Positions 1-64,000 of a stretch of 64,000 nt of DNA are shown piece after piece (positions within the stretch are counted from its first letter, which is position 1; each line of letters starts with the position of its first letter). The notes under the pieces are model-generated. The model ran no database searches, was not told the DNA's origin, and saw only the letters and a list, made by a program, of their open reading frames with translations. Source of the stretch: a virus; IMG/VR virus record IMGVR_UViG_3300044731_001604, positions 64,001 to 128,000 of that record; one strand, given 5' to 3'. Made by a program: the position numbers and the translations under genes.

Positions 1-33
1 ACTCCCGATCAGCAATATTCTTTAAAGTTACTA

Positions 34-411
34 ATGCAAAATCTTTTTTGCCACTTTTTAACAGATGCCATTAAAAAAGTCTACGATAATAATGATGAGT
101 CTACAGCAGTACATAATACCCACATGTCTATTCTTTATTTTAAAAAATTTAATGATTTAAATGACTTATTGGCTACAGAAGATCAAGTTAGGACAGCTGA
201 CTCTAAAATATTAACTATACAGCCAAGTATGATGAAATCAATCGTTAAAGCAGTTGAAGGCTATGATAAAGATAATTGTTATTTAAATAACGATGATTTG
301 AGATGGGTTGAGATACATATCAAAGATTTAACCCAAAAAGTTCAAGAATCTTACCAATTTACATATAGCATGTCTGAGATACAAACTGAAAAGAAACGTT
401 CTGGAATTTAG
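34..411 (+). CDS. hypothetical protein (may be 5'-truncated by window edge)
   Basis: 125-aa ORF; no recognisable motif. Confidence 0.5.
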   Translation: MQNLFCHFLTDAIKKVYDNNDESTAVHNTHMSILYFKKFNDLNDLLATEDQVRTADSKILTIQPSMMKSIVKAVEGYDKDNCYLNNDDLRWVEIHIKDLTQKVQESYQFTYSMSEIQTEKKRSGI

Positions 412-440
412 TTGACTTTTGCATTAAAGCAAGGTATAAT
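412..440 (+). promoter_or_regulatory. sigma70-like early promoter
   Basis: TTGACT(412-417)-17 nt-TATAAT(435-440), followed by GGAGG RBS at 451-455. Confidence 0.8.
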
Positions 441-459
441 TATATTGTCAGGAGGTTAC

Positions 460-747
460 ATGTACTCAAGAGAATTTAGATTAACATTTGAGGCTGATTG
501 TTTCGGCGATTATGTTAAAAAATTTTATGTTGATGGTTATGTTAACAGAAAAAGAGGCAAAGTGACAATTACAGATGTATATTTAACAGATAAAGAGACC
601 GGTGTAGAGTTTGCTGGAAAATTGGAACAACAAGATGCTGAGAAATTAGCCAACGAATTAGAGAACTTAAAGGATATGGCTGACGACTTAGACTTTTGGC
701 ACGATGATTCTTTTGACGAATATGATGAAGACATGGGTGATTTATGA
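460..747 (+). CDS. hypothetical acidic early protein (start revised to ATG 460)
   Basis: ORF track starts at TTG 412, which is the promoter -35; GGAGG precedes ATG 460 (MYSREF...). Confidence 0.7.
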   Translation: MYSREFRLTFEADCFGDYVKKFYVDGYVNRKRGKVTITDVYLTDKETGVEFAGKLEQQDAEKLANELENLKDMADDLDFWHDDSFDEYDEDMGDL

Positions 748-938
748 TTAATTTAATCGGTTTTGTGGTTTTATTATTTATGGCGTATGTTGTTAGTTCT
801 ATTTTGTTTTTACGAAAAGAATTAAGCGATTTAGATCTTTTAACACAACAAAGGGTAAGACACCTTAGAAAGCAAGTTGCTGAATTAAAACTTAAAAATT
901 TAAAAGGTTCTAAGCTAGAGAACGATATCGAGGTTTAA
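744..938 (+). CDS. small membrane-anchored coiled-coil protein
   Basis: N-terminal hydrophobic helix; ATGA overlap with upstream gene. Confidence 0.6.
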   Translation: MINLIGFVVLLFMAYVVSSILFLRKELSDLDLLTQQRVRHLRKQVAELKLKNLKGSKLENDIEV

Positions 939-939
939 G

Positions 940-1128
940 ATGACTAAGCGCGAATTGTCCGCATCTGTTTACATATTGGTTACTTTTATTATATGCTATT
1001 TTGCTTATGGTGTTTATCAGACAAAACAACAAATTTCTCAAGCTTGTGAAGATCAGTGCTACCCGGCGGATGTTAAAGACGCAGATATGCAATATTGTAA
1101 ATGTTTTTACAAAAAAGCTGGGATGTAA
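940..1128 (+). CDS. small membrane-anchored Cys-rich protein
   Basis: TM helix then C-x3-C...C-x-C; GAGG RBS. Confidence 0.6.
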   Translation: MTKRELSASVYILVTFIICYFAYGVYQTKQQISQACEDQCYPADVKDADMQYCKCFYKKAGM

Positions 1129-1301
1129 TGGTTAAAAGAGAGCGCATTAGTCTTGGTCTTAATGGTAAAATAAGTTTAGTAATCGGCGATCAAGTCGGAT
1201 ACGATCTATTAAATCATTTGTACACGAAGCTCTATAAAGATTTAAACTATAGTATTGCAATTAAACTACGTTCATACTTATACGAGAAACCCCAAAAATG
1301 A
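1128..1301 (+). CDS. KRxQ tetrad-repeat microprotein family member (MVKRER...)
   Basis: TAATG-coupled start at 1128; hydrophobic residue roughly every 4th position. Confidence 0.55.
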   Translation: MVKRERISLGLNGKISLVIGDQVGYDLLNHLYTKLYKDLNYSIAIKLRSYLYEKPQK

Positions 1302-1495
1302 ATAAGAGAGATCAACACACCATTTCATTTGATTATGAGCTGAGGACAGTATTTCATAATTATTTTTCAACACAAATGCATGGCGATCTTACAAGAGATG
1401 TGTGGATGGAAATTTGGGAAAAACTCGCCTACCAACTAAAAGATAATATGAAAGATAAAGTTAAAGACGTAATTAAGGACAGAATTTCAAAATGA
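1298..1495 (+). CDS. KRxQ tetrad-repeat microprotein (MNKRDQ...)
   Basis: conserved N-terminus, 65 aa, 4-residue periodicity. Confidence 0.65.
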   Translation: MNKRDQHTISFDYELRTVFHNYFSTQMHGDLTRDVWMEIWEKLAYQLKDNMKDKVKDVIKDRISK

Positions 1496-2382
1496 AAAAG
1501 TTTTATGTATTTGATGTTTCAAATCTATTCTATCGTGGTATCTATGGATCTCAATTAACAACGTCTGAAGGTCGTCCTGTACAGGGATTGCACGGATTCA
1601 TCCAAATTTCTCAAGGGATTATAAAAGATCACAAGCCGGATTATATGCTATTTGCATTAGAGGGCGGCAACCAGCTCAGAAAAAGCATCGACCCGAACTA
1701 TAAAGCAAACAGACCTCCACTTGAGGAAGATATCAAATGGCAAAAAGATTTATTACCTGAACTAATATCTGCTATGGGATATCCAAGTTGGTCTAGCCGT
1801 GGGTTTGAGGCTGATGATGTAATTAATGCTATGGTTAAATTAGGACAAAAGCAAAATCTTGAAGTTGTTATAGTAAGCAGCGATAAAGATTTTAATTGTT
1901 TATTGGGCGAAAATGTTTCTATGTATAATTTAGGTGCTGATAAATATGTCACGAGTCAATCCGTCTTAGAGAAGTACGGCATAACTACAAATCAATTCCA
2001 AGATTATCTGGCAATTGTTGGCGATACGGCAGATAATATCAAAGGCGTATCTGGAGTTGGACCAAAAGGAGCCGCCCAAGCTCTTCAGTCATTTGGTACA
2101 TTAGAAAATATATATAACAACATAGGAGCCCTAAAGCCTAGCCTAGCTAAGAAATTTTCTAATTCAATAGAAGACGTTAAATTGGCTAGGAGGCTAGTAG
2201 CATTGCATTGGCCATCGGACATACCTGAAGACTTAGACGTAACGCAATTTGCGTACGGTGAAGTAAATGCCGATAAGCTTAAACCATTGCTTAGAATGTT
2301 AGAATTCAGAGACTTTGAAAAAATATTTTTTGGCGCACAAATTCTTATCCTAAACGGTATAGAATTTGGAACAAGAAAGTGA
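1492..2382 (+). CDS. 5'-3' exonuclease / flap endonuclease (PolA N-terminal-like)
   Basis: motifs D-x-SN, YKANR, FEADD, SSDKD, GDTADNIKGVSGVGPKGA (helix-hairpin-helix). Confidence 0.92.
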   Translation: MKKFYVFDVSNLFYRGIYGSQLTTSEGRPVQGLHGFIQISQGIIKDHKPDYMLFALEGGNQLRKSIDPNYKANRPPLEEDIKWQKDLLPELISAMGYPSWSSRGFEADDVINAMVKLGQKQNLEVVIVSSDKDFNCLLGENVSMYNLGADKYVTSQSVLEKYGITTNQFQDYLAIVGDTADNIKGVSGVGPKGAAQALQSFGTLENIYNNIGALKPSLAKKFSNSIEDVKLARRLVALHWPSDIPEDLDVTQFAYGEVNADKLKPLLRMLEFRDFEKIFFGAQILILNGIEFGTRK

Positions 2383-2431
2383 TTGAAAATTATTAATTAT
2401 CTGTTACAATGACAACTGTGGAGGAACTAAA

Positions 2432-2806
2432 ATGAGACAAGTGTTAATAGAAAAAAATGAATTGATCAATGAGATAAGTGGGTCTAAAATTAAATTTGAG
2501 GTAAACGATATTGAAATCTTGCCGTTTTCGATTGATAAACACGGCGTGATGGTTAGATTTCCTTTTTCTGTCAAATCATTGTCTGGTGGAAAATTAGATT
2601 TAGACTTCTCGTTACCAAAAGATCTTGTTTCTAAAGGTGTTTGCCTAATGGGTGCTTATTGGGAAAATAATGAGATAACTGCATATTTAACAAGCACCTT
2701 AGATAAGGTTGAAGTTGAAAAGAATGACGTGTTTCTAATCGCCACTCTAATTGAAGTAGTTTATTTTAGACAGATCTCTAAGGAAGTGTCTGAGATACGG
2801 GAATAG
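2432..2806 (+). CDS. possible degenerate dUTPase-fold protein
   Basis: spacing of LVSKGVCL...EI...L...VEKNDVF resembles trimeric dUTPase but catalytic motifs absent; GGAGG RBS and TTGAAA-16-TACAAT promoter. Confidence 0.35.
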   Translation: MRQVLIEKNELINEISGSKIKFEVNDIEILPFSIDKHGVMVRFPFSVKSLSGGKLDLDFSLPKDLVSKGVCLMGAYWENNEITAYLTSTLDKVEVEKNDVFLIATLIEVVYFRQISKEVSEIRE

Positions 2807-2814
2807 TATTTTAA

Positions 2815-3210
2815 TTATTTTAGTGCTTGTACAATACCAAGAACAGTCGCGATTGCACCGACTAGCCAAATAATGGCTTTTATGCTTATAGAGACCATGC
2901 TTACATGGTCTTCAATTGGCTCCATTCTCTCTTCTAAGAGAGCAGTTCTCTTCATGTGTTCTCTTAAGTTTTCTTCTTGCTTATCTAATAAAACATTATT
3001 TTTTGCTAAAGTTGTGTTAATGTCCTGCAAAGATCTGCTGATATCTGTGATCTCTCTAGCCATCTCAGAATCTGCATCAAAGTGGGCCTCAAGAAGGGTC
3101 GTTTGTTTTACGACAGAATTTGAAATCTCACGTAATTCATCGTGAAACTGATTTTGCATGTCAGTTTGTTTTTGATCTAGAAGTTCTATGCTTCTTCTTA
3201 CGTCATCCAT
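2815..3210 (-). CDS. coiled-coil protein with C-terminal TM helix (XhlA/holin-like)
   Basis: long heptad region then IKAIIWLVGAIATVLGIV; late motif upstream at 3252-3259. Confidence 0.55.
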   Translation of the reverse strand: MDDVRRSIELLDQKQTDMQNQFHDELREISNSVVKQTTLLEAHFDADSEMAREITDISRSLQDINTTLAKNNVLLDKQEENLREHMKRTALLEERMEPIEDHVSMVSISIKAIIWLVGAIATVLGIVQALK

Positions 3211-3254
3211 TTCAATTACCTTTACTAAAACCCTAATACCTTACAATAAGTAGA

Positions 3255-3575
3255 TTAGGTATTAATATTATCGTTTTCAGAGGTATTTTTCTCTTTTTCT
3301 TCTTTATTTGTACCTTCTATGCGGTTACTGCCATTAATCCACGTTCTTCCGAAGTGTAACCCAGCGGAAGCATAGAAGAATTGTAGGGCCTGATTTACGT
3401 CTATTTTAAGGTCTAGGCCGTATTTTCCCACAATACCAATAATTACTAGCAAACTGCTTATAACAACTAAAGTTAGGCTTTCGCTTGCCCTACCCTCATC
3501 CCTAACCATTGGAATTGGAATTCCCTTAGAATTCATATTATTTATTATTTGTAACCATTTATCTTTTAATTTCAT
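3255..3575 (-). CDS. putative holin
   Basis: two hydrophobic segments, charged C-terminus, next to XhlA-like gene in late island. Confidence 0.5.
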   Translation of the reverse strand: MKLKDKWLQIINNMNSKGIPIPMVRDEGRASESLTLVVISSLLVIIGIVGKYGLDLKIDVNQALQFFYASAGLHFGRTWINGSNRIEGTNKEEKEKNTSENDNINT

Positions 3576-3587
3576 TTTAATTATCCT

Positions 3588-5714
3588 TTAATATATCTCT
3601 CGCCATTGTAATCCAGCTGATATATTTGTGGCTTTTGTATCAATATTTTTAACAATTATGACATAAACTTCCGAGTTAGTAGAATCAAAATTTTGCACTA
3701 TATAGTTCTTTTTAGCCGAACTTGGAATTACTGCATTTGAATCGCTTCCAGCCTTACTTCCGCCTTGTGACGCAGATGCTGCAAACCCAACGCTTAGTAT
3801 GTCTGCATTTGTATATCCAGTCGCATTAGCTAGATATTCAACGCCACTTTCAGAGTTAGTACTGGTCCACACTCCAGCTCCACCTGTTAAGTTAGACGCA
3901 TTTTGTAATTTTGCTATAGAAAATTGAACGTTACCAGAATCAGTGAAAACTGTAACTTGTCCTAGTCTAGCTAACATACGATTTAAATATGTTTTATAAT
4001 TATTTTTCAATCTAATTGCTAATATTGGTAAAGTTTGACCTGTGCCCAAAAGTCTTGGTGTGGGACTTGCAAGCGCCCAATCAATTCCAGCCTCAACATA
4101 TCCGCCTTCACTAACAACTGTACTACAAATTTGATCCATATATGCACCAGTTGTAACTCCGGTGTTAAATATTTCGCAGCGAACTGGCAAATTTGGATTA
4201 CTCATATAAACTGTAGTAAGATTATTTTCGCCATCAAAATGATGCGCCTCAATATATTTACCCTCATGAGAAAACCCAACCCTGACTCTTCCCACGCCAA
4301 GCCATTGAAAATCTATAAAAAGCAACTGAGTTTTTGTAATATCTAAGTTTAAAGAACTAATTCCAGTTCCATCGCACTTGTCAACATTCCAATTTAACTG
4401 AGAAACTCTATTTTCATTGACGGCACCATTAATATAGCTTCTTAAGACAATATTTAAGGTTCCGTTTCCGGTTTGTTCAAAGTAAATTCCATTATTATCA
4501 TCAAACAGCCCAGTTCTTTTTGTCACCCCTGAAGTACTTGAATAAAAATTAAAGGATGACATTATTAGCTGGCTTTTTCCTGGCATATAATGATGATAGC
4601 ATTTGGTCTGGTGTATCGCCTTACTATTAACATCACTGCTGGTAGTCAATCTCGCGCATGCTTTATTTGATTGAAATGAAATAGTTCCACCATTTAATGT
4701 ATAGTCTATGAAATTTGGGTCTATTCCGTAGAGATGTTTATAGTCTCCAAGGGTATACGGCTCGCTCACTCTTTGTCTTGCAAAAGCATCTAGTGTGCCG
4801 ACCCCAGGAGTTGTAAAAACAGATCCGGATACTACCCACGGATTTGTTCCTTGATTTGCAGTAACTGTTCCGTTTACAGTTTGAGTTGCCGGGAAATTAC
4901 CAACATCAACTGTTCCGTTTACAGTTTGAGTTGCCGGGAAATTACCAACATCAACTGTTCCGTTTACAGTTTGAGTTGCCGGGAAATTACCAACATCAAC
5001 TGTTCCGTTTACTGTTTGTGTAGCTGGGAAATTACCAACATCAACTGTTCCGTTTACTGTTTGTGTAGCTGGGAAATTACCAACATCAACTGTTCCGTTT
5101 ACTGTTTGTGTAGCTGGGAAATTACCAACATCAATGGAAGAGTTTAAAAAATATACGTCTAACCCAATATCAGTTCCAACAGTATGCGATGTTAAAAAAT
5201 TGGTTCCGTCTCCAAGACGAACAGAATCATTTGTATGTGTAAGATCAACGTCTAGGCTAACTTCTGGCTTAATTGTAATATTTGCATCAACAGCAAGTCT
5301 ATTAACTCCATTTTCATCTGCTACAAATTCTGCATACTGACCATATTTATCTACGAGGATTGATCTTTTTGCATTTATTGGATCTTCTGCATGACTAGCT
5401 CTTTCAAAAATCTCCATTCCCATCGGATTTCTTTGTTGTTCCCAAGCAGTTAAGGTTCCGCCGGAGTACGAAGTAGGATTGGAAAATGTGGCCATGTCTT
5501 TTCCAACTGGACCGACTTGAATCTGAGTGTCAGAGATAACTCTCTTAATTTCAAGCTCTAGTTGTTCTAAGCCTGTTTTATTTAAATATACCAATTGTTT
5601 AGGATGTAATAATCCTTGAGTATCTGGTACTGTAATTATATGATTTGAAACTTGAATCGGATTGGCTAAAAATGTAGGCCACCGTCTATCAAACGACGAA
5701 GTTAACTTGCTCAT
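3588..5714 (-). CDS. virion structural protein (fibre/lectin-like) with internal 15-aa repeats
   Basis: C-terminal DAFARQRVSEP...YMPGKSQ...FQWLGVGRVRVG beta-sandwich domain seen in phage structural proteins; 6x VDVGNFPATQTVNGT; ATG 5714 preferred over TTG 5735. Confidence 0.65.
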   Translation of the reverse strand: MSKLTSSFDRRWPTFLANPIQVSNHIITVPDTQGLLHPKQLVYLNKTGLEQLELEIKRVISDTQIQVGPVGKDMATFSNPTSYSGGTLTAWEQQRNPMGMEIFERASHAEDPINAKRSILVDKYGQYAEFVADENGVNRLAVDANITIKPEVSLDVDLTHTNDSVRLGDGTNFLTSHTVGTDIGLDVYFLNSSIDVGNFPATQTVNGTVDVGNFPATQTVNGTVDVGNFPATQTVNGTVDVGNFPATQTVNGTVDVGNFPATQTVNGTVDVGNFPATQTVNGTVTANQGTNPWVVSGSVFTTPGVGTLDAFARQRVSEPYTLGDYKHLYGIDPNFIDYTLNGGTISFQSNKACARLTTSSDVNSKAIHQTKCYHHYMPGKSQLIMSSFNFYSSTSGVTKRTGLFDDNNGIYFEQTGNGTLNIVLRSYINGAVNENRVSQLNWNVDKCDGTGISSLNLDITKTQLLFIDFQWLGVGRVRVGFSHEGKYIEAHHFDGENNLTTVYMSNPNLPVRCEIFNTGVTTGAYMDQICSTVVSEGGYVEAGIDWALASPTPRLLGTGQTLPILAIRLKNNYKTYLNRMLARLGQVTVFTDSGNVQFSIAKLQNASNLTGGAGVWTSTNSESGVEYLANATGYTNADILSVGFAASASQGGSKAGSDSNAVIPSSAKKNYIVQNFDSTNSEVYVIIVKNIDTKATNISAGLQWREIY
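4863..5132. repeat. 6 x 45-bp in-frame tandem repeat
   Basis: units 4863-4907 through 5088-5132; three identical type A then three identical type B units differing at synonymous sites. Confidence 0.95.
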
Positions 5715-5838
5715 AATAAAATTTCCCCAACCCAATGAAATTATTCATTTATGCCCCACGGCATTACTAAACCAATGTCTAGCTAATTAAAGATTAGGGT
5801 ACTATTATTTTTTAATTTTAATTAATGTAATTAATGAT

Positions 5839-6036
5839 TTAAATGCGTTTTGAAGTCTGAATATATCTTTGCGCCTGTTCTTTGGTTTCTTTATATAAAA
5901 CATCAAATAACATACTGCCGAGATTTGAATATGATTTTGAATAAATACTATAGGATGGCATGTTGCAATATTTTGAATACAGCCTGCTTCTGAAACTAGT
6001 AAGGTGTGCGCTCCCCAATGCTTCTCGTTTTTCCAT
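5839..6036 (-). CDS. KRxQ tetrad-repeat microprotein (MEKREA...)
   Basis: 65 aa, family N-terminus, third of tandem trio. Confidence 0.55.
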   Translation of the reverse strand: MEKREALGSAHLTSFRSRLYSKYCNMPSYSIYSKSYSNLGSMLFDVLYKETKEQAQRYIQTSKRI

Positions 6037-6037
6037 C

Positions 6038-6229
6038 TTATTTGCCTATTTTTTCTTCATATAATTGTTGGTGAGTTTGATCTCTTAATTCGTACCAGAG
6101 CGTGATGTCTTTTAATTGCTCCCAAATTTGGGCATACATTTGATCTGATATTGTGGAATGGAGCCACATATACAGTTCGTCCCTAAATCTCTCTCTTAGT
6201 TTATCCCGAAACTGCTCTCTTTTTCTCAT
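6038..6229 (-). CDS. KRxQ tetrad-repeat microprotein (MRKREQF...)
   Basis: FRDK LRER FRDE LYMW LHST ISDQ MYAQ IWEQ periodicity. Confidence 0.7.
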   Translation of the reverse strand: MRKREQFRDKLRERFRDELYMWLHSTISDQMYAQIWEQLKDITLWYELRDQTHQQLYEEKIGK

Positions 6230-6421
6230 TTATGTATTTTTCTTTTGGGTTTCGTGACAGATTTGTTCACATATTTGATCAATCAATTCTGCATTGATTT
6301 CATATATTTCTTCCCAAGTCCCTTCTAAAACATTATCAATAACGTCACCATATACGTTTCTATCAATCATTTCATATAAATGATCTTTGATTTTTCTATA
6401 TATCTGATGACGTTTTTTCAT
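6230..6421 (-). CDS. KRxQ tetrad-repeat microprotein (MKKRHQI...; start revised)
   Basis: ATG 6421 just after vWA gene stop; family N-terminus. Confidence 0.7.
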   Translation of the reverse strand: MKKRHQIYRKIKDHLYEMIDRNVYGDVIDNVLEGTWEEIYEINAELIDQICEQICHETQKKNT

Positions 6422-6428
6422 TGTATGC

Positions 6429-7535
6429 CTACAATCTGATAACTTTGCCGAAATCGCCTGGTGGATTTTGTGACCCAACTCCTACCCAAATAAAGGGAAT
6501 GCCTGGATTTGTCGGCGTGTCTGCGCAATCAAAATCACCGAAATATATAATAGCGTCACATTTTCTTTTTACGCATTCGTCAATTGCTGGTTGATATGCA
6601 GTTCCACCGCTACCAAATCTTTTTGTTAATACACCAGGTTTAGCTTTTCCACCTTTAATTACATCAACTTTTTGCACTTCAGAATCTGCGTGGACTAAGT
6701 AAGTGATCGTAGTATTTTTTGCTATAGATGATATTTCATTTAAGAATGATGAGTAAGCTTCGTCCGAGATTGACCCTGACGAATCAGTACATACACCAAG
6801 TATTAAATTTCTTTTCTTTTTCTTGCCTGGTTGATCTAGCTCAAATCTTCTGTGAGTTTTAAGGCGTGTGCTTTTAGTTTGGACGTCCCTAGCCGATGAA
6901 ACAAAGTTTCTTAAGAGCTGCTTCCAGCTAATTGTCGCTGGTTTATTTAAATTACCAATGATAGACTCTAATCCATTCGGAACAAGCCCACCAGATGCCT
7001 TTATGGCTTGATTAACCTTGTCTTTAATAATCACTCTATCTAAATCGCCTTTTTCGCTTTCGTTCATTTCATCATGATCGCTCATCCACGATGCTACTTC
7101 TTGCTTATCTGCTACTTCTGCCATTTCTTTGTAATAGTATTCCCAAGACTCTTTTGGCAAAAGTTTCTTCTTACACATTTCTTCTGCCCACGCAAGCGTA
7201 ATGCAATCTGATGGTAAATCAGAAATGTGTTGGTTAATAGCGCAATCTTTTGCTATGTTTGTTAATTGATGATTAAGGATATCTCCAGCCCTATTGCCGA
7301 TATGATCTAAAACCGCGTGTAAAACTTCGTGTTTTAACACAGCAATCTGTTGAGCATCGGTTAATGTTGCAAACCAGTCTGGATTTACTTTAAAGTAAAG
7401 CTCTTTGTTCTTAATACCTACGCAAGCTCTTTCAATTTTTGGATCATCATAAACGACTCTAGAGCCTAAAATAAAATTAGCATAGAATCGTTCGGTATTA
7501 ATTAACGTAAAAATTGGCTTTTCTAGTAAACCCAT
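6429..7535 (-). CDS. DUF2201-type metallopeptidase + vWA domain protein
   Basis: HEVLH zincin motif, NIAKDCAINQ, vWA DSSGS ... GGT ... YFGD. Confidence 0.88.
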   Translation of the reverse strand: MGLLEKPIFTLINTERFYANFILGSRVVYDDPKIERACVGIKNKELYFKVNPDWFATLTDAQQIAVLKHEVLHAVLDHIGNRAGDILNHQLTNIAKDCAINQHISDLPSDCITLAWAEEMCKKKLLPKESWEYYYKEMAEVADKQEVASWMSDHDEMNESEKGDLDRVIIKDKVNQAIKASGGLVPNGLESIIGNLNKPATISWKQLLRNFVSSARDVQTKSTRLKTHRRFELDQPGKKKKRNLILGVCTDSSGSISDEAYSSFLNEISSIAKNTTITYLVHADSEVQKVDVIKGGKAKPGVLTKRFGSGGTAYQPAIDECVKRKCDAIIYFGDFDCADTPTNPGIPFIWVGVGSQNPPGDFGKVIRL

Positions 7536-7558
7536 GGAAATCTCCTATTATAATAATA

Positions 7559-8617
7559 TTATGCTTTTTCAAACTGAGCTGCGTATTCGGGGTCATTTAA
7601 GAGATCATTTTTTCCATGGAAATTGCCAAGTTTTCCTAATCCGACAAAGGCTTTCATAGCTAACTCAATTGGGATATCTAGTAGAAATTGCTTTAGATTA
7701 TCAATAGACATATCTGCTGAAAGGAGGTGAGGGTTGCTCTCTAGTTTAGCAAATAATTCATCAATTGGCTGATTAAGAACATCCATGCGAACATTGCTAG
7801 CACTTGCCGTGATATCTAATACTTTATTTCTAGCAATTTTTTTGTAGTTTTTAAGAATGTCATTAAGGCTTAATCCTGTTTCTTGCTTAGCTTTGTGTGT
7901 TAATCTAGCCGCTGCTGCAACCGGCCCTACAATACCTGAATATAATTCATATCTTAGACTATCATCTAATCCTTCTTCTAAATCAAGGGCGCCAACGCTT
8001 TCAAGCCAAGCTCTAGGGTCTCTTGTAACCATTGACATATCAAGTCTTCCGCCTTCTTTTGCAGTAAGATTTAACATCTCAGGTTGTTCACGAATAAAAG
8101 AAGCAAGGCTAAATAATCCTCTGCTTTCTGCATAAACTAACCATTCTTCAGTTGTAGGAGTGAAATCAATATGACAGAAACGAGATAGCCAAGCTGAGTC
8201 GCTTGTATCTGTTGTAGTGAATCTTTCTGATTGGTAGTTTCCAGCAGCAGCGATACGCCAACCCGGAGGTAATTTGTGTGTATGAATAGTTCCATTTTGC
8301 ACAAAAGAATACATTGCTTGAATTACATCAGTCGGCGCTCTATTTAATTCATCTAAAAAGATAATTCCTTCACCCTCAGTAGGAAACCATTTAGGTTTTG
8401 CATGATAAACTTCGCCGTTTTCGCCTTTAACTAAGAGGCCAACTAAATCGCCCACATCTTGAGTAGCCGTGTGTAAAACTCTTAATTGTAAGTTGTTCTT
8501 TACGCAATACTGATTCCAAAACTGTGTCTTTCCAACACCTTGACTGCCCCAAAAGAATGGAACAATTCGGTTTTTTAATAGAAAAGGAATAGCTTTGTTG
8601 ATTTCAGAAATATTCAT
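7559..8617 (-). CDS. MoxR-like AAA+ ATPase (start revised to ATG 8617)
   Basis: Walker A GSQGVGKT, Walker B IIFLDELNRA, AAGN, SRF; GGAGG at 8623-8627. Confidence 0.9.
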   Translation of the reverse strand: MNISEINKAIPFLLKNRIVPFFWGSQGVGKTQFWNQYCVKNNLQLRVLHTATQDVGDLVGLLVKGENGEVYHAKPKWFPTEGEGIIFLDELNRAPTDVIQAMYSFVQNGTIHTHKLPPGWRIAAAGNYQSERFTTTDTSDSAWLSRFCHIDFTPTTEEWLVYAESRGLFSLASFIREQPEMLNLTAKEGGRLDMSMVTRDPRAWLESVGALDLEEGLDDSLRYELYSGIVGPVAAAARLTHKAKQETGLSLNDILKNYKKIARNKVLDITASASNVRMDVLNQPIDELFAKLESNPHLLSADMSIDNLKQFLLDIPIELAMKAFVGLGKLGNFHGKNDLLNDPEYAAQFEKA

Positions 8618-8636
8618 CTGGACCTCCGTTTCAATT

Positions 8637-8707
8637 ATCATAACATTTTATTTTCGGTACGTCAACCTAAAAAAACTTATTGCAAATTGTTTTATTTGTG
8701 CTACATT
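8637..8707. promoter_or_regulatory. divergent sigma70-like promoter pair
   Basis: minus: TTGACG(8665-8660)-17-TATGAT(8642-8637); plus: TTGCAA(8680-8685)-16-TACATT(8702-8707) with TG extension. Confidence 0.65.
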
Positions 8708-8740
8708 TAATATGTACCATTTAACAAAAAGGAGCATAAA

Positions 8741-9367
8741 ATGGATAACAAAATTACTGAACTTACCCCAGAACAAGAAGCGTTATTTCCAGCTTATTTG
8801 GAAAAATTCAGAAATATCGGCCTATCAACTACTCCAACAAATAGACAAAAGGCTGAAGAGGCTTTAACAAAAGCTTATGCTTATTTATCTAAAACTGATC
8901 CTAATTTATGCGTTCCAAATCCAGAAATCATCTGGGCAGAAAGCCCAATGGCAGGCGCAGTTCTTGCTGCTCAACACGCTAAAGGCGATCTTAACGTAAC
9001 AGATTCAGAAGTGCAAGATCAAGCTTGGCGAGCTTCTTATGGTTCATTCGAGGCATACTGGGTGAGTACTTATTCATTTATCTGCAATGAGCTTCCAGTA
9101 GAAAAAGACGAGCTTATCGACATCGTTATGGAAATCATCAATGAGTGCGGCGTGTACTGGACATATAAAGATTTGGTTATCCTTACTCCAAAGCCAACTT
9201 TTATCGGAATGAAAGACGGAAAATTACACAACTCTAAAGGGCTAGCTTTAGCATATCCAGATGGAAACGGAATCTATGCTGTAAATGGTTCTAGAAAAAA
9301 CTCTTTAATTGAAGCTACGTTAGAACAAAGAGCTAACAGCTTAATTGGTTCAACTTCAGAAGATTAA
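8741..9367 (+). CDS. DUF6745-like protein lacking long internal repeat
   Basis: LTPEQEALFP...GLST.PTNRQKAE...IIWAESP...YG.FEAYW...GKLHN..G.ALAYPDG..IYA.NG. Confidence 0.75.
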   Translation: MDNKITELTPEQEALFPAYLEKFRNIGLSTTPTNRQKAEEALTKAYAYLSKTDPNLCVPNPEIIWAESPMAGAVLAAQHAKGDLNVTDSEVQDQAWRASYGSFEAYWVSTYSFICNELPVEKDELIDIVMEIINECGVYWTYKDLVILTPKPTFIGMKDGKLHNSKGLALAYPDGNGIYAVNGSRKNSLIEATLEQRANSLIGSTSED

Positions 9368-9390
9368 AATAAACACGTATGAGGGTCGCC

Positions 9391-9582
9391 ATGAGGCAAA
9401 GAGATCAGATAAATAGAATAAGCAACAAGTATTTTGATCATATTGACGGCGACCTTTATAATGAAAATTTTCATTTAATATCAGATTATCTCCAATACAT
9501 TTTATACATTGAGCGCTCACCAGTCGATAACATTGTTGACGAGCTATCCACATATATTGAGACTATGAATTTGGGGAATTGA
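9391..9582 (+). CDS. KRxQ tetrad-repeat microprotein (MRQRDQI...)
   Basis: GAGGG RBS before ATG 9391; family N-terminus. Confidence 0.65.
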   Translation: MRQRDQINRISNKYFDHIDGDLYNENFHLISDYLQYILYIERSPVDNIVDELSTYIETMNLGN

Positions 9583-9587
9583 TTTAA

Positions 9588-9785
9588 ATGAAAAAACGCA
9601 AGCAGATAGACGGAATCCTTTTTACGATTATTGAAAACAATCTTTACCATCAGGTATACTACGATGTCAATTCAAAAAATCGAGAAAAGATCTATACAGG
9701 AATTTACGAACTGCTTATGGATGAACTAAATGTTAAGTTAATAAATATTATTAACGATTTTATTAAATCGAGAAGAGCATCATGA
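9588..9785 (+). CDS. KRxQ tetrad-repeat microprotein (MKKRKQI...)
   Basis: family N-terminus, periodicity. Confidence 0.7.
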   Translation: MKKRKQIDGILFTIIENNLYHQVYYDVNSKNREKIYTGIYELLMDELNVKLINIINDFIKSRRAS

Positions 9786-9979
9786 AAAAAAGGGTTCAGA
9801 TACCTGATTTTTTAAATGAAAACATATGCGATCATCTTAGATATAGCATATATGTTCAAGTTGATGATACTATTTGGCGTGTAATACTATCTGAACTATA
9901 TATAAAACTTCATGATAAGCTTAACAATACGTTAATTAATGAAACCTGGGATTATATTAAAATGGGGCCAAAAATATGA
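9782..9979 (+). CDS. KRxQ tetrad-repeat microprotein (MKKRVQI...)
   Basis: IPDF LNEN ICDH LRYS IYVQ VDDT IWRV ILSE LYIK LHDK LNNT LINE; ATGA coupling. Confidence 0.75.
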   Translation: MKKRVQIPDFLNENICDHLRYSIYVQVDDTIWRVILSELYIKLHDKLNNTLINETWDYIKMGPKI

Positions 9980-10182
9980 AAAAGCGCATCCAATTTAATG
10001 ATCCTCTATATAATATATTCTATCCTAAAATTAGAGATAGAGTTAGGCTTGAAATAAAATATAAAACTTTTGAAAAGATAAGCAAGAGACTCACTGGTGA
10101 GCTTAATTCGCAATTCTGGGGCCAAATTGGATATCAGATTGGTAAATACATCGAGGATAGGAGTTCAAGTGAGAAGGCGTGA
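9976..10182 (+). CDS. KRxQ tetrad-repeat microprotein (MKKRIQF...)
   Basis: FNDP LYNI FYPK IRDR VRLE IKYK ... FWGQ IGYQ IGKY. Confidence 0.75.
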   Translation: MKKRIQFNDPLYNIFYPKIRDRVRLEIKYKTFEKISKRLTGELNSQFWGQIGYQIGKYIEDRSSSEKA

Positions 10183-10351
10183 GCAGATTACTGATCAGCT
10201 TAGGGATAATGTTTGGGAATCTTTAAACGGGCAGCTCCAATATCAAATTGAACCAGATATCTATAATAGGCTGCATGACGTTCTGTGCGAAGAAAAGAGA
10301 TACAGACTCATAAGCCAATTATATTTATATTTAAGGACTAGGGTTAACTAA
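10169..10351 (+). CDS. KRxQ tetrad-repeat microprotein (GTG start, MRRREQI...)
   Basis: AGGAG RBS 10159-10163; ITDQ LRDN VWES LNGQ LQYQ. Confidence 0.7.
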   Translation: MRRREQITDQLRDNVWESLNGQLQYQIEPDIYNRLHDVLCEEKRYRLISQLYLYLRTRVN

Positions 10352-10555
10352 ATGAGGAAACGAGAACAAATCACTAGTCAATTTTCATATCAACTTTGGG
10401 ATAGACTTAGAGATGACATATACGTGCAACTGTATTCCTCATTTAATGAGGACATACACAATAAACTCAGGGACAATCTTTGGCTTGAGCTGCAAATATT
10501 ATTGTACGATAGAACGTATAGCTATTTGCAAAACTATATAGGCAAGAAGCAATGA
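10352..10555 (+). CDS. KRxQ tetrad-repeat microprotein (MRKREQI...)
   Basis: ITSQ FSYQ LWDR LRDD IYVQ LYSS FNED IHNK LRDN LWLE LQIL LYDR. Confidence 0.75.
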   Translation: MRKREQITSQFSYQLWDRLRDDIYVQLYSSFNEDIHNKLRDNLWLELQILLYDRTYSYLQNYIGKKQ

Positions 10556-10728
10556 AGAAGAATAAAATTATAGAATTTAAATTAAGAGTTAGATTAAAAG
10601 AACAAATCACAAAATCTTGTGGTTCAGATTGTATCAGCACGTCAAGAAAAAAGCTAAGAGAATTATCATCTTACGACTTATATAAAGCGGCTGTTGGAGA
10701 AATTGTCTCTGCTTCTGTGTCAAAATAA
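10552..10728 (+). CDS. small protein, possible divergent tetrad-family member
   Basis: 58-aa ORF (below track cutoff), ATGA-coupled, MKKNKII...LKEQI. Confidence 0.45.
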   Translation: MKKNKIIEFKLRVRLKEQITKSCGSDCISTSRKKLRELSSYDLYKAAVGEIVSASVSK

Positions 10729-10794
10729 ATATTTTTTAATATTTTTCTTGCTTTTAATATCAGATATTGGTAATCTAGGTTTATTGGAGGCGTT

Positions 10795-11184
10795 ATGAAA
10801 TTCAAAGCCGGAGATAGATTTATAGTTAAGGCAAGCGAGTCTGATTTAGGAGCCACTGGAAAAATAACTGGAATTGGGTTTAATTCTATACGCCAATCTG
10901 ACGAATATAGATATGTTTGGGACCAGCAATTCGGCGGTTCTACTGGGAGCTGTGATACAGAAGTTGGGGATTCTATGTGGGACATTATTGCGGCAGATAT
11001 CCACACACATACATACACACATGTTTACACAATTCCTGAAGACAATTATACAATTTCAGTTGGAAACATCGTTTGGAACAATCCTACTTCCAACTCTACA
11101 AATTGTTCCCACGAATATAAAATGTATAATGGATTTACTGAAAGTTATGAATTTTGCATTAAATGCGATAAAAGAAAGATCTAG
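10795..11184 (+). CDS. SH3/KOW-like N-terminus plus C-terminal zinc ribbon
   Basis: MKFKAGDR...G.I; CSH...CIKCD; GGAGG RBS; TTGCTT-17-TAATCT promoter at 10748-10776. Confidence 0.6.
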   Translation: MKFKAGDRFIVKASESDLGATGKITGIGFNSIRQSDEYRYVWDQQFGGSTGSCDTEVGDSMWDIIAADIHTHTYTHVYTIPEDNYTISVGNIVWNNPTSNSTNCSHEYKMYNGFTESYEFCIKCDKRKI

Positions 11185-11188
11185 TAAT

Positions 11189-11407
11189 ATGAGGAAAAGA
11201 GAGCAGCCTAATAATTTGTTTTTTAACCAACTTGTCATAAAGCTTAGGGATCAAGCTGAAAACCAACTTTGTGATAATTTAAGTTATCAACTACATGATA
11301 ATCTTAAGCTTTACAAGATTTGTGAACAGTTTCGCAATACAGCTCTTAATATTATTCGTACACAATCATTAAATGATATTGATAATAAATTAAAAAGAAA
11401 GGTTTAA
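11189..11407 (+). CDS. KRxQ tetrad-repeat microprotein (MRKREQP...; start revised)
   Basis: ATG 11189 follows stop of upstream gene; LRDQ AENQ LCDN LSYQ LHDN. Confidence 0.7.
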   Translation: MRKREQPNNLFFNQLVIKLRDQAENQLCDNLSYQLHDNLKLYKICEQFRNTALNIIRTQSLNDIDNKLKRKV

Positions 11408-11408
11408 C

Positions 11409-11756
11409 ATGGAAAATCTATATCTAGACAAAGAGGCTTTTCTTGAAGATGAATATGTGTCTGAGGTTGTAATCATTGACACGTTACCTGGCGGATTTAA
11501 CCAGAGATCTGAATTATTGCCTGAGCCAATTGAAATTTTGAAATTTGAGAAAGTTAGCAGCAAGTTATCTTTGGAAAGAAAAGTAAGACTATCTGCAAAT
11601 TATATTACTGCAGAGGAGGGTCTTAAAATGATCCAAAAAAGTGAGAGACTACACGCCAAATCTAATAGAAAATGTACTTCTTGTGGAGGATACGTCCCAA
11701 AAGAAAATTTTAGTAGATGCAATACTTGCGTTAAATTAAAAAATGTGGTAGACTAA
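11409..11756 (+). CDS. hypothetical protein with C-terminal CxxC...CxxC zinc finger
   Basis: CTSCGG...CNTC. Confidence 0.6.
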   Translation: MENLYLDKEAFLEDEYVSEVVIIDTLPGGFNQRSELLPEPIEILKFEKVSSKLSLERKVRLSANYITAEEGLKMIQKSERLHAKSNRKCTSCGGYVPKENFSRCNTCVKLKNVVD

Positions 11757-11778
11757 TTAGATAAAATAGGTAGTTAAT

Positions 11779-12000
11779 ATGAAGAAACGTAAGCAAATAT
11801 CAGATCATATAAGTAATGATTTAAAGTTTGAGCTTTTTGATAGGCTTGAAGAGCAGGTTGATGGTGAACTTTTTGATCAAATTGATGAGGAACTTTTTGA
11901 GTACGTTACAGGTGGAAGCTACATTGACATAGATGTAAACTTAATAAAAGAACAGTTGTTTTCTCATATTGAAAATATAAATGGCCGAAAGGTTGGTTAA
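11779..12000 (+). CDS. KRxQ tetrad-repeat microprotein (MKKRKQI...)
   Basis: ISDH ISND LKFE LFDR LEEQ VDGE LFDQ IDEE LFEY. Confidence 0.75.
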   Translation: MKKRKQISDHISNDLKFELFDRLEEQVDGELFDQIDEELFEYVTGGSYIDIDVNLIKEQLFSHIENINGRKVG

Positions 12001-12001
12001 A

Positions 12002-12208
12002 ATGAAAAAACGAGAAGGAATGAAGATTTTGCCGAAAGATCAAATTAGTCCTGAAGTTTGGGATAGAATCGTTAGCCAGCTTGAGAATCGTCTTAACGGC
12101 CAAAATAAAGCCATAGAGGCGCCAAAAAAAGAAGGCTTTGTAAGATTTCTTAAATATAAGACATACTTTAATGCAATTAAAAATCTATTTAATAAGAAGG
12201 GCGGTTAA
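12002..12208 (+). CDS. KRxQ-related microprotein (MKKREG...)
   Basis: ISPE VWDR IVSQ LENR LNGQ; start revised to ATG 12002. Confidence 0.55.
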   Translation: MKKREGMKILPKDQISPEVWDRIVSQLENRLNGQNKAIEAPKKEGFVRFLKYKTYFNAIKNLFNKKGG

Positions 12209-12209
12209 G

Positions 12210-12452
12210 ATGTCTAAGTTGTTTAAGGCTGCTATGAATCTTGTGTGGTACAATGTTAAGACGGAACAAATTGTGACCGGACCTTGCCTTACTAATGATT
12301 TAAATGTAACATTTCTTGAGGTTGAGCAAGGGCAATACATTTCCGCAAGGCACTTTAATAAAGAAGACTGGGAACTTATTGGGGATTTGGATTCATCTTT
12401 ATCTGAATCATCAACTCAACAAGCTTTAAAATTACGCAATTATATGAGGTAA
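12210..12452 (+). CDS. hypothetical protein
   Basis: ORF, likely start MSKLFK after upstream stop. Confidence 0.5.
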   Translation: MSKLFKAAMNLVWYNVKTEQIVTGPCLTNDLNVTFLEVEQGQYISARHFNKEDWELIGDLDSSLSESSTQQALKLRNYMR

Positions 12453-12454
12453 TT

Positions 12455-12649
12455 ATGTTTGAGATTATCGGCGCCCTAATAATAGCTTGCAATAACTTAC
12501 AGGCAGTTAATGTTGTGGGTAAGGACGCATCTGTATTTTTAGCTATGAAAAAAGCTGAATGTTCTGAAAGAGTTATAAACTGTATGTATAGCGAGCTTGT
12601 TATTGATAAGAAATTAATTATTAAATGTTCTAAAGAAGTTAAACTATAG
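12455..12649 (+). CDS. small exported 4-Cys protein
   Basis: hydrophobic N-terminus; C...KKAECSERVINC...KCS. Confidence 0.6.
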   Translation: MFEIIGALIIACNNLQAVNVVGKDASVFLAMKKAECSERVINCMYSELVIDKKLIIKCSKEVKL

Positions 12650-12658
12650 GAGTCATAA

Positions 12659-12877
12659 ATGATTACAATAGGCGAATCAGAACTAGCACAGATTAGACGA
12701 CTATCATTGAATACGTTTCAAAAAAATTCCAATTTTCCTAAAGAGAGCAAAGATTTGCAATTGTTTTTATTATTAAGTGGCCTAGAAGAATTTTTAACTT
12801 CTAAGGGAATTGAGCCAAACTTTGAGGTATGTTATACTAAAGAGGGCTCTGAGTACCAATCTCCGGTGGAGGAATAA
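12659..12877 (+). CDS. hypothetical protein
   Basis: AGGAG RBS; 72 aa. Confidence 0.55.
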   Translation: MITIGESELAQIRRLSLNTFQKNSNFPKESKDLQLFLLLSGLEEFLTSKGIEPNFEVCYTKEGSEYQSPVEE

Positions 12878-12996
12878 TGATGAAAGAATTAAAAGATTTT
12901 GTAATATCTTTAATGAAAATTCTTGGTATAGCATTTTATGCTGTGTATTTTGTTATTGTACTTTACCTAGTTTTAGCTAGTTTTGGTGCAGTATGA
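12877..12996 (+). CDS. 39-aa membrane peptide
   Basis: fills gap, coupled start/stop at both ends, GGAGG upstream. Confidence 0.45.
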   Translation: MMKELKDFVISLMKILGIAFYAVYFVIVLYLVLASFGAV

Positions 12997-13382
12997 AGAC
13001 TAAAGTTAAAATCGAATATTTTGCAGGGGATGTAACTAAAATTATTGGCGAACAATGTAACCACATGTCTGATTATGACAAGTTACAAAGCCAAGAAATA
13101 AAAGCGGTTATTAGGAATTATGTCACTAGAAATGCTATTGATTTAGTTCTTAAGGGTGTATCAAAGCGCCCAAAAGCTCCACAATCGTTTTTAAATAATT
13201 ATAATTCGCATAATTTATATACTGTCTCAAAATCTCACATTGAAAAAAGACTTATTGACAGATTGAACGTCATTCTGTTATGCTATTATCAGATGCTTAT
13301 GTATGATGGAATTGATGTAGAGACCTTTTTGGCCCTATGTGATAGTTATGTAGACCATCATATTTTTGAAATTGATTTATAG
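12993..13382 (+). CDS. hypothetical protein
   Basis: 129-aa ORF in operon. Confidence 0.55.
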   Translation: MKTKVKIEYFAGDVTKIIGEQCNHMSDYDKLQSQEIKAVIRNYVTRNAIDLVLKGVSKRPKAPQSFLNNYNSHNLYTVSKSHIEKRLIDRLNVILLCYYQMLMYDGIDVETFLALCDSYVDHHIFEIDL

Positions 13383-13392
13383 GAGGTTTACA

Positions 13393-13599
13393 ATGGTTAG
13401 CTTAGATATATTAGCACAAATGATTATGGTTGTTTGTATGTATAAAGCTCCTGGAATTCCTGCTTATGATAAGCTTAATTGTGGAGAATATGTTACTAAT
13501 TGTACGATTGGTCCTGGATATGACAAAATGAATGAAGCAGAAGTTATGGATAGAGTTGTAAGATGCAGCGAGAAAGCTTTAGATAAAGGCGCTAAATAA
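13393..13599 (+). CDS. small exported 4-Cys protein (paralog of 12455..12649)
   Basis: AGGAGG RBS before MVSLD; C...DKLNCGEYVTNC...RCS. Confidence 0.6.
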   Translation: MVSLDILAQMIMVVCMYKAPGIPAYDKLNCGEYVTNCTIGPGYDKMNEAEVMDRVVRCSEKALDKGAK

Positions 13600-13611
13600 T
13601 TTAAAGGAGCC

Positions 13612-13830
13612 ATGATGAGTAAATTAAAGGTTGATCTTAAAGAGTTAGAGAGAGCCGTTTCTTACTTAAAGAAGAAGCACGATCCAAGTGTTTTAGAACT
13701 AGAAATTACTATTGAAGGCAGATTGCTTGTTAGAAGCACTAACTTTGAAGCAGATCTTTTAACTGTCACTCTTTTCGAGGAGTCTACTAACAAGATGGCA
13801 GAAGTTACTTTAACGGAGAGATTACCATGA
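13612..13830 (+). CDS. hypothetical protein
   Basis: AAGGAG RBS. Confidence 0.6.
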   Translation: MMSKLKVDLKELERAVSYLKKKHDPSVLELEITIEGRLLVRSTNFEADLLTVTLFEESTNKMAEVTLTERLP

Positions 13831-13955
13831 GAAATATTAGAATCGCTGCATGTCTATTGTGGATGTTGGCTGGAGTTATGTCAAATTCTACGCCTGGTTA
13901 TATTTCAGCTTTTGCATCCGTATTGTTTTTATATGCTTTAATTAAAGGACATTAG
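13827..13955 (+). CDS. 42-aa two-TM membrane peptide
   Basis: ATGA-coupled, hydrophobic. Confidence 0.45.
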   Translation: MRNIRIAACLLWMLAGVMSNSTPGYISAFASVLFLYALIKGH

Positions 13956-13970
13956 AACCTTGGAGGTTTT

Positions 13971-14165
13971 ATGGAGAACGTATTATTTTTAGCAATCGGA
14001 GTAATTATCGGACACGTTTTTGGATATGCGCGTGGACTTGAAAAAGCCAAATCAACATTAATTAAATCTCTAAATAGACGTGGATATGTTAATAATAAAA
14101 TAGAAGAGACTGAAGTTGCTCATAAAGCAATGAAAGAAGCAGTCAGACTTTATATTGCTGAGTAG
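13971..14165 (+). CDS. small membrane-anchored protein
   Basis: GGAGG RBS; N-terminal TM with GxxxG. Confidence 0.6.
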   Translation: MENVLFLAIGVIIGHVFGYARGLEKAKSTLIKSLNRRGYVNNKIEETEVAHKAMKEAVRLYIAE

Positions 14166-14168
14166 GAC

Positions 14169-14417
14169 ATGAGAGCTAGAGATCAGATTGGTCACTTCAC
14201 AAGTAGCCAGTATATTCATTTTTTAAAACAAATAAATAAATCAAATTGTTTTGGCACAGTGAGTGTTGCATCTGTGTTTGTTGGCCATCGAACAATCCAA
14301 GTTAAAGCTGGAAGTTTTATATTAGACAAGCTTTCCACTATCGCTGATGAATGCCCAAGTCTAAGACATCATATAATGGACCACATAATAGAAAATTCTT
14401 ACGGAAACTGCAAATAA
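14169..14417 (+). CDS. KRxQ-related microprotein (MRARDQI...)
   Basis: family-like N-terminus; last gene of early operon. Confidence 0.5.
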   Translation: MRARDQIGHFTSSQYIHFLKQINKSNCFGTVSVASVFVGHRTIQVKAGSFILDKLSTIADECPSLRHHIMDHIIENSYGNCK

Positions 14418-14442
14418 AAAAGGGCTCAATCGAGCCCTTTTT
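14416..14442. terminator. bidirectional intrinsic terminator
   Basis: AAAAAA GGGCTC AATC GAGCCC TTTTT between convergent genes. Confidence 0.88.
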
Positions 14443-14467
14443 AATTCTTAACTTTTAATGTAAAAAA

Positions 14468-14971
14468 TTAGATACCGTCTGTAATTTTAGCTGCAGTAGC
14501 AGACTCATCATCTCCGCCGCCAGCGATTCCAGTTTCATCTTCGCCTTTAAGTGCTACGATTTCAATTCTGATATCAGAAACACCTCTAGAAGCTACTCCA
14601 GATGACCATGAAGTTACTTTACAACCTACAGCTCTAAAGATAACTTTGTTATTGTTTGCTCTATCTAAAACTTCTACTGTGAAATCCTCTTCTTCTAAAA
14701 GATCTTTAAGTAAAGTTGCATTAGCTACAGCGTATGGTCCAGCGTCTACTACTCTGTATCCAGATAAAGATAAAGAGACAGCTTCTTGGCTTGTTCCAAC
14801 GATTTCTGCTGGAGAGTATCTACCCAATACAAATAAAGGCTCTTTTGCTTGTCTGATAGACCAAGAGCAGTTGCTGAATAATCCAACTGTGTGGGAAGAA
14901 GGCTTTCCGCCTACATTTTTAGTGATTTGAATTTTGGCCCGTGCGCCGACCAATGTTTTTGCTTTTGCCAT
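14468..14971 (-). CDS. tail tube protein
   Basis: directly downstream of sheath; LGRYSPAEI-type tube motif; 167 aa. Confidence 0.75.
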   Translation of the reverse strand: MAKAKTLVGARAKIQITKNVGGKPSSHTVGLFSNCSWSIRQAKEPLFVLGRYSPAEIVGTSQEAVSLSLSGYRVVDAGPYAVANATLLKDLLEEEDFTVEVLDRANNNKVIFRAVGCKVTSWSSGVASRGVSDIRIEIVALKGEDETGIAGGGDDESATAAKITDGI

Positions 14972-14983
14972 AAATACTCCCTA

Positions 14984-17719
14984 TTAAGCTGTTTGTTCTA
15001 CTTGAGAAATGGTCATTGAGATTGGAACGAAGTAAATTAAACCAGCGAGTTTGATCTCTACGCTGACTTCACATACAGGTCCAGTGATTTTAACTGTAGC
15101 GTTTTTATAACCCTTAGTTGCATCATCTGATTGAGCAATCCATTTAAGTCTCAAGAAGTTAAACATTTCAGTGTCTAAGATACTTAAAGCAGCCGCTGCA
15201 GAGATATCAGCTACAGATTTACCAACTACTAAGCGATCAAAACGGTCGATTAGAGTAAGTACGATTAAATCTGAGATATAAACAGCTTGCATGCTATTGT
15301 AAACGAAATTGTTATCAGCAGAATATGTGCTTTGATCAGATACCCATCTGAATCCGCCAGTTGGAACTTTTTCCATGAACAACAATCCAGCTTTTAATGC
15401 ATCTTCTCTATCACCTTGAAGAGAAGTGTCGAAATCGCCAGAAGTCATAGAAATTCCGCTTACAGAAGCGAATTTTTTAACGATACCTTTGTATCCTGCA
15501 GCAGCCTGCATTCCAGCAGCTGTGATCGCAGACATCCAAGGTTGGTATAAAGTAGATCCGATTTTAGCGTTTTGGAAGCAGAGGTACATTCTGTATGAAG
15601 AAAGTTCTCCAGACATCTCTTTAACGTTTGCATAAGTATCAATTACAGATGCAAAACCTTGTCTATTCTTTTTAGCTTTAATTTGGCTCATTTTATTAAC
15701 GTGAGCTTTAAGGTAAGCATTGATAGAAGAGATAGTATAAGTAGAAGAGCTTTCAGTTTCTTCAGCCGCGATATCTGCAGTAGCATCTTGTGAGAATAAT
15801 GGAACGATAAAGTTAGTATCCAATTTTTCACATGCATCAATTGCAGTAACAACGATTGCTGAAGTTGTTCCAGCTTTAGTTCCATCAGATAAGAATTGGA
15901 AAGAAGCAGTAGCTTCAGGCAATCCAGCAGCAAGAACTTCAAAAGAAGCATAAGCGCTACCGTTCATTGTTTCAGAGAAATCAGAAGCATCTTTTTTAAG
16001 TCTAGCATTGTTTGCAATACCAGAAGCTCCATAAGTTCCCATATCTAATTTAGAAGGAGCAACAGAACTGTACTTAGCAGAAACAACTGAAGCTGTCCAG
16101 TTAGTTTGTGAGTTAACAAAATCAGCTAAATCAGTTAATGTTTTATATTGTTTATAAGTAGCTGAGAATACCATTGTAGAAGCTACATAGAAATCAACAC
16201 TTTCTGTTCCAACATCAACTGTTGCATCTTCTTCAGAGCAACCGATAGTTATAACAATGTCACCACCAGCTTGGAGGATTTCAGAGTTAGTTCCTTGAGT
16301 GATTGTCATTTGATTTTTGTATTCAGCAGCAGACACTAATTGTTTATAGCTTAGACCTGCATCTGTTCCAGCGTCTGTTTTGAAGATTTCGCTAGTTGAG
16401 CTTTCAATTGCCAATGTTTTTCCCAATCCAGACATAACTGGAGCAAGAACTACTAGAGGTTCCGTGCCAGAGCTATATGCTGCAGAAGCAGGAACTGAAG
16501 CAATTGAAGATCCTTCAGAAAGTCTAGAAGCAGTAATTGATGTAGCAGTTGCAGCAGTGATTTGATAGAAACCAGCGGCTACTGTTCCAAAAGTAGCAGC
16601 AACTTTCATGATGTCGCCGATACTTGGAGTAACATTTAAATTAGCTGGTGCGTCGATTTTTACGCTTGATCCAGTGTTAATAGATACTGTATAAGTACCG
16701 AAAACATCTTGAACAGCTTGTCTTTCGTCGCCAGTCATATTTTTAATTTCGATTTTAGAATAGAACACAAGGTCACGTTTATCAACAGACACTGATCCAG
16801 AAGCAGATGTTAAAGCTGCTGCAGAGTAAACTTTTTTCAAAGTTACTGTAGCTGAAGAAGAAGTGTTTGTAGCTGCTGTAACGATGTACGTTCCAACGTT
16901 TTCTTGAGAAGATCCAGCAATCGCTGAATTTTGAGCAGCAGAGTAATCACCATTTGCAGGGATTACAGCTACGTCTCCAACGCTTGGAATAGTTGTCCAC
17001 AATTTAGTAGCTTGTAAAGTTACTAAAAGAGTACTTGCGTCAAGTGCAGATGCAGAGAATGTAGATGTAGTTGGCAATAAGATTTTTTCTTGTCCACCAG
17101 TTGCCAATACGCCTTCTGCGATATTTTCTAATGCTGCAACTAATGCATCTGGAGCCATTTTAGGAGTAACAGTGTGAGACATTTTTGCTCCACCGTTAAT
17201 TCTTAAATCAACATAATTTGTGTCAGATAAAGTTGGAGTATAGCAAATTTCTCCAGTTGTAGGTGCAGTTTCTGCTCTAGCAACATCTGATTTTTGTTTA
17301 ATTAAGTTTCCGTCAGTTCCTTCTTTTTTAGCTAAAACATTAGCATAAGTAGGAGTGTCTTTAACTTTTTGAGTCATCGTAGCGGCTGCTTTAGTTGACA
17401 TATTAGTTTTAATAATTCTTACCGCACCAACAGAACCTAAAATGTTAGGGTCATTTGCAGCAGAAACTAATTGTTTAAAAGCATCAACGATGTGACCACT
17501 TTTATATTTAGACTGTACTTTGCTGTACTGGTCTGGAGTGAATATATTTGCTGTAAGATCTGATTCATCTAAGAATCCTGGACCGGCATCAGCTTCACCA
17601 ATAAGTGTAACTACTCCAGCAGAAGCGATTGCACCCTGGCCACCTTGAACAGATACTGAAACTACTGCACCTGGTTCAATTAATGTAATTCCATCTTGGG
17701 TCGTAAATTTTTGACTCAT
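14984..17719 (-). CDS. contractile tail sheath protein
   Basis: N-terminal EPG...IGEADAG, C-terminal sheath domain (DQSTY...IYFVPI), large Ala/Thr/Ser-rich insertion. Confidence 0.88.
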   Translation of the reverse strand: MSQKFTTQDGITLIEPGAVVSVSVQGGQGAIASAGVVTLIGEADAGPGFLDESDLTANIFTPDQYSKVQSKYKSGHIVDAFKQLVSAANDPNILGSVGAVRIIKTNMSTKAAATMTQKVKDTPTYANVLAKKEGTDGNLIKQKSDVARAETAPTTGEICYTPTLSDTNYVDLRINGGAKMSHTVTPKMAPDALVAALENIAEGVLATGGQEKILLPTTSTFSASALDASTLLVTLQATKLWTTIPSVGDVAVIPANGDYSAAQNSAIAGSSQENVGTYIVTAATNTSSSATVTLKKVYSAAALTSASGSVSVDKRDLVFYSKIEIKNMTGDERQAVQDVFGTYTVSINTGSSVKIDAPANLNVTPSIGDIMKVAATFGTVAAGFYQITAATATSITASRLSEGSSIASVPASAAYSSGTEPLVVLAPVMSGLGKTLAIESSTSEIFKTDAGTDAGLSYKQLVSAAEYKNQMTITQGTNSEILQAGGDIVITIGCSEEDATVDVGTESVDFYVASTMVFSATYKQYKTLTDLADFVNSQTNWTASVVSAKYSSVAPSKLDMGTYGASGIANNARLKKDASDFSETMNGSAYASFEVLAAGLPEATASFQFLSDGTKAGTTSAIVVTAIDACEKLDTNFIVPLFSQDATADIAAEETESSSTYTISSINAYLKAHVNKMSQIKAKKNRQGFASVIDTYANVKEMSGELSSYRMYLCFQNAKIGSTLYQPWMSAITAAGMQAAAGYKGIVKKFASVSGISMTSGDFDTSLQGDREDALKAGLLFMEKVPTGGFRWVSDQSTYSADNNFVYNSMQAVYISDLIVLTLIDRFDRLVVGKSVADISAAAALSILDTEMFNFLRLKWIAQSDDATKGYKNATVKITGPVCEVSVEIKLAGLIYFVPISMTISQVEQTA

Positions 17720-17749
17720 TTTTATCTCCTTAACAATAAAAAGATTAGG

Positions 17750-18001
17750 CTAAACGTTATAGCCAAAATCTCTTAAACCAGCTTTGAAATCTCTAGAATC
17801 TGTGATTCCTTTAGCTTCAAAATGTTTCTTGATTGATTCTTTTAATTCAGCTTTAAAACCATATTTACTAGCAGTTACAATCCACCATGCATCAAAAGAA
17901 ACAGGTATATGGATTTCTTCTTTTTTAGCTGGTGTTTCTGCTTGAGCTTGATCTTGGCCAACTACTTGAAATGATTTTTTATTTTCTTTTCTTTTAGCCA
18001 T
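17750..18001 (-). CDS. small pre-sheath protein
   Basis: 83 aa immediately upstream of sheath. Confidence 0.6.
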   Translation of the reverse strand: MAKRKENKKSFQVVGQDQAQAETPAKKEEIHIPVSFDAWWIVTASKYGFKAELKESIKKHFEAKGITDSRDFKAGLRDFGYNV

Positions 18002-18003
18002 TT

Positions 18004-19734
18004 TTAGTCCTTTTTAAACTTTGGTTGCCAAGGTTTCTTAAGATCTTCCATAATTTCAGCTTTTGTCATTTTGTATGAACAAGATTCTTCGCTTTTTTCT
18101 TCTTTTTTCATCTCAGATTTAGGAAGATTCGGTTTAGGCATTGCTTTTTGTTCAGCAATTACTTTATGATGTTCCTCTTTTGCTTCATTGATGTGTTTAT
18201 TTCCTAATTTATTTGCCAATTCTCCAGTAACAAGACCACGAGGAGCTTCATTGTGATATACTTTAGTTTTATTATACGATGTTCCTAAAGTAGCTCTACT
18301 TCCAGCAGAGCTTCGGCCTTTATCAGTTGAATAATAGTATCCTTCTTTATCTACAGAAGGTTTATGAATACCTTTTTGGTGTTCAAGATTGCCAGAACTT
18401 TCTTTTAATCCAGCCTTTTCCATCTCTTCTTTTTCTTTTTCTTCATGCTCTTTAGATTCTTTAGCCTCATGTTCTTTAGACTCATCTTCTTCAGATTCAT
18501 CTTTTTCTTCTTTCATTACAGTAGGTGCAGGTTTTAATTGCATAGTAGCTGTAGGCTTAGGAATTTTAGGCTTTGGAATACTAGGAGCTGTAGGCTTAGG
18601 CATTCCCATTGGAATAGATGTTGCCTTCATCAATTCTTCAAATTGCTCTGGATTTTCTTGAGCAATTTTAAGTAATTCTTTAGCTAATTCCAATGCTGAT
18701 TTATCCGCTTTTTTCATTTCTTTCTCCATTGATTCTTCTGACTTAGGGAGGTTTGGCTTAGGCATAGCTTTTAATTCTTTGAGTTTAGAAACATGATGGC
18801 CTTTTGCCGCTTGAATATTTTTGCTTCTTACGGCAGATCCTGCATAAGATCTACCAGTGTGATCGAGTAGATGTTTTCCTGCTTTAGGGATTTCTTTAGT
18901 AGTGGCATCTGATACAGGTTTATGAACACCCTTCATATCAACATTTGGATGAGCTGCACCTTTTTCCATCTCTTCTTTTTTCATTTCAGATTTAGGAAGG
19001 TTTGGCTTAGGCATAGCTTTTAATTCTTTGAGTTTAGAAACATGGATTTCTTTTGCAACTTTTGGAGACCTTTCATACTCGTCAAAAGTAGACGGATCGT
19101 GAGCCTCTCTTGTTTTAATTCCTGCATAAGAAATTCCGTGTTGTGTTTTTCCATTTTTAATATATTGAGTGCTATAGCTTGGTTGATGTACGCCTTTTTC
19201 TTCTTTAGCCATTTCTGACTTAGGAAGGTTTGGCTTAGGCATTTGTTTTAAATCGTACATTACTTTTTTATGCGATTTAACAGACTGATCTTTTGGCAAA
19301 TCAGAATATGCACTTGGAGATCGGTGAATACCCTTATCTCTTTGTGGCCACATTTCTTCATTTCTTTTTTGGCGAGCAGAAACTTTTTGTTTTGAGGTCT
19401 TGCCTTCGTCAATGCGAGCTTTTTCCATTGCTTCTTCTTTGCCAGCTTCTTCATTTTCTGGAGAGCGCAATTCAGCTTCATCTTGCAATGTTCTTAAATG
19501 CTCAAACATTTTCTTTTGTTTTTCAGGAGTATCTAAGATAGACAAAGCGTGTTTAATACTTTCGTCTTCTTCTACAATATCATGAGCTTTATCTTCAGGA
19601 GAATTTGGAGAGTGAGGCATATCATCTTTAACCATTAGAGGTGCTGCAACATCTGAAGGAATGTTCTTTTTAGCTGTTTCTTTAACAGCTTTTAAAAGTT
19701 CTTTTGCTTTTTCTAATGCCGATTTTTCGCTCAT
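18004..19734 (-). CDS. Lys/Glu-rich repeat protein, putative internal head protein
   Basis: 4x MPKPNLPKSE modules, many MEKA/MEKG/MKKA motifs, late promoter motif 19769-19776. Confidence 0.7.
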   Translation of the reverse strand: MSEKSALEKAKELLKAVKETAKKNIPSDVAAPLMVKDDMPHSPNSPEDKAHDIVEEDESIKHALSILDTPEKQKKMFEHLRTLQDEAELRSPENEEAGKEEAMEKARIDEGKTSKQKVSARQKRNEEMWPQRDKGIHRSPSAYSDLPKDQSVKSHKKVMYDLKQMPKPNLPKSEMAKEEKGVHQPSYSTQYIKNGKTQHGISYAGIKTREAHDPSTFDEYERSPKVAKEIHVSKLKELKAMPKPNLPKSEMKKEEMEKGAAHPNVDMKGVHKPVSDATTKEIPKAGKHLLDHTGRSYAGSAVRSKNIQAAKGHHVSKLKELKAMPKPNLPKSEESMEKEMKKADKSALELAKELLKIAQENPEQFEELMKATSIPMGMPKPTAPSIPKPKIPKPTATMQLKPAPTVMKEEKDESEEDESKEHEAKESKEHEEKEKEEMEKAGLKESSGNLEHQKGIHKPSVDKEGYYYSTDKGRSSAGSRATLGTSYNKTKVYHNEAPRGLVTGELANKLGNKHINEAKEEHHKVIAEQKAMPKPNLPKSEMKKEEKSEESCSYKMTKAEIMEDLKKPWQPKFKKD

Positions 19735-19785
19735 ACAATCCTCTAAGTAATTAAAATACCCAACCTTTAGATTAGGTTAGATATT

Positions 19786-22700
19786 TTAATCCTTCTTCTT
19801 AACCGAAAGCTTCTTAATATCATTAAAGCTTAATTTGTTAGTTTTAGGAGCAAAAATGGCATCTAGTCTAGCCTTTTGCTCTTTTATGTCTGCAGCCTTA
19901 AACCGACCTTTATTTCTTCTGTGTTCTGCCTTAATGTCTTGGTAGTTTAAAGCGCTTGGAGCTTGCGGAGTTTTAAGATGTTCTGGTACCTCTTGTCCCT
20001 TAGCGTCATAAAAAGCCTTTAGATCAGCTTGGCGCTGAGTTTCTTTGGCTTGTTTTCTTTTATTCATCATATCTCTAAATGCAGAATTTGGCTTAAGAAT
20101 TTCGTTTTTCATAACATTTTCTCCTAAATTGGTCTTGGTTGACCAGGAAGTTGTGTTAGAATCTCGCCCGTCGGCATTATATATTCCGTTAGAATCCAAT
20201 TCGATCCCCGAAACTTTACTATCTTCTGCAGAGGTATCTTGTTTTTCAGCCTCTTTTTTAGATAAGCTCTCTCCTGCTTGGAGAATGTGCTTGTATAATC
20301 GTCTAAATACATTAGTACTAGTTCCAAAAGCTGTTCTTCGTTCATTCTTTTCAACATTTCCACTTGAAACTCCCTTAAACGATATTTTTATCGGTGGCAG
20401 TCCTTGGTTTTTACCTTGGCTATGAGAATGTCTTGTAATGGTTAAAACGTCTGGATTACTAGAATCTAGTGTAACACCGTCTTGACCAGAAAGCAAGGAT
20501 TTTATGTGTCTCGCACGAAGTTTTTGTACACCATTTTCTTCAGTTGGAATAAAGTGTCTATTTGGATCTTTTTTAATTGAATTTATAATACCTCTAAAAA
20601 GGGCTTGGTGGCGCTTAGGTAGGGTATTTGCAAAATGATCTATCCTATTAGTATTATTTAGGATTTCATCGTCTTTATCTGCTTTTTGTTTATCAGAATG
20701 CCACATTGTTACACCATTTGGATGTTTTGCAGCAATCCAAGGTTGTTCGGGGTGTTTTTCCCCTATAGCTCTAGGTATGGCTTTTTCTAAAGTGTACGAC
20801 TCTGGGTCATTGATAATGAAAATTATTTCAGATTTATTTATAAGTTTTTTGAAATATTTATTAGCAGCTCTTGCCCTTGCATTAATTTTAGAATCAATTG
20901 ACGTGCCTTTAACCCACGTATTTTTATTTGGGTCAAATGCAAGTTCTCCAGAATCAATCATGTCAGTTCTTTCTTTCATCTCTGGAGAAAGTAATTTTCC
21001 TGATTTAAGCTGATCTACCAACTGACCTTTTTTGTCTTCATATCTTACTGCAGCCGGCTGATCTTCTGTTCCTATGACTATTCTTTTAGGTTCATTTTCT
21101 TTAACTTTTACATTGGTTGTAAGTGGTGGCAATCCCATTCTTCTTCTTAATGGATTTTCTACTGCACGTGCTTGAACTTCACTTGGGTGTTTAAAAGACG
21201 CCGTTGGTCCTCCACCCATTTTAACAGATTCTCCAACTTCTTTATCCATCACAGTTTGATGTTGATGAGGAGTTCTTCCTTCTGGCATCTGTTCTAAGTG
21301 ACCAAACTCATGGGTAATTGCGCCAGGATTCCATTGAGATTCTAAATTTCCGCCTCTCCAATCTGGCTTGTCTGTACCCTCAATAGAGCCAACTTTTCTT
21401 TCACCTGTTTTTTGATTTATTTTACCTTTTGACGGAACAATATCTTTTTTATATCTTAGTTGCGAAAATTTCTTTTGTTGTTCGATTTGTTTTTGGCCAA
21501 ATTTAGATTTAGGATTTGGATTCCCTTGAGTGCCAAAAAGTTTCTTTCTTTGTGCTTTAATATTTTTAGAAGTTTTCTCTAAATCCTCTGATTTATTTAA
21601 AAGATCTTTGAAGTATGATTCTGATTTGCCAAATTTATCAGCAGCCACTTTGAGATTTTCAGAATTAGGTATCCAATTGCCGAAAGCCTCTGGGGTCAGA
21701 TTTTGCGCATATTCGTAAGATTTTTGATGACCTTGTTTTAAGTTTTTAATGTGCTTATCATAGTGATCATTTGGATTATCTCTAATTGTTCTGGTAAGAT
21801 AATTTTTAAAGCTTTTTCTTTTTTCAGCATTTACTAGCAAGTCTCTTGCGTGTGTAAGTAGCTCCTGGTTAAAAGATCCTCTATTTCTTTTATACCCTCT
21901 GTTTTCAACCCAGTCAGATAAAGTTTTAAGGGTGTCTGGGCTATACTGATTCAATAAATCTTTTACGACTTTTCCGTAAACATGAGAACCGTATTTTCTT
22001 TCAACTTGTCCTAATAAACCATGTAAGGCTTCGTGCTCTATTGTAGAGTCTACGGCTTGACCTCTAGCCTTAATTTGTTCTGGGGACAAATCTTTTGTCT
22101 CAACCTTCTTTTTTGATGGTTTTCTAGGTGCTGTTGGCATCTTTGGTCGTTTAGCAATGTGGTTATAGTACTCAGTAGAGCCAGGCGCGTAGTTACTTAC
22201 TTCTTTACGCCATTTATCGTAATCATCAAAAGATTTTGTTTTAGCTTCTTGGTATTTATCCGCGTTGTCTTTTATTTTTTGAGAGTACTCTTCGTCTGGA
22301 GCTTCGTATTTACTTCTAGCTTTTCCTGCAAGTGCGCCAGAGATATCGCGAGTATCTAAGGAATAATTTAATCCTAAAGTATCTCTACCAAGCCGTCTTG
22401 CTGGTGCGCCAGAAAGTCTTTTCATTTCTTTTGTTCTATTTTCTGGCTTTAGCTTTATACCTTTTTTATTTTCAAAATCTTTAATCTGTTGATCTGCTAT
22501 TTTTCTTCCAAACAATTTAACTTGTTGGGGTTCTTCTAAAAGTTGCACATTTTGATCTGGTCTTGTGTCTAATCCCATTTTAGGAAAGGTAATCCTTGGT
22601 CTAGACATTTTTTCTAGGTTATTAGACTTATTTAAAATAGCTTTTTCTAATTTCTTTTTGAAATATTTTTTAGATTCGATAGCTTTTAACTTCTTGTAAT

Positions 22701-22863
22701 AATTAGGATCTTCTAAGAGATGATCTCTAGCTATTTCTGAGGCAACTTGTTTGTTTTCGGTATGCTCTTTTTCATGGGTAGCTCCTTCGTCCAATTTCTC
22801 TTGGTCAAAGTCTTTTTTAGGAATATTGTCTGCTGCCCCACCGGGAAGTATGTCTTTAGTCAT
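19786..22863 (-). CDS. multi-domain cargo polyprotein: DUF5661-like + two HExxH zincin-like domains
   Basis: GGAAD...G..HE.EH...IARDHL.EDP.YY; HEALH (22021-22035); HEFGH (21298-21312); 3 YFK linkers. Confidence 0.7.
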   Translation of the reverse strand: MTKDILPGGAADNIPKKDFDQEKLDEGATHEKEHTENKQVASEIARDHLLEDPNYYKKLKAIESKKYFKKKLEKAILNKSNNLEKMSRPRITFPKMGLDTRPDQNVQLLEEPQQVKLFGRKIADQQIKDFENKKGIKLKPENRTKEMKRLSGAPARRLGRDTLGLNYSLDTRDISGALAGKARSKYEAPDEEYSQKIKDNADKYQEAKTKSFDDYDKWRKEVSNYAPGSTEYYNHIAKRPKMPTAPRKPSKKKVETKDLSPEQIKARGQAVDSTIEHEALHGLLGQVERKYGSHVYGKVVKDLLNQYSPDTLKTLSDWVENRGYKRNRGSFNQELLTHARDLLVNAEKRKSFKNYLTRTIRDNPNDHYDKHIKNLKQGHQKSYEYAQNLTPEAFGNWIPNSENLKVAADKFGKSESYFKDLLNKSEDLEKTSKNIKAQRKKLFGTQGNPNPKSKFGQKQIEQQKKFSQLRYKKDIVPSKGKINQKTGERKVGSIEGTDKPDWRGGNLESQWNPGAITHEFGHLEQMPEGRTPHQHQTVMDKEVGESVKMGGGPTASFKHPSEVQARAVENPLRRRMGLPPLTTNVKVKENEPKRIVIGTEDQPAAVRYEDKKGQLVDQLKSGKLLSPEMKERTDMIDSGELAFDPNKNTWVKGTSIDSKINARARAANKYFKKLINKSEIIFIINDPESYTLEKAIPRAIGEKHPEQPWIAAKHPNGVTMWHSDKQKADKDDEILNNTNRIDHFANTLPKRHQALFRGIINSIKKDPNRHFIPTEENGVQKLRARHIKSLLSGQDGVTLDSSNPDVLTITRHSHSQGKNQGLPPIKISFKGVSSGNVEKNERRTAFGTSTNVFRRLYKHILQAGESLSKKEAEKQDTSAEDSKVSGIELDSNGIYNADGRDSNTTSWSTKTNLGENVMKNEILKPNSAFRDMMNKRKQAKETQRQADLKAFYDAKGQEVPEHLKTPQAPSALNYQDIKAEHRRNKGRFKAADIKEQKARLDAIFAPKTNKLSFNDIKKLSVKKKD
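20124..20363 (-). CDS. nested out-of-frame gene (79 aa)
   Basis: GTG start with AAGGGAG RBS (20370-20376); its stop overlaps AGGAG RBS of ATG 20112. Confidence 0.55.
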   Translation of the reverse strand: MEMLKRMNEEQLLELVLMYLDDYTSTFSKQERAYLKKRLKNKIPLQKIVKFRGSNWILTEYIMPTGEILTQLPGQPRPI

Positions 22864-22922
22864 ATTAATTAGATTAGGTAGTTGTAATGTTTATAGTTTC
22901 TTTATATTCTATACCATAAAAA

Positions 22923-23858
22923 TTAATACGTTTTAATAACTTTATGGCCATTTTTAAGTTCAGCCGGATGAAATTTTAAATTAACATCTTTTGCTGAAAA
23001 AGAAGGTCCTAATTTAGAGAATTGGTCCCACATTTCTTTATCAACAGAGATGTGCGGCAGGAAGTGTGAGAACTTAGGTCCCATATCTTTTGCGTGTTCT
23101 CTAATTTGGTGAATTCTATTTGGTAATCCATAAACCAATAGTACATGGTGTGTTGCGCCATCTAATCCTTGTAACTTGTGTGGCATTAAGGTTATTTTGC
23201 TTGTGTCTATTGGCTTATGCAAATTATGATCATTTAAAATATTGTGAACTTGGTTTATATCGGCATTATTTCCAAATGCTTTAACTGTCATGTGAATTGG
23301 ATAGTTATTTTCTTGCCTAACAGATTTATTACCAAATGACACCGGATGGAAGAGAATGGTTGAATTGCTTATATCGGCAGGTTTAACGCTTTTTAATAGT
23401 AATTCATTGAATTCTGGATGTTCATGCAATTGTTTTGCTTTTTTTTCAAATTCTGCTTTTTTTATTTTAGCCATTCGACCTTCATTAAAGGCTTTTGCAT
23501 CAGGAGTTTGGTCGGGCGACGGTATGTAATCCTTGCCAGACAATTTCATTGCTGCGTTTACTAAAGAGGTTCCATGACCCTGCCTTCTGTGGTCTTCATG
23601 AACTTCTATGTTAATTGGCATAATTCCTGCTTTTTTATGAGTCACAGCAAGGAAGCCAATTTTGTTATTATTTTTATGAATTTTAACAATAAAATCATTT
23701 TGTTTTGGATCAAACTTTTTTGCTCCAAGCATAAACGGTTCTACAGTTATTTTTGTTTTTGATTTTTCAGATTTAGCGATTTCTTCGTTTATTTTTAAAT
23801 CTTTTAATTCGTTAATGTATTCTTGGGTATGTCTTTTAAAATTTCTCATTGGTGCCAC
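22923..23858 (-). CDS. GNAT acetyltransferase + 2H phosphoesterase fusion
   Basis: V.EDHRRQGHGTSL GNAT motif A; HMT and HIS 2H motifs 80 aa apart. Confidence 0.7.
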   Translation of the reverse strand: MAPMRNFKRHTQEYINELKDLKINEEIAKSEKSKTKITVEPFMLGAKKFDPKQNDFIVKIHKNNNKIGFLAVTHKKAGIMPINIEVHEDHRRQGHGTSLVNAAMKLSGKDYIPSPDQTPDAKAFNEGRMAKIKKAEFEKKAKQLHEHPEFNELLLKSVKPADISNSTILFHPVSFGNKSVRQENNYPIHMTVKAFGNNADINQVHNILNDHNLHKPIDTSKITLMPHKLQGLDGATHHVLLVYGLPNRIHQIREHAKDMGPKFSHFLPHISVDKEMWDQFSKLGPSFSAKDVNLKFHPAELKNGHKVIKTY

Positions 23859-26305
23859 TTTCCGTTGATAATTTCATTTGGCATAAGCCCAGCTTTTTGT
23901 TCTGCGTAAATTGTATTTGCTGGATTTGCTTTGTTATGTGCAGCATTTTTACCATAATTTACAACACTGTTTTGGCCCATTGTTTCTGAAGCCAAAGCTT
24001 TTTGAGCCAATGGAGAAAACATTTCTTTATGTGCCAAGTAGCTCGTGTGTTCACCCTTTGGACCAAACGTGCTATTAGTTAACCCATGGCCAAAAGCATC
24101 GTGGACAATTCTAAAGACATCGTTAGCTAGCATTGGCCTATTTTCGTGCATAAATTGAGTTTGCTGTAACAATGGGTGGTTTTTGCTTTGCTCATTAGAT
24201 CCATATCCTTGTTCTGTAGGATAATACCATAGATGATTGTTGACATGCAGATCATGTAGCATGTCCTTTGAGGTTTTGTATGGATTTTCTTGATTGGGTT
24301 GCATTTTAGAAATTTTAAGCCCATTATTAATTAAATGATTAAACTGCTTTCCAGTCTCATTAATTAGAGCGCCGTACGCTGCTTTAACGTCTGGATGTTC
24401 TGGATTATGTGGCATTGCTTCGTACGCCGCAGCTATTTTAGATCCATGTTCTGGATTTAAACTTACATTATAATTATGGCTTAATTTCATTCCGTTTAAG
24501 TTGGCATAATCTTCTGCCACATTTTTAATATGACTACTTGTTTTAATCAAATTAGATTTAATTAATTTTTTGAAATAACTTTTAACTTTCTTTTCCATTG
24601 GATAACCAACATCTAAAGAAAACCTTACCATTTTCCCATTTGGAAGTTTTATTTCTGAATAGTTATCATTTAGGTGAGACCCTATGACATGGCCAGACCC
24701 ACCTTCTGGTGGATTATAATCAGCATGCTTAGTAGTATGTTCTTTGTGGCTTCCAGACGTAGATTGTATATGAGCTTTTTGTTTATATTTATCTGCCAAT
24801 TCAGACGCATCTTTTGTTGATAAGTTGTGTACCATTACACTTGGCTCGGCATCTGTTCCAAACCATTTTCCACCGACTGGCGTATAACTATAACCCTTTT
24901 GATTTAGTTCATTTAAAAGATTGTTATGGTTTTGTTGCGACTGCTCAGGAGTCATTGTATTTGTATGGCCAGTTAATAAAGAGAAATTGCCATTTTTAAG
25001 ATATTTATCTACATCTTGTTCGTTTTGAAATGGACTAATTTCGGTTTTTTTTAATTCAGATTTTAAAACTTGCTCTTCATGTACTGGATGTGTATGATAT
25101 AATTGTACCACTTGCGTTTCTGGTCTCATCGACCATTTTACGCCATTATATCCATTCTGCTTTAAAAGTCCATGAAATAAATCCTCGTTCCATGCACCTT
25201 GATTGCTTTGTAAAACTTGTTGAGCGTAATTATTTGGATCTTTGTCATAATCATATACGTTTTCTGGCATCTTAACAGTATATTTAGATTTAGCATTTTG
25301 TGTGACTAAATCCTCTGGTTTTGAATCTTGGGTATAAAAAAATGATGATTTATTCTCTGGAACGCCTCTTTTGTATTGAGCGCCCTTGACACCAGATCCC
25401 ATTTTAAGTGGGTCTATTTGTTTTAGACCACTCTGTGAGCTATAATGAATTAAATTCGGATTATTCTGATTATGAGACGAGTCCTTAGCTAATGATTTTA
25501 AGGATTTGTATCCTTTTTCTGAAGCTGCTAATTTTTCTGTCTTATTGGTGGTTTTAAGGCCCTGACTTGCAGCCTTTTTAATATCGCTATCAGAATGTTT
25601 TTCCCAATAGCTGGCGTGTTGCCAAAGGTCCCATTTACCGCCATGGCCAACTTTATTAAATTCTTTTTCTCCAACATCATCATGTTTAACTTTGATTTTG
25701 TGCTTTGTCTTATCTTCAGTTTTTGTCGCCGTTACAACCCCAGTCTTTGGAATACTTCCAGGTAGTGCGGATTTCTCTTTTACTTTATCGCCTGCTTTAA
25801 ATGGATGAGGAGTTTTTACTTTTTTTTCTTCTGATTTAGTAATTGTAGGAGGCAGAGAATGCTCTTCTTCTTTTGGACCTTCTACAGAACCATCTGGGTC
25901 TGGTGGTCTAGAGCCACTTTTTTGCCAATCAATAAGTATATTATTGGTAGGAAACTTCATTGAATCGTGGTTATTTGGGTCTAGAAATTTATGCGACACA
26001 AATTCTTGATCTGGATCTTTTGATGCGTCAAACTTATAATCTTTTGGGCAAATTCCGTGAAAAAGAGTTACGTAAGAGTCGCCGTATTCGCCCTCATGAA
26101 CCTTATCAAGTTTAATGCCAGACAGTCCTGCCTCTTCTTCAAGTTCTCTATGTGCCGCTTCTAGTGGAGTCTCTCCGTCATTAGAATGGCCACCTGGCAA
26201 AGTCCAAGTAGATTCTTTTCTATCTAGACCGTGCATATAAAGATTTGGAGCATCTGGGTGCTGTAAAGCTATAACTGAGACTTTTTTATGATATTGATCA
26301 CTCAT
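23846..26305 (-). CDS. polyvalent cargo protein: Nudix + SH3-like + ART-like + DUF3293-like + HDxxGH domain
   Basis: Nudix box GGHSNDGETPLEAAHRELEEEAG; other domains by motif; K|S linkers between domains. Confidence 0.7.
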   Translation of the reverse strand: MSDQYHKKVSVIALQHPDAPNLYMHGLDRKESTWTLPGGHSNDGETPLEAAHRELEEEAGLSGIKLDKVHEGEYGDSYVTLFHGICPKDYKFDASKDPDQEFVSHKFLDPNNHDSMKFPTNNILIDWQKSGSRPPDPDGSVEGPKEEEHSLPPTITKSEEKKVKTPHPFKAGDKVKEKSALPGSIPKTGVVTATKTEDKTKHKIKVKHDDVGEKEFNKVGHGGKWDLWQHASYWEKHSDSDIKKAASQGLKTTNKTEKLAASEKGYKSLKSLAKDSSHNQNNPNLIHYSSQSGLKQIDPLKMGSGVKGAQYKRGVPENKSSFFYTQDSKPEDLVTQNAKSKYTVKMPENVYDYDKDPNNYAQQVLQSNQGAWNEDLFHGLLKQNGYNGVKWSMRPETQVVQLYHTHPVHEEQVLKSELKKTEISPFQNEQDVDKYLKNGNFSLLTGHTNTMTPEQSQQNHNNLLNELNQKGYSYTPVGGKWFGTDAEPSVMVHNLSTKDASELADKYKQKAHIQSTSGSHKEHTTKHADYNPPEGGSGHVIGSHLNDNYSEIKLPNGKMVRFSLDVGYPMEKKVKSYFKKLIKSNLIKTSSHIKNVAEDYANLNGMKLSHNYNVSLNPEHGSKIAAAYEAMPHNPEHPDVKAAYGALINETGKQFNHLINNGLKISKMQPNQENPYKTSKDMLHDLHVNNHLWYYPTEQGYGSNEQSKNHPLLQQTQFMHENRPMLANDVFRIVHDAFGHGLTNSTFGPKGEHTSYLAHKEMFSPLAQKALASETMGQNSVVNYGKNAAHNKANPANTIYAEQKAGLMPNEIINGKWHQ

Positions 26306-26847
26306 ATCTTGCTACCCTTTGATAAATTATCCTTAGAAGATAGAATTTGTAAATTCCACGGAACGTGTAATCCACATCCTATATGATCACCATTTTCGTT
26401 TTTAAGAGTGAGTGGATATATATGGTCAACATGAAAAACAGTATCAGATTTACTTAATTCATTGGCAGTTTTATAATACCCTTTAATATGTTTTTTTTGA
26501 ACTTTATTTAGCCATATAGGGGTGGCTATTTTAAATCTTTTCTTTCTTATTCTAACATCTACTCGGAACTGTCCTCTTCTTGAGGCGTTTGCCTTTTCTC
26601 TTTGTTTCTTAGCCCACTCTGGATTTTTTTCTTTATACAGCCTATTGTTTTTTAAAATACTATTATAATTTTTTTCTCTGTATAATTTAGAAAAAGCTTT
26701 TCTTATTTCTATAGATTTCTCTCTATTCTTAATAACCCATTTTAGTCTAGAAATATTTCTATTTTCTGCAAAGCATGCGTCACAGAACATTTTGTGTGTT
26801 CCTTTAGACTTTGAAAATTTAAAACATTTATTACACAGTATAGTCAT
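26302..26847 (-). CDS. HNH homing endonuclease
   Basis: HVDHIYPL...GLHVPWNLQIL...DN..KG. Confidence 0.85.
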   Translation of the reverse strand: MTILCNKCFKFSKSKGTHKMFCDACFAENRNISRLKWVIKNREKSIEIRKAFSKLYREKNYNSILKNNRLYKEKNPEWAKKQREKANASRRGQFRVDVRIRKKRFKIATPIWLNKVQKKHIKGYYKTANELSKSDTVFHVDHIYPLTLKNENGDHIGCGLHVPWNLQILSSKDNLSKGSKI

Positions 26848-26849
26848 AT

Positions 26850-27809
26850 CTAATCTTTTTCTGTTTTCCAGCCTTGTTTTTGAGCAAGGCTTTGGTATGC
26901 TTCTGGTGTTCTAGGTCCATCAATTATTTTTACGCCGCCAGTAACTTTTCCTAGTTTAGGAGCAGCATATCTAATAAATGTGGCTTCAACTACACATTCA
27001 AGTTGGGCCATACAAGTAAAAATTAATTCAATACCATCAAATGACGGATTAACATCAACCGAACCTACAGAAAAAGTACTAAGCTCTAATCCGCGTCTCT
27101 CTAAGTATGCTTCTTTGTATCTTAAAAATATATATTGTATTATTTGTCTAAGCCATAAAACTTGTTGAGTGTCACTTTGTGCGTGAAGTCCTATAGAAAA
27201 AGTTTCATGAAGGTAAGTTACCCCTTGCTCTAAATTCCACAAAGATAATGCAGGTACGATATAGCAATTAGTGAAATCGTCATTTGTATTATCTGCTATT
27301 TTAAAAGTTGTATCGTCTATAACTTTTTCTATTACATATGCTTTTGATGATTTTTTAGAAACCAAGAATTGGCCTGGAGAAACAGCAAACGTAGTTAATC
27401 CAGTTGGCAATGAAACTTCGCCAATTGATTTGTTATATGCTTTAGGAGTGAATTGATCAATTACATTAACAATTTGTCTATTAATTGACTGTGGCTCAAT
27501 CTCTTCAGTATAAATTTGATCATCTGCCAATGAGGTTCTATCTAATGCTTCTCTAGATGATGTTCTAACTACTGTGATACATGGCATTTTAGGGGTGTCG
27601 ACTCTATTATTGAAATAGACTGGAATTGATGTTTCCATAAACCAAGATTTAGCAGCATATACTTCAGCATAGCCAGAATCTTTTGATGTTAGCGGATCGT
27701 TTGCAAGACCTGCAAAAATATCCTCTAATATCCAGCTGTTAGACCTTAAATCGGCTAATGCTGCCTCTATTGCTGATTTTACTGCTAGATCTGAAGCTAA
27801 AATGCCCAT
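26850..27809 (-). CDS. putative tail terminator/completion protein
   Basis: position in neck cluster, PCITV motif; late promoter motif 27833-27840. Confidence 0.5.
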   Translation of the reverse strand: MGILASDLAVKSAIEAALADLRSNSWILEDIFAGLANDPLTSKDSGYAEVYAAKSWFMETSIPVYFNNRVDTPKMPCITVVRTSSREALDRTSLADDQIYTEEIEPQSINRQIVNVIDQFTPKAYNKSIGEVSLPTGLTTFAVSPGQFLVSKKSSKAYVIEKVIDDTTFKIADNTNDDFTNCYIVPALSLWNLEQGVTYLHETFSIGLHAQSDTQQVLWLRQIIQYIFLRYKEAYLERRGLELSTFSVGSVDVNPSFDGIELIFTCMAQLECVVEATFIRYAAPKLGKVTGGVKIIDGPRTPEAYQSLAQKQGWKTEKD

Positions 27810-27872
27810 TGTTTACGTCTCCACCTAAACTAAGATTAAGATTTTATATAACACTTATATTATAGCAGGTTT

Positions 27873-28769
27873 TTAGCTTCTTGACAATTCGTTTTCTATT
27901 TCTTTTACCATTTTTTCAAATCGTTGATTTGCAAAATCATATGCATCATCAAAGAGCTTAGCGCCGTCTACTTTAGGGTACATCCACCTAAAGCCCCTGT
28001 GCTTCTCCGAAATAACTCTAAATACCACCGTTTCTTTTACTGGGTTGCCTTCTTTGTTCAATTTTTGAGTTATAACCAAACCTTTTAGTTTGTATATACC
28101 AGAATGTTGACCTAAGCCTGTTGCCATAGCTTCTTCAAATCCTCTTGGTTTGGAATATAAGCTAGGTGCTTGCTGTTGAGTAAATTTAGGTTTAATGTTT
28201 AATTTATGTATTACACCAATTTTTGGGTTTCCATTATCATCGAGTACTGTTTCATGTAAATCAATATTAGATTTTTCCAAGGCTTTTTTAACAACTTCAG
28301 CAAGTCCAGGACTTGCTCCTGGCGCTGTTTTTTTACCTCTAGTTTGAACAAATGGTATAACTGCGTATTTACTACCATCTTTTGCAGTTTTAGCCGATTT
28401 TCCAGTGAGAAGCCAATCCATAAATCTTGATTCTGCTCCTGTTTCTAACCATTGCGCTTTTGGATCTAAATCTACTACCCACAATCCTCTGGTTATCTCT
28501 GTCCATACTAAAAATTTTGTACGTCTATCTATCATTGGGTGTGGCGTACCTTTTACGGTTGCGCCTTTTCCAAATTTTCCGAGTCCTAGGTACATTTGTC
28601 TTTTTACTTCATCACGTGCAAAATATTCATTTGCCGCATTTAGAATAAATTCATGTGTTTGAAGTGAGATATTTTTAATTCCTTCTACTACTCTATTTTG
28701 AATTAAATCTCTAGTAGTTTTTAGCTTTTCTGCTAATTCTGATATATCTACTTGTATTCTAAAGCCCAT
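27873..28769 (-). CDS. putative neck/tail-completion protein
   Basis: KDG.KY..IPF and FRVIS...WMYP motifs typical of myophage neck proteins. Confidence 0.55.
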   Translation of the reverse strand: MGFRIQVDISELAEKLKTTRDLIQNRVVEGIKNISLQTHEFILNAANEYFARDEVKRQMYLGLGKFGKGATVKGTPHPMIDRRTKFLVWTEITRGLWVVDLDPKAQWLETGAESRFMDWLLTGKSAKTAKDGSKYAVIPFVQTRGKKTAPGASPGLAEVVKKALEKSNIDLHETVLDDNGNPKIGVIHKLNIKPKFTQQQAPSLYSKPRGFEEAMATGLGQHSGIYKLKGLVITQKLNKEGNPVKETVVFRVISEKHRGFRWMYPKVDGAKLFDDAYDFANQRFEKMVKEIENELSRS

Positions 28770-28770
28770 G

Positions 28771-29940
28771 CTATTTCTTTTCAGCTACAGTACCAATTTT
28801 GCCATCGTCTGCTGCTGCATTGTGGGAAACTACAGAAATAGCTTGCCCAGTAGTTGGATCTGCAACTTGTCCGGAAGCAACTGATCTCCAAACGGCTTTA
28901 CCATTTATGACCACTTTTTTCTTCCTTCCTTTAACAGACCCTGGAGGTAATTTTAATCTTAACGCTTTATTAAGCTCATCTGTTAAGATCTCTCCCTTTT
29001 TAATTCTATCTTTCTTTGCCATATCTAAAAGCTTGTGAACTAATGACATAGATTGTTTAAATGCAGCTGGGTCTTTAGTTTTAAGATCCATTATTTGTGG
29101 CAATTTTTGTTGAATATTATCTAAGAGTTTTCCAATTTTATTATTAGAATCATCTTCTTTATCTTCTTCAGGTTTTTTTTCTTCAGATTCTTTTTTAGGC
29201 GCAGCTTCTTTTTGTTCCTCTTTGTCCTGTTCTTTTTGGTCAATATGAGAAACAGGTTTATCTGTTTTCTTTTGATCGCCAGACATCGCTTCTAATAAGC
29301 TGCCAGGTTGTTGTTGAGCTTGTTGTTGCATTTGCTGTTGAGCTTGTTGTTGCATTTGTTGGGCAGGTCCCATTAACTGTTGCAATACACCATTTACTAT
29401 TTGAGAATCAGCTTGGATTGATTGATTAATATCTAAACCTGGTACGTAATTCCCAAAATCTTTTTTATCTTTTGTTGGTTTTGGAGGCTCTGGATTAGTT
29501 CTATCAGATAGATTTGGTTGGAAAATTTCTTCGCCTATCTCAATAGATTTCTTCATTTCTTTAATAAAAGAATCTTCAGGATCAAACAGCTCAATTTGAT
29601 TTGTTAAAACAGATTTTTTTGCTGCCATTACTGCTTCATTTGGCGTTAATCCCATGCCAACTGACATTTTAGTAGTGAACACATCTTTGTATCCAGCTAG
29701 TATTAATGGTAATTCTTCTGCCACGGTTACTGGCATTTCTAAAACTTGTCTAGAATACGTTGTAAGACGTACTGTTCCGCCACGCTCAGATATAAGAGAG
29801 TTAATTTTGTCTGATATTGCAAATAACTGATCATTTAAGCTTGTTGCTTCAAAAAACATTCCAGCGTCAATCATTTCATTGATTTTATCTTGAACACCAT
29901 CAGAATTTACTACACACCATACAGAACTTTGAGTACTCAC
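28771..29940 (-). CDS. degenerate mCpol-like domain + Q/E/K-rich linker protein
   Basis: GG.V...MSVGMG.TP.EA..A.K pattern; catalytic DGD/GGD positions replaced. Confidence 0.5.
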   Translation of the reverse strand: MSTQSSVWCVVNSDGVQDKINEMIDAGMFFEATSLNDQLFAISDKINSLISERGGTVRLTTYSRQVLEMPVTVAEELPLILAGYKDVFTTKMSVGMGLTPNEAVMAAKKSVLTNQIELFDPEDSFIKEMKKSIEIGEEIFQPNLSDRTNPEPPKPTKDKKDFGNYVPGLDINQSIQADSQIVNGVLQQLMGPAQQMQQQAQQQMQQQAQQQPGSLLEAMSGDQKKTDKPVSHIDQKEQDKEEQKEAAPKKESEEKKPEEDKEDDSNNKIGKLLDNIQQKLPQIMDLKTKDPAAFKQSMSLVHKLLDMAKKDRIKKGEILTDELNKALRLKLPPGSVKGRKKKVVINGKAVWRSVASGQVADPTTGQAISVVSHNAAADDGKIGTVAEKK

Positions 29941-29954
29941 TTTACACCTCGATA

Positions 29955-31535
29955 TTAAATACCACGTTTTTTGAGTAACAATTTAGTTTTTAGTGTTAGA
30001 AGAAATAACTTAACTGTTTCTGGATCTGCGTCTGGAGCAAATTGCAAAGAAAAGGTTCCATCGTTTTTTTGAATTGCTTCTACGAATTTATACGGTTGAC
30101 CTTTTTCGTTTTTGTTTAAAACTTTAAAGCAAGCACATGGTGTAAATTTTGGTTTGCCTGACTCGTCTTTAGAGAATTCAGGTCTTCCACAATCAAAGCA
30201 AGTTGATTTAAATAATTCTTGACTTGTTGCAACTGCTTTTATTGATTTAGAAATCGAAGATTTATTTAATTTTTTTCTAAAGTATCCTTCAGATTTCATT
30301 GCTGGCATTTTAGGGCCTTGTGGTTTAGGAATACTAGGCACAGCAACTTTTCCTTGTCCAGATGCTTGAGCTTGTTTTGCTGCGGCAGCTTGAGGATTTT
30401 TGCTTTGTGGAACTGGTGGTAGTGGTTTTCCAGGTTGAACCGGTTGACCTGCGCCTCTTGGCATTTCACCCTTACCGATCTCTTCTTTTGAAACTTTTTC
30501 AGGAAGATCCTTCCCTTTTGATTCTTTATCCCAATGCTTTACTTTTTCCTTGCCACCTAAAGCTTTTGTTCCAGCTTCAGTATGAGCCCAACGTCTTTGA
30601 GCATCAGAAGCGTAAGGCTTCATTAGTGGCTCTACTTTTTTAGCGGTTGGTTTAGGGAAAGGTAGGACTTTTTTAGATTCTTTTAAAGACTCTTTGCTCA
30701 ATCCTTGGTTTTCTTTTTCCATTTTATTATCATTTGGAGATGGATATTTTTTAATCTCTGGGATTTCTTGATCTACAGAATCTGTTGTTTTAATTTTATC
30801 CATTTCTTTTTGAGACGCACCTTCTGAAATTATCGCAGGATTATTCTCTTTGTCTTTGATATCTTCTTTTTGTTTTTCTTCTGGGGTTGTAGCTTTTTCA
30901 GGAAAAGACTTGTCCCCATCGACTTCTTTTATAGCCATTTTGTCCAACTCTTCTTCTAATTTGTCGGTTTTAAGTTTTTTACCGATTAAAGCATCAACTA
31001 ATTTACCAATAACGCTTGTTAATTCTTTTGTTGTTTCATGAGCAATTTGCATCTTAGAGGTATCTACATCTTGTTTTTCTGGTATAACCATAGATAGCAT
31101 ATGCTTAATTGCTGAAAAATCTTGTTTTGGCTCTTCTTTTTGCTCAATAGCATTGGTTTTTAAATCGCCTTCATACATCTCGCCAATTGACATGAGATGT
31201 CCAACAATTGCAGGAATTCCTTGCTTATCAAAAGTATGTATTATTTTTCCACCTTGAACAAATTCAGCTCTGAAAACATCCATATCCTGTCTTTCAAAGT
31301 GGATAGTGATTCCTTCGTCGCCTGGGAATTTTACATCTTTATATTCACCAATTTTCATTGGCTTTACAGTTTGAACTACCCAACTTACTAAAGCACGTGG
31401 TGCTACCATTAAAGGTAAGTACATTTCAAGTGGGTCAGAAACAGATCTAGATCTTTGGTGAAAAATAGCCTTTTCGAGAGTTTCAAACCCTCGCTCACCG
31501 ACTAAATCTGTCAAAAACGGCTTGATAGTTTTCAT
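29955..31535 (-). CDS. multi-domain internal head/cargo protein with C-terminal Zn finger
   Basis: LEKA, MEKE, LSKE, IGKG, AMKS, LNKS linkers; PYASDAQRRW module; CFDC...CAC. Confidence 0.6.
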   Translation of the reverse strand: MKTIKPFLTDLVGERGFETLEKAIFHQRSRSVSDPLEMYLPLMVAPRALVSWVVQTVKPMKIGEYKDVKFPGDEGITIHFERQDMDVFRAEFVQGGKIIHTFDKQGIPAIVGHLMSIGEMYEGDLKTNAIEQKEEPKQDFSAIKHMLSMVIPEKQDVDTSKMQIAHETTKELTSVIGKLVDALIGKKLKTDKLEEELDKMAIKEVDGDKSFPEKATTPEEKQKEDIKDKENNPAIISEGASQKEMDKIKTTDSVDQEIPEIKKYPSPNDNKMEKENQGLSKESLKESKKVLPFPKPTAKKVEPLMKPYASDAQRRWAHTEAGTKALGGKEKVKHWDKESKGKDLPEKVSKEEIGKGEMPRGAGQPVQPGKPLPPVPQSKNPQAAAAKQAQASGQGKVAVPSIPKPQGPKMPAMKSEGYFRKKLNKSSISKSIKAVATSQELFKSTCFDCGRPEFSKDESGKPKFTPCACFKVLNKNEKGQPYKFVEAIQKNDGTFSLQFAPDADPETVKLFLLTLKTKLLLKKRGI

Positions 31536-31538
31536 GTA

Positions 31539-31937
31539 TTAGTTATTGATTCCAGAATTTGGATTGTAATTTAAGTCGCCTTTAATTTCGTATCCAAAAC
31601 AAGTTGCTGTAGAAGAAATAATATGAGTATCGGTACCCATAGCAATAACTGTATAGCTATTTGGTGGCAAGCAGATACCATCTGCACCGCCAGTTGGAGC
31701 TGTAACGCCAGAAGTTCCAGTTTTAACAAATGCAGTTAACGTACTGTTGTTATAAATAGCAACATTGGCACCTGCCACTGAGATGCTTTTGGCAGTATTT
31801 AAAGCGCCCATAATGGTCACTTTGCCTAAAGTTGGGCCAACAGTTACTAGTCCACCTGCGTATTGGTTAAATGAATAGTCTGTTGAGTCTGCACCAGAGT
31901 ATCTGTTTTCGCTAGCTTTTGATCTTAAATTTCCCAT
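31539..31937 (-). CDS. small beta-rich virion protein
   Basis: Gly/Thr/Ala-rich; late motif 31961-31968. Confidence 0.55.
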   Translation of the reverse strand: MGNLRSKASENRYSGADSTDYSFNQYAGGLVTVGPTLGKVTIMGALNTAKSISVAGANVAIYNNSTLTAFVKTGTSGVTAPTGGADGICLPPNSYTVIAMGTDTHIISSTATCFGYEIKGDLNYNPNSGINN

Positions 31938-31971
31938 TATTAACCTCTTTTACTATTTAAAGATTAGGGTG

Positions 31972-32880
31972 TTACAGCATTCCTGCCGGTCCGGATTTAT
32001 TTCCTGGAGTGTCGTCATCTGAAACTGGCCAAGCTGATTGATATCTATTGTCCATTATATTGCTATTTGGATCTCTATTAACGTCAAATAAAATATGTTC
32101 TCTGATTGCCATGGCTTGATAGGGCATTCTTTCCACTGATCGCTCAAACGTATTAGGGTCTGTTATTTGAGTTACTCGTATCTCGTGTAAAAGTCTTGCA
32201 ATTATATAATATGGGGTATATCTGTATCTAACTGCATAAACTGTACCGCGACCTGTCTTAATGTTAAAACCAGGTCTTTCTTGAGTTAACCACTTAAGCC
32301 AGCCTTCATTTGTAATTTCAAAATGAACTCCACACTTATAGTCTTTTCCATCTGCATCCATAATGCTTTCTACATGAGTTGCTGGATATTGCAATCTATC
32401 AATTCCTGTAGTTGATGCTTCCACATACTGATTTGTTATTGTATGTAATTCAATATTTTTTAAATAAATTCTGTCATATGGAGCAAGGACTACTTCTTTA
32501 TCTGGGCAATCTTCATATGATCTACTGAATGTCATTTGTACAGTATCATGTTTTAATAAACCTTGAGTTTCAATTTCCCAGTTGCTTGAATTAGATGAAA
32601 ATGAAGCCCAGAATGTTCCAGCAGATTTATAGATGTATCCATCCGAACTTGCTCTTCTGGCTTGAACTGCATGGTTGTCACCTCTTGATGCCATTCCACT
32701 TGGGTCTAGGCAAGCTCTCATGTGTTCACACAACACGCCTTGGCTTTTAATTAAAGCGTCAAAAGCGTTCTTATCAAATGATTGTTGAAACTGGCTTAAT
32801 GTAAAATATTGCTGCGTACCTTCGGCATGCTGGCTTTCTCTTTCTCTAGGTCCACCTTTTCTGTTTTGATTTTCTGACAT
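31972..32880 (-). CDS. putative head-closure/neck protein (start likely MSENQ at 32880)
   Basis: position; FD..I..QG...C..P, YDRI, Y.VRY...P.Y.I..L.HE.R motifs. Confidence 0.55.
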   Translation of the reverse strand: MSENQNRKGGPRERESQHAEGTQQYFTLSQFQQSFDKNAFDALIKSQGVLCEHMRACLDPSGMASRGDNHAVQARRASSDGYIYKSAGTFWASFSSNSSNWEIETQGLLKHDTVQMTFSRSYEDCPDKEVVLAPYDRIYLKNIELHTITNQYVEASTTGIDRLQYPATHVESIMDADGKDYKCGVHFEITNEGWLKWLTQERPGFNIKTGRGTVYAVRYRYTPYYIIARLLHEIRVTQITDPNTFERSVERMPYQAMAIREHILFDVNRDPNSNIMDNRYQSAWPVSDDDTPGNKSGPAGML

Positions 32881-33332
32881 TACGACCGCCTTGAGAAATA
32901 TTTTAATGGTACAGCTGGTTCTGTTAAGGCTAGCGACCTTACTAGGGCCCACTCGCTGATGTTTTTTGAAAGAAGCTCTTCAGAATACATTATTTCTATT
33001 TCAGATTTACTAATATCATATACCGCAAAAAGATTTTCATCTCCAACTGGCTCAGGTAAGCTAGGCATAAATATGGCATCTCTTAGTCTATCAAATAATG
33101 AAATTTCTTCAGATTTTTTAATTTCATTCCACTCTATGTCTTCTTTTTTTTCTGCCAAGAACTTTGCTATTGCTGCATGTGGAGCTGCACCTAATGCAGA
33201 TATTTTACCATCTTCATCTTTGCAAAAGAAGGCATGCAATCCGCCTACAGTTTCTATATAAACCACAGGTCTACCATCTTTGGTCTCCCCAGCTATTTCT
33301 TTTGTTTTTATTTCTTCTGCTGGAATTTTCAT
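32880..33332 (-). CDS. hypothetical late protein
   Basis: 150 aa; IKKS motif; coupled to neighbours. Confidence 0.6.
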   Translation of the reverse strand: MKIPAEEIKTKEIAGETKDGRPVVYIETVGGLHAFFCKDEDGKISALGAAPHAAIAKFLAEKKEDIEWNEIKKSEEISLFDRLRDAIFMPSLPEPVGDENLFAVYDISKSEIEIMYSEELLSKNISEWALVRSLALTEPAVPLKYFSRRS

Positions 33333-34378
33333 TTATTGTTCGCCTGTTTAATTTTTGATTTTAATTTTTCTTCACTAGTTAGCATAGAATCTGGCTTAAC
33401 TTCATCTAGTTTATCATCTCTTAGTCTACCTGGATCTAATCCAAAATTTGTAGATCTAGTTGGATTTGCGGTTATTTGATCTTCTCTTAATTTGTACCAC
33501 TTTTTAACTTTTTCAGCAAAGTCTGCGTCGTGGAACACAACATCTGATTTGAACATAAATTTAAAATTAAGCTCATTTGGTTTTTGTGCTTTAAATGGAT
33601 TGTGTTTATCAATTTTTTTATATTTATCTACATAAGTTGAATGTAATAGCTTGTCTTTGGTAATACTTTCTGGATATAAATTGTGGCCATTTAGCCATGC
33701 AAATGCTGCCTTATGCTCATTCCCGTTGTTTCTTGTTAAAACGTGATCTGCTAATTTTCTAGCTAATTCTAATTCTAATTTTGGATTCTTATTAATGTGT
33801 GCTTCTAAGGTGCTATTTGACATCGTTGCAAGCTTGTCTATTTCTGGTCTAGACTTTCCAGATATCTTATATCTGTTAACTATTTCTTTAATAGTTTTTG
33901 GAAGCAATCCCCATTGGCCCATTGCTTTTTCTCCAACAGACAATCCAGTTTTAACTGTTTTATGATTTATATTTTTACCGTTGTTAGACTCTAATACTTT
34001 TAAATTCCACAAAAAAGCATCTCTTGGATGAGATCCAAAGCCAGATAAGTCTATTGGAGAATTTTGTACTTGTGGGACATTGTTTTGTACACCAATATGG
34101 CTAGTCGCTACTGGCGTAATTGCAGCAGCTAATCCTAGACCTAAAGACAAAGCCTTCTCTCTTAGAGATTTAGATAGGTCTGAGCCTTCTACCCAGGCAT
34201 TCATGTTATGCGAAGATAAGTATTCTGCAATGTTGTTTAAAGCATCTTGTAAAGAGTCAGATTCAGTCGCAATATCGTATGTTCTAGGATATAAATCGAA
34301 CAGAGGTTGGAGGTCATCGAATTCATTAATTCTAAAATGTTTTCTTTCTTTATTTATAGATTCAACAAACAGCACCAT
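33329..34378 (-). CDS. lysozyme/lytic transglycosylase-like virion protein
   Basis: LES.NG catalytic-Glu motif, AMGQWGLLPKT, AAFAWLNG, YV; flanked by LSKS and MFKS. Confidence 0.6.
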   Translation of the reverse strand: MVLFVESINKERKHFRINEFDDLQPLFDLYPRTYDIATESDSLQDALNNIAEYLSSHNMNAWVEGSDLSKSLREKALSLGLGLAAAITPVATSHIGVQNNVPQVQNSPIDLSGFGSHPRDAFLWNLKVLESNNGKNINHKTVKTGLSVGEKAMGQWGLLPKTIKEIVNRYKISGKSRPEIDKLATMSNSTLEAHINKNPKLELELARKLADHVLTRNNGNEHKAAFAWLNGHNLYPESITKDKLLHSTYVDKYKKIDKHNPFKAQKPNELNFKFMFKSDVVFHDADFAEKVKKWYKLREDQITANPTRSTNFGLDPGRLRDDKLDEVKPDSMLTSEEKLKSKIKQANNK

Positions 34379-34379
34379 A

Positions 34380-36143
34380 TTAACCTGCCTTTTGAGCCAA
34401 ATTGCGTCTAAATAAATTAGACCAATGGCCCAGAATTTCTCGCTTCTCTTTTGGCAGACTGTCTATTACGTCTGCTATTTTAGATTGGTGTTCCAACTTT
34501 TTAGATGGAGTGTCTCCAACCCAATGAGTGTCTGCGAAATGGTTTAACATCATGTTCCTTACATTTAGCTCATTTTGCTTCATAGTTTCACTATTAAAGT
34601 GAGGGTTATGAATAATGCTATTAAAAGTTTGAGCCGCCTGATCAGGATTCATCTTCTCTATTATACCATTTACGGTGCCTGTAATCAAGTCTTTCTGTTT
34701 TGGCGTTAGTTTTTTCTTATTATGCACTATGTCAGAAACAGCGTTTAAGGCCATAGTAGGGTCTTCTGGCAATGACTTCAATTGTGCCGAACTTATTGAT
34801 TGCACTGGTTTTCTAATAACTCTAGTATGTGGAAAACCTTGTCCAAGCTCATCTAAAGAGTACATCTTACTGTCATCTATATCGTTTAGACCTTTGACCC
34901 AGTTATTCATATTGTGCCAACGGTGATTGAAGTTGTCTCTGATATGTTCTCTAGTTGGCTGATCTTTAATTGCGCCTAATTGCTCTTCTAGTTTGTCTTT
35001 AATTTTGTGACCATTATTATGCCACCAGTCAGCCAGATTTTCGTGAGAATGCCACCCTCTTGCTGAATCTTTATACAAGTTTCTGGTTCCATACGAATGT
35101 TTTAAATACGCTTCTGGGGAATCTGGAGTTGCAAAATCTAAATTTGTTGCCCCCACAGTTTTAATATATTGAAAATTTCTTTCATGATCAATACCAAGTA
35201 ATTTATTAAAACCCTCTTCTTTGTTTTTAGATACTAATAAATTACCAGCGTGTCTATCTAAGTTATTCATTAGATAGTCCATTACGCCTATTTTGTGTAA
35301 TTCTTCTGGATTAACATGGGTCTTATTGTTTTTTAAATCTATTGATGTTACTTCATGGTGATTTGGTGCAAATTTGTGTATGGTAAATGGATGTCCATCT
35401 TTTTCATGCATTGACACGTCTTCTGCTAAATGTCCAATTCCGCCGGCGTTATACAATGCTTTTGTGGCCATAGTTGACCATCCAGAAATTGGAGCTTTCA
35501 TAAAAGATCTTGTGGCAGTCTCTAGTTTTTTATGATACGGCTTAGACATAAACGTTGATTCAGATTGTGGCGTTGAAACAAAGCTACCGCCTTCATCTGT
35601 ATAGCCTCTATATAAATGAACGTTTTTAGCAGCTATACCTTGTTGACTCAATGTCTGTTCATTTTTATGTTCAGCTGGATCTAAGTGAATTGATTTATAT
35701 TCCTGTGGGGCTGGAAATTGTTGTAGATGCATAGAATGGTCTACCGTATCTGGCGCCTTGGTATCAATCTTAGATGTCATTTTTTTCCAAGCTTTTGGCT
35801 CAACTGATTTATTCAAATCTGAAGGGATTAAATTTTGTAATTTGAATGCTAGTTCGCCGGCTACTTTCTTAACAGCCTCTTCAATCATTATTTTGTGTAA
35901 ATTTTCTTTTTGTGCATTTAAAATATTTTTCTTAAATTCTGGATTATTAACATAATTAAATACAAAAGATAATGGATCGTTCGTTTGTTTTTGTAATATT
36001 TTAGGGATACTAGTTTCTGAGACAAATTCTTTTAATGAATTTTCCCCAAACTCAGATTTAATCAATGAAAAGACGTCTTCCAATGATGCACTGGAGACTT
36101 GTTTACGGTCATTAATATACTGTTTAAGATTAAGTCTTTTCAT
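34380..36143 (-). CDS. PI3/PI4-kinase/HipA-like kinase cargo protein
   Basis: MDYLMNNLDRHAGNLL...GIDHE; F.SK lysine; LIKS and LNKS linkers. Confidence 0.7.
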   Translation of the reverse strand: MKRLNLKQYINDRKQVSSASLEDVFSLIKSEFGENSLKEFVSETSIPKILQKQTNDPLSFVFNYVNNPEFKKNILNAQKENLHKIMIEEAVKKVAGELAFKLQNLIPSDLNKSVEPKAWKKMTSKIDTKAPDTVDHSMHLQQFPAPQEYKSIHLDPAEHKNEQTLSQQGIAAKNVHLYRGYTDEGGSFVSTPQSESTFMSKPYHKKLETATRSFMKAPISGWSTMATKALYNAGGIGHLAEDVSMHEKDGHPFTIHKFAPNHHEVTSIDLKNNKTHVNPEELHKIGVMDYLMNNLDRHAGNLLVSKNKEEGFNKLLGIDHERNFQYIKTVGATNLDFATPDSPEAYLKHSYGTRNLYKDSARGWHSHENLADWWHNNGHKIKDKLEEQLGAIKDQPTREHIRDNFNHRWHNMNNWVKGLNDIDDSKMYSLDELGQGFPHTRVIRKPVQSISSAQLKSLPEDPTMALNAVSDIVHNKKKLTPKQKDLITGTVNGIIEKMNPDQAAQTFNSIIHNPHFNSETMKQNELNVRNMMLNHFADTHWVGDTPSKKLEHQSKIADVIDSLPKEKREILGHWSNLFRRNLAQKAG

Positions 36144-36241
36144 AATTAATAGATTAAGGTTCTGTCCTGTCTATGTATAAATAGACAAATAGATCTACAA
36201 AGTCTATGTATAGAGAGACTTTTGTATATAGGTGCAGGATT

Positions 36242-36472
36242 TCACGATTTTACCTTTCCATTAAGTTTCTTTTGGAAAAGCTCTCTAGCTACCGACTCTT
36301 CAACATCTTTTACGCAGTAGCACCAACTTTTTGCCACTCCGCCTTTTACGTGGCCAGCATAATTATGCTTAAGAATATAAACTCCGAATTTTCCATTAGG
36401 AAGGAGCGCTAGCCCATAAGTTGTGCCAGATTTGTTTTGTGCTTTTTCAATAAATTTTACTTTCATAAGCAC
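36242..36472 (-). CDS. small moron-like early gene
   Basis: own TTGACT-17-TGTACT promoter (36513-36485) inside late region. Confidence 0.55.
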   Translation of the reverse strand: MLMKVKFIEKAQNKSGTTYGLALLPNGKFGVYILKHNYAGHVKGGVAKSWCYCVKDVEESVARELFQKKLNGKVKS

Positions 36473-36529
36473 CTCTCTGAAATCAGTACATCCTAACTCC
36501 TATCTATAGTCAATGGTGCTTATCTAGTA

Positions 36530-37417
36530 TTAGATGTTGCTAGTAAACATATTTTGTCCATAATATGTTTTTAATTTCTTCATAAGCCCTTGATATCTTT
36601 GATCTAATGTAGTTATTTTTTGAGTTAACACATTTATCATTTGGTCATTGATGCTTTGGCTCATGGCATCAACTGAAAGAGATTGAGACGCCGTTCTATA
36701 CAAAGGAATAAGATTCTCAGCAAGTAACATAGCTGCTGCGCATCCAATTGCTTCATTTACTATTACAGGAAGTTGTCCAGCCGGGTCCATAAGTCCACAT
36801 TCATATTCAACTGTCCAAAATGACGGTATAAACGCACCAACGCCTAAAATTGATAATAATGTAGCGCCGGCTTGAGATGCACTAGTACTGAACGAAATAG
36901 CTCCATAAGCTGGAGATATCGGAATAACGTTTAAAAGGCCCCTTGTTGCGTTAGACGGGTCTACCCATGAGTTTGGTATAGTGTATATTGCTCCACCAGA
37001 TGGGAACTCTTTATCTGCCTCTAAAACGCCTTTTTCGTCAACAACTTGATCGTAGTTTGCTGATGCCAAGGCAAGTCTTACAACTCTTTTAATTGGCTTG
37101 TTCGGTATTTCAAGATGAATGAACTGTTTGTATAGAGCGGCATCAAACGGTAATCTTGAGCGCATTACTTTTGTTTGTATTTGAATTTTAGAGTCAAATT
37201 GAAGTCTAGCCATACCACGTTTGACAAAATCCTCTAGATCTTCTGATTGAATCTTTTCTTTTGTCATAGGTGATATCATTGGTATACCAAAGAAAAACCG
37301 TCTACGGAAAGTATCTGCATCTAATAATGGCTCTACTTCGGCCATTATGCCAGAAGATTCTATTACATTCTGGGGAAATGCTGCGCCGACCGGTTTTTTA
37401 CTATCTGTAAAGTCCAT
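36530..37417 (-). CDS. putative head-tail adaptor
   Basis: position; SQSLSVDAMSQS motif typical of SPO1/Twort-like adaptors. Confidence 0.6.
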   Translation of the reverse strand: MDFTDSKKPVGAAFPQNVIESSGIMAEVEPLLDADTFRRRFFFGIPMISPMTKEKIQSEDLEDFVKRGMARLQFDSKIQIQTKVMRSRLPFDAALYKQFIHLEIPNKPIKRVVRLALASANYDQVVDEKGVLEADKEFPSGGAIYTIPNSWVDPSNATRGLLNVIPISPAYGAISFSTSASQAGATLLSILGVGAFIPSFWTVEYECGLMDPAGQLPVIVNEAIGCAAAMLLAENLIPLYRTASQSLSVDAMSQSINDQMINVLTQKITTLDQRYQGLMKKLKTYYGQNMFTSNI

Positions 37418-37426
37418 TTTAAATTC

Positions 37427-37834
37427 CTAACAATGAAATCGGCTAGAATCTGTGCTAGAAACTTTGATTCTGCCATCTAGTAAAATTGTTTCTGAAATTC
37501 CATTATCTGTCAAAATTGCCTTAATAGCACCAGAGATTTTATCTGTTGATAGCAAAGTGACTTTAAATATTGATCTGTCGTCATTAGGATATACCATTGT
37601 AGCATATCTTGTGATTTGTAAGGCTTCGTCAAGATTTTCAAACATTACTTGTAGGGTAGCTGATGAGCTTGGCAAAAATCTTAAATTGTCACAATCTTCG
37701 CAACTAGTTGAATTCTTTTGAATAATACGAAAATATAAGTCAGTTTGATTGCCATTAACAACTTCCAGAGTTTTGATTTCACAAAACGAGTTATAACTTG
37801 TAACGCTATCAAGCGATTTTAGCATTTTTTTCAT
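37427..37834 (-). CDS. late structural hypothetical protein
   Basis: late motif 37852-37859. Confidence 0.55.
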   Translation of the reverse strand: MKKMLKSLDSVTSYNSFCEIKTLEVVNGNQTDLYFRIIQKNSTSCEDCDNLRFLPSSSATLQVMFENLDEALQITRYATMVYPNDDRSIFKVTLLSTDKISGAIKAILTDNGISETILLDGRIKVSSTDSSRFHC

Positions 37835-37867
37835 AAAACCTCACTCTGGATAGATTAGGTGCCTATC

Positions 37868-38665
37868 TTACTTTTTTGAGGCAGTTTTTTTCTTAGCCTT
37901 GCTTTTAGTTTTCTTTGTATCTTCTTTTTTGGCAGCTTCTTCTTTCTTAGCAGCCTCTTCTTTTTTAATAGCCTCTGTTAAGCCATTAATAAGCCCTTGC
38001 TCTAATTTAGATTTTTCTTTCTGCTTTCTTTTTTTCAAAGCCTTTTGAGCTTTAGTTTGATATGGCAAAACGGTAGATAGATACATTTCACCAGGACTAT
38101 AATTTAATCTAGGGATTGCAACGTGGTCAACTAAACCCAAAGTTTGAGCTTCTTGAGCAGTTACGGTCCAATCAGTGTTATGTTTTGAATGGATCATTTT
38201 AGATAAGAACTCTGGTTTTTTACCCATATCTTCAGCTAGATTTTTAATCATTAACGAATTGATTGATTCATAAGTTTTTGCTGACTCTACGATATCGCTT
38301 GCTTTACCACCAGCCATACCAGATACTTGATGGATCATGATCTGAGCATCTTTTGATGCAAACCTAAATCCTTTAGTTCCTGCTGCTAATAATAATGCCC
38401 CACAGCTAAAAGCCATACCAACAGCAACTGTTGCAACTGGTTTGCTTGATGATTTAATTAAATCTCTCATTGCAGTCAAAGAGAATACTTCTCCACCATA
38501 GCTTGAAATATAGACGACTATAATCGGGATATGTGGATTTTTTTCTAATTCTGAAAATTGCTCATAAAATTGTACGGTAGCATCTTGGTCAAAATGCGTA
38601 ACCCAAATTTCGTTGCTGTGTCTACCTGCGCCGCTGAGATCAATTATGTGTCCAGCATTTTTCAT
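37868..38665 (-). CDS. clpP: ClpP-like protease (S14) with Lys-rich tail
   Basis: YISSYGGEV, GMAFSCG (Ser), IMIHQ (His), D...AQEA..LGLVD. Confidence 0.85.
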   Translation of the reverse strand: MKNAGHIIDLSGAGRHSNEIWVTHFDQDATVQFYEQFSELEKNPHIPIIVVYISSYGGEVFSLTAMRDLIKSSSKPVATVAVGMAFSCGALLLAAGTKGFRFASKDAQIMIHQVSGMAGGKASDIVESAKTYESINSLMIKNLAEDMGKKPEFLSKMIHSKHNTDWTVTAQEAQTLGLVDHVAIPRLNYSPGEMYLSTVLPYQTKAQKALKKRKQKEKSKLEQGLINGLTEAIKKEEAAKKEEAAKKEDTKKTKSKAKKKTASKK

Positions 38666-38951
38666 AAGTTCTCCATATTTATTTGTTTTGATTCGCTGCT
38701 TAGTTTTTTATCACTTAATGTTAAAGATATTATTTCGCCGACCAATTTTTCTGGCGTTAGCCATACTGAATCGCCTGCTGTTAATCTGAGAGACTCAGGA
38801 TACCCGGTTTTTGCTATTGAGCATCTCCAAACTGGTCCATCATCTACCGCAAAGGTACCTACTAGAACTCCTGAAGTTTCCGAATATATTGGGAAAGTTT
38901 CAAAAGCTGATGACCATCCGTCAAAGGACGTTGTAAATTGTACAAGGTTAC
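38662..38951 (-). CDS. hypothetical protein
   Basis: ORF in ClpP operon; start approximate. Confidence 0.5.
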
Positions 38952-39202
38952 TCATCTGTAACCTCATTTCCGTCTCTATCCAATTTGTAGATAGACATTA
39001 TTTTTTGTATAGCATTTTCATTTAAAAACCATGCCAAAGCTTGGATCGCGGCAATGATTAGAACAACTTTTGAATATATTGGCTTGTCTGATGGAATTGT
39101 AAAGTACCAAAGAACTAACGCAATTGCTAGAAATCTTGAGAATTTACTAGCACTTACAGTTTTTTTAAGTTCTTTTTTAGCCAAATCTTTAAATTCTATC
39201 AT
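38948..39202 (-). CDS. small two-TM membrane protein
   Basis: two hydrophobic helices; GAGG RBS. Confidence 0.55.
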   Translation of the reverse strand: MIEFKDLAKKELKKTVSASKFSRFLAIALVLWYFTIPSDKPIYSKVVLIIAAIQALAWFLNENAIQKIMSIYKLDRDGNEVTDE

Positions 39203-39229
39203 TTTACCTCTTACAATATCTATACCACA

Positions 39230-39766
39230 TTATCCATTAGTTTTATTAGTGTTTTCTTTATATTTTTTATTTAATTCTTTTCTTTTTTGTTTAACTTGCG
39301 CATTACTTGGATATTCATCGTGTTCATAATAATGGTAATATATAAATATATCTAGTTCGATGTCAACTTTTATTTTCCAAGTTGGAATTTTAATGCCAAT
39401 CTCATGCGCAATGGTTTCTCTATATACAGAGTCATCCCTCTCTTCTTTAAAGACAGCATATCTTTCTTTTTTAGTTAGAGGTGAACCGTCATGATTTTTA
39501 TTTAAGATTCGAGATAACTCGCTAGAGAACGATCTTTCTTGATAAACCCAGGCCATGTGATGAGCTAGCTCATGCAAGAAGTTTAAAATCATTTGAGTTT
39601 TACTTTGATTTTTCCAAGCAAATAGGGTAAGCTCGACAGTATTGTCTTCTGCAACTGTCCATGTAGCGCCTGCAGAACCAGGCTTATGTTTTTTAAAAAA
39701 CAGCTTGATTCCCAGACCTTCTGCGTATTTTATTAATCTTTCGATTTCATTATCTCTTATGCCCAT
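39230..39766 (-). CDS. HExxH metallopeptidase (ImmA/IrrE-like)
   Basis: LHELAH motif plus downstream Glu; late motif 39795-39802. Confidence 0.65.
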   Translation of the reverse strand: MGIRDNEIERLIKYAEGLGIKLFFKKHKPGSAGATWTVAEDNTVELTLFAWKNQSKTQMILNFLHELAHHMAWVYQERSFSSELSRILNKNHDGSPLTKKERYAVFKEERDDSVYRETIAHEIGIKIPTWKIKVDIELDIFIYYHYYEHDEYPSNAQVKQKRKELNKKYKENTNKTNG

Positions 39767-39834
39767 ATCGTATTGCCGCCTTGTGATCCTATTAAGATTA
39801 GGAATAAGACCGTTGTTTAAAAACTTTAATTAAA

Positions 39835-40416
39835 TTAAACACTTAGCATTACTCTTGCTGCCTCTAAACACAATAAAGCATCGTATTTCGCCGTGTGCAG
39901 CTCTCCCTTTTCTATATCTATTTTTAGGGCCTGAGCTAGCTTGCCCAAAGAGAGATACGTGTTCTTAGGCAACTTCCCTTGTATCTTTAATGCTAGCCCC
40001 AGAGTCACTGTATCTAATGAGTGGTAGCTTATATAATTATTCCACAAAGATTCTTTTAGCAATTGATTAACAATAAATGATATGTCAAATTTTACATTAT
40101 GTCCCATTGGAATCAATTTATTTGTACCGTTATTAGACCTACTTTGAATAAATGTATATAGCGCTCTAGATGCATCTGTTAAAGATAGGGCCTCTGCGTC
40201 ATGTTTTACTAGATCAATTTTATTTACCTTCATGGCCCCAGCAGTGACGTTATATGGGCTGTTGTTATCTGGTTTAATTTTAATATCTAATTCACTATGG
40301 ATAGTCATATTTCCGTCTGAATTTCTTGTAACGATAGCTGCATACATAGACAATAGGCTATTAATCGTTGAATCTAATCCACCAGTTTCAGTATCTAACA
40401 ACAAAAACGTTTCCAT
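39835..40416 (-). CDS. DEDDh 3'-5' exonuclease (DnaQ-like)
   Basis: DTETGG, GHNVKFD, LDT, HTAKYDA. Confidence 0.88.
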   Translation of the reverse strand: METFLLLDTETGGLDSTINSLLSMYAAIVTRNSDGNMTIHSELDIKIKPDNNSPYNVTAGAMKVNKIDLVKHDAEALSLTDASRALYTFIQSRSNNGTNKLIPMGHNVKFDISFIVNQLLKESLWNNYISYHSLDTVTLGLALKIQGKLPKNTYLSLGKLAQALKIDIEKGELHTAKYDALLCLEAARVMLSV

Positions 40417-40417
40417 T

Positions 40418-41089
40418 TTATTCCCCAAGTAAGGCATCTACTTGCCCATAAAGATAATTTAAAGATCCTTTATTATCTAGTATAGCATCAAAATTATAAT
40501 TATCCAAGTCTCTTTCTGATGAGTCTATATTAGAGGTAGTATCAAATCTATTTACTCTTACAAATTTAATTGTACTTGAAAAATGTTCAAGAAGAGTATT
40601 GGCTTCGTTAATAAACCTTAAATCTGTTATTACTATGTTTCCAGACATAGTTTTTATTTTATTAATTCCGACGTCTACCCAATAATTTGGGTTAACAGAT
40701 CTGGCCATGGCTCCTTGTATTAAAAGGAGTGACCTTGGCGTGTGAAATAGCTTTTTCATGCCGTCTGCGAAAAAGCCCTCCATTGATCCGGTTGTTTTAT
40801 TTAGCATTATGTTAACTGCTTTTTTGTTATCGCTTGTTTTAAAGTGTTGAACCAGTTCATTGCAGACTAATTTTGAAACTCCGTCTTGCGGTACGACTGG
40901 ATATTTTTCCAGCGCCGAGTCTTTCAATAGTCTATCGTCAAAATAATTTCTTGGAATTTGAAAAGTTTTTGATGTAGCATCTTTGAGGGTATCTGCAAAC
41001 GATACTCTAGCATAGCCATAATTGTTAACCAGATAGTCGGCCACTGTATCTTTACCAGATCCTGCCCACCCACTTAATGCTATAATCAT
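40418..41089 (-). CDS. deoxynucleoside monophosphate kinase
   Basis: GWAGSGKDT, FADTLK, TPR, DLRF.NE, SE..LD. Confidence 0.88.
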   Translation of the reverse strand: MIIALSGWAGSGKDTVADYLVNNYGYARVSFADTLKDATSKTFQIPRNYFDDRLLKDSALEKYPVVPQDGVSKLVCNELVQHFKTSDNKKAVNIMLNKTTGSMEGFFADGMKKLFHTPRSLLLIQGAMARSVNPNYWVDVGINKIKTMSGNIVITDLRFINEANTLLEHFSSTIKFVRVNRFDTTSNIDSSERDLDNYNFDAILDNKGSLNYLYGQVDALLGE

Positions 41090-41119
41090 GCCAACCTCTG
41101 TTTATTTAAAAATTTTATT

Positions 41120-41311
41120 TTATTTTTTATTTATAATGTGAAAATATATTTGCATGAAGAGCGTGGTATAATGCTCTTCGTATATTTTATACCTAATCCC
41201 ATAATAAATATCTTTGCTACGTATGTTTTCATCAACTTGATGATGAGTTTGTATCTTCAATTGTTCATAAATGAAGTTGCTAAAATTTTCAAATTGCTCG
41301 CGCTTTTTCAT
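41120..41311 (-). CDS. KRxQ tetrad-repeat microprotein (MKKREQF...)
   Basis: family N-terminus; IYEQ LKIQ THHQ VDEN. Confidence 0.7.
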   Translation of the reverse strand: MKKREQFENFSNFIYEQLKIQTHHQVDENIRSKDIYYGIRYKIYEEHYTTLFMQIYFHIINKK

Positions 41312-41319
41312 TTAATGCC

Positions 41320-41547
41320 CTATACGGAATCACTTTTAACTAATTCAAAACAACTTGTATACCACCAGTCTTCATTTCCAAGTTCATTTTTTTCTATATA
41401 CAACTGGTCTTTATATTTACAGTCTACATGTTTTACGACTTTAGATACTTTGTAGATGCCATTTTCTTTAATAGTTACACCGAAACGAGATTCAAAACCT
41501 TCTGGCTCTATGCATTTAACGATGTCTCCAACTTTAAATTCACTCAT
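41320..41547 (-). CDS. SH3/KOW-like small protein
   Basis: FKVGDIVKC...FELV; GGAGG RBS; TTGCAT-17-TATTAT promoter. Confidence 0.6.
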   Translation of the reverse strand: MSEFKVGDIVKCIEPEGFESRFGVTIKENGIYKVSKVVKHVDCKYKDQLYIEKNELGNEDWWYTSCFELVKSDSV

Positions 41548-41769
41548 AAAACCTCCGATATTTATATAATATCAAAGTATGATTTAAAATGCAAGAATTA
41601 TTTTGAAAAAAGAACTGGCCGGTCGCTACCCCAGCAATACACTTACTAAAGTTCAATATAATTGAGTATTTATACGATTACCTTTGCATTCAGCGCAGTC
41701 TATTGTCTTTCCCATGCGTTCTAGCAGTATCTTTTTGATACTACAGCTTCCGCATCTCAGTTCTAAAAT

Positions 41770-42021
41770 TTATTTCTTTTCAATAATACCCTGCATAGCA
41801 GAGCAATAACTATAGGCTAAGTCAGACGATATGGCAGGATTCTCTCTTTTATAGCTATTAATACAATTAACTAGGCTAAAATCCATTTTTGTTGGTTCTG
41901 ATGAACAGCCTGCTATAAGCGTTGCGATTACTACTATGAGCGCAATTGAGAACAGAATTGCTGCTATTGGGGCTACTATATATCTTTGCATTTTAAACCT
42001 CTTTATATTATCAAATACCAC
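41770..42021 (-). CDS. putative lipoprotein
   Basis: hydrophobic signal ending LIAG|C lipobox. Confidence 0.55.
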   Translation of the reverse strand: MVFDNIKRFKMQRYIVAPIAAILFSIALIVVIATLIAGCSSEPTKMDFSLVNCINSYKRENPAISSDLAYSYCSAMQGIIEKK

Positions 42022-42023
42022 AA

Positions 42024-42308
42024 TTAATATTCATCTGCTAATTTATGTAGTTTTTTAGACAATTGCCATAAATCACTTTGTGTTCGTTTATAGCACAGCT
42101 TATAGAACGCTGAGACTAATCTATCATCAAAGTCATGTGAGACATCTCTACATAATCTTCCAGATTTGTTTATTGAAAGTGCTGGAATATCTCTACAGAT
42201 TGTTTTTTTTAGGTTTTTTTCTGGAATATAGCAGGGCCATGCACCTTCTTCTAGGAAGTGGTGCAAATATCCATAATATTTGTATGCCAATTTATCATAT
42301 TTAGTCAC
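42024..42308 (-). CDS. hypothetical protein
   Basis: GTG start with GAGG RBS. Confidence 0.5.
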   Translation of the reverse strand: MTKYDKLAYKYYGYLHHFLEEGAWPCYIPEKNLKKTICRDIPALSINKSGRLCRDVSHDFDDRLVSAFYKLCYKRTQSDLWQLSKKLHKLADEY

Positions 42309-42323
42309 AAAAGCCTCTTTTGA

Positions 42324-42719
42324 TTATTTACTCTCTATCTCTAATTGTGCGCTGTTAATATTATATATAGGATAGTATTTTCCATCGCCATCAATAAAAA
42401 AGCCTCTTTCAAAGCAATAGGACAAATACTTTTCTGCGCGTCTTTTGCTAGTAAGCCTAATGTTGTGCGGTTCGCCAGTCTTTGTGTTTCTTGGCTCAAA
42501 ACCAGTAACATGCTTTGTTTGTACGCCGTCTTTAGTTTCAAAAGAAACGCAATATTTCGGTTTTAATTTTTCTTCTTCTAACCACTGTTCATCTTCTCTT
42601 CTTATTTTTTCTCTATCTGGATTTTCAATCCGAATTATGTAATATATGCGTCCAGCTAAAGTTATTAAAAATGCAAATGCAGCCAATGTGAAGTATATTA
42701 CAAATGTATAAAAGTCCAT
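42324..42719 (-). CDS. membrane-anchored hypothetical protein
   Basis: N-terminal TM. Confidence 0.55.
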   Translation of the reverse strand: MDFYTFVIYFTLAAFAFLITLAGRIYYIIRIENPDREKIRREDEQWLEEEKLKPKYCVSFETKDGVQTKHVTGFEPRNTKTGEPHNIRLTSKRRAEKYLSYCFERGFFIDGDGKYYPIYNINSAQLEIESK

Positions 42720-42720
42720 A

Positions 42721-43095
42721 TCAACCTTCCTTTAAAAGGATGCCATTAAGATAATTCTTACATTTAATTAGTTCGTTGTCAATATAATTCTTATTATTTA
42801 GAAGTCTGTTTCTTGGTGACGGGTGTGGTAGTTTAAAGTGTTCTATTTTGAGACTTTCCAGTACTTTTGATGAATTGTTTCCAAGGGCGATACATTTAAA
42901 TCCCTGAGATGCTAGGTCGAATATTTTCGACTTGTCTGCATCTGTATGGCTATTGAGTAGTAAGTATCCAGGTATACCCATATAATGGGTCCATTTTATT
43001 AAATTGGAATGTGATTTAGTACCAACAAACGGTACTTTTTGGTCTAAATTCTTTGAACTTGGTCTATCTCCAATAAAAACAATTTTATGTTTCAT
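42721..43095 (-). CDS. uracil-DNA glycosylase-like protein
   Basis: FIGDRPS, PFVG, ALG, LPHPSPRN motifs. Confidence 0.7.
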   Translation of the reverse strand: MKHKIVFIGDRPSSKNLDQKVPFVGTKSHSNLIKWTHYMGIPGYLLLNSHTDADKSKIFDLASQGFKCIALGNNSSKVLESLKIEHFKLPHPSPRNRLLNNKNYIDNELIKCKNYLNGILLKEG

Positions 43096-43291
43096 TTTTT
43101 AATAAATCCTGTGGCTCGATCCAAGCTTTTAATTGGATTTCTAATTCCACTATACCACATTCTTCCCAACAAGGTCTAGCTTTTTTAAGCTCTTCTATAC
43201 TAGAATATAGCGGCATTTTGCCCTCAAGATCTGGGGCTTCGCCAATTTCGCACTGCCAATCAATGCCGCAAGCATACAGCTTTCTACTCAT
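43085..43291 (-). CDS. hypothetical protein
   Basis: coupled ORF; C..DW...LY.S.E.L....C..ECGIVE. Confidence 0.55.
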   Translation of the reverse strand: MSRKLYACGIDWQCEIGEAPDLEGKMPLYSSIEELKKARPCWEECGIVELEIQLKAWIEPQDLLKNET

Positions 43292-43505
43292 TTTCTGGTT
43301 CCCACTGGTTTACATGTTCAACATAGCTAAAAATATGATTTGGATCTTCCTTCTTTTCAAGAACTACTTTTCTTTTGATTTTAGGTGGCTCTGCGCCGAC
43401 CTCTTCCATTTTTTGTAAAATCTTTTTTGCCAATTCATTAGGAGTAACTGCACCAAATGCAGAACATTGCGCTTTAATAATTTCGATCATCTCACTTCTC
43501 TTCAT
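43284..43505 (-). CDS. MKRSE-family small protein (copy 2; start revised)
   Basis: MKRSEMIE...GAEPP...NQWEPE. Confidence 0.65.
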   Translation of the reverse strand: MKRSEMIEIIKAQCSAFGAVTPNELAKKILQKMEEVGAEPPKIKRKVVLEKKEDPNHIFSYVEHVNQWEPENE

Positions 43506-43719
43506 CCTCAGCCTCCCATTCATTACCGCAGCCAATTTCAGAACATTTTCCAGTATCGCACTTTGATGGCGGCTCCATTCCAAAACCAAGCAGCATATCT
43601 AATATGCCAGAAGCTTTACGCTTATAATATGCCTGTTCTGTTTCGTTACTGTATTTTCTACTGGCAGCGGCATCCACCATCTCAGCAGCAATATGTTCAA
43701 TTATTTCACTTCGTTTCAT
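43492..43719 (-). CDS. MKRSE-family small protein (copy 1)
   Basis: MKRSEIIE...GMEPP...NEWEAE. Confidence 0.65.
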   Translation of the reverse strand: MKRSEIIEHIAAEMVDAAASRKYSNETEQAYYKRKASGILDMLLGFGMEPPSKCDTGKCSEIGCGNEWEAEDEEK

Positions 43720-43928
43720 AATCTACCTTTTACTTCCGCAAGTTGCCCAATAAACTTGGGTTTCTCTTTTTTCAAATTTAATTAAACACGGAGCATCTGG
43801 AAAATGAACTGAACAATTCTTTTTTGCTGTTTGTAAATTTTGTGTATCAATTCTTGTCATATTATTATTAAAGCCGATAATTTTTGTTTTCGGGCATGAT
43901 AGTGATATTGTTAAAATTAATGTAATCC

Positions 43929-44183
43929 TTACTCGAACTCCATGGCCCTATCTACACAGTATTGTTTCAGTATTTCAATAGGTACAATACTACAATCATT
44001 TGCCCAGCAATTGTAATTAATTGCCATCTCGCAACCCTCTTCATAGGACTCTTTGTTAGATCTTTTAATGACGCCAGCACTTACTTGTTGCTCATCTAAT
44101 GCACCATTTCTAAATCCAAGTTTATAAGCTAAGTTGCCCATAGATATTGTGTATAGTAGCAGTATAATTATATTAGATCTCAT
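43929..44183 (-). CDS. membrane-anchored Cys-rich small protein
   Basis: N-terminal TM; 4 Cys. Confidence 0.55.
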   Translation of the reverse strand: MRSNIIILLLYTISMGNLAYKLGFRNGALDEQQVSAGVIKRSNKESYEEGCEMAINYNCWANDCSIVPIEILKQYCVDRAMEFE

Positions 44184-44190
44184 ATAATGG

Positions 44191-44508
44191 CTATTTTCTT
44201 TTCAAATCTTTTTTTAATTGTTTAAAAATAATCTCAATTCTATTTAAGACTTTATCTATAAAATTTTTATTCTTTTTAAAAGTTCTAATGGTGACATAAG
44301 AATAGAACCCATTTTCTGCTTCCCACGCACCACGCTCTACGTTTTCACTTTGCTCTAATGGAACTTTCCATTTAGCGGCTCTATTTTTAATTTTTCTTTG
44401 TACTAATGGCAACGACATATAGGTCTCTAGCTCTTTTTCAGCCAAGTAGACCCCCGTATATTGGTAAATTTTTGCTTTCAATTTTAAAGACATAGGTCCC
44501 TCTTGCAA
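44191..44508 (-). CDS. hypothetical protein
   Basis: ORF in early operon. Confidence 0.5.
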   Translation of the reverse strand: MQEGPMSLKLKAKIYQYTGVYLAEKELETYMSLPLVQRKIKNRAAKWKVPLEQSENVERGAWEAENGFYSYVTIRTFKKNKNFIDKVLNRIEIIFKQLKKDLKRK

Positions 44509-44778
44509 TTATTTATTTGCATTTTTAAGCATTCTTCCAATTTTATTTAATTTGCGATCAACATCTGCTCTAAAAAGAGCTTGGTGCATTCTTTCGTAAT
44601 CCTGTGTCATAATTTCTTGGGAAAGTCTTTCCGCGTCTCTGTCAACACCAAGAGCATTTCTTAAAATAACTTTAAGTTTATTTCTATTTTTATAAAGGAT
44701 AACTACTGCCACAACTTCTGCTAAGATATATAATCCAAAAAGTGTTACAAGTACGAGGTTTAAATCAACTGATTCCAT
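44509..44778 (-). CDS. membrane-anchored protein
   Basis: AAGGAG RBS; TM; TTGTTT-17-TATTCT promoter upstream. Confidence 0.6.
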   Translation of the reverse strand: MESVDLNLVLVTLFGLYILAEVVAVVILYKNRNKLKVILRNALGVDRDAERLSQEIMTQDYERMHQALFRADVDRKLNKIGRMLKNANK

Positions 44779-44882
44779 AAAAGTCTCCTTATTAAAAGTT
44801 CGTAGACATCTTCCACCTGTAATTCGGCTACATCGCCTGTCTACAAAAATAGAATATCAAAGTTTTAATAAAAAAACAAGTA

Positions 44883-45563
44883 TTATTTCAATAATTTTTG
44901 GGATGTCTCATTTTGAGACGATTCAGTTACTTTAATTGATTCATTGAAGAGCAGTGCAAACCACAACCAGATAGTTTGGCAAATTTGCTTGTTTGACATG
45001 CCAGTATCCAATTCTGTTTCGTGTACGTTTTCATCAACTATCATTATACTTGGATCTGAAGTATTAACCCATACAAAGCGGTTTATTTGTATATACCGCT
45101 CTCTGAGTTTGTCTATAGTTTCTGAGTATGTAATTGTTTTGGCTAACTCATTAGCCATTGTGATAAACTCTTCTACTGTATCGCCATGTTGCATGTTATG
45201 TTCTGCTAAATCTTCTGCTAATTCTTTTTTAAAATATTCAAGTGTTGCGATAGTGAAGCCGTGAACTTCTTTTGTTAATACTGGGGATTGGCTTTTTTTA
45301 AACAATCTATTAAAGATATTTTTAATAAATGTGAGTGATAACACTGGCACTTTAACTACAAAATACACCTGTGTGAATTGATGACCTTCTTTGCCAGATA
45401 TATTTACTTTTGCTTCGTTGTTTGTAAGACATTTATTAATACTGTCCGAAAAATCTTTGTCACTCTTAAAAAGAACTTGTTTTTTAAGTTGTTCTTTTAT
45501 TGAAATGTTAACTTTGTTGTGTGTATGTTTTTTAGATAAGTGACTATTGGGACCATCGGGCAT
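44883..45563 (-). CDS. hypothetical protein
   Basis: AGGAG RBS; 226 aa. Confidence 0.6.
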   Translation of the reverse strand: MPDGPNSHLSKKHTHNKVNISIKEQLKKQVLFKSDKDFSDSINKCLTNNEAKVNISGKEGHQFTQVYFVVKVPVLSLTFIKNIFNRLFKKSQSPVLTKEVHGFTIATLEYFKKELAEDLAEHNMQHGDTVEEFITMANELAKTITYSETIDKLRERYIQINRFVWVNTSDPSIMIVDENVHETELDTGMSNKQICQTIWLWFALLFNESIKVTESSQNETSQKLLK

Positions 45564-45645
45564 ATTTACTCCTGTATTAATATTGTCTCATACTTAACAG
45601 TTGCCGTCAAGAAAAAAAAATAATTGCTGTTTTAAAACAACAAGA

Positions 45646-45721
<76 letters not shown>

Positions 45722-45723
45722 AC

Positions 45724-45750
45724 AAAAAAGCCCAGGCAAACACCTGGGCT
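45724..45750 (-). terminator. intrinsic terminator of capsid operon
   Basis: AGCCCAGG TGTTTG CCTGGGCT TTTTT on minus strand. Confidence 0.85.
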
Positions 45751-45775
45751 GTCTAACTTTAAATAAAGCTAATAA

Positions 45776-47167
45776 TTAGAACAAGTTATCAATGATAACG
45801 TTCTTACGTGGTTGATATCCAGCTAAAGTCAAGAAACGGAAGTGAGCTTCAGTTTCAGAAAGTTCAGCTTGAGCAAGTTTCATACGGCTGTATGGGCTAA
45901 GCTCATGGAATCCCCATGTATCTTTTTGGATCATGTAACCAGTTACGAAACCTGGAGCTTTGTTTCCAAGGTCAGTAAATACTTGTGATGCAGAACCATC
46001 TGATTTCATTCTTCCGATGAATTTAGCAGTAGCTGCAGAGCTTCCTCTGTAAACGTTGTAATGAGTAGCACCAGCAACGCCAGCGATAGTCAAGTCAACT
46101 CTTTCACCAAGAGTAACAGTTACAGCAGCAGAAGCAGTAGCAACGCCTTCGCCACGTTCATTTTCAGCAGTAACTAAATAGATATAGCTTCCTGCAGGGA
46201 TGATAGCACCAGATCCTGTGTGAGCGCCAGAAACAGTAGCTGGAGCAGCAGGAGATCCGATCATTGGACGTAATGGGCTAGTTTTTCCAGACAAGAAACG
46301 GCTATCTTCGATAGCAACAGTTCCGTTAGAAACCCATTGTCTACGGAGGTCGGCACCAGAAGCATCTTGTGCAGAACCAGCAAGCATAATTCTTTGGATG
46401 CTGTTAGCACCTGTTCCAAGAGCGATAGCTTTATTGTATCCAGAAAGGATAACAGGGTCAACATAAAGAGTTTCAGCTTTACCCATGTTCATGCGTGAAC
46501 GAAGAGCAGCATCTTCAATAATAGGTTGATCTAAAGCACCATTTTTAGAAAGAACTACTGATTGGTTTGATCCGTAAGAAGCAAACATTAAATCTTGTGT
46601 AGAAACAAGAATATCAGACATACGGATGTGAGAATCAACACCCATCATGTTTGGAAGTTCAGGGATAGCATTTGGATTACCGTCGAAAACACCATTGTTA
46701 GAAAAGTGAGCTTTTCCACCGAAAGCGTCGAATTCGATATCAGCAGCAAGTTTGATAGCTGCGTTTTCTGCTTCTCTATCAGCAGCTTTTTTACCGTCAA
46801 TAGTTTCCATCATGTTTGCAGCGATAGTTACACGCTCAATACAAGAATAGAAGCACATTGGAACAGTCGCTCTGATATAATCGCCAACATTAAGATCGCC
46901 TACTGCGCCTTCACGTTGAGCAGATCCGCCGAAGCGTCCATAAGAAAGCTGTCTGTTGAATTGAACCAACAAAGACTTAGCTTTTTTAACTGGGAAGAGC
47001 TTTTGTAATTTAATGTGACTATCATCAAATGTCACATTGTGCATTACAGGCTCAAGGTTTTCGATTTGGAGGGCAGAACCTTGAACAAGTTGCGAAGGAG
47101 CAACGTTGTAGTTTCCAGCCTCAAGAGTTTTGACCAGACCCTCTAGAGTCTTAACTAGGTCATTCAT
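45776..47167 (-). CDS. major capsid protein
   Basis: SPO1/Twort-like N-arm (K|TLEAG...G.ALQ.E.LE), AADIEFD.F.G, Ig-like insertion; follows scaffold. Confidence 0.9.
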   Translation of the reverse strand: MNDLVKTLEGLVKTLEAGNYNVAPSQLVQGSALQIENLEPVMHNVTFDDSHIKLQKLFPVKKAKSLLVQFNRQLSYGRFGGSAQREGAVGDLNVGDYIRATVPMCFYSCIERVTIAANMMETIDGKKAADREAENAAIKLAADIEFDAFGGKAHFSNNGVFDGNPNAIPELPNMMGVDSHIRMSDILVSTQDLMFASYGSNQSVVLSKNGALDQPIIEDAALRSRMNMGKAETLYVDPVILSGYNKAIALGTGANSIQRIMLAGSAQDASGADLRRQWVSNGTVAIEDSRFLSGKTSPLRPMIGSPAAPATVSGAHTGSGAIIPAGSYIYLVTAENERGEGVATASAAVTVTLGERVDLTIAGVAGATHYNVYRGSSAATAKFIGRMKSDGSASQVFTDLGNKAPGFVTGYMIQKDTWGFHELSPYSRMKLAQAELSETEAHFRFLTLAGYQPRKNVIIDNLF

Positions 47168-47991
47168 TTATTACCCCCTTTAGAGTTAATTAATTTTTCG
47201 ATTTCTTGTTGACCTTCTCCGTATAAGAAGAAAGTGTTTATCATTTCACGTTCATTTTTTGTTAAAGAAGCGTTTCTGCTGAGCTTAGTAGCTTCAGCTT
47301 TAACTTCTTCTTTGCTTAATTGTTTATTGCTATTCATTTCTGATTTAGCAACAAATTGGATATCTGTAATTGATTTTCTAGAAGGTTTAGCTAGAACTTC
47401 AAAAGCTTTAGTAATTTGAGCTAAAGCGTGAGCTTGTTCTTGAACTTGTTTTTCTAGAGCAATAATTTTTTCAGATTTTTCCATTTCATCTTGTTGTTCC
47501 GGTTGTTCTTGTTCTTCAGGTTGTGCAGGAGTTTCTTCAGGTTGCTCTTGTGGAGCAGCTTGTTGGTCCTCTTGTCCATAAGCACTTTGCAATGCTTGTC
47601 TGATTACAGAATAATGCCGTTCTAACTCTTGATGATCCATGCTACCATAAATTTGACTAAGCTCTTCATCAGTAAGAGGAGCATCTTCTTGCTCTTCTTC
47701 TAATTGTTGATCAGGTTGCTCTTCAGGTTGTTCTTCTGGTTGTTCTTCTGGTTGTTGTTCCTGTTCAGGTTGAGCTTCTTGCTCAGGTGCTTGTTCTTGC
47801 TCAGGAGCAGCCATTTCTGGTTGTTCTTCAGCAGGAGCTGGAGCAGCTTCCTCTTCAGGTTGAGCTTGATCTTCTTGTGGAGGCATATCATCTTTTCTTA
47901 ACGAGCTTTTTGACAAAAAAGATGCTTTAGCAAGGACTTCATCAACCCCTGCAATCAATGCATCTAATTCGCTTTCGCTGTAATTTTTCAT
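47164..47991 (-). CDS. capsid scaffold protein
   Basis: E/Q/P-rich, coiled coil, upstream of MCP, LSKS/MEKS/VAKS motifs. Confidence 0.75.
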   Translation of the reverse strand: MKNYSESELDALIAGVDEVLAKASFLSKSSLRKDDMPPQEDQAQPEEEAAPAPAEEQPEMAAPEQEQAPEQEAQPEQEQQPEEQPEEQPEEQPDQQLEEEQEDAPLTDEELSQIYGSMDHQELERHYSVIRQALQSAYGQEDQQAAPQEQPEETPAQPEEQEQPEQQDEMEKSEKIIALEKQVQEQAHALAQITKAFEVLAKPSRKSITDIQFVAKSEMNSNKQLSKEEVKAEATKLSRNASLTKNEREMINTFFLYGEGQQEIEKLINSKGGNK

Positions 47992-48020
47992 GTTATATCT
48001 CCTCTTATTACTTCTAATTA

Positions 48021-48449
48021 TTAATTAGAAGTTGTAAGTGGATTGATTTCGTCGCTAGGTAATTCACAAACTGTAGTTGCAGCAGCGAAAGCAGCGTCAA
48101 AAGTAGCAAGTGTTGCTGGTGAAATACTAGCTTCACGGATTTTGATTTTGCAACCCATTTTAGCAACTGCAGCAGTCATTTTAGCTGTAAGAACTGTATC
48201 AGCTGGAGTTTCTTGCAACATTTCGATAATGTGTGGACTGTAAACACGTTGTGGAAGACCGAGACCATCTACACGACCTGCGTTGCCATCAGTTACGATT
48301 TTAACAAGAGCTGTAGCAGCTCCAAGCGTTACTTCTAAAGCAGGAAATCCATCTGCATCTAGAGCTTCTCTAAATGTAGCAGTTGGCATTACTAGAGCCA
48401 GTCTTTGTTTTAATTCTCTTTCTTTGGCTTGAGCCGCGAAAACTGACAT
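48021..48449 (-). CDS. putative head decoration/structural protein
   Basis: Ala-rich, AGGAG RBS, in capsid operon. Confidence 0.55.
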   Translation of the reverse strand: MSVFAAQAKERELKQRLALVMPTATFREALDADGFPALEVTLGAATALVKIVTDGNAGRVDGLGLPQRVYSPHIIEMLQETPADTVLTAKMTAAVAKMGCKIKIREASISPATLATFDAAFAAATTVCELPSDEINPLTTSN

Positions 48450-48592
48450 TTTACTCTCCTTTGTTATTTGAGTTATTAATGTTGATTCTTTCTCAACTAT
48501 AAATACATTAGGATTCTTCTCGAAAATATGGGCAGCTCAAATCCTATATATTAGATTTGGCAAATTAATTTCAATTAATTATTAGACAATAA

Positions 48593-49000
48593 TCAATTTT
48601 TCAATTTGAGGGAGCCAACACACAAACCTTCTGGTTGTGACCCAAAGATCACATAGGATGGCGCATTGCTTGATTTATTTAACGAAGCTTCAACAGGTAA
48701 TAGGCCCCTTCTTTTTGCCCATTCCATCGCTTTTTGTTTTACTTTTTCGTCTGTGTTTTTTCCGAAATCTAATCTTACTGATTTGTTTTCGTAAACACTT
48801 GCAAGTATTTCATTTTTCTTAAGAGAATTACGCTCTTCCAAGCTTTTTGCGACATTTGATACGGCAACTTTGGTTCTTTTAACACCAAATTTTTTATACC
48901 AAGACTGTAAGCGATACGCCAACTTAGGTGGAAGTTTTTTCTCTAAACTTTCCTCTGTTAGCATTTCAGTTAATTCTACCGATAACTCATCAATTGTCAT
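48593..49000 (-). CDS. hypothetical head-associated protein
   Basis: LEKK, VAKS, LKKN, LNKS motifs. Confidence 0.55.
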   Translation of the reverse strand: MTIDELSVELTEMLTEESLEKKLPPKLAYRLQSWYKKFGVKRTKVAVSNVAKSLEERNSLKKNEILASVYENKSVRLDFGKNTDEKVKQKAMEWAKRRGLLPVEASLNKSSNAPSYVIFGSQPEGLCVGSLKLKN

Positions 49001-49011
49001 AAAATCCTCTA

Positions 49012-52000
49012 CTATTCTTTTAGTTTAGGCTTTCTTGGCTTTTTTACTTTTGCAGTTTTTTCTTTAGCTTGAACTGGCTCATCAGTTAAGCTTAAGGCCC
49101 AGCAATGAGTAGGCAGTCCTTTTTTTCTTGTTTCATTTAATGTATCTACACTTTTATGAGGATAGTCTGTATAATCTACTTTTGTAAATCCATATTTTTG
49201 TGCTGTACCATCGTAAATATCTGTAATTCTTGGGTTAATAAAATCTTTATTATATTCTCTTAATTGGCCATTTACCATAGATCCGCCAGACATGTGGCTT
49301 CTAATTCCTGCTCCGTGCATATAAAGAGTTTTAACTCCTTGTGCTTTTGCGTTTTCTATAACTGTATTCATACCAGCTTTTGACCATTCACCTAGTTGAG
49401 CATCAATCTTTTTGATATAATCTTTTATTTCTTTTGGAGAAAGTTTGTGACCATCAATTTCTAATCCATTAGGAGAGTTAGCCAAGATAGTTCTAATATT
49501 TTTTCTAAACTTTTGCGCAAAATCAGATTGAAATTCTTCTATAATCCAACCATCTTTATTAGAACTTGTATCAACTCTTGACCAAGCTACCATTTGTGGC
49601 GTAGTTGGGTGCAGCCCAATAGATGATTCTCTAATACCATTAGTTTCTTTTAAAACCATTTGATATAATGCCCACAATTTTGGATCTTGAGACATTTCTT
49701 TTTCAGACTTTTCGGAATTGTTTAATTGAAAAACTAATGATGGCTTATTTGCATGTTGTTGTAACTTTAAATCAAAAATAGAATACGTCATGTGGTATTC
49801 TTTTGCCTTATCTTGTATCTCTGCTGATTGCATAGCATTTACAAAATCTTCTGGCACAACTGGTTTATTGTTTTTTGACATAAAAATATTTTTAATAACT
49901 TTGTTGTTTTCTAGTTCTGGGTTCATTTTTTTGAAATCTGCCCACATGATACCATCTGCAGGTACTTTATTCATTGTATTTTGTAATACATCGACATCTT
50001 TATCATGAACCGACACAGATTTAACTAATTTTTCTTCGCTTATTGTTTTTTTAAATTCTGACGGTAAAGCTGGCGCGAACTTTCTCATTAAATATCCGCC
50101 CCAAGTTGGATTTGCAAATGCTGGATGATACTGTCTACTTGGCAAGAATACTACTTGTTTATCATTTGAAGTCTCTTCGTATAATCTTTCTACAGACTCT
50201 TTTGATAAATTTGGATGTTTTAACAATACCATTGCTAAACTACTTGATTCTTGTTTATTAAGATTGTTATATCCACTTTTATGATTCTCTATTAAAATAT
50301 TTGATATTTTATCTAATGAGGATACATCAGTTCTATAATTTCTTAATAACTTGTCAACAATTTCTGTTGATTTTAAATCTTTTTCCCAATTATTAACAAT
50401 TTCATTTGAGTGTTTTTTGTCTATAAATAAAGACGATGCGTATACTTCGTCTACGCCACGCTCTTTTACGTACGAGTCGGCCAGGTCTTGGCCGCCAACA
50501 CCATATTGTAATGCTATTGCTTGCGTATTGTATTTTTGAGCATGATCAAGATCTTGAACTAGATCTTGAAATTCACTATAAGATACTTTATCTCCAAGGG
50601 CTTTAAACGGTGCTGACAAATCTGGTGGAGTTACATCTGGATCTGTAAAAACGTTAACAACTTTAGACAGTACACCTTTTCCGTATTTATCTAATGTGTT
50701 ATCGTCCATTCTTCCAATCATTTTGACGGCAGAGTGTACGGCTGATTGCGGATCAGCTTCATAAGCTTTTTCAAATGAATAAGCTCCTAATACATTAGAG
50801 TTTAATTCTTGAACGCCATCTAAACAGAAGTTAAACTCTGGATGTTTTTCAAAATGTATTTGCCAATCTGATAACTGAGCGTCTTTTGCTCTGTTAATTA
50901 ACTTTTTGTAATCTCTTATGTCTACTGGATATGAAAGACTTATATCATATCCACCTTGTTTTGACATACTGATTATATTGCTTATATGGTTTAAATCTTC
51001 ATTGCTTATGTCTAAGCTTGAATAAGTAACATCTCTTAGCACTTCGCTTGCGATTTCTGCATTTTTTTTGACATCTTCTGGTTTGCTATTTTTTAAAATA
51101 GTGCCTAAATGTTTGTCTAAGCTTTCGTATACTTTGCTATATGTTTGTAATTTACTTTTAACATCAGTAGAGCTTTCGTCAAAGAAAGTTCCGCCAACAA
51201 ATTTAGCTAGTGGTGTTAAATGTTTTTTAATTTCGGATAAATGTGACTCGCTAAGATATTCGCTTCCAAAGTACGGAGATCCTTCGTCTTGTGGTACCAT
51301 TAGCTTGTCTAATTCATCAATTTTAGATTCTACAAGCTGATGTAACGCTGTACTTAATGAATTTAATTTTTCTTTAATACCTGATTTAGATAAAGAGAAT
51401 ATAACGCCTATTTGAGCAGAGTACACGTTGTGTGGTATTGACCTTCCAAGTTTTGCTAGAGACTCTGGGGAAACAACTGGGTTCGTAGATAAATCACCAA
51501 ATGCAGTTATTCTGTCACTTTCATTTATTTCATTATCTAAAAATAATCTATTAGTAACTACATCTATATTTTGTTTTGTCAATTTCCCAAAATTTTCTGA
51601 GTCAGACAGGAACTTTCTTAGCTTATGCCCTGTTATATTTTCCAAAATATCTGGATTGTTTGTATCTAAATTTCCATATTCGATATTATTAGCTATCTCT
51701 GGTGTATTTGGTAAATTTTTAAATATACTTGTCTTTTCTTCTTTAGGAATCTTTGAGTATAGCATTTTTGCTAGACTTTTATTAGCATATTCAGATGTAA
51801 TAGGGTCTTCGCTAAGAGTGTGCTTTTTAAGAAAATTTGTAATACTTTGTAATTTTGACTGATCTTCAGTGTGCGCTTGAGAAAGTCTAGTAAAAAGGTT
51901 TTTTTGCTTGTCATAATCTTTATGTTGATCTATACTTTTTTGGGCTTCTTTATCTAAAGTATTAACGAAAGTTTCTGCTAATTTTTGATTAGAATCATCA

Positions 52001-55000
52001 TGTCCTATGGAAGTAGCACCTGATAAAAGCGTACCAGATCCGAAAGATTCTGGGGACGTTTGTAACATATTAATCAAATGTTTATTATATGTTGATGGTA
52101 GAATTTTTTTATCTATCATATCGTATAACAAATCTCCATTTTTATTTGAGATTGTGCTATCTACCATTTTTTTGGCCAAATCTTTTACTTGTTTTACTGG
52201 TCCTAAGCTTTCGTAAACTTTTTTAAAAAATCTATCTTTTAGGGCGTTAAGCCCTTCGTTCGACCAATTTTGTAAATTGTTAATTTTTTCAAACAATGGA
52301 TTGATTAAATTTGGTAATATTTTTTTTGTGTTACTATCTAAATCAGTGTCAAATAGTTTAGTTATATAGAATGCTTTATCATCATCTGCAACATGATCAA
52401 AAAAGTTTAACATATCGTTAGATACTTCTTCATGATCATTGTTAAATTTATGATTATAAAGATACATATCTGGTTGAAATTGGTTTACAGCAGCTTCAAA
52501 ATCAGGTTGAGATAGGCTTTTACCTTTAACAGAATTAAGAATGTAATCCATTTTTTTAGAATGTTCTATTGAATCTAATTTTTCCGTAAAGCTTTTTTTA
52601 CTTTCTAATTCTGCTTTTTTCTCTTCAGATAACAAACCATCTTTTAGTAAAATCCGATTTAGTTCGTTTCCTTGTTCTGATCCACTAGAATCAACTAAAT
52701 CATCAAATACTTTTCCAGCCTTATTAGCGACTCTTGTGGATGCTCTGCTATATAGTATGTCTTTCCATGTTTTTGTAATATAATCCTGTTTTTCTTGTGG
52801 ATTTTCTATTTTATCTGCATGTGATTTAATAAAATCTTTTAAATTAGATACAACACCTTGAAGTTTATCTGCTCCAGAATGTTCATTTTCAAGCAAATGC
52901 TCTATTGCGGCAGTTGTTCCAATAGACTCTACTTTATCTTCTGGTACAATATTAAGGATATTTTTATGTTTTTTAAAATCTCGATCTAGACTTGATATTA
53001 TACTATTAGATTTACTATCTTCTGAATTCTTAATTGTATCTTTTAAAATTGAGACATGAGATTTATTTGAGGGGCTCATACCGCTTATAACTGATTTTTC
53101 TAAATTCCCTAAAATATGTCTAGGTTTCATGTCTTCCGGAAGAAGATCGTTATAGTGACCAGATAGTATTTTTTTATTTTCTTCATGGTTGTTTAAATCG
53201 TGTGGATTAAAATAGTATTTTCCACCAGTTACTAAGTCATGTTTTTCTGGTGGAGTTAATTTATCCCAAAGCTCATTTTTTACTTTTTCTGGAGTATTTT
53301 TTGTCGCTATTATTAGCGGCGCAGCTCCTCCATTTGAGATTTCTAATAAATCGTTAATATTTTTTTCTTTTTCAGAATCGCTCATGTCTTCAAACTTATC
53401 TGAGAGCCAAGTTTGATTTTCGTTATTTTTTGATCCCCAGTCATGAGTATCAAGAACACCAGGATAGTCTTTAACTATTTTTTTAACAGTACCCATTGAT
53501 GAATAGTCATTGTGTATTAATTTCCATGCGTCAGACGAATATTTATCTGGCATTCCATATTGATCATATATTTGTGTATTATTTTCTTTATTTGCTTTAT
53601 CTGCATCATAAAGCTTGTCTAAGAAACTTGCCGATGTCCTAGATTTACTATCTAGTAGATCTTTAGTTAATCCTGGGTGTTGTAAAGCAAAATCCTCTGC
53701 TTTTTTATTGCCATTTGATATTAAGTCTTTTACTGATTGTTTTAAATCTAACTTGTGTTCCTGTGAAGAATAGTACCCAGATCTTGGGTCATTTCCACTA
53801 TATATGCTCATGTTTTTTGGATGAGACTCAGAAAACATTTGTAAAAGATCATCCGTATTTGAATCTCTTTCATCTTGTGATAGTTCTGGGCTTTTAATTA
53901 AATCAAGTTTATTTTGAACAACATCACTTAAGCTTTGCTTGCTTTTTTTGGAAATTTCTTCTAGATCTGTTCCTTTAAGCTTTTCATGCATGGTTCTTAG
54001 AGATAGGTGCTTATCTTCTGGCGACATTTTGTCCCAAGCTTCCATAGCCTTACTATCTTTCCACATGTCATGTAGATTTCTTTTTCCTTGCTTAAATTCA
54101 TTTGTATATATATCATGTCCAGCTAGTGGGTGCTGTTTGGCTGCTTCGTATACATCTAAAGCTTTTCTTTTTAATGCAGTGTCAACTACATCTTTATTAA
54201 CATTTTTATGTTTCAATGCATCTATTGCGATATTTTTACTTTTATGATTAACAATTTCTTTTAAAACATCGGGTGGTAAATTTTTATAGCCAAGCATTTT
54301 TCTTGCTGCGTCGGTATCTTTACTGCTTAAATCCCAAGCTTTTTTAATTGAATCTGGATTCGTATTTTTATGACCTAAGAATTCTTTGTGGCCATTAGAC
54401 ACCAGTTTATCTATTTGGTCTGGCGATAAATTTTCATTAAGATTTAGGGCCTCTTTTTCGTGCCAATCTAATTCTGGTTTTTCTACTACGGAGCTTAAAA
54501 CTTCATTTGGCAAATTTGAATGCCCTAATGCGTGTCTCAATAAGCTTCTTTTATTATGATCTGATTCTTCTGAATTATAAGTCTTAACAATTTTTCCTAA
54601 AAGCGTCGGATCGGCATTTTTATGGGAAACAATGGAGCTAATCGTGTTTGGATAATCTTTTGATGAACTTTCATAAACATTGTGTAATCTATTTAATTGA
54701 TCTTTTGATAAATCATTGTTACCTATAAAATCAGACACAAGATCATCAGAATCAATTGTGCTAGACGGATTAGTTGGGGCGTTAAATCCATATATTGGGC
54801 CCTTTTCAAAAATTTTTACGCCTCTTTCAATTGAATCAGGTGTGTGATGCTTTGTTGTTGCATAACCAAGACGAACTATTTCATCTTCGTTGTCTGTTTT
54901 TGCATTAGGCTCATCTTCTGTGTGATTTTTTCTATTGTTTAATAAATTTTCGTAGAACTCTGGCGTTAAATTTTTAACAGGTGGTCTTGATCCGTATGTT

Positions 55001-55362
55001 TCATTAATATATTTATTGGCTCTATCTTCAAGAACTTTTGTGTCAACATTTGGGTGTACGCTTGCCCCTTTTGACCTGTAAGCTGTATCGTTCATAGCAA
55101 TATGGTTAACTACATCTGACGGTGTATTTGGATTATTAAGCATGCCATCAACAATTGAGTTGATCTCATGTTCTCCTACTTTTGGAGCAATATGGTTATA
55201 TAATTTAGAGATAGACTCTTTTGGCGCATTCGCATGTTCTGCAATATCAGACATAAAAGCATGATCGTATATGGTTTTATCCTCATGCGGAGTATTAATA
55301 TAATTTTCAACATGAGAATTTAGAACATCTGATGGCGTATCTGTAGTTAATTCTTTGCTCAT
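49012..55362 (-). CDS. 2116-aa polyvalent-type protein: LRV/HEAT-like repeats + C-terminal EExQSD domain
   Basis: repeats of (H/N)-P/K-N-x-x-x-x-x-L; WIIEEFQSD motif. Confidence 0.65.
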   Translation of the reverse strand: MSKELTTDTPSDVLNSHVENYINTPHEDKTIYDHAFMSDIAEHANAPKESISKLYNHIAPKVGEHEINSIVDGMLNNPNTPSDVVNHIAMNDTAYRSKGASVHPNVDTKVLEDRANKYINETYGSRPPVKNLTPEFYENLLNNRKNHTEDEPNAKTDNEDEIVRLGYATTKHHTPDSIERGVKIFEKGPIYGFNAPTNPSSTIDSDDLVSDFIGNNDLSKDQLNRLHNVYESSSKDYPNTISSIVSHKNADPTLLGKIVKTYNSEESDHNKRSLLRHALGHSNLPNEVLSSVVEKPELDWHEKEALNLNENLSPDQIDKLVSNGHKEFLGHKNTNPDSIKKAWDLSSKDTDAARKMLGYKNLPPDVLKEIVNHKSKNIAIDALKHKNVNKDVVDTALKRKALDVYEAAKQHPLAGHDIYTNEFKQGKRNLHDMWKDSKAMEAWDKMSPEDKHLSLRTMHEKLKGTDLEEISKKSKQSLSDVVQNKLDLIKSPELSQDERDSNTDDLLQMFSESHPKNMSIYSGNDPRSGYYSSQEHKLDLKQSVKDLISNGNKKAEDFALQHPGLTKDLLDSKSRTSASFLDKLYDADKANKENNTQIYDQYGMPDKYSSDAWKLIHNDYSSMGTVKKIVKDYPGVLDTHDWGSKNNENQTWLSDKFEDMSDSEKEKNINDLLEISNGGAAPLIIATKNTPEKVKNELWDKLTPPEKHDLVTGGKYYFNPHDLNNHEENKKILSGHYNDLLPEDMKPRHILGNLEKSVISGMSPSNKSHVSILKDTIKNSEDSKSNSIISSLDRDFKKHKNILNIVPEDKVESIGTTAAIEHLLENEHSGADKLQGVVSNLKDFIKSHADKIENPQEKQDYITKTWKDILYSRASTRVANKAGKVFDDLVDSSGSEQGNELNRILLKDGLLSEEKKAELESKKSFTEKLDSIEHSKKMDYILNSVKGKSLSQPDFEAAVNQFQPDMYLYNHKFNNDHEEVSNDMLNFFDHVADDDKAFYITKLFDTDLDSNTKKILPNLINPLFEKINNLQNWSNEGLNALKDRFFKKVYESLGPVKQVKDLAKKMVDSTISNKNGDLLYDMIDKKILPSTYNKHLINMLQTSPESFGSGTLLSGATSIGHDDSNQKLAETFVNTLDKEAQKSIDQHKDYDKQKNLFTRLSQAHTEDQSKLQSITNFLKKHTLSEDPITSEYANKSLAKMLYSKIPKEEKTSIFKNLPNTPEIANNIEYGNLDTNNPDILENITGHKLRKFLSDSENFGKLTKQNIDVVTNRLFLDNEINESDRITAFGDLSTNPVVSPESLAKLGRSIPHNVYSAQIGVIFSLSKSGIKEKLNSLSTALHQLVESKIDELDKLMVPQDEGSPYFGSEYLSESHLSEIKKHLTPLAKFVGGTFFDESSTDVKSKLQTYSKVYESLDKHLGTILKNSKPEDVKKNAEIASEVLRDVTYSSLDISNEDLNHISNIISMSKQGGYDISLSYPVDIRDYKKLINRAKDAQLSDWQIHFEKHPEFNFCLDGVQELNSNVLGAYSFEKAYEADPQSAVHSAVKMIGRMDDNTLDKYGKGVLSKVVNVFTDPDVTPPDLSAPFKALGDKVSYSEFQDLVQDLDHAQKYNTQAIALQYGVGGQDLADSYVKERGVDEVYASSLFIDKKHSNEIVNNWEKDLKSTEIVDKLLRNYRTDVSSLDKISNILIENHKSGYNNLNKQESSSLAMVLLKHPNLSKESVERLYEETSNDKQVVFLPSRQYHPAFANPTWGGYLMRKFAPALPSEFKKTISEEKLVKSVSVHDKDVDVLQNTMNKVPADGIMWADFKKMNPELENNKVIKNIFMSKNNKPVVPEDFVNAMQSAEIQDKAKEYHMTYSIFDLKLQQHANKPSLVFQLNNSEKSEKEMSQDPKLWALYQMVLKETNGIRESSIGLHPTTPQMVAWSRVDTSSNKDGWIIEEFQSDFAQKFRKNIRTILANSPNGLEIDGHKLSPKEIKDYIKKIDAQLGEWSKAGMNTVIENAKAQGVKTLYMHGAGIRSHMSGGSMVNGQLREYNKDFINPRITDIYDGTAQKYGFTKVDYTDYPHKSVDTLNETRKKGLPTHCWALSLTDEPVQAKEKTAKVKKPRKPKLKE

Positions 55363-56024
55363 ACTCTACTCCCCTTTTTAAGATTATCAGCGGCCCACAG
55401 CGGTTGTAAATTAGTATAATGACACAATTTAATCATATCTTCTGGTGTTTTTGCCGAGCTTAATGGAACAATGTGATCTACATGCCAACCATTACTTGAC
55501 CAATTTTCCCAAGTCATACCTGGTTGAAATTTTGACTCTAAATAATTTTTTAAAAAATCACTAGTACATCCAATATCTTTTATTGCTGATCCAATTTTTT
55601 TATATCCAGTTGCCTTTAAAAAATTATTAAGTCTTGCCCTTAGAGTTTTTGCTAATCTATACATAATATCTTTTTCTTTTCTAATTCTATGTATCTCTCT
55701 GCGTCTTTCAAGAACTTTTGGATGATTCTGCTTTAATTTTCTAAGTATTGGATTTTCTCTATCTCTCTTTTTTTTATTTTTTTCTCTAGACAGTTTAGGA
55801 TTTTCCCAATACCTATCTCTGTATCTTTTTCTTTCTGACTCTAAATTTTTAAGTCTCCAAATTCTTGAATATTCTCTAGCTTTTTCTCTGTTATTTGAAT
55901 TTTTCAAATTTTGTCTTAAATTAATACACTTTTTACACTGAGAAACGCGGCCACTTTTTTTATGTTTGTCCTTAGAAAACTCACTTTCATTTTTTTCAAT
56001 TTTACACTTGGTACAAGTCTTCAT
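55359..56024 (-). CDS. HNH homing endonuclease
   Basis: N-terminal CxxC...CxxC; GMTWEN...WHVDHIVPLS...HYTNLQPLWA.DN..KG. Confidence 0.88.
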   Translation of the reverse strand: MKTCTKCKIEKNESEFSKDKHKKSGRVSQCKKCINLRQNLKNSNNREKAREYSRIWRLKNLESERKRYRDRYWENPKLSREKNKKKRDRENPILRKLKQNHPKVLERRREIHRIRKEKDIMYRLAKTLRARLNNFLKATGYKKIGSAIKDIGCTSDFLKNYLESKFQPGMTWENWSSNGWHVDHIVPLSSAKTPEDMIKLCHYTNLQPLWAADNLKKGSRV

Positions 56025-56638
56025 TGGTCCAACCTAGATGGACTGGACCCATACTTCATTTTATATAAAATTCGTTTTACGTAGTTAGGAGATTCAGCGC
56101 CGCGATAATCCCCTGACTCAATTTCATAGTCATATTCTGGTGTGCTTAATTTCCCAGCTTCAATCGCTTGTTTTTGTTCTTTTCTAATGTTATCTAAAGC
56201 AGCTTTGGATATAAAGTTTTTTTCTTGTTTTCTTTCTGTAGGTTTAATAGACGGCATAATTGGGTAAGGTTGCGTTCCATCAGTTTTTCTAGTTACAGAT
56301 ATTTCTCCACGCTTAATTGCTGCAAATAACGCATCTTTTTCTTCTGGATCTAACATTTTACCATTTAAGATACAAGTGTGCCCGTCAGAAGATATCTCAG
56401 CTACGTCACCGTTGCTTAAAATATATCTAAACATTGTTATGGAAGATTTGGTAGGTTCTTCCAAAGAAAGGTGGGACGATGCAGATACTTTTCTAGAAAG
56501 CTCTTTAAAAGAATTATTAGCCATTTTTGGCACAAAGCCATTAGAATTATCAACTATAAATTCAATCTGGTCTCCCTCAACTCTAATTTCAGCTAATGGT
56601 ACTTTAGATTGCGTGGATTTTACTACATAGATTTTCAT
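56021..56638 (-). CDS. hypothetical late protein
   Basis: 205 aa, coupled to protease gene. Confidence 0.6.
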   Translation of the reverse strand: MKIYVVKSTQSKVPLAEIRVEGDQIEFIVDNSNGFVPKMANNSFKELSRKVSASSHLSLEEPTKSSITMFRYILSNGDVAEISSDGHTCILNGKMLDPEEKDALFAAIKRGEISVTRKTDGTQPYPIMPSIKPTERKQEKNFISKAALDNIRKEQKQAIEAGKLSTPEYDYEIESGDYRGAESPNYVKRILYKMKYGSSPSRLDQ

Positions 56639-58305
56639 TTGTCATCTCCTGGCAATAAAAGACTTTTTTGATTAATTGTGTCACTTACAGCTTGGGCTCT
56701 GTCCCATGCGTTTTGCATAGTGATCGGTCTTTTAGAGTCTGCCTGATATGATTTTAACACACCTAGAGACTTTTGTATAGTTTTTTTATCAAAACCATGA
56801 TGTTTCATGCGTAAAGCCAATACTTTAGGGTCAACGCTTTGAATCCATTTAGATGCTTCTGGGTGTATTGCTGAACTATCATTTTCTAAATAATCTGGCT
56901 TCATATACACATGGCTAAAAGCATAATCATTATCAATATTTAAAAGATGCCCGTCTGGATGAATTAAAACATTACCAAGGTGTCTGTCGCTATTTTGAAG
57001 AACGTGGTCTAATATCGCTAATTTATGCAGACTTCCATCTTCCGTAGCTTTTTTATGCGCATTGTCCCAAGCTTCTTGGGACTCTAGTGGAGTTTTAGAC
57101 CCCTTGATATACTCCACTGCTTGAGTTGAAAGCCCACCATGTACTTCTGGGTGCTTAATGGCTGCAGTTGTAGGAACATGTTTTTCCATGCCAAATACAT
57201 TTCTTGCAATATCAGAATAGTGTGAGGCATTGTGATTTTGAGATTCCTGATTTTCGCCCATTGATAAACTGCTTGGGCCTTTTAAAAATACATCTTGCCC
57301 ATTGTCGTTTCTTAAAATATGTAATTGTTTATCTGGACGGTATGAATCATGTCCAGGTGAGAATTTTTGCTTATTATCAAAATACAAACCTTCAACCAAG
57401 TTTTTTTGATCATGATTTGCATTAATATGAGAATGAGTTTGATTAATTCTAGTTAACTTAGGCTCGCCTTTTTTTAGAGCAAGGTCTTCAGCAACATCAG
57501 CAAAGTGTTCTATATAAGTATCAGATATTTCAGGAAGAGCCGCCTTAAGAACTTCTTTAAGTGGTCTTTTTCTGTCCCAATCTCTAATTGCCGCTTTGAT
57601 TTTATTCTTATTGGTTTTATTAACTATTTGTTCTCTAACTAAAGCTGCGCCGCCTGTAAGTTGTCCTGGTGCGACATTACCCATTCCGGCTTCTAGAGTT
57701 TTATTAAGCTCGTCAATAGCCTTTTTCATATCAGTAAAGTCTATTGCATCATCAGATAGAACGATTGAGTCGATTGTTACTGTTGAAATTGATGAGCTTT
57801 CAAATTTTTTAACGATCTCTTCTGATTCTTTGTCAGTCATAACATCAATCCAGCATTGCTTATTACATGGAGTTAATGTGATCGCTACCTTTTTCATCAT
57901 AGCTCTTTTAAGGATATTGCCATCTCGCTCAAGAGTCACGCCTTCGATTGAGGCTCCAACTTGGATTGGTTCTTTTTTATTATGAAAGTAACGAATCATT
58001 GCTGCAATTGCCAAAGCTCCATGGTGTTCTTCTTCATCAAAAAGCTCAAGTGCCCCATAGATAAACGGAACTTTTACTTGATCCCAGAATTTACGTTGAC
58101 GATCAGTTTCACAATCGCCCTTTTTTAAAATTTTTTTTGCATATTTAAATACGCCAATTGCTGCAACTTCAGGAGAGTCGTTTTTGTGTTCAAAATTGGC
58201 AAACACTTGCCCTTTTTCAACAAGAGATATGTCTACGTTTTCAATTAATAGCGATTCGCCACTAGAATCAATAGCTTGTGTCGCAATAGGCATGTCTATT
58301 ATCAT
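56635..58305 (-). CDS. prohead protease (HK97/herpes-like fold) fused to MCP-like arm and kinase domain
   Basis: DSSGE, NFEH, GASIEG, VAITLTPCN; C-terminal LDHVLQNSDRHLGN...IDNDYAF. Confidence 0.85.
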   Translation of the reverse strand: MIIDMPIATQAIDSSGESLLIENVDISLVEKGQVFANFEHKNDSPEVAAIGVFKYAKKILKKGDCETDRQRKFWDQVKVPFIYGALELFDEEEHHGALAIAAMIRYFHNKKEPIQVGASIEGVTLERDGNILKRAMMKKVAITLTPCNKQCWIDVMTDKESEEIVKKFESSSISTVTIDSIVLSDDAIDFTDMKKAIDELNKTLEAGMGNVAPGQLTGGAALVREQIVNKTNKNKIKAAIRDWDRKRPLKEVLKAALPEISDTYIEHFADVAEDLALKKGEPKLTRINQTHSHINANHDQKNLVEGLYFDNKQKFSPGHDSYRPDKQLHILRNDNGQDVFLKGPSSLSMGENQESQNHNASHYSDIARNVFGMEKHVPTTAAIKHPEVHGGLSTQAVEYIKGSKTPLESQEAWDNAHKKATEDGSLHKLAILDHVLQNSDRHLGNVLIHPDGHLLNIDNDYAFSHVYMKPDYLENDSSAIHPEASKWIQSVDPKVLALRMKHHGFDKKTIQKSLGVLKSYQADSKRPITMQNAWDRAQAVSDTINQKSLLLPGDDK

Positions 58306-58383
58306 CTCAATCTCCTAGATACATATACCATAAAAAGGTTTTTTTATAAGTATTTGTATTACCTATAGATTAAGATTTTTATA

Positions 58384-58536
58384 TTAAATTGGGAGGGTAA
58401 AGTAAAACGATACTATTAAAAAGGCAAAAAGAGAAGTTAGTATTACAAGGTAATATTTTTCGTCTAAGAGTGGCGTAGAGAAGTATTCGTTACCGTCTTT
58501 ATCTTTAAAGATATAGTCTTTTGTTTCAAATTCCAT
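58384..58536 (-). CDS. 50-aa moron-like membrane peptide
   Basis: GGAGG RBS; C-terminal TM; TTGATT-17-TAATAT upstream. Confidence 0.5.
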   Translation of the reverse strand: MEFETKDYIFKDKDGNEYFSTPLLDEKYYLVILTSLFAFLIVSFYFTLPI

Positions 58537-58586
58537 ACTAGCCTCCGATATAATAATATTACCTCAACTGGAGGCAAAAATCAATA

Positions 58587-58838
58587 TTATTTTAAATAAT
58601 TATCAATTCGAGACTTTCCATACGTTAATACGAGATTTCGTAAATGTCTTTCAATATTATATGCTGCAGTGTATCTATCTGATTTTAATATGTTTTCCAT
58701 TTTATCATCATCTTTTTCTACTAAAGCATTGTAATAACTCTTAACAACGGAAAGAGGTACATCGTGACAAATATTGTCAATTTGAATAATAATTGCTTTA
58801 TCTGGCGTTAAAAGACTATCATAAATTGATTTTGACAT
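58587..58838 (-). CDS. moron-like early gene
   Basis: GGAGG RBS; TTGACT-17-TATTAT promoter (58885-58857). Confidence 0.6.
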   Translation of the reverse strand: MSKSIYDSLLTPDKAIIIQIDNICHDVPLSVVKSYYNALVEKDDDKMENILKSDRYTAAYNIERHLRNLVLTYGKSRIDNYLK

Positions 58839-58885
58839 TTTTCCTCCGTTTTAATGATAATACCAGAGGTTTGTTTTAAAGTCAA

Positions 58886-59764
58886 CTAGTGATTGCATCC
58901 TTCGTGACATTGATGCGGATTTTCTAAATTTTGTGACCATTCTAAGTATTCGTCATAATCCATAAATTGCTCTGCTTTGATTAATCGTTCACCTGTAGGC
59001 TCTTCAGATTTATGTACGCTATAGTATTCAGAGTAATAATCATGCGTAAATGATTTAAAGTCAGAAATACCTTGTTCATTAAAAGTAAAACCTGGGGCAA
59101 CCATGGTCATAGTGTGTCTGCAGTTGGGGTGAGCGCCGTCAAATGGAGTTTTACCATCCCATAACTTTGGCTTAAAATATCCATGTGCTAATTGTGATAA
59201 TTTATATGGTCTTGGTTTTCTAATATTGTTAGGATCATGGTACATCTGTTTGCAATATTTGCAAATTTTATCATCCACCACTCCACGAAAAACTATGGTT
59301 GGATCAGATACGCCAATATCACTTGCGACTCTGGCGATACCTTCTCGGTTTGCATAGGCAATGACACTTCTAGTTTCGTTTCCTGTCAACATTTCGACAT
59401 ATTTACTAGCTTTATCAAAATGATCTTTAACTGATGCCATTGCTTCTTTGTGATCTTTGGCTGCTAAAATAGCGTTTAATATATGATTTTTAACTTTAAG
59501 CTTTTGAGAATCAAAATAATTGCCCGTTATTTCCGCTAAATTTTCTATAGTTTTTTGATCTGGTCTAATACCGGCACCATACATCATAGCTAATGCCCAA
59601 GTATACAAACCTTCAATGCTATCTAATGGATCTGATTGCCCTAATACTTCAAAAATAATATGAGGTCCCTTGAAATATCTTCCAAGAAGTCTAGCTTTTG
59701 TTGTTTCAAAAAGCTTTTCAATTCTTTGTAGAATAGTTTTTCTTTGAGAATCACTTAATTTCAT
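58886..59764 (-). CDS. MuF/SPP1 gp7-like head morphogenesis protein
   Basis: follows portal; D...CKYC...HPNCRH. Confidence 0.8.
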   Translation of the reverse strand: MKLSDSQRKTILQRIEKLFETTKARLLGRYFKGPHIIFEVLGQSDPLDSIEGLYTWALAMMYGAGIRPDQKTIENLAEITGNYFDSQKLKVKNHILNAILAAKDHKEAMASVKDHFDKASKYVEMLTGNETRSVIAYANREGIARVASDIGVSDPTIVFRGVVDDKICKYCKQMYHDPNNIRKPRPYKLSQLAHGYFKPKLWDGKTPFDGAHPNCRHTMTMVAPGFTFNEQGISDFKSFTHDYYSEYYSVHKSEEPTGERLIKAEQFMDYDEYLEWSQNLENPHQCHEGCNH

Positions 59765-59794
59765 TGGCCCTCTTATGCTATTATACTACAAATA

Positions 59795-61837
59795 TTAATC
59801 TTTTTTATCTTTTAAGATTTTAGACATTTCTTCTAAAGCCTTTTTAGACTCTTCTTTCCACTTATCCATATGATTATTAACTAATTCTTTGTGTCTTCTT
59901 AGTAATTGTCTAGTAAGAGAATTGTGATTATTTTTTAAAGATTTATCTAGTGCCGCATAGTTAACTAATTGAAACTCTGTTTTTTGCATTTGATCTTGTT
60001 CGCCATCCTGTTGTTCTTCTTGTTGTCCATCTTGCTGCTCTTCTGGTTGTCCTTGCGCCATCATTGCTTGTTGCTGCATTTGTTGTTGCATCATCATCTG
60101 TTGTTGCATTGCAGCCTGTGCTTTTTGTAAATCCATTTGTGCTTTTTGGAAATAAAACGGATCTCTTACGTAATTCCATCTAGGGTCTTGAGCCGCACCT
60201 TTGATTTTAAAGAAATTCTCTAGTATAACACCAACCGGAACATATTTATCTAAAATTTGTTGATATTGAGGATTCATTGGCAAATCTGCACCAAGTTCAG
60301 TTGGTACTAAGTTCTTTTCTACTGCCTTCATAATATCATTATATGACATATGAACGGCCATATCTTGTTGCAATCTAGTGTTTTCTTTTTCCGGAGAATC
60401 TTTTTCTAATCCAGTCAAAACTATTTGATGTGTTTTTGCTAATTCTGGGTCAATTTTAGGAAGAATGTGAGTATTAAGGAAATCTTGAAAATCATACAAA
60501 AGAGGTCTGATACCGATATCTCTTGCAGCATTTAATTTCCACTCATTATCACTTTCGCCCAAAGCTTGTGTGTTTGTTCCTCTAGCTAAATATCCCATTG
60601 AAGGAACTTCTTCTGGGGACATTTGGAATGCTGATAATATAACCCTGGCATTATTATCCATTAGATACTGGAATTCAGCATCTCTTCCGCCTTGATCCAT
60701 TTGCTGCCAAGATATTTCATCTTCTTGGCCAACAGCAAATACTGGAGTTCTCCAACTATTGCTTACAGAATTGATTGATTGCTGAAATTGTAGTCTTGTT
60801 CTTTGTAACATTGCTTCATCGGCAGAATCTGATTTAAAAATTAACATACCCTTAGCAGCACGTCCATTTTGGAAGTAAAGCTTATTATGCATAGTTATGT
60901 TAATATGCGTAGTAATGGCATTTAATGCTTGATCAATTGGAGTAAGTGGGTAGCCATTGTGTTCAATATTTGTTGTTGGGTATAAATTGTATACAACTAA
61001 TTCTTCTTCAGTAAAAGCTTGCACTGGCTTAAGATCGACAACTTGAACATATCTATATTCATCTTTTGTGTATTTTTCTACATCAATTTTTTTGTTTTTT
61101 AATTGCTGTAATTGTCTTAAAGCTTCTCTTCTTAAAGATTGGTCTTGTTCTTTTTGTGGCAACATTTTATAAATTGTGCCAGCATCAGCAGCTCTCCATG
61201 CATACAATTCTTTTTGAGCAGTCTTTGGGTTTATATGCCAGATAAACTCTGTAGCAAATCTTCCATAAGCAACGCCATCTCTAGTAGATAGTTTTAAGAA
61301 CTGAGACAAATTCATTCTATCAGTCTCTTCGTCTAGAGTTCCTTTGCCACAATTCCAGAGCATTTTTTTAACTTTTTCTATTTTTTCTTGAAGTATCTTT
61401 TGTTCTTCTGGACTTCTGACGGCATTTTTGTCCATGTCTTGAACGTCAAAACCATTTGAAAATCTATCAATTCTAGGTCTACCAAAAGAAGATACATGAT
61501 TTGATCTGATTTGCAAAATTTGATTAACTAATTCGTCTCCACCTGGGCCTGTAATCTTTTTAATGATTGAATCTGGAGTTAAATTTTGCTTAAGCTTATA
61601 GAAACCCATCGCACCTTGATAATTTGCGTGAGGATCTACTTCAAAAGCCATTCTTTCAACTTGATTAATACTTTGCTGATTAATTGATTTAACTATTTGA
61701 CCTAAAATGCCATATGGTTCATTTTTAGAACCTAAAGCTTCTGCTTCTTCAGCCTTTTTCAATTCAGAAATAGCAACTGGATCAATTGCTATAACTGGCT
61801 GGGCTTTCTTTTTTTCGGTTTTCTTTAAATCAGACAC
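59795..61837 (-). CDS. portal protein
   Basis: NGYPLTPID.A, YFQNG...KG.L, ILSAFQMSPEE motifs; position after terminase; Q-rich tail. Confidence 0.88.
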   Translation of the reverse strand: MSDLKKTEKKKAQPVIAIDPVAISELKKAEEAEALGSKNEPYGILGQIVKSINQQSINQVERMAFEVDPHANYQGAMGFYKLKQNLTPDSIIKKITGPGGDELVNQILQIRSNHVSSFGRPRIDRFSNGFDVQDMDKNAVRSPEEQKILQEKIEKVKKMLWNCGKGTLDEETDRMNLSQFLKLSTRDGVAYGRFATEFIWHINPKTAQKELYAWRAADAGTIYKMLPQKEQDQSLRREALRQLQQLKNKKIDVEKYTKDEYRYVQVVDLKPVQAFTEEELVVYNLYPTTNIEHNGYPLTPIDQALNAITTHINITMHNKLYFQNGRAAKGMLIFKSDSADEAMLQRTRLQFQQSINSVSNSWRTPVFAVGQEDEISWQQMDQGGRDAEFQYLMDNNARVILSAFQMSPEEVPSMGYLARGTNTQALGESDNEWKLNAARDIGIRPLLYDFQDFLNTHILPKIDPELAKTHQIVLTGLEKDSPEKENTRLQQDMAVHMSYNDIMKAVEKNLVPTELGADLPMNPQYQQILDKYVPVGVILENFFKIKGAAQDPRWNYVRDPFYFQKAQMDLQKAQAAMQQQMMMQQQMQQQAMMAQGQPEEQQDGQQEEQQDGEQDQMQKTEFQLVNYAALDKSLKNNHNSLTRQLLRRHKELVNNHMDKWKEESKKALEEMSKILKDKKD

Positions 61838-61840
61838 AAA

Positions 61841-62815
61841 TTACTCCACTGAGAAGAATTTAATATTGCAATTGTTTACTGACTTATTTACAATTTCACA
61901 GCTATAAGAATCGCCCATTTTTGATAAATACCCTTTGAGGTATCTGTCGCCAGATTTTAATGGAGTAATTCTGTTTGAGTCATCAGTTGCATCATTAAAT
62001 CTAACAGAGCATTCTTGATCACATTCGATACTAACCATTTTTTTAACAGAAGTATATATAGTGATGCTTGAAGCAACGTAAGTTAGATTGCTTTCTTCTG
62101 GGATGGCTTCTGTTGAAAGAAAGTCGATAGTTGTTGGTGTAGATGAAACAATTTCATAAGTTTTATGAGAAACTGATGAGAAAGTTCCAGAAATTTGCAT
62201 TTTTTGTCCTGGCCTTACTAAATCATCTGCAAAAAATTGAACATCTGATGCTGTAGATGTAGAGATAGTTTCTTGAATTCCTTCAAAAGCTACGCCAGTT
62301 TCTCTGATTGCTGAAATTTTAGTTCCAGAAACACCAATTATTTTCCAAATACCTGAATTAATTGGATTAAATGCATAAGGACCAGCATCATTGAGACCTG
62401 GACCTTTAATTCTCATTAAGTCGCCAACAACAATAGAAGTTAAAGTCGCGCCAGAAAAATCAAACACTGCTAGTGCTGAATTATTAATTGTTACATTGCA
62501 AGTATTGATTCCAGAAACAGATCTGATTGTTCTAAAGCCAGCTCCAGCAGAAGTTAGTCTGTAAATAGAATCTGTCTGAGAAGCAACAGCAATTGAAACA
62601 GTTGACGCTGGTGATAGCGAAGTTGTTACTGTAGAAGAAAACAGCTTAAAAGATTCGCCTGGCGCAAGAGTTTTTGTGCTACCTTGTGGATTTTTAACAA
62701 GAATTGATTCCAATCTTAATCTGTTGTCGATATCTCTTTGATATGGAGAATCAGTAACTGCTGGATCGCTGTAGCATAAAATGTGATTAGTTATATTTAA
62801 TATACTATCGGCCAT
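61841..62815 (-). CDS. beta-rich virion structural protein
   Basis: Ser/Thr-rich; late motif 62846-62853; between terminase and portal. Confidence 0.55.
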   Translation of the reverse strand: MADSILNITNHILCYSDPAVTDSPYQRDIDNRLRLESILVKNPQGSTKTLAPGESFKLFSSTVTTSLSPASTVSIAVASQTDSIYRLTSAGAGFRTIRSVSGINTCNVTINNSALAVFDFSGATLTSIVVGDLMRIKGPGLNDAGPYAFNPINSGIWKIIGVSGTKISAIRETGVAFEGIQETISTSTASDVQFFADDLVRPGQKMQISGTFSSVSHKTYEIVSSTPTTIDFLSTEAIPEESNLTYVASSITIYTSVKKMVSIECDQECSVRFNDATDDSNRITPLKSGDRYLKGYLSKMGDSYSCEIVNKSVNNCNIKFFSVE

Positions 62816-62898
62816 GAGTTTCTCCTGTAATTCTATGTATCTAAAAGATTAGGAAATCTATAGAAATCTAAGTCTTTTTTATATATACCACATTTTTA

Positions 62899-63999
62899 TT
62901 AATCTGTATCGTCTGACCCAAAATCCCATATTATTAGGCCATCTGAAGATTTACCTTTTGATTCAAAACCCTGACCGTCTGTCAATTCTCTAACCTTTTG
63001 ACTTAGCCAGTCTGGATATTGTTTATTATAAATATCTGCTGGTGGAGGTTGCGACGGCGCAGCAGATAGCTTACCTTTGGCTTTGAACATGTTTTGAGCA
63101 GCATACCTTAAGGCATCTGCTATATCTGCAACTTCTGAATCATCTGGCTCTTGTGTTAAATCTCCAAGTGTATCTAATTTAAATGAATGTTCTGCAAACA
63201 TAGACATAAGAATTTTAGTTCTTGCGTGTTTAACAACTTTCAACTTGCGAATACCCTTTGCATTTATAATTTGCCCACGAACAGCTTCTATACCGCCCCT
63301 AACATCTTTTTTAAAGTCTGAACAAACCATTCCGTTTTTTCTAAATGTTTTAATAAACATAGGTTCAGCAGTATCAAGATGCCATCTTGTTGGTTTGTAC
63401 ATTGCCTTAATTTTAAGTGCTAGGTCTAATATCTCGTCGAATTCTAATCCAGGAATAGAGTAGGCATCGACTAGCCACCATTCTTGACTTGGTAACAACG
63501 CTGTTACAACAAATGCTTGGGCATGGGCATGACCCCAGTCGCCGCCAACTTGAAACTTAACTCCAGCTTCAATCATTTTTTGTACCAGATCTTCTATTTC
63601 AATATCTTTGTGCATTGTTGTGCCAGTATATCGCTCCCAAGCTTGTTTCAATGTATACGTATTACCAGATCCGTCATCTTTATCTAAGAACCTTGGGTAT
63701 ACCATACCTTGAGAACTTGGCTTCCAGCACATTAACTGAGCTTCTGCTAAATCTGGGTCGGTTTTAGCAAACTGACTGATGACGAAATCAATTGGTTTCC
63801 ACAATCCACCAACATCTTTCTCACTTCTGTTTGCCAACCGACCCCTGCAAACTGGGGCAAGTTTACAAGTTGCACATCCACCCATCACTGTTATCTCGTC
63901 GTAATTCTCTTGTACTTTTGTTTGTAATCTACCGTATCCTTCTTTATCTAAAGTTTCTAGTGGCAAATTTTTGTTTACATATATAGTTTTATGAGGCAA
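62899..63999 (-). CDS. terL: terminase large subunit, C-terminal part (5' truncated by window)
   Basis: GMVYPRF, GGDWG, DTAEP, D.ADALRYA RNase H-like nuclease motifs; upstream of portal. Confidence 0.8.
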   Translation of the reverse strand: MPHKTIYVNKNLPLETLDKEGYGRLQTKVQENYDEITVMGGCATCKLAPVCRGRLANRSEKDVGGLWKPIDFVISQFAKTDPDLAEAQLMCWKPSSQGMVYPRFLDKDDGSGNTYTLKQAWERYTGTTMHKDIEIEDLVQKMIEAGVKFQVGGDWGHAHAQAFVVTALLPSQEWWLVDAYSIPGLEFDEILDLALKIKAMYKPTRWHLDTAEPMFIKTFRKNGMVCSDFKKDVRGGIEAVRGQIINAKGIRKLKVVKHARTKILMSMFAEHSFKLDTLGDLTQEPDDSEVADIADALRYAAQNMFKAKGKLSAAPSQPPPADIYNKQYPDWLSQKVRELTDGQGFESKGKSSDGLIIWDFGSDDTD

Positions 64000-64000
64000 A

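Follow-up and report, generated by a model that had tools for sequence, protein, structure and literature searches.

The prohead protease encoded in the window (the whole stretch of DNA analysed, 64,000 nucleotides) carries, C-terminal to its catalytic domain, a copy of the N-terminal arm of the major capsid protein (MCP) of the same uncultured phage, and the similarity between the two is far beyond chance. The copy probably causes the protease and the kinase fused to it to be cut like a capsid subunit, and perhaps causes them to be loaded like one. The explanation that we favour as a whole, with slightly better than even confidence, is that the copy combines a self-release site with a capsid address. 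No published description of a capsid-like segment in these proteases was found in the literature searched.

A copy of the capsid arm in the prohead protease

The initial annotation had reported a gap-free match of 28 residues between the protease and the MCP, and we recovered it with coordinates and sequences exact and with 17 of 28 positions identical (Table 1). BLASTP widened the match to protease residues 192-227 against MCP residues 3-38 (19/36 identities, E 3e-6). When the MCP was shuffled (300 shuffles), no best-matching 28-mer exceeded 12 identities (mean 8.9), compared with 17 for the real sequence. A scan for further copies, suggested at the same time, was made with a motif HMM in six frames, both for the window and for the complete 157,572-bp genome, and returned two copies only, carried by the MCP and the protease, with no third copy in either. 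A second kinase-like protein and a 2116-aa protein contained at most short L-x-K|S sites. The arm is thus present on a single cargo protein in this genome, which argues against a multi-cargo tag of the T4 type. At the DNA level the copies have diverged at most synonymous positions (e.g. CTA/CTT, GAA/GAG, GCC/GCT, CCA/CCT), suggesting selection on the protein; recent gene conversion between the protease and MCP copies was considered and rejected on this ground.

Table 1 Coordinates of the protease, capsid and scaffold features in the window.
Feature	Position	Strand	Basis or content
Protease-kinase fusion ORF, 556 aa	56635..58305	-	ORF list, phrog_1028, Pfam PI3_PI4_kinase
Catalytic domain, residues 1-165, probable S78/HK97-type prohead serine protease	57811..58305	-	AF2, Foldseek, invariant residues
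Variable linker, residues 166-191, with possible first Lys site EEIVKK|FES	57733..57810	-	pLDDT, conservation
P-side helix DMKKAIDELNK|, ending at predicted scissile Lys202	57700..57732	-	BLASTP alignment, AF2 helix 191-206
MCP N-arm copy, residues 203-227, TLEAGMGNVAPGQLTGGAALVREQI	57625..57699	-	BLASTP, 28-mer comparison
Protease copy segment, protease residues 200-227	57625-57708	-	LNKTLEAGMGNVAPGQLTGGAALVREQI
Helical domain, residues 228-279, with LALKK|G as second candidate site at its end	57469..57624	-	AF2, conservation
Spacer and PI3/PI4-kinase-like passenger, residues 280-556	56638..57468	-	Pfam PF00454, motifs
Major capsid protein, 463 aa, SPO1 gp6.1 / phi812 MCP family	45776..47167	-	phrog_752, PDB, Mx1 identity
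Predicted MCP propeptide, residues 1-13	47129..47167	-	Sequence; homology to phi812 site K24|S25
MCP N-arm, residues 14-38, original of the copy	47054..47128	-	BLASTP, 28-mer comparison, invariant residues
MCP counterpart segment, MCP residues 11-38	47054-47137	-	LVKTLEAGNYNVAPSQLVQGSALQIENL
Scaffolding protein, 275 aa, acidic, 5 h-x-K|S/A/T sites	47164..47991	-	Upstream of MCP; conserved C-terminus

The fusion protein matched the head maturation protease family phrog_1028 over residues 115-228 (E 2.4e-6), was 39% identical by tblastn to the putative prohead protease of Mx1 and 27% identical to SPO1-group proteases, and matched the SPO1 protease in a phmmer search (E 1.3e-9). Residues 1-190 had zero Pfam matches even at E<=1; the 21-bit cut-off of Pfam Peptidase_S78 was passed by the SPO1 (23.7) and 812h1 (26.7) proteases. 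The catalytic domain was modelled by AF2 with pLDDT >90 (residues 1-160), and its top Foldseek matches were herpesvirus proteases (prob 0.99-0.8) and T4 gp21 (5jbl; TMt 0.53, rmsd 4.2 A). Since all Foldseek E-values were >1e-3, we regard this as a moderate match to an assemblin-like, prohead-protease fold. Residues E39, H40, S119, E121 and G122 were invariant in 27 homologues (His40 and Ser119 being the catalytic His and Ser), and S118/G121 were invariant in 61 more diverse homologues.

Behind the catalytic domain lies a linker that was the least conserved region of the protein (0.35 identity in six close relatives) and was modelled with pLDDT <50 at residues 173-187; the linkers of relatives bear an x-F-K|T/S-E site. 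The P-side helix that follows mirrors the MCP propeptide (DLVKTLEGLVK|), in which a tandem LVKTLE duplication creates two K|T sites, a double site that is itself mirrored in the protease of the sub-clade to which this phage belongs. The arm copy was disordered in the AF2 monomer model (pLDDT <50 at 207-224), as expected for a segment that becomes ordered on a partner, and in the model of residues 1-290 it docked nowhere, including on the catalytic domain, which is weak evidence. Conservation of arm residues A206, G207, P213, L216, G219, A221, L222 and E225 was at least 90%, and the corresponding arm of the MCP contained residues invariant in 16 MCPs (L15, E16, A17, G18, P24, L27, G30, L33, E36). 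The small helical domain that the initial annotation placed between arm and kinase was also recovered, as about 50 residues (230-279) with pLDDT 80-88 and helices at 230-241, 249-256 and 262-279. This domain aligns across Mx1-like clades and is recognisable in Felix-like and Herelleviridae proteases; that it might be a copy of the capsid-binding C-terminus of the scaffold was ruled out (hhalign probability 3%). The kinase was identified by Pfam PF00454 (PI3_PI4_kinase) at residues 411-471 (E 5e-11), with DRHxGN and IDND motifs that align to PI4K-beta and VPS34. Among six close relatives the arm (0.71 identity) and the helical domain (0.72) were jointly the best-conserved parts of the whole protein, ahead of the catalytic domain (0.65) and the spacer and kinase (0.38-0.41, with 0.41 for the kinase). 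The MCP itself matched phrog_752 (E 5.6e-34) and PDB 9vel, which is SPO1 Gp6.1 (E 1.4e-18), as well as 5lii/9row, and was 55% identical to the Mx1 MCP.

Predicted cleavage sites and conservation of the arm pair

The K|T maturation site predicted for the MCP gained support from homology, as it aligns with the point at which the mature chain of the phi812/phage K homologue begins. The phi812 MCP chains in PDB 9row begin at S25 (SFQTGYG...), directly after the aligned Lys, and K13|T14 of the window MCP aligns to this start. A tryptic arm peptide, (K)SFQTGYGITPDTQIDAGALR, is present in phage K virions (PMC5258805), indicating that the arm is retained in the mature capsid. Homology supports the same arrangement in the window phage, where the MCP arm would directly follow the maturation cut and stay in the virion.

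On the protease side, K202, like the catalytic Ser, showed no variation in either the set of 27 family members or that of 61 diverse ones. The P1|P1' pair among 114 members was K|T (56), K|A (51), K|S (3) or K|G (2), and the protease P1' matches that of the MCP. The window scaffold contained five h-x-K|S/A/T sites versus 1.1 expected (p 0.005), the SPO1 scaffold contained 11 versus 1.8 expected, and the scaffolds of all lineages were enriched in such short sites without any arm. From the MCP site and the scaffold enrichment we infer a protease specificity of hydrophobic-x-Lys | Ser/Thr/Ala, a working cleavage rule for these proteases. The arm copy starts at residue 203, directly after a site (K202) of the protease's own predicted specificity. 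Cutting there would leave the fragment predicted by the initial annotation, consisting of arm, helical domain and kinase, but the kinase may be split off from the arm at LALKK|G (residue 278), the second conserved Lys site. K278 was at least 90% conserved, with S/G/A/T as P1' of the module end in ~69% of members. A kinase freed at Lys278 would have been loaded by the arm rather than tethered by it.

Relatives were gathered through the capsid protein; when viral contigs were searched by pattern with the whole protease, there were zero matches. The protease/MCP arm pair was present in 35 of the 37 genomes examined, with Mx1-like, Felix-like and Herelleviridae phages among the carriers, and was absent only in two Bacteroidota phages; the copy recurs in phages of the SPO1-, phage K-, Felix-like and Mx1-like types. 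A comparison across relatives, proposed earlier as a check, showed the segment to be conserved and to change together with the MCP arm. The MCP of the same genome was the best match in 9/11 lineage representatives (permutation p<5e-6), Felix-like phages have exchanged Glu for Gln/Arg in both copies, and the phi812 and SPO1 proteases matched only their own MCP arms across the whole PDB (E 1e-6 and 2.4e-6). The similarity between protease and MCP extends to P'24 in the window phage and to ~P'44 in phage K and SPO1. The protease of Bacteroides phage SJC03 is free-standing and lacks the arm, indicating that the arm is dispensable in some lineages, and in a Chryseobacterium phage the protease is fused directly to the scaffold with a short K|A site only and no arm.

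Possible functions of the copy

To our knowledge, how prohead proteases enter procapsids is understood for very few phages. If the copy is both release site and address, the fusion protein would enter the procapsid with its arm and helical domain occupying a site that normally binds an MCP arm, presented perhaps by an adjacent capsid subunit or by the scaffold. The active protease would then cut its own chain at Lys202|Thr203, freeing the catalytic domain, and would likewise process the MCP at Lys13|Thr14 and cleave the numerous short K|S/A sites of the scaffold. The kinase would either remain attached to the arm and helical domain or be freed by a second cut near Lys278; it would end inside the head as a passenger. 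Self-cleavage at K202|T203, packaging of the kinase and binding of the arm to a capsid or scaffold partner are inferred, as is the lattice docking, with the copy standing in for an MCP arm, that the initial annotation had proposed. Against such docking counts the expectation that all arm sites of the lattice are filled by MCP arms, and against the explanation as a whole the armless protease of SJC03. In favour of an address count the modular fusion of passengers behind the arm and helical domain, the K|S/T sites that bracket inserts in these proteins, and the lack of an arm in the Chryseobacterium phage protease that is fused to its scaffold. Protease peptides were detected in purified virions of a P100-like phage (CKA15), the fragment being unspecified (PMC12282133).

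The copy might instead act as a recognition and cut-site module only, a reading that we consider rather unlikely. A prime-side exosite of the protease would read its own chain like a capsid subunit and the C-terminal piece would be released with capsid maturation; the arm would bind nothing else, and incorporation would depend on the helical domain or on another element. The invariant scissile Lys and the P1' shared with the MCP fit this reading, co-variation would arise equally if one exosite merely read both copies, and herpesvirus proteases, which use near-identical release and maturation sites, offer a parallel. However, many of the predicted scaffold sites are short and lack the arm, suggesting that the arm does more than provide a cut site and that the enzyme apparently needs no 25-45 prime-side residues. 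Assemblin-fold proteases bind roughly P5-P4' in their cleft, far less than the stretch over which protease and MCP are similar here, and the AF2 monomer does not put the arm on the catalytic domain.

That same lack of intramolecular docking weighs against a pseudo-substrate timer, in which the copy would lie at or close to the active site, of its own protease molecule or of an adjacent one, and inhibit the enzyme until procapsid assembly pulled the copy away, with cleavage as a by-product. We regard a timer as quite improbable. A single flexible linker separates the copy from the catalytic domain, and there is precedent in T4 gp21 and SPN3US gp245, which are restrained or processed by autoproteolysis (PMC12991175, PMC7411985), but a cleavable K|T/A/S dipeptide is kept in 110/114 members (K|G in two more), as for a substrate rather than a blocked mimic. 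Inserts of 100-400 aa are tolerated between protease and arm, which also speaks against a timer. Least probable by far is that the copy has no function and is left over from recombination or gene conversion of the capsid gene with the protease gene; although the two similar stretches lie 10 kb apart within one structural module, a remnant is already contradicted by the synonymous differences throughout, by retention of the pair across Herelleviridae, Felix-like and Mx1-like phages, and by the position of the arm among the most conserved parts of the protease.

Reading the copy as release site and address places it beside several known systems. The C-terminal segment of HK97 gp4 reportedly brings the protease and fused reporters into the procapsid (Duda, Oh and Hendrix 2013), and this tail is thought to bind the delta domain of the capsid protein. 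HK97 gp4 is a member of the S78 superfamily, to which the present protease probably also belongs, and its capsid-targeting tail is C-terminal, but that tail is no replica of a capsid segment, and in contrast to HK97 the MCP here combines a propeptide of no more than 13-45 residues with a separate scaffold. The herpesvirus protease-scaffold polyprotein shares the fold (Foldseek prob 0.99), the fusion of protease to carrier and, as predicted here, self-release at a substrate-like site, although its shared element is a ~4-6-residue protease/scaffold consensus rather than a 35-50-residue replica of the capsid N-terminus. SPN3US gp245 cleaves off its own C-terminal propeptide of 64 residues, a piece that apparently directs the enzyme to the prohead (PMC7411985). 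With gp245 and phiKZ gp175 the present protease would share a self-removed piece C-terminal to the catalytic domain with a proposed role in prohead-core targeting (PMC7411985); they differ in belonging to the T4 gp21-type family, which cuts after Glu, and their propeptide is not described as a capsid-arm copy and has no passenger enzymes behind it. The capsid-targeting sequence of T4 (IPI-III, Alt) is a cleavable address that loads head passengers and is clipped by the head protease (PMC7411985), but it is a 10-20-residue N-terminal tag common to several proteins, whereas the element described here is mid-chain, occurs in one protein per genome besides the capsid protein it mimics, and has a folded domain behind it. 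In Staphylococcus phage 80alpha the capsid and scaffold proteins are reported to share an N-terminal cleavage motif, so that one protease trims both (PMC5744158); there, a host protease does the cutting, the common piece is lost instead of kept, and the protease itself plays no part.

The module and its passengers

The copied maturation site (hydrophobic-x-Lys | Thr/Ser/Ala), the arm and the helical domain together are an ancient C-terminal module of S78/HK97-type proteases in the SPO1/phage K/Felix-like/Mx1-like head lineage. Its arm corresponds to the first ~25 residues of the mature MCP N-arm, and to as many as ~45 in Herelleviridae. The copy is not specific to the kinase fusion, as proteases of 256-300 aa without a passenger (SPO1, phage K, Listeria and Felix-like phages) also have it. 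A profile of the module found 557 protein clusters, the majority carrying additional fused domains, and of the 161 hits retrieved 133 had a protease upstream while 28 lacked the protease domain. Most of these 28 look like fragments; the best candidate was P0089, for whose genome context a viral-contig scan gave no match.

A built-in replica of the capsid N-terminus would explain, in a simple and general way, how the protease enters the procapsid in a very large phage group. This group includes the model phage SPO1 as well as therapeutic phages of Staphylococcus (phage K/812) and Listeria (P100/A511-type). More tentatively, and in our view doubtfully, the module may be a portable two-way capsid address that impersonates the MCP N-terminus, loading a protease on its N-terminal side and an enzyme on its C-terminal side before being excised at the flanking Lys sites. 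If this were true, hundreds of Mx1-like phage lineages would make protease-passenger polyproteins that deliver enzymes (kinases, GGDEF cyclases, GNAT-like domains) into the next host. The module, a defined unit of ~75-85 residues, might also serve to bring foreign proteins into capsids. Judging from the numerous natural fusions behind it, there is an unexplored set of phage enzymes that may be packaged and injected. Among the 161 retrieved proteins the tails behind the module had a median length of 245 aa, with 30 tails >500 aa, and their domains included PI3/4-kinase, GGDEF, DUF5661 and GNAT-like.

The capsid-arm copy in the protease-kinase

The two peptides paired in the initial annotation, one in the protease-kinase and one at the N-terminus of the major capsid protein (MCP), had been located exactly and are identical at 17 of 28 ungapped positions. 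BLASTP gave a longer match, with 19 of 36 residues identical (protease 192-227 against MCP 3-38, E 3e-6), while the best 28-mer in 300 shuffles reached at most 12 identities. A motif profile picked out these two copies and no other, whether in the window or across the full 157,572-bp virus record, of whose sequence bases 64001-128000 make up the window. The likeness spans about P11 to P'24 in the window phage and, in SPO1 and phage K, reaches roughly P'44.

The 463-aa protein was identified as the MCP by its matches to phrog_752 (E 5.6e-34), SPO1 Gp6.1 (PDB 9vel, E 1.4e-18) and the phi812 capsid protein (5lii, 9row), and shows 55% identity to that of Myxococcus phage Mx1. Foldseek of the protease model returned herpesvirus proteases and T4 gp21; His40 and Ser119 were invariant among 27 homologues, and the SPO1 and 812h1 homologues scored above the Pfam Peptidase_S78 cut-off. 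The proposed order of arm, small helical domain and kinase was borne out by the model and Pfam. Predicted disorder of the arm in the isolated chain is as would be expected if it became ordered on a partner.

Coordinates and properties of the features (identity, mean pairwise value among six close relatives)
Feature	Position	Residues or length	Model or match	Identity
Protease-kinase	56635-58305(-)	556 aa		
Protease (catalytic) domain		1-160	pLDDT >90	0.65
Linker		between protease domain and motif	disordered	0.35
Helix across predicted cut		191-206	model	
Protease site mirroring MCP duplication	57700-57732(-)			
Arm		207-224	low-confidence in model	0.71
Helical domain		230-279	three helices, confident in model	0.72
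PI3/PI4-kinase-like domain		C-terminal to helical domain	Pfam E 5e-11	0.41
MCP	45776-47167(-)	463 aa		
MCP propeptide duplication	47108-47167(-)			
MCP all-beta insert	45968-46267(-)	~301-400	pLDDT 70-84	
Mx1-like scaffold, window	47164-47991(-)			
Mx1-like scaffold, another locus	L002:4928-5662			
HNH-like gene	55359-56024(-)	221 aa		
MA9V-3 protease-scaffold fusion	L036:7216-8814	532 aa		

The all-beta domain inserted in the MCP was the sole confident stretch of an otherwise low-confidence AF2 model. MCP residues 306-407 match phrog_19622 'esterase/lipase', and the insert is probably a surface decoration domain.

Spread, conservation and co-variation of the pair

The motif pair, at the MCP N-terminus and directly behind the protease domain, was present in 35 of 37 genomes and is a family trait, not peculiar to the window phage. 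Carriers included Mx1, SPO1, 20 IMG/VR relatives, five Felix-like myoviruses of ~90 kb (Dolphis, ST4, Touem01, Mecenats66, PHB04) and seven further Herelleviridae (812h1, LMTA-57, EFP01, Semele, Bcp1, Belinda, BSP21). Searched against all PDB sequences, the phi812 and SPO1 proteases significantly matched only their own MCP arms (E 1e-6 and 2.4e-6). Both exceptions were Bacteroidota phages: the SJC03 protease is free-standing, without an arm, and that of MA9V-3 is fused straight to the scaffold, as in lambda C/Nu3 or herpesviruses, with only a short ...QKAM.A site shared. The gene of this Chryseobacterium phage, annotated as hypothetical, encodes a protease plus an acidic scaffold-like region, and a short VDKAMMA site alone stands at the position of the arm in other proteases.

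The copies vary in step, as in SPO1 (KSLEAGYEVDPEKMEGGDVFRKESLDKDLKNLSY versus KALEAGHTVNPLDLEGGGAFRVESLERSLHNLSF), phage 812 (SFLTGHGTSPDTQVDAGALRKEEI versus SFQTGYGITPDTQIDAGALRREIL) and Touem01 (SLEAGYGSDMANLSGGSAMRMQSLD versus SLQAGYGSDMNDLSGGSALRIQSLD); the Felix-like group has Gln or Arg in both copies where other groups have Glu. For 9 of 11 lineage representatives the MCP N-terminus of the same phage was the top score for the protease tail, and the summed diagonal, 963, was above every one of 200,000 permutations (mean 595, maximum 953; p<5e-6). Because the duplication is older than these lineages, independent drift predicts no own-genome preference, and the preference therefore points to concerted change of both copies. 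Recent gene conversion is an unlikely cause since most synonymous positions differ between the two DNA copies in the window, which suggests that selection on the protein is the likely driver.

Among six close relatives, whose MCPs are 81-86% identical and protease-kinases just 45-51%, conservation within the protease-kinase was highest in the arm and helical domain. The segment singled out in the initial annotation is thus both conserved and co-varying in relatives. The feature is thus genuine, old and broadly distributed, and strong selection acts on it. No description of a capsid-like arm in these proteases was found in the literature searched; its kind, as a protease self-processing or targeting piece, is already known.

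The MCP propeptide carries a tandem duplication (DLVKTLE-GLVKTLE-AG) that creates two K|T sites at a spacing of 7 residues. It is mirrored in the protease of the window's sub-clade (DMKKAIDELNKTLEAG; relatives, DLHKAVESLTKSIEAG), so the P-side of the cut co-varies too.

The predicted cut site

The phi812 capsid chain in PDB 9row has 439 residues and starts SFQTGYGITPDTQ...; in the numbering of the 463-residue 5lii precursor this start is residue 25, right after a Lys that aligns with MCP Lys13 and protease Lys202 of the window. Both Lys202 and the catalytic Ser were unchanged throughout two sets of family members, one of 27 and one of 61 diverse sequences, and P1|P1' among 114 members was K|T (56), K|A (51), K|S (3) or K|G (2). 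Homology thus lends good support to the predicted K|T maturation site in the window phage. Digested phage K virions yielded the peptide (K)SFQTGYGITPDTQIDAGALR, which indicates that the arm stays in the mature capsid; being also tryptic, this peptide alone is no proof of a natural end (PMC5258805). A second conserved Lys closes the helical domain (LALKK|G, 278), with S/G/A/T at P1' in ~69%.

A proposed capsid address, a rival recognition element and possible passengers

Our best reading is that the arm copy is both a self-release site and a capsid address. The fusion would enter the procapsid with its arm and helical domain occupying the place of an MCP arm, and the active protease would cut itself at K202|T203 in the same way as the MCP is cut, leaving the kinase within the head, where it would stay attached to the arm or be released by a cut at K278. 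The arm's partner may be the scaffold, which binds the N-arm in P22, SPP1, phi29 and 80alpha, or an adjacent capsid subunit. A plausible rival, the chief one, takes the arm as an extended recognition element only, by which the protease is cleaved in the manner of a capsid subunit. Hydrophobic-x-Lys-Ser/Ala/Thr sites are over-represented in the scaffolding proteins of all three groups (observed versus expected: SPO1, 11 and 1.8; Semele, 12 and 3.0; Belinda, 11 and 2.4; window, 5 and 1.1), and none of those counted is followed by an arm, suggesting that enzyme specificity is short. With specificity apparently short and the protease/MCP likeness long, the arm appears to be more than a cut site. 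The initial observation holds and its interpretation holds in part: the arm is conserved and co-varies with the MCP, and the K|T site is backed by homology; docking into the capsid lattice is conjectural, and we infer that the arm may load or tether the kinase in the window phage.

The HK97 gp4 C-terminal tail, the herpesvirus R and M sites and the T4 capsid-targeting sequence are known parallels to the arm module. The module also resembles a C-terminal propeptide that SPN3US gp245 removes from itself and that has been proposed to target this protease to the prohead (PMC7411985). Protease peptides, from one fragment or another, occur in purified P100-like virions (PMC12282133).

Searching 1.84 billion representatives with a profile of the module (arm plus helical domain, alignment A3) gave 557 clusters at E<=1e-3 and 396 at <=1e-10. 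Among the 161 sequences retrieved for analysis, 133 had a protease domain upstream and 48 carried inserts of >80 aa that separate protease from arm; tails past the module had a median length of 245 aa, with 30 longer than 500 aa. Pfam domains in a 61-sequence sample were PI3_PI4_kinase (14), DUF5661 (3) and GGDEF (2), and GNAT-like inserts were flanked by ...ILEK|SE... and ...PFGK|SE... sites. With a constant module, varied tails and inserts, and flanking Lys sites, these proteins look like polyproteins in which, judged from sequence, the arm module would be the constant piece and the enzymes its passengers.

In proteins P0004-P0009, P0001, P0002 and P0153, all relatives of the protease, GNAT-like inserts (...HQRKGIA..MY...) separate protease domain and arm or else follow the helical domain; K|SE bracketing was seen for inserts between protease and arm and for that of P0153. 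The 1239-aa protease gene of Mx1 is followed, two genes downstream, by one for a 'nucleotide cyclase'. Protein P0089 (454 aa) has the module at 108-195, between a further N-terminal region and an acidic C-terminal domain, and may be a protease-less module carrier; if complete, it would show the module to be capable of acting as a stand-alone tag.

Mx1-like scaffold C-termini share LTK.EI...L..K...P.L.KSDR..IN.FY......IS.LLK. A conserved Lys-site pair, ...KA(I/V)T...(I/V)AK|SE, lies ~55 residues from the end; these candidate cuts would free a capsid-binding scaffold end. Between the protease-kinase operon piece and a 2116-aa protein lies a gene for a basic protein whose C-terminal end bears an HNH-like motif (WHVDHIVPLS...NLQPLWAADNLKKG), likely a homing-type endonuclease inside the head module.
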